From Oligoflexus sp. (GTDB lineage Bacteria > Bdellovibrionota_B > Oligoflexia > Oligoflexales > Oligoflexaceae), in NCBI GenBank assembly GCA_041736305.1, contig JBGSTX010000299.1:1-11374 (forward strand): DNA of 11,374 nt, given 5' to 3'. The position numbers were made by a program, and so were the translations under genes. Positions within the stretch are counted from its first letter, which is position 1, and each line of letters opens with the position of its first letter. Shown piece after piece: positions 1 through 11,374 of this stretch. The notes below the pieces were generated by a model. It saw only the letters and a list, made by a program, of their open reading frames with translations. It was not told the origin of the DNA and made no database searches.

Positions 1-347
1 GTCACGGACGCCGCGCTAATCTTCTTACCGATTATACCTTCGCCCTCTGGAAAGGTGAGCAACTTGTCCCCTTTGCCAAAGCCTATTCCGGTCTTACCGA
101 TGTCGAAATACTCGAGCTCGATCGCTGGATTAAAAGTCACACCCGCGAACGCTTCGGCCCTGTTCGCTCCGTCGAACCGCTGCGCGTCTTCGAAATTGCT
201 TTCGAAGGCATAGCGATCTCGAAACGACACAAGGCGGGTATAGCCGTGCGTTTTCCCCGCATTCTGCGCGAGCGGTTCGATAAGAAAGCTGCGGATGCCG
301 ATACCGTGGCGAAAGCCCAGGAGTTGATCGATGGCGCAAACCCCTAG
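1..347 (+). CDS. ATP-dependent DNA ligase, C-terminal OB-fold domain (5'-truncated by window edge)
   Basis: Manual translation from nt 3: HGRRANLLTDYTFALWKGEQLVPFAKAYSGLTDVEILELDRWIKSHTRERFGPVRSVEPLRVFEIAFEGIAISKRHKAGIAVRFPRILRERFDKKAADADTVAKAQELIDGANP*. TDYTFA, KAYSGLTD, FGPVR and the motif VI RFPR..R.R.DK are typical of the helicase-associated bacterial ATP-dependent ligase (TIGR04120-type). Stop TAG at 345-347 overlaps the helicase start by 17 nt. Confidence 0.95.
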   Translation, partial: HGRRANLLTDYTFALWKGEQLVPFAKAYSGLTDVEILELDRWIKSHTRERFGPVRSVEPLRVFEIAFEGIAISKRHKAGIAVRFPRILRERFDKKAADADTVAKAQELIDGANP

Positions 348-2883
348 AAAAAGAGCGTCGAAAGCAGTCCTTCCACCCCGCCGCTGGACCCCGGAGGAAG
401 GCCGTAAGCTCATCGAAGGCTGGTTCGCGAGCAAATCCTGGCAGATCCTGGAGCATCAGCAAAAAACTTGGCAGGCTATCGCGAGCGGGCGCAGCGGAAT
501 TTTACAGATGCCGACGGGGAGCGGCAAGACCTATGCCTCCTTCCTCGGCTTTCTTCCTGAGCTAGGCAGCGGTGAAACCGGCCTGCGTCTCCTCTATATT
601 ACGCCTCTGCGCGCTCTAGCTCGCGATATAGAATTAGCTCTGCAAGAACCCTGTCGCGAACTCGGTCTCGATCTCCGGGTCGAGAGCCGCACAGGAGATA
701 GCTCTCAGGCCCTGCGCCGCCGCCAGAAGAACGAGCTGCCGCATATTTTGATTACGACTCCAGAGTCACTCGCTTTGCTTCTGACCTATGCGAATGCAGC
801 CAGCGATTTTGCTCGGGTCAAAGCTTGTATCATCGATGAATGGCACGAGCTCCTCGGCAGCAAACGTGGCTCACTGCTTGAACTCACGATGACGCGCCTT
901 CGCAGTTTTGCACCCGGACTGCGGACCTGGGCACTGAGCGCGACTCTACCGAATCTTAAAGAAGCGGCTGCGACCGCTTGCGGTGTAGCTAGCGAGGTCG
1001 AGATTCTTTCTCTCGGCGCCGGACGTCCGATCGCGCTTAGCACTATCATGCCCACTGAATCCTATCGCTTGCCCGACGCCGGACGGATTGGACTGGCGAT
1101 GGTTCCGCAGGTGCTCGAGGCTCTCGATCTACGTTTTTCAACGTTGATTTTTACCAATACGCGAGCCCAGGCTGAGCTCTGGTACGAAGCTCTGGCGATG
1201 AGTCGCCCGGAATGGGATAAAGCTCTTGCCCTGCATCACGGCTCTCTGCACCTCGAAGTCCGAGAGGCTGTTGAGCGAGGCGTGAAAGAAGGCCAAGTTC
1301 GCATCGTAGTCTGTACCTCGACCCTCGACCTTGGCGTTGATTTTCCTGAAGTGGACCGCGTCATCCAAATTGGTTCCCCAAAGCGGATCAGCCGCCTCGT
1401 GCAGCGGGCAGGACGCTCGGGTCACTCGCCTCAGCAGAAAGCTCAACTCGCTCTGGTGCCGACCATGGGCCTAGAACTCTTCGAATTCCTCGCCTGCCGG
1501 CGAGCTCTAGCCCAGGGTCTCATGGAAAACCGCTGTCCTTTGCGGCAACCCCTCGATGTACTGATTCAACATCTGGTGAGCTCGGCTTTGGGTGGAGGTT
1601 TTGTAGCAGACGAGCTTTATAACGAGATCAGACTCAGCTATAGCTATCACCATCTCACGCGTGAGGTTTTCGACTGGGCCCTGCAGTTCGTAGTCGAAGG
1701 AGGAGGAACGCTGAAGGCCTATCCCCAGTACTGCAAGGTCGTGCTGGAAGATGGCGTGTTTCGAGTTACGGATCGAACTATAAGCATCCGCCACCGACAG
1801 AATATCGGAACCATCCTTTCTGAATCTTCGATCGCTGTGAAGCTAGGCAGACGACTGCTTGGCAATATCGACGAGCAATTTATCGGTAGGTTGCGCAAAG
1901 GTGAGCGCTTTCTCTTCGCGGGCCGTTGGCTCGAGCTCATTTCCCTCAAAGACCTTACGGCCTACACGCGTCTCGCCAAGACTGCAAAAGATGGGCTGAC
2001 CCCAAGTTGGGGTGGTAGCCGACTGCCATGGTCGAATGTTTTAAGTGCCTCTCTGCGCTCGCTACTCGATGAACTGCATGCTCCAGCAAGTTCTTGGCGC
2101 GAGCCTGAATTTGCTGCCCTACTGCCGATTATCGAAGAGCAGCAGAGGGTCTCTCTTTGGCCCTGCTCCGGGGAGCTCTTAGCCGAGCTTCTCTCCAGCC
2201 GGGAGGGACAGCATCTATTCATTTTTCCATTTGAAGGACAGGCGGTTCACGAGGGAATAGCAGCTCTCCTCAGCTACCGAGTCTCCTGCCGATTTCCGGC
2301 TAGCTATGCTGTCGCAGCTAACGATTATGGCTTTGAGCTACTCAGCTCCGTTAGCATTCCCTGGAACGAAGAGCTTCTGCTCGAGCTTTTGAGCCCGCAA
2401 AATCTAGAAGTGGATCTCCGAGCCTCCCTCAATCATTCTGAACTCGCCAAGCGTCGTTTCCGCGCCATCGCCCGGATAGCCGGTCTCGTCATTCAGAATC
2501 TACCAGGCCGTAAGCATAACAACTTCCAGCTTCAGAGTAGTAGCTCTCTGCTATTCGATGTGTTCCAGCGCTTTGATCCTGAGAATCTTCTCCTGAGGCA
2601 GGCGGAAGAAGAAGTCAGCGAGCAGCAGTTTGAGATGGAGCGACTGACGGCAACACTCGCGAGACTTGCAAGCAGCCCGCAGCTCTGGACTCATCCTGAA
2701 ACCTTTTCACCTCTCGGTCTGCCCATCCACCGCGAGCGGGTAAGTCTCAGACAATCGAGCGAAAGCCCGCTGCAGCGAATTGAAAGGATGAAAAATTCAT
2801 GGTCTGTACAAGGCAAATCGAGGGGGAAACCATCACGCTATGCCCAGAAAAAGCGGTCTACTGGGCAGGACGCAAGACCCTGA
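331..2883 (+). CDS. Ligase-associated DNA damage response DEXH-box helicase (Lhr-core type, SF2)
   Basis: 850 aa. Motif I PTGSGKT, Ia TPLRAL, II DEWH, III SAT, HHGSL, V TSTLDLGVD, VI QRAGRSGH. Lhr-type C-terminal region (ELAKRRFRAIARIAGLV). AGGAG SD at 319-323, 7 nt before ATG. Lies between ligase and PdeM as in the TIGR04120-04123 cluster. Confidence 0.95.
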   Translation: MAQTPRKRASKAVLPPRRWTPEEGRKLIEGWFASKSWQILEHQQKTWQAIASGRSGILQMPTGSGKTYASFLGFLPELGSGETGLRLLYITPLRALARDIELALQEPCRELGLDLRVESRTGDSSQALRRRQKNELPHILITTPESLALLLTYANAASDFARVKACIIDEWHELLGSKRGSLLELTMTRLRSFAPGLRTWALSATLPNLKEAAATACGVASEVEILSLGAGRPIALSTIMPTESYRLPDAGRIGLAMVPQVLEALDLRFSTLIFTNTRAQAELWYEALAMSRPEWDKALALHHGSLHLEVREAVERGVKEGQVRIVVCTSTLDLGVDFPEVDRVIQIGSPKRISRLVQRAGRSGHSPQQKAQLALVPTMGLELFEFLACRRALAQGLMENRCPLRQPLDVLIQHLVSSALGGGFVADELYNEIRLSYSYHHLTREVFDWALQFVVEGGGTLKAYPQYCKVVLEDGVFRVTDRTISIRHRQNIGTILSESSIAVKLGRRLLGNIDEQFIGRLRKGERFLFAGRWLELISLKDLTAYTRLAKTAKDGLTPSWGGSRLPWSNVLSASLRSLLDELHAPASSWREPEFAALLPIIEEQQRVSLWPCSGELLAELLSSREGQHLFIFPFEGQAVHEGIAALLSYRVSCRFPASYAVAANDYGFELLSSVSIPWNEELLLELLSPQNLEVDLRASLNHSELAKRRFRAIARIAGLVIQNLPGRKHNNFQLQSSSSLLFDVFQRFDPENLLLRQAEEEVSEQQFEMERLTATLARLASSPQLWTHPETFSPLGLPIHRERVSLRQSSESPLQRIERMKNSWSVQGKSRGKPSRYAQKKRSTGQDARP

Positions 2884-3476
2884 TGGTGGCCGACCTCCAC
2901 TGGGGAAAGGCCGAAATATTTCAGCAAGCCGGTATACCTGTTAGCAGCCAGACTCTCGACGAGGACCTCGCTATCCTTGGGCGTCTCATTAGAGACAGCG
3001 GCGCCGAAAAGGTGCTCTTGCTTGGGGATCTGATTCACGGTAAGTCTGGTCTTACGACGGATCTCAAAGAGAGAGTCAGTAGATGGCGGCAATCGATAGA
3101 CGCGAAATTGACTCTGATCGCCGGCAATCATGATCGACACGTGGCTGCATTGCCCCCAAGCTGGGATATGGAAATTCTTCGTGAAAGCTATGATGAAGGC
3201 CCCTTTCACTTCGCACATCATCCAGCCGAGGAGCCTGGCCGTTACACCTGGTGCGGCCACCTACACCCGACCGTAGTACTCGGGCGCCGGCTCGACCGTA
3301 TGCGCCTCGCTTGCTTTTGGCTGCAGCCTCGCTGTGGGGTTCTACCCTCCTTCGGCAGCTTTACCGGTGGGGCTGTAATTCGTCCAGGTTCGAAAGATCA
3401 GGTTTACGCCATCGCCGAAGAGCAGGTGATCGCCTTACATCGTGAGGAAGACGCATGGAAAAACCAAACTCACTGA
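2799..3476 (+). CDS. pdeM: Ligase-associated DNA damage response endonuclease PdeM/MPE (calcineurin-like metallophosphoesterase)
   Basis: 225 aa. Metallophosphoesterase motifs ADLHWGK, LLGDLIH, GNHD, HHP, GHLHP; C-terminal LPSFGSFTGG; directly downstream of the Lhr-core helicase. Confidence 0.92.
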   Translation: MVCTRQIEGETITLCPEKAVYWAGRKTLMVADLHWGKAEIFQQAGIPVSSQTLDEDLAILGRLIRDSGAEKVLLLGDLIHGKSGLTTDLKERVSRWRQSIDAKLTLIAGNHDRHVAALPPSWDMEILRESYDEGPFHFAHHPAEEPGRYTWCGHLHPTVVLGRRLDRMRLACFWLQPRCGVLPSFGSFTGGAVIRPGSKDQVYAIAEEQVIALHREEDAWKNQTH

Positions 3477-4960
3477 AAGATGCTTACGGACTCCATTGGT
3501 TTTGTCGCGATCTGCGTATTCTAGGCAACGCTGGACTTGAGTGGAACCATAGGGAGTTCCACGGTAGAGTGCTCGGGATCTACTGCTGGCAGAATGCGGA
3601 ATCCAGCAGCGAGGGCTATCCAGCCAATCAAAATCTCTTTCTCTTAGAAACTTTGGCTGCGCTCAAGAGCGAGCTTGAGCAGCGAGGCTCGGGACTGCTC
3701 TTCTTCGAAGCCAGTCCCAGCGACGCCTTTAAGCAGCTACTGCAAAAATTGGAAGGGCGGCGGCTCCCAGCAGCTATCTCTTGGAACCGTTGCTACGAAC
3801 CCAGTGCTCTCCGCGACGAGGAAGCCATCCGTGAGCTGCTCACCGCCCGTGGTATCGTTCCCCACAGCGAGCGAGACCAGCTGCTTATCGAGCCCCACGA
3901 AATTTTTAAGGAAAGTAATAAGCGGCAGCCCTATCAGGTTTATACGCCCTTTCGCAAGCAGTGGATGAAAGCTTTCCAGACCGGCGATGTAACAGAACGA
4001 GTTGCCCGGCAAAAAAAGGCCTTGCGCCGGCGCGCGTCTGCACAAGCTGACTTCGGTCTCACCGGACCCGAGCTTCTCACGGCGCCTTTCTACGAGGCAT
4101 CTTCGCAGCGCTTAGCGAATGCCATCGAAAAGCTACGAGCTAGAGTGAGTATAACTCTGCCTTCAGCTGGACATAAATCGGCTCTCCTCCAAGTAAAGGC
4201 CTTCGCCAAGAGCCTGGATGCCTATCACGAGCAACGCGACATTCCGAGCATCGGAGGCACCTCGCGCTTCTCGGCCTATCTCAACAATGGCTCTCTGACC
4301 ATCGATCAGGTTATTGCTTCCTATGATCTGGGAGCTGCTGAAGAGGCCGATAGTGCTCGTCATAAATTCTTCGGTGAATTGATCTGGCGGGAATTTTACT
4401 ACTATATACTGAGCCGTTTTCCCTACGTTGAGCTCGAGTCATTTAACTCGCGCTACCGCTCGATGCGCTGGGATAATCGCGAAGATTGGTTCACCCGTTG
4501 GAAGGAAGGCCAGACCGGCTACCCTATAGTCGACGCCGGCATGCGCGAACTCCTAGAAACCGGTTGGATGCACAATCGCGTCCGCATGATCGTGGCCTCT
4601 TTTCTCTGCAAAGATCTACTGATTGACTGGCGCTGGGGTGAGAAACATTTCCTAGAGCATCTTATCGATGGCGATCCTGCCTTAAATAATGGTGGCTGGC
4701 AGTGGGCAGCTTCGACTGGCTGTGATCCTCAGCCTTATTTTCGGATCTTTAACCCCGAACTTCAGAGTCAAAAATTTGATCCGGAAGGCCTCTATATCAA
4801 GCGCTTCGTACCAGAACTTATGCATTTGAGTCCCAAACGCATCCATGCACCTGATAAGAAAGAACGAGGCTCGCGTTATCCCCTACCTCTGGTCGATCAC
4901 GCGGCTCAGAAGCCCAAGGCACTGGCTCTCTATAAAAGCTCGGGAACCTTGGCCAAATAA
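3455..4960 (+). CDS. phrB: Deoxyribodipyrimidine (CPD) photolyase, class I type
   Basis: 501 aa. N-terminal WFCRDLR, PYQVYTPF, TSRFSAYL, ELIWREFY, and FAD domain GQTGYPIVDAGMREL..TGWMHNRVRMIVASFL, IDWRWG, NNGGWQWAASTG, PYFRIFNP, KFDP.G.YIKRFVPEL. GAGG SD at 3444-3447. 22-nt overlap with pdeM. Confidence 0.93.
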   Translation: MEKPNSLKDAYGLHWFCRDLRILGNAGLEWNHREFHGRVLGIYCWQNAESSSEGYPANQNLFLLETLAALKSELEQRGSGLLFFEASPSDAFKQLLQKLEGRRLPAAISWNRCYEPSALRDEEAIRELLTARGIVPHSERDQLLIEPHEIFKESNKRQPYQVYTPFRKQWMKAFQTGDVTERVARQKKALRRRASAQADFGLTGPELLTAPFYEASSQRLANAIEKLRARVSITLPSAGHKSALLQVKAFAKSLDAYHEQRDIPSIGGTSRFSAYLNNGSLTIDQVIASYDLGAAEEADSARHKFFGELIWREFYYYILSRFPYVELESFNSRYRSMRWDNREDWFTRWKEGQTGYPIVDAGMRELLETGWMHNRVRMIVASFLCKDLLIDWRWGEKHFLEHLIDGDPALNNGGWQWAASTGCDPQPYFRIFNPELQSQKFDPEGLYIKRFVPELMHLSPKRIHAPDKKERGSRYPLPLVDHAAQKPKALALYKSSGTLAK

Positions 4961-4970
4961 TGCAGAAATC

Positions 4971-5078
4971 TTAGACGCGTGGCTGCAGATGCGAGTGATA
5001 GGAGAGTTTGACCTTCCAGGCAAGATACTGAAGTCCGAGCAAGAGATCCAGAATCGTCTCACGCATGATGCGGCGCAT
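4971..5078 (-). CDS. Putative 35-aa small protein MRRIMRETILDLLLGLQYLAWKVKLSYHSHLQPRV
   Basis: Minus-strand ATG at 5078 to TAA at 4973-4971, preceded by GAGGGAGG with GGAGG (5090-5086) 7 nt from ATG. Fits entirely in the gap between phrB and the barrel gene. Below the ORF-track size cutoff. Confidence 0.55.
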   Translation of the reverse strand: MRRIMRETILDLLLGLQYLAWKVKLSYHSHLQPRV

Positions 5079-5085
5079 AAGTAAT

Positions 5086-5135
5086 CCTCCCTCGTTATCC
5101 GTCTCAATCTATAAGTTCGGTTTAAGACGGGGAGG
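5086..5135 (-). promoter_or_regulatory. Predicted SD-sequestering leader hairpin of the small ORF
   Basis: Minus strand: CCTCC-CCGTCTTAA-(14-nt loop)-TTGAGACGG-(8-nt bulge)-GGAGG. A 9-bp stem with one G-U pair, plus 5-bp anti-SD/SD pairing. Confidence 0.45.
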
Positions 5136-5191
5136 CGACTTTCGCAAGCAAAAATGGAAGCAGCGCACTTGAAAAATCATACATTTCTGTT

Positions 5192-6727
5192 TTAAATCTG
5201 CAGCTCCTGGCCGAGTCCGAGCGTGATGGTAGCCCGGTGCAGATTTTCACCTGTTTGTAGAAGTTTAAGTAGCTCATAACTTAGATCGATCGAGAAATAA
5301 GGCTGGATGCGCGCTGAGCCTGAAGCCCACCGCTGCCGGTAGGAGCTGGTCCAGATCAGAGCCTGTCTTTCCCCATCACTACGCGCTCCGAGGACAGTCT
5401 CCTGCAGATTAAGACCTAACTCTGTCGCATCTTCACGATTCCGCCGCAGCTCTAGCCTTTGCTGGATGTCGCTGGCCCGATTCAAGCGGTAACTGCTCGT
5501 GGCTGTGGTGCTTAGATTATCTACTTTTGCGCCGATGAAACGCTGCTCATCCTTTACGACTAAAAGCGACCAGCGGCTTCTACCGGTTTGAAAATTCCAA
5601 GCTAAGGAACTCTGTATCGTGTACTGCTGCTCCGTATCGAACAAGAGATTTTCGGCCGTATAGCTCGTATAGTAGCGGAGAAGATCAACTTCCTTGCTGA
5701 CACTTAGAACCAAATTGCTCCGCGGGCTGATAAGATAGTTGAGCGAAAGTGCCCCATAACCCTGGCCTTGGGTATCGAGGGCTCCCTGTTCGCGAAGCAG
5801 AGAAAACTGGGCCTCCCAACCTAAACGCCCGTCTGGGCTTCTCGCTAAAGTGAGTCCAGGACCCTCAACCTGCCGCCTTTCCCCATCGGTAAACGAGGTC
5901 CGCAAGACCTGGTAGCCAAGCCCTAGACGGAAACGCGGACTCACGGCTGAGCTGATGAAGGAATTGAGTGATTCGAGATCCTGCCGACGAGTCCTACCCC
6001 CTGGATCATCGCTCAGTAGATCATTGAAACTCAGTTGATAAGCCTGTCCGTTCGTATCCCAGCTGATGCGGCTCCATCGCTTGCTGAAACCCGCACCAAC
6101 GCCCACCAGCTCAGTCACATCTTTGCGTCGCGTATCGAGTCGATAATCGTTGCGTCGAGCTTGAGTACTGAACAGGAGATCGAGGGTAGGCGTCGCCCGG
6201 TAGGTATCGGCTAGATCGAAGTCGATGCCCCATTCCTGACTTCGTTCGATCGCCTCACCAGGTGTAGCTGCCGTCGTTCCATCGACAGGCGCGAGGAGAT
6301 ACTGTGCTTCGAGATCCTGGAAAGCAGCACTGCCCTTGAAGAGCGAAGCGTTGAGTCCGAGTGTGAGGGTAAGCTGGTGATCTGCGATCCGGCGCTGCCA
6401 TACGCTGTCAGCACTCAGCTGGGCGAAGTGATCACTCTGCTTCCCAAGTCCAAGAGTCCAGTTAAGATTCTGCTGCTGACTTCTGCCTTCGGCCTGGCGA
6501 TTGCGATTGAACTGCGCACGGTCTAAGAAAAAAAGGACATCTTCGCCCTCAGAGGGACTATCCCTCCAGAAACGAGCGTTCCAGACGGCATTACTGTGAT
6601 CAAAGCGTCTTTGTACAGTTTCACGCTCGATCACTAGGGCCTGCGCGCCGGCCAGCGGCGCTCCCGTGAACAGTCCGAGCCAAAGCCATCGCTGCAAAAG
6701 TCGGCTACCCACAGGCAAATTTCCCAT
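5192..6727 (-). CDS. Predicted large outer-membrane beta-barrel protein, possibly for polysaccharide export
   Basis: Start reassigned from 6949 to ATG 6727 (511 aa). This removes the overlap with the divergent gene, exposes a signal-peptide-like N-terminus (MGNLPVGSRLLQRWLWLGLFTGAPLAGAQA) and places the start downstream of a sigma70 promoter. Many alternating amphipathic strands with aromatic girdle and short turns (YRATPTLDLLF, SPRFRLGLGYQ, LSLNYLISPRSNLVLSVS, YFSIDLSYE, HRATITLGLGQ). Confidence 0.7.
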   Translation of the reverse strand: MGNLPVGSRLLQRWLWLGLFTGAPLAGAQALVIERETVQRRFDHSNAVWNARFWRDSPSEGEDVLFFLDRAQFNRNRQAEGRSQQQNLNWTLGLGKQSDHFAQLSADSVWQRRIADHQLTLTLGLNASLFKGSAAFQDLEAQYLLAPVDGTTAATPGEAIERSQEWGIDFDLADTYRATPTLDLLFSTQARRNDYRLDTRRKDVTELVGVGAGFSKRWSRISWDTNGQAYQLSFNDLLSDDPGGRTRRQDLESLNSFISSAVSPRFRLGLGYQVLRTSFTDGERRQVEGPGLTLARSPDGRLGWEAQFSLLREQGALDTQGQGYGALSLNYLISPRSNLVLSVSKEVDLLRYYTSYTAENLLFDTEQQYTIQSSLAWNFQTGRSRWSLLVVKDEQRFIGAKVDNLSTTATSSYRLNRASDIQQRLELRRNREDATELGLNLQETVLGARSDGERQALIWTSSYRQRWASGSARIQPYFSIDLSYELLKLLQTGENLHRATITLGLGQELQI

Positions 6728-6761
6728 ATCCTGGCATGCATAAATTCGAGGAATTCGTAGT

Positions 6762-6790
6762 ATTATAGGGTTGCCTGATTCGAATAGCAA
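6762..6790 (-). promoter_or_regulatory. Sigma70-type promoter for the beta-barrel gene
   Basis: Minus strand TTGCTA (6790-6785), 17-nt spacer, perfect TATAAT (6767-6762), ending about 35 nt upstream of ATG 6727. Confidence 0.65.
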
Positions 6791-6808
6791 CACGACCTTA
6801 CCAAGCCC

Positions 6809-8308
6809 ATGAGGTGCCTCGTGCCATCGCTTCCCAATACATCTCTCTGGCAAGGGGAGAGCCCACGGGCTTCGCTGCGCTGGTCCCTCTTTCTCTTGGC
6901 CTTGGCGGCGCTCGCTTCCTCCCTGCTTTTTATCAAGTACGTAGGTCAACCTATCTGCCTCGCACCGCTCTTGCTTTTTGCAGGATGGCGCTTGCTTCCC
7001 CTACTCGGTGAGCGGGCTGATCAGAGAATTTTCATTGGTTTTATGGTGCTATGCCTGGGGATCGACGATATGTCTCAGGTCGCTTGGGGTCGTAACGTAG
7101 ACATCCTGACAGAAGAGCTCGGAGTGATCCTCTTCAAATCCTTCGGTCTCACAGGAATGGAATATTTTGCAATTGGGTTCAGCCTCTGGCTGGTTTTAGC
7201 GCGCTCGCGGCAGCACATCATGCTGTGGATGCGAGAGGACGTAATCAAGATAGTAGCTCTAGCTTCAAGCATCTTCATTGCCAGTACGCTGGCTGGCATC
7301 TACGGCCTCAGTACCGGTGCCGACTTCAACACCTACCTGATTCAAACTCGTTTTCTTCATATCCTGCCCTTCTGGGTTTTTATAGGCTTTGTTCTCTTCC
7401 GCGATGTGGAGTTTGTCCAGCGTTTAATCTTTTGGATAACTCTCCTGGTCGTGCTCAAATCTCTCCAAGCCGTCCTCGTCTACCTTATCTATCGCTCTCA
7501 GTTTGCAGAAGCTGAATATCTGATTGATCACTATTTTTCGGCTTATTCGGTGATCGCTTCCGTCGCTCTCATTGGCTACTTTATGGAATCGCGCAGTCCC
7601 CTCATCAAAGTCCTCATCGCTGTGAGCAGCCTCACGGTTCTGACCGCCTATATTCTCAACGATCGTCGAACTTCATACGTCGGCGTGGGCCTGGCGGCTA
7701 TGCTGCTTCCCGCTTTGATACCCGCTGCTTGGTTGCGTCGTCATGCCCCCAAACTGCTTTTCAGCGGAGGCTTGGCTCTGGCCTTCATCGGGGCAACCTG
7801 GCCCCTGCCGCCCCCCATTGGCTTTGTCGGAGCTACCATTCGCTCATTCGGTAGCGAAGACGGCACCGAAGGACCGAGCTATCGTGACCTTGAAAACGCC
7901 AATCTCTTCGGTGCTGCTGCCTCGAGTCCATTGACGGGAATTGGCTATGGAAAGGAATTCACCGAGACTTACCAGATGCCCGATATTTCGTTCGTTTATG
8001 CGCGCTATCGCATGCTGCCGCATAATCTCTTTTTAGCTTCTTGGGGATTCGGCGGCCCGTTGACGGTGGCCGCGACCAGTCTTATCTTTGTAACGATGAT
8101 CTGGCTAGCTGGTAGGCTGATTCGAGAGGGTTGGCAAACTCCCTTCGCCTTCTGTGGCATCATAGCTCTCTTCTATGCCCTGCAGTATTTTTCTTATACT
8201 TTTGGCGATATCGGCCTCCAAATCAATAGGAACCAGATGTTTGCCGGTCTCTTCCTCGGGGGTAGCTTCCGACTCCTCCAGTGCCTCCAGCGTAATAAGG
8301 CGGTTTGA
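6809..8308 (+). CDS. O-antigen ligase / Wzy-family polytopic membrane protein
   Basis: 499 aa with about a dozen hydrophobic segments and Wzy_C/WaaL-type motifs NDRRTSYVG, SYRDLE...SPLTGIGYG and PHNLFL. The true start may be GTG 6821, which follows GAGGTG (6811-6816). Confidence 0.8.
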   Translation: MRCLVPSLPNTSLWQGESPRASLRWSLFLLALAALASSLLFIKYVGQPICLAPLLLFAGWRLLPLLGERADQRIFIGFMVLCLGIDDMSQVAWGRNVDILTEELGVILFKSFGLTGMEYFAIGFSLWLVLARSRQHIMLWMREDVIKIVALASSIFIASTLAGIYGLSTGADFNTYLIQTRFLHILPFWVFIGFVLFRDVEFVQRLIFWITLLVVLKSLQAVLVYLIYRSQFAEAEYLIDHYFSAYSVIASVALIGYFMESRSPLIKVLIAVSSLTVLTAYILNDRRTSYVGVGLAAMLLPALIPAAWLRRHAPKLLFSGGLALAFIGATWPLPPPIGFVGATIRSFGSEDGTEGPSYRDLENANLFGAAASSPLTGIGYGKEFTETYQMPDISFVYARYRMLPHNLFLASWGFGGPLTVAATSLIFVTMIWLAGRLIREGWQTPFAFCGIIALFYALQYFSYTFGDIGLQINRNQMFAGLFLGGSFRLLQCLQRNKAV

Positions 8309-8310
8309 AG

Positions 8311-8529
8311 ATGCAGACGAAATTAGCCTTTCTCTTTGTCCTCCACGTCATCGGCCTCGGCCTTTTTCTCGCGCGCCGCGGTGCTCAGCTGAGCGGACGC
8401 AACATCATTTTTCTCGTGGGCTATCTTTTTGTATTCTATGCTGCGTGGGGCACGGCGATGAACTCGATGCCGAGCATTTTCGTGCCTACGGAGCCGGGGG
8501 ATGTAGGAGGTGAAGGCGCTGCTCCGTAA
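8311..8529 (+). CDS. Small hypothetical membrane protein (two predicted TM helices)
   Basis: 72 aa from ATG 8311 (or 74 aa from TTG 8305, overlapping the upstream TGA). Hydrophobic stretches LAFLFVLHVIGLGLFLA and IIFLVGYLFVFYAAWG; acidic Gly/Pro-rich tail; abuts the Wzy-like gene. Confidence 0.65.
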   Translation: MQTKLAFLFVLHVIGLGLFLARRGAQLSGRNIIFLVGYLFVFYAAWGTAMNSMPSIFVPTEPGDVGGEGAAP

Positions 8530-8707
8530 TCAAGCCATGCTTAGGTTCTCACACCTTTCGAAAAGCAATAATGCGAAGCGCGCGCTGGATCCTCGAGGAA
8601 ACTATACAGACTCCGATTCGTGTGGCGGAATAAAGACTTTTGTATCATAGCGAAGCTGCTGCTAAGCTGATGAAAAGCCTTCAGGAACAGACATAAGGAT
8701 CCGAGCG

Positions 8708-9451
8708 ATGAGAAAGCGTCTTCTTGCAATTTTCCCTCTCTTGCTTGAACATTTTGCTATGGCCCAGACCGCTCCAAAGCCAACGCCTAAGCCTAAAGTG
8801 GCCCCCGCTCCTACGTCGAACTCCAAACCAAGCCTCAAGGCGCAGCAGGCACCTAGCGAGCCCAAGCCTAGCCCACAAACGCGCAGCGGCCAGACCCACG
8901 CGACGACCACTCTCTCTGAATTCGAGCGGCGAGATAAGACCCTCATGGTCGGCCTAGAAATGGGCTTCACGTTGAGCTTTGTAAGCGGTCTGAGAGCAGG
9001 CTATTTCATCACCCCAAACCTCATCGCTGAGGGCAGCTATGCGACCGGCATCGTGAGTTTTCTCGGCTACGGTGGTGATAAGACACTGATCGAAGCGAAG
9101 CTCAAGTATTTCATCGGCAACAGCTTCTACGTAGACTTAGGCTACAGCCGTGAGAACTGGGACCTCACGCTCCCCATCTTCAACGATAAGACCTTTGATG
9201 TTGTCGACATTAAGGGACAGGTGCAAAACGACGGTCTAGGTATTAGAATTGGCAATCAGTGGCAGTGGCAAAGCTTTACGCTGGGCTGCGACTGGGTCGG
9301 AGCTTTCTCAGCATTTTCAACTAAGGCCAGTTTCGAGACTCTCGGCGATTTGGAGGAAGTTCAAAGGGCCCGAGAGGAAGATGACGCCATCACTAACTTC
9401 GGAGGGAACAGCGCCCACCTCTTGCGCTTGTACTTGGGTTGGGCATTTTAA
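8708..9451 (+). CDS. Predicted small outer-membrane beta-barrel protein with Pro/Lys-rich N-terminal linker
   Basis: 247 aa. Signal-peptide-like N-terminus (cleavage near AMA|Q), low-complexity APKPTPKPKVAPAP..EPKPSP, amphipathic strands (GLRAGYF, FYVDLGYS, GLGIRIGNQWQW), C-terminal BAM-type signal YLGWAF. TAAGGA SD upstream. Confidence 0.75.
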   Translation: MRKRLLAIFPLLLEHFAMAQTAPKPTPKPKVAPAPTSNSKPSLKAQQAPSEPKPSPQTRSGQTHATTTLSEFERRDKTLMVGLEMGFTLSFVSGLRAGYFITPNLIAEGSYATGIVSFLGYGGDKTLIEAKLKYFIGNSFYVDLGYSRENWDLTLPIFNDKTFDVVDIKGQVQNDGLGIRIGNQWQWQSFTLGCDWVGAFSAFSTKASFETLGDLEEVQRAREEDDAITNFGGNSAHLLRLYLGWAF

Positions 9452-9462
9452 GGTCCGTAGTT

Positions 9463-9482
9463 CCCGCCTTCCACGAGGCGGG
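9463..9482. terminator. GC-rich hairpin after the barrel gene (terminator-like or REP-like)
   Basis: CCCGCCT-TCCACG-AGGCGGG, 11 nt after the stop codon. No U-tract on either strand. Confidence 0.35.
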
Positions 9483-9501
9483 CTCAAGCCAACTCATTCA
9501 T

Positions 9502-9529
9502 TTGCACAAAAAGCAGCAAAACCTAAAAT
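9502..9529 (+). promoter_or_regulatory. Putative sigma70 promoter
   Basis: TTGCAC (9502-9507), 16-nt A-rich spacer, TAAAAT (9524-9529). Confidence 0.4.
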
Positions 9530-10076
9530 ATGTTCTGGGGATCATGCCATGACAGCAAGCTTAATCCTCAAGCGCCTTGGCCCTTTTCGCGTTCTGGATC
9601 ATGAGTAACAGTCCTGCCTTCTACAGTCAGTCCTATCTTCCCGGACGAACCATAAGAAAATAGTCGTTTGGCAAGCCCTGCAAGTGAATATCGGAAAAAA
9701 TATCTTTAATGGTTTGTACCGCGATCTCAAGCAGAATCTATCCTTTAGAACTTTGCCTTGTGGTGGCGAAAATGCATCAGACTCGGCCGTTGCCATGCCA
9801 TTCGCCATGGCCTGTACATTACATATCTCACCTCTGGCGAGAACCTGTATCTTTTTGTGCGACGCCTGAACACAGCCACGGGTGTCGAAGTTCTACTCGC
9901 ATTCCACTTCTTTTTGCCAGTCCCTCGCTGCGACTGTGAACTAAACCCAAGTAACTATGGGTAGATAGTACTTGGCGCAATAAATGTATCTGGAATAGGT
10001 AGGGCTGATCTTCAGAAAGAGCCACAATCGGCTTCCTTCCGACTTTTTAGTAAAACCTTTTCTATGGAAAATTAAC

Positions 10077-11042
10077 ATGAACTTGCTGCGGCTGCGTCTT
10101 CTCTTGCTACCTTTGCTCTCCCTAGTTGTTTTTTCACAAGCTTGTTCCAAAAGTGAAGATTCCGAAAGCCAAGGTATTTCTTCTACTACTTGTGAGACTC
10201 AGTATCCAATCCTGCTAGTCCATGGGGTAGCATTGCGCGACAAGCTCTTGGGCATCAGTTACTTTAACCGCATTCCCAAATACCTCAGCGACAACTGCAA
10301 GGTTCCCATCTTCTTTGGCAACACCGATGCTTTTGGACTAGGCGAAGACAATGCAGATCAGCTAAAAAAGACAATTATCAACATCACCGACAATCTCGGC
10401 TACGGCAAGGTCAATGTTATTGCCCACTCCAAAGGTGGTCTCGATATGCGCTTCATGTTCTATAGGAATAATGGAACTGAGTTTGACGGACGCACTTTGA
10501 ACGACCGCGTCGCATCTTTTACCACCCTTGGTACGCCGCACCGGGGAAGTGTCCTAGCCGATTATCTGTTTGAAAAAATAAGTGCTAATGGCGAAGATCT
10601 TCTCGACAAGGTTCTCACCGTCTTTGGCCGAATCATTGGCGATTCGAACCATACTGACCCGCAAGGCGCTCTAGATCTCTTGACCCGTAAATCTATGGAA
10701 AAGTGGAACGCGACTATGGGCGATCTCGAAAAAGGTATCGATGGCGTCTACTGCCAAAGTTGGGCCGGGTTCATCTCAGGCGCTATCTCCGATCCCGTCT
10801 TTTTTTCGACTTCGAGCATCATGGCCCAACAGGGAAGTCCGGTCAACGATGGAGCCGTGGAAGAACCCTCGGCCATCTATGGCAATTATCGAGGAACGGT
10901 GGGCAGTGGCATGATAGGGGGCGTCTCGCATATGGCCCTGGTCGATAAAGCGCAACTCATCACCAACGGCGTAACGCCCGGCTTTGATCCACGGGTATTT
11001 TATCAGAAAATACTCTCTGAGCTTTCTGAGAGAGGTTATTAA
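10077..11042 (+). CDS. Lipase/esterase (alpha/beta hydrolase), predicted lipoprotein
   Basis: 321 aa. Leu-rich signal ending SQA-C23 followed by a Ser/Glu-rich tether. Oxyanion motif YPILLVHG, nucleophile elbow AHSKGG, TLGTPHRGS, catalytic Asp in NDGAV, His in VSHMAL. Confidence 0.88.
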   Translation: MNLLRLRLLLLPLLSLVVFSQACSKSEDSESQGISSTTCETQYPILLVHGVALRDKLLGISYFNRIPKYLSDNCKVPIFFGNTDAFGLGEDNADQLKKTIINITDNLGYGKVNVIAHSKGGLDMRFMFYRNNGTEFDGRTLNDRVASFTTLGTPHRGSVLADYLFEKISANGEDLLDKVLTVFGRIIGDSNHTDPQGALDLLTRKSMEKWNATMGDLEKGIDGVYCQSWAGFISGAISDPVFFSTSSIMAQQGSPVNDGAVEEPSAIYGNYRGTVGSGMIGGVSHMALVDKAQLITNGVTPGFDPRVFYQKILSELSERGY

Positions 11043-11090
11043 GCAGGAACGTTAGCCCGACCTTCATGCCCACCTGGGGCAAAATCAGCT

Positions 11091-11374
11091 TTGAACATGT
11101 GCTCGCCGCAATCCACTTCCTTTTAAGGGGTGGTCAAGGCGAGCTGCTAAGGTTTCGCGTAGCGAATACCGCCGCTCACTAAGCTACGTTCCTCCCACTG
11201 ACGGTCTTCGCCAAGTTTTGTCCTTATTTCGTCTGGCATTGGTAAAGCGCAGTGATTGCTCAATCTGCCTTTTTTCTGACGGCTTACGCTGCTCTTCAAT
11301 ATAGGCACGCACGACTTCAAGTGGAGCTCCTCCACACGACACTACACAGTAGCTCGGACTCCAAAAGTGCTCAC
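11091..11374 (-). mobile_element. IS200/IS605-family insertion sequence, one end (partial)
   Basis: tnpA 3' end plus a subterminal imperfect hairpin: GCTCGCC (11101-11107)/GGCGAGC (11138-11144) enclosing CCACTTCCTTTTAAGGGGTGG. TTGAA (TTCAA on the minus strand) at 11091-11095 is the candidate boundary. Confidence 0.8.
11184..11374 (-). CDS. tnpA: IS200/IS605 Y1 (HUH) transposase TnpA, C-terminal part (5'-truncated by window edge)
   Basis: Manual translation from 11372: EHFWSPSYCVVSCGGAPLEVVRAYIEEQRKPSEKRQIEQSLRFTNARRNKDKTWRRPSVGGT*. WSPSY...SCGGAP....YIE.Q is the characteristic C-terminus carrying the catalytic Tyr. Confidence 0.92.
   Translation of the reverse strand, partial: EHFWSPSYCVVSCGGAPLEVVRAYIEEQRKPSEKRQIEQSLRFTNARRNKDKTWRRPSVGGT

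Follow-up and report, generated by a model that had tools for sequence, protein, structure and literature searches.

A candidate lineage-restricted small-protein gene with an ordinary structured leader between converging genes of Oligoflexus sp.

Membrane-associated type I toxins, as portrayed in the portions of a paper drawn on here, are hydrophobic, shorter than 60 amino acids, and equipped with a putative transmembrane helix (PMC8309996). Their cationic residues are located mostly in the C-terminal part, they have an antisense RNA as partner, and the ribosome binding site is often sequestered (PMC8309996). As far as these portions go, membrane type I toxins had by 2021 been described only in Proteobacteria and Firmicutes (PMC8309996). 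Known members of this class are TisB, AapA1, Ldr/Fst, and Ibs. An earlier note on a contig of Oligoflexus sp. had proposed a comparable architecture, or else a translational switch, for a minus-strand open reading frame (ORF) of 35 codons whose Shine–Dalgarno sequence (SD) appeared to be locked in a hairpin. Here we favor, with slightly better than even confidence, a more ordinary reading, namely that the ORF is a genuine gene for a lineage-restricted small protein, preceded by a leader whose structure is ordinary. It is probably genuine because its SD and coding-like dicodons jointly stand above decoys and because its frame is kept in a second strain (X2, see below). The weights given to this and to the competing readings are judgments and not computed values.

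The window, i.e., the whole stretch of DNA that was analyzed, is a single complete contig (C53) of 11,374 bases from a draft genome of 5.0 Mb (392 contigs, 51% G+C). The small ORF (4971..5078, minus strand) starts with an ATG at 5078, ends with a TAA stop at 4973-4971, and encodes the peptide that the earlier note had quoted. It sits in a gap of 231 nt (4961-5191) with converging genes on both sides. One of these is a photolyase gene on the plus strand (3455..4960; PF03441 at 1.1e-81, PF00875 at 2.8e-29), which converges on the small ORF and whose stop is only 10 nt away from that of the small ORF, a crowding that counts against a genuine gene. The two transcripts would have to overlap if both are made, because their stops are 10 nt apart with no terminator in between, and nothing apart from this overlap has the potential to set the locus apart. 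The other is a 585-aa ORF (5192..6949, minus strand) without any Pfam match, located upstream of the small ORF in the same orientation; 113 nt separate its stop from the ATG, and it could be a co-transcription partner. The photolyase gene belongs to a DNA-repair cluster with overlapping ends (331-4960, plus strand), other members of which are an Lhr-type helicase (331-2883, plus strand), with Oligoflexus MAGs as nearest named relatives (52–59% identity), and a calcineurin-like phosphoesterase (2799-3476, plus strand).

Of 13 same-genus genomes, 12 contain homologs of the 585-aa family, the 27 others searched contain none, and a pattern scan of genome contigs with this ORF gave no loci. Its closest homolog is a 494-aa ORF in the same-genus genome G009. 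Homologs align only from about residue 79–143 onward, which concerns especially the stretch 6727-6949; a signal-peptide-like stretch seems to follow an internal Met near residue 75, and the true start of the ORF is probably located further in. The top promoter-like site of the window, TTGCTA-17-TATAAT (10 of 12 matches), is found at 6790-6762 on the minus strand. A 499-aa ORF (6809-8308, plus strand) diverges from the 585-aa ORF and has a weak match to Wzy_C (O-antigen ligase; 23.8 bits, below the cut-off of 31.7); the long-ORF calls overlap at 6809-6949.

The small ORF is preceded by the SD GAGGGAGG (5086..5093, minus strand), with a 7-nt spacer to the ATG and the same sequence in strain X2. 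GGAGG occurs 26 times on the two strands of the window, and only in this case does an ATG follow 5–9 nt downstream, which bears out its description as the best SD in the window. The open frame begins right after a TAG (5111-5109), and there is no start codon ahead of the ATG. An identical 35-aa protein is already contained in a public protein collection (from an 11,374-base contig, source NCBI), which is not independent evidence, and from which it follows that some gene caller has already called the ORF. The ORF presented earlier as hidden and unannotated is present as described, but it was not absent from public calls. As to transcription, the TATGAT reported as a -10-like hexamer is indeed found (5176..5181, minus strand), but a role as promoter is unsupported: checked by eye at 16–18 nt spacing, it has no -35 partner with more than two of six matches, and a scan of both strands from 4700 to 5500, which was crude and may not reflect the consensus of the host, detected no sigma-70-like site. 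Scanning of 4700-5500 likewise reported no terminator for the small ORF.

The genome makes regular use of SDs: among its 2587 ORFs with a length of 250 aa or more, 1714 show an SD-like motif close to a candidate start, compared to 334 in which it is seen at a control position inside the ORF. When long ORFs are set aside, GGAGG-N5-9-ATG is found ahead of an ORF of 30–44 aa 21 times, compared to 25, 17, 30, and 15 times at decoy spacings; the respective counts are 34 versus 6–10 for ORFs of 60–99 aa, and 171 versus 19–21 for ORFs of at least 100 aa. A strong SD before a 30–44-aa ORF is a chance-level event in this genome and uninformative alone. These numbers suit the assumption that ATG, GGAGG, and open frame coincide by accident in a non-coding spacer between converging genes, as do the missing homologs, the failure to see a promoter or terminator, and the z-scores about 0 of larger folds (see below).

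The composition of the small ORF argues against such a coincidence. According to a dicodon coding model trained on the long ORFs of the genome, with contig C53 left out, the log-odds of its 33 dicodons amount to +20.0 bits versus intergenic background and +22.7 bits versus non-coding frames, whereas true-gene segments of equal length reach 13.6 ± 7.9 and 16.7 ± 8.6 bits, respectively. The score of the small ORF is attained by 0.6% of 1711 intergenic ATG-ORFs of 30–45 aa and by 1.0% of 2804 wrong-frame ORFs, which places it in the top 0.6–1% of both negative sets. In a six-frame profile, the photolyase frame is positive to about 4910 and the frame of the 585-aa ORF from about 5240; between these flanking genes only the frame of the small ORF is positive, with 15.8 and 13.9 bits in 60-nt windows at 5030 and 5060. 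Counting against the gene, the coding signal declines over the final third of the ORF, to 2.5 bits for the 60-nt window centered on 5000.

Taken jointly, SD and coding score are more telling than the SD alone. Among 2137 intergenic ORFs of 25–60 aa, strong or medium SDs are found in about 3–5% of those scoring below 5 bits and in 28% of those with at least 20 bits, so that SD frequency climbs with the coding score, the pattern one would expect with real genes among the highest-scoring ORFs. In a joint control with 2088 ORFs, four, including the small ORF, combine at least 20 bits with GGAGG or AGGAG at 4–10 nt, versus 0, 1, 0, 0, and 0 at five decoy spacings (0.2 expected). With a threshold of at least 15 bits the count is nine, versus 2, 1, 0, 1, and 0 at the decoys (0.8 expected). 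This class, about 10–20-fold over decoys, would hardly be expected if its members were accidents. Two of the eight other members with at least 15 bits and a strong SD match Pfam, one with Fer2_BFD (39.9 bits, above its cut-off) and one with CcmD (23.0 bits, E 8.7e-5, slightly under its cut-off). The other six have no Pfam match, and four of them, searched in 20 relatives, gave no homolog, with one weak match at E 0.009; owing to these four, the class is validated in part only, by the two Pfam cases. The six strong-SD ORFs (C346:195-317, C188:26382-26486, C137:744-845, C332:16854-16976, and C249:13414-13554 on the minus strand, and C94:12077-12256 on the plus strand; all with at least 15 bits) span 33–59 aa and are candidate orphan small proteins with a standing equal to that of the small ORF.

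A direct comparison is offered by the public run X2, which contains a strain about 3% divergent whose contig covers 4563-5888 (1326 nt), differs at 43 positions, and is free of indels; it would also serve other comparative work on this contig. The list of these differences is, as far as can be judged, complete up to 5390, and contigs from the runs X5 and X6 agree with it exactly (8 and 2 differences, respectively); X5, X6, and X3 cover small parts of the locus only. Within the photolyase gene, 23 of the 31 differences listed are at third codon positions, a bias showing that real genes can be recognized in this comparison. Six differences fall into the gap, at 4967, 4969, 4980, 5043, 5045, and 5102. 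The first two lie between the two stops, the one at 4980 is synonymous in the codon of Pro33, those at 5043 and 5045 together change codon 12 from CTC to ATG (L12M), and the one at 5102 falls into the stem-loop discussed below. ATG, stop, SD, and anti-SD are identical, and the ORF is intact in X2, with three substitutions, which are too few for a dN/dS test. Read in overlapping frames, the same changes cause W>R, E>H, S>C, and H>R; the changes are hence mildest in the frame of the small ORF, but with two codons affected this carries little weight.

With 6 changes in 231 nt, the gap differs less than the third positions of the photolyase gene predict (P 0.0012), which also speaks against a spacer free of function, although against the flanking rate P is just 0.18. 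The leader (5079-5191), with 1 of 113 positions changed, is likewise below the photolyase third-position prediction (P 0.0015) and not clearly below the rate of the immediately flanking coding sequence (P 0.056), so that constraint on the leader is hinted at by the sequence. Considering the high coding score, the joint excess over decoys, and the substitution pattern together, we regard an accidental ORF as unlikely. The conclusion of the earlier note that a small protein is encoded here is probably right, given the well-spaced SD, the coding-like dicodons, the joint excess, and the frame that is intact in X2.

Beyond X2, the peptide stands alone. The best match in a peptide search of 40 relatives had an E-value of 0.15, at a query length of 35 aa that allows detection of close relatives only, and the seven best weak matches, which were inspected, are internal, interrupted by stops, or both, and look like chance. 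There was no homolog in 98 related loci, phmmer run exhaustively against 1.84 billion cluster representatives retrieved the self match only, and the ESM Atlas contained no usable match. A match of seven residues in the loci L024 and L023 was rejected as chance, since it lies out of frame inside a 318-aa gene. From the searches of the 40 relatives and the 1.84 billion representatives, the small ORF is an orphan without known relatives, in agreement with the earlier note, whose author had not recognized the family. The gap and its hairpin are single-copy without paralogs, by which a repeat or REP-like element was ruled out. A conserved or multicopy locus, which had been suggested as a check, is consequently not what was found: the 40 relatives contain no homologs, the locus is single-copy, and the frame is kept in one strain of about 3% divergence.

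At the DNA level, matches in 17 of 40 other genomes end within the photolyase gene. A metagenome scan with the photolyase gave 80 loci, the best of them just 54% identical, and with this low identity and differing synteny these are useless for comparing the gap. Synteny, moreover, is not kept in G013, G009, L022, and L024, where other genes follow the photolyase or the 585-aa homolog, and this counts against the small ORF. In the same-genus genome G013, a 279-aa plus-strand gene is located between the photolyase gene and the 585-aa homolog (1922-2761 of L002, G013:C79), and in G009 a 110-aa ORF of the RNA-binding type comes after the 585-aa homolog. The genome studied here encodes a homolog of the 279-aa gene on another contig (C85, about 10151-10723, 45% identity), which indicates that the neighborhood has been rearranged.

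Such rearrangement relative to same-genus genomes, with the 279-aa gene of G013 in between, would be compatible with a remnant, in which SD, ATG, and the first 25–35 codons or so, translated or silent, are left over from a longer minus-strand gene that was lost, and serve no selected function. The orphan status of the ORF and a coding signal that resides mainly in its first two thirds point in the same direction. A donor, however, is missing: the gap contains no remains of the 279-aa and 267-aa neighbors, whose best match (E 1.5) lies in another part of the window, and the peptide matches in relatives are at chance level. Neither is there downstream coding in another frame, the overlapping 74-aa frame scoring -0.5 bits per dicodon, and the two strains agree on the sequence without indels. 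We consider a decayed gene to be improbable, to about the same degree as an accidental ORF.

Upstream of the ATG, the minus strand is predicted to fold into a stem-loop (5086..5135) in which CCUCCC and the adjoining CGU (5135-5127) pair with ACG and GGGAGG (5095-5086), with A5092 bulged. The exact anti-SD CCTCC pointed out earlier (5135-5131, minus strand) is present, and its pairing with the SD is recovered in the folds, all of which pair the SD with CCUCCC (probability of the SD being paired about 0.84–0.85). For a 62-nt stretch, the minimum free energy (MFE) fold comprises this 9-bp outer helix (5135-5127/5095-5086) plus small inner stems and has -18.2 kcal/mol, versus -16.7 for the structure of the earlier note, which contains a 9-bp stem (5130-5122/5107-5099) with one U5124-G5105 wobble; the inner fold is ambiguous between these two forms. 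In statistical terms the hairpin is modest: at 62 nt it has a z-score of -2.24, with 2.6% of 500 shuffles folding equally well; z is -1.31 for a fold of 136 nt and about 0 for folds of 251 nt on each strand. The change at 5102 in X2 creates a U-U mismatch in the 9-bp stem, with which the structure drops to -15.1, and adds a pair to the MFE fold, which reaches -21.3; as a single event, it favors the MFE-type inner fold. The stem described earlier can thus be drawn with its one wobble, but the MFE structure has another inner fold, and the sole stem-loop substitution in X2 breaks one pair of that stem. A second, weak hairpin of 8 bp with three G-U pairs, which includes the AUG (5058..5081, minus strand), is predicted in the MFE structure at the edge of the folded stretch, and the pairing probability of the AUG is 0.60 at 37°C.

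The position of this stem-loop between converging genes might also suggest a 3'-end element, i.e., a weak terminator or stabilizer of the converging transcripts, in which case the ORF would be incidental and the G-rich arm an SD lookalike. The two strands indeed fold about equally well (-18.2 kcal/mol on the minus and -17.4 on the plus strand), and a leader with one change in 113 nt would be in line with such a role. Yet an intrinsic terminator is not apparent, as no U-tract follows the hairpin on either strand (AUUACUUAUG minus, CGACUUUCGC plus) and the terminator scan was silent, and a coding-like ORF starting 7 nt later is left unexplained. A 3'-end element thus seems quite unlikely, more so than either an accident or a remnant.

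Whether pairing of the SD is exceptional depends on how it compares to ordinary genes of the same genome. As a control, the opening cost over positions -16 to +3 was calculated for 707 strong-SD ORFs with a length of 150 aa or more. The small ORF, with 9.6 kcal/mol, is close to the control mean of 8.6 ± 3.1, and 34% of the genes have a cost at least as high; the mean pairing probability of its SD region is 0.76, versus 0.60 ± 0.16, a value matched or exceeded by 17%. An exceptional sequestration is therefore not supported, as 34% of the 707 genes are occluded to at least this degree. GGAGG is wholly paired in the MFE fold of 84 out of 269 genes with this motif at 5–9 nt, and 13 of these 269 have a CCTCC within the 90-nt leader. 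Exact GGAGG:CCTCC pairing in the MFE fold of the 90-nt leader occurs in 4 of the 269 long GGAGG genes; it is uncommon, yet found in ordinary long genes.

A regulatory switch finds little more support. The mean pairing probability of GAGGGAGG stays at 0.84 between 20°C and 37°C and decreases only to 0.83 at 55°C and 0.79 at 75°C, and with this lack of melting the suggested RNA thermometer is not borne out. Searching 4700-5500 against Rfam 15 at E ≤ 10 yielded just two chance-level matches (E 1 and 8.4), and the whole window had no match at the gathering score. In view of these Rfam results, the ordinary opening cost, and the missing thermal response, the translational switch put forward earlier is not supported either.

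The peptide itself carries a net charge of +4, with R2, R3, and R6 at the N-terminus and K22, K24, and R34 further on. AlphaFold2, run without an alignment, predicts a single helix spanning residues 2–30 (pLDDT 82). A two-copy complex scored 0.02 in prediction, which speaks neither for nor against it. Hydropathy is balanced, with a GRAVY of -0.02, and the longest run without D, E, K, or R comprises 10 residues. The best 19-residue Kyte–Doolittle mean is 0.96. The usual transmembrane threshold on this scale is 1.6, and no hydrophobic segment of transmembrane length was found in the peptide, which agrees with the earlier remark that its hydrophobic core is short for a transmembrane helix.

The closeness of the photolyase gene permits a further construct, in which a cationic helix would act as effector, the hairpin of an almost invariant leader would keep the SD locked, and transcription of the photolyase gene would itself provide the antisense antitoxin or regulator. 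Such an antisense RNA could come from the photolyase transcript that converges on the ORF. If true, a toxin or switch resembling type I would operate here with no sRNA gene of its own, and this in a phylum for which the consulted portions of the paper describe no such system (PMC8309996); we regard this module as very improbable. Slightly less probable still is the reading of the earlier note itself, a type I toxin-like or switch peptide blocked by SD/anti-SD pairing until processing, refolding, or antisense relief: a cationic, helical peptide of 35 aa, an SD that pairs with an exact CCUCCC (probability about 0.85, with exact GGAGG:CCUCC pairing in just 4 of 269 genes), a leader almost invariant in X2, and a photolyase transcript that would have to run antisense into the ORF, 10 nt away with no terminator, are outweighed by the lack of a transmembrane-length segment, the failure to find an antisense promoter in the crude scan of 4700-5500, the single-copy locus without homologs, and an occlusion of ordinary cost without thermal melting or Rfam match.

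Returning to the favored reading of a genuine small-protein gene with an ordinary leader, its expression can be envisaged as follows. Transcription of the 585-aa gene would continue into the small ORF, or the mRNA would start at a weak promoter within the 113-nt spacer. Ribosomes would load at GAGGGAGG and, after the 7-nt spacer, translate a 35-residue peptide with a net charge of +4, which is predicted to fold as one amphipathic alpha-helix without a core of transmembrane length. The moderately stable stem-loop would represent normal leader structure and act at most as a damper of translation, and not as a switch. As a best guess, the peptide might be a small helix with an accessory or modulating role, acting on a protein partner or on the surface of the membrane. 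If real, it would add one more lineage-restricted small protein to the inventory of a poorly studied group. Two lessons for similar loci are that a strong SD before a short ORF is informative only together with a genome-trained coding score and decoy spacings, and that an SD that looks sequestered by a hairpin should be judged against the ordinary genes of the genome before a switch is inferred. The locus would gain in importance only if a regulatory role emerged for its convergent overlap with the photolyase transcript.

Compared to the known systems, the locus shares with type I toxins a peptide length (35 aa) below 60 aa, a predicted helix, cationic residues also toward the C-terminus, and a leader predicted to pair the SD. 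Unlike these toxins, the peptide as a whole lacks hydrophobic character (GRAVY -0.02) as well as a hydrophobic segment of transmembrane length, the locus is single-copy and without a family, the crude sigma-70-like scan of 4700-5500 detected no promoter for an antitoxin RNA, and the SD is occluded no more strongly than in ordinary genes. With RNA thermometers and translational riboswitches the locus has in common a leader hairpin that engages the SD with a complementary sequence further upstream. In contrast to thermometers, the helix, rich in G-C pairs, is not predicted to open anywhere between 20 and 75°C, and in contrast to riboswitches there is neither an Rfam match nor an evident ligand-binding architecture. 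The third comparison is with the bacterial proteins of fewer than 50 aa that are rarely or never called in annotation. From known small proteins the candidate differs in having no known family, partner, or phenotype and in its location at the 3' end of a converging pair and not in an operon of related function. It resembles them in possessing its own SD, a coding-like composition, and a restricted taxonomic range, and the same combination of SD and coding score recovers Bfd-like and CcmD-like small proteins in this genome.
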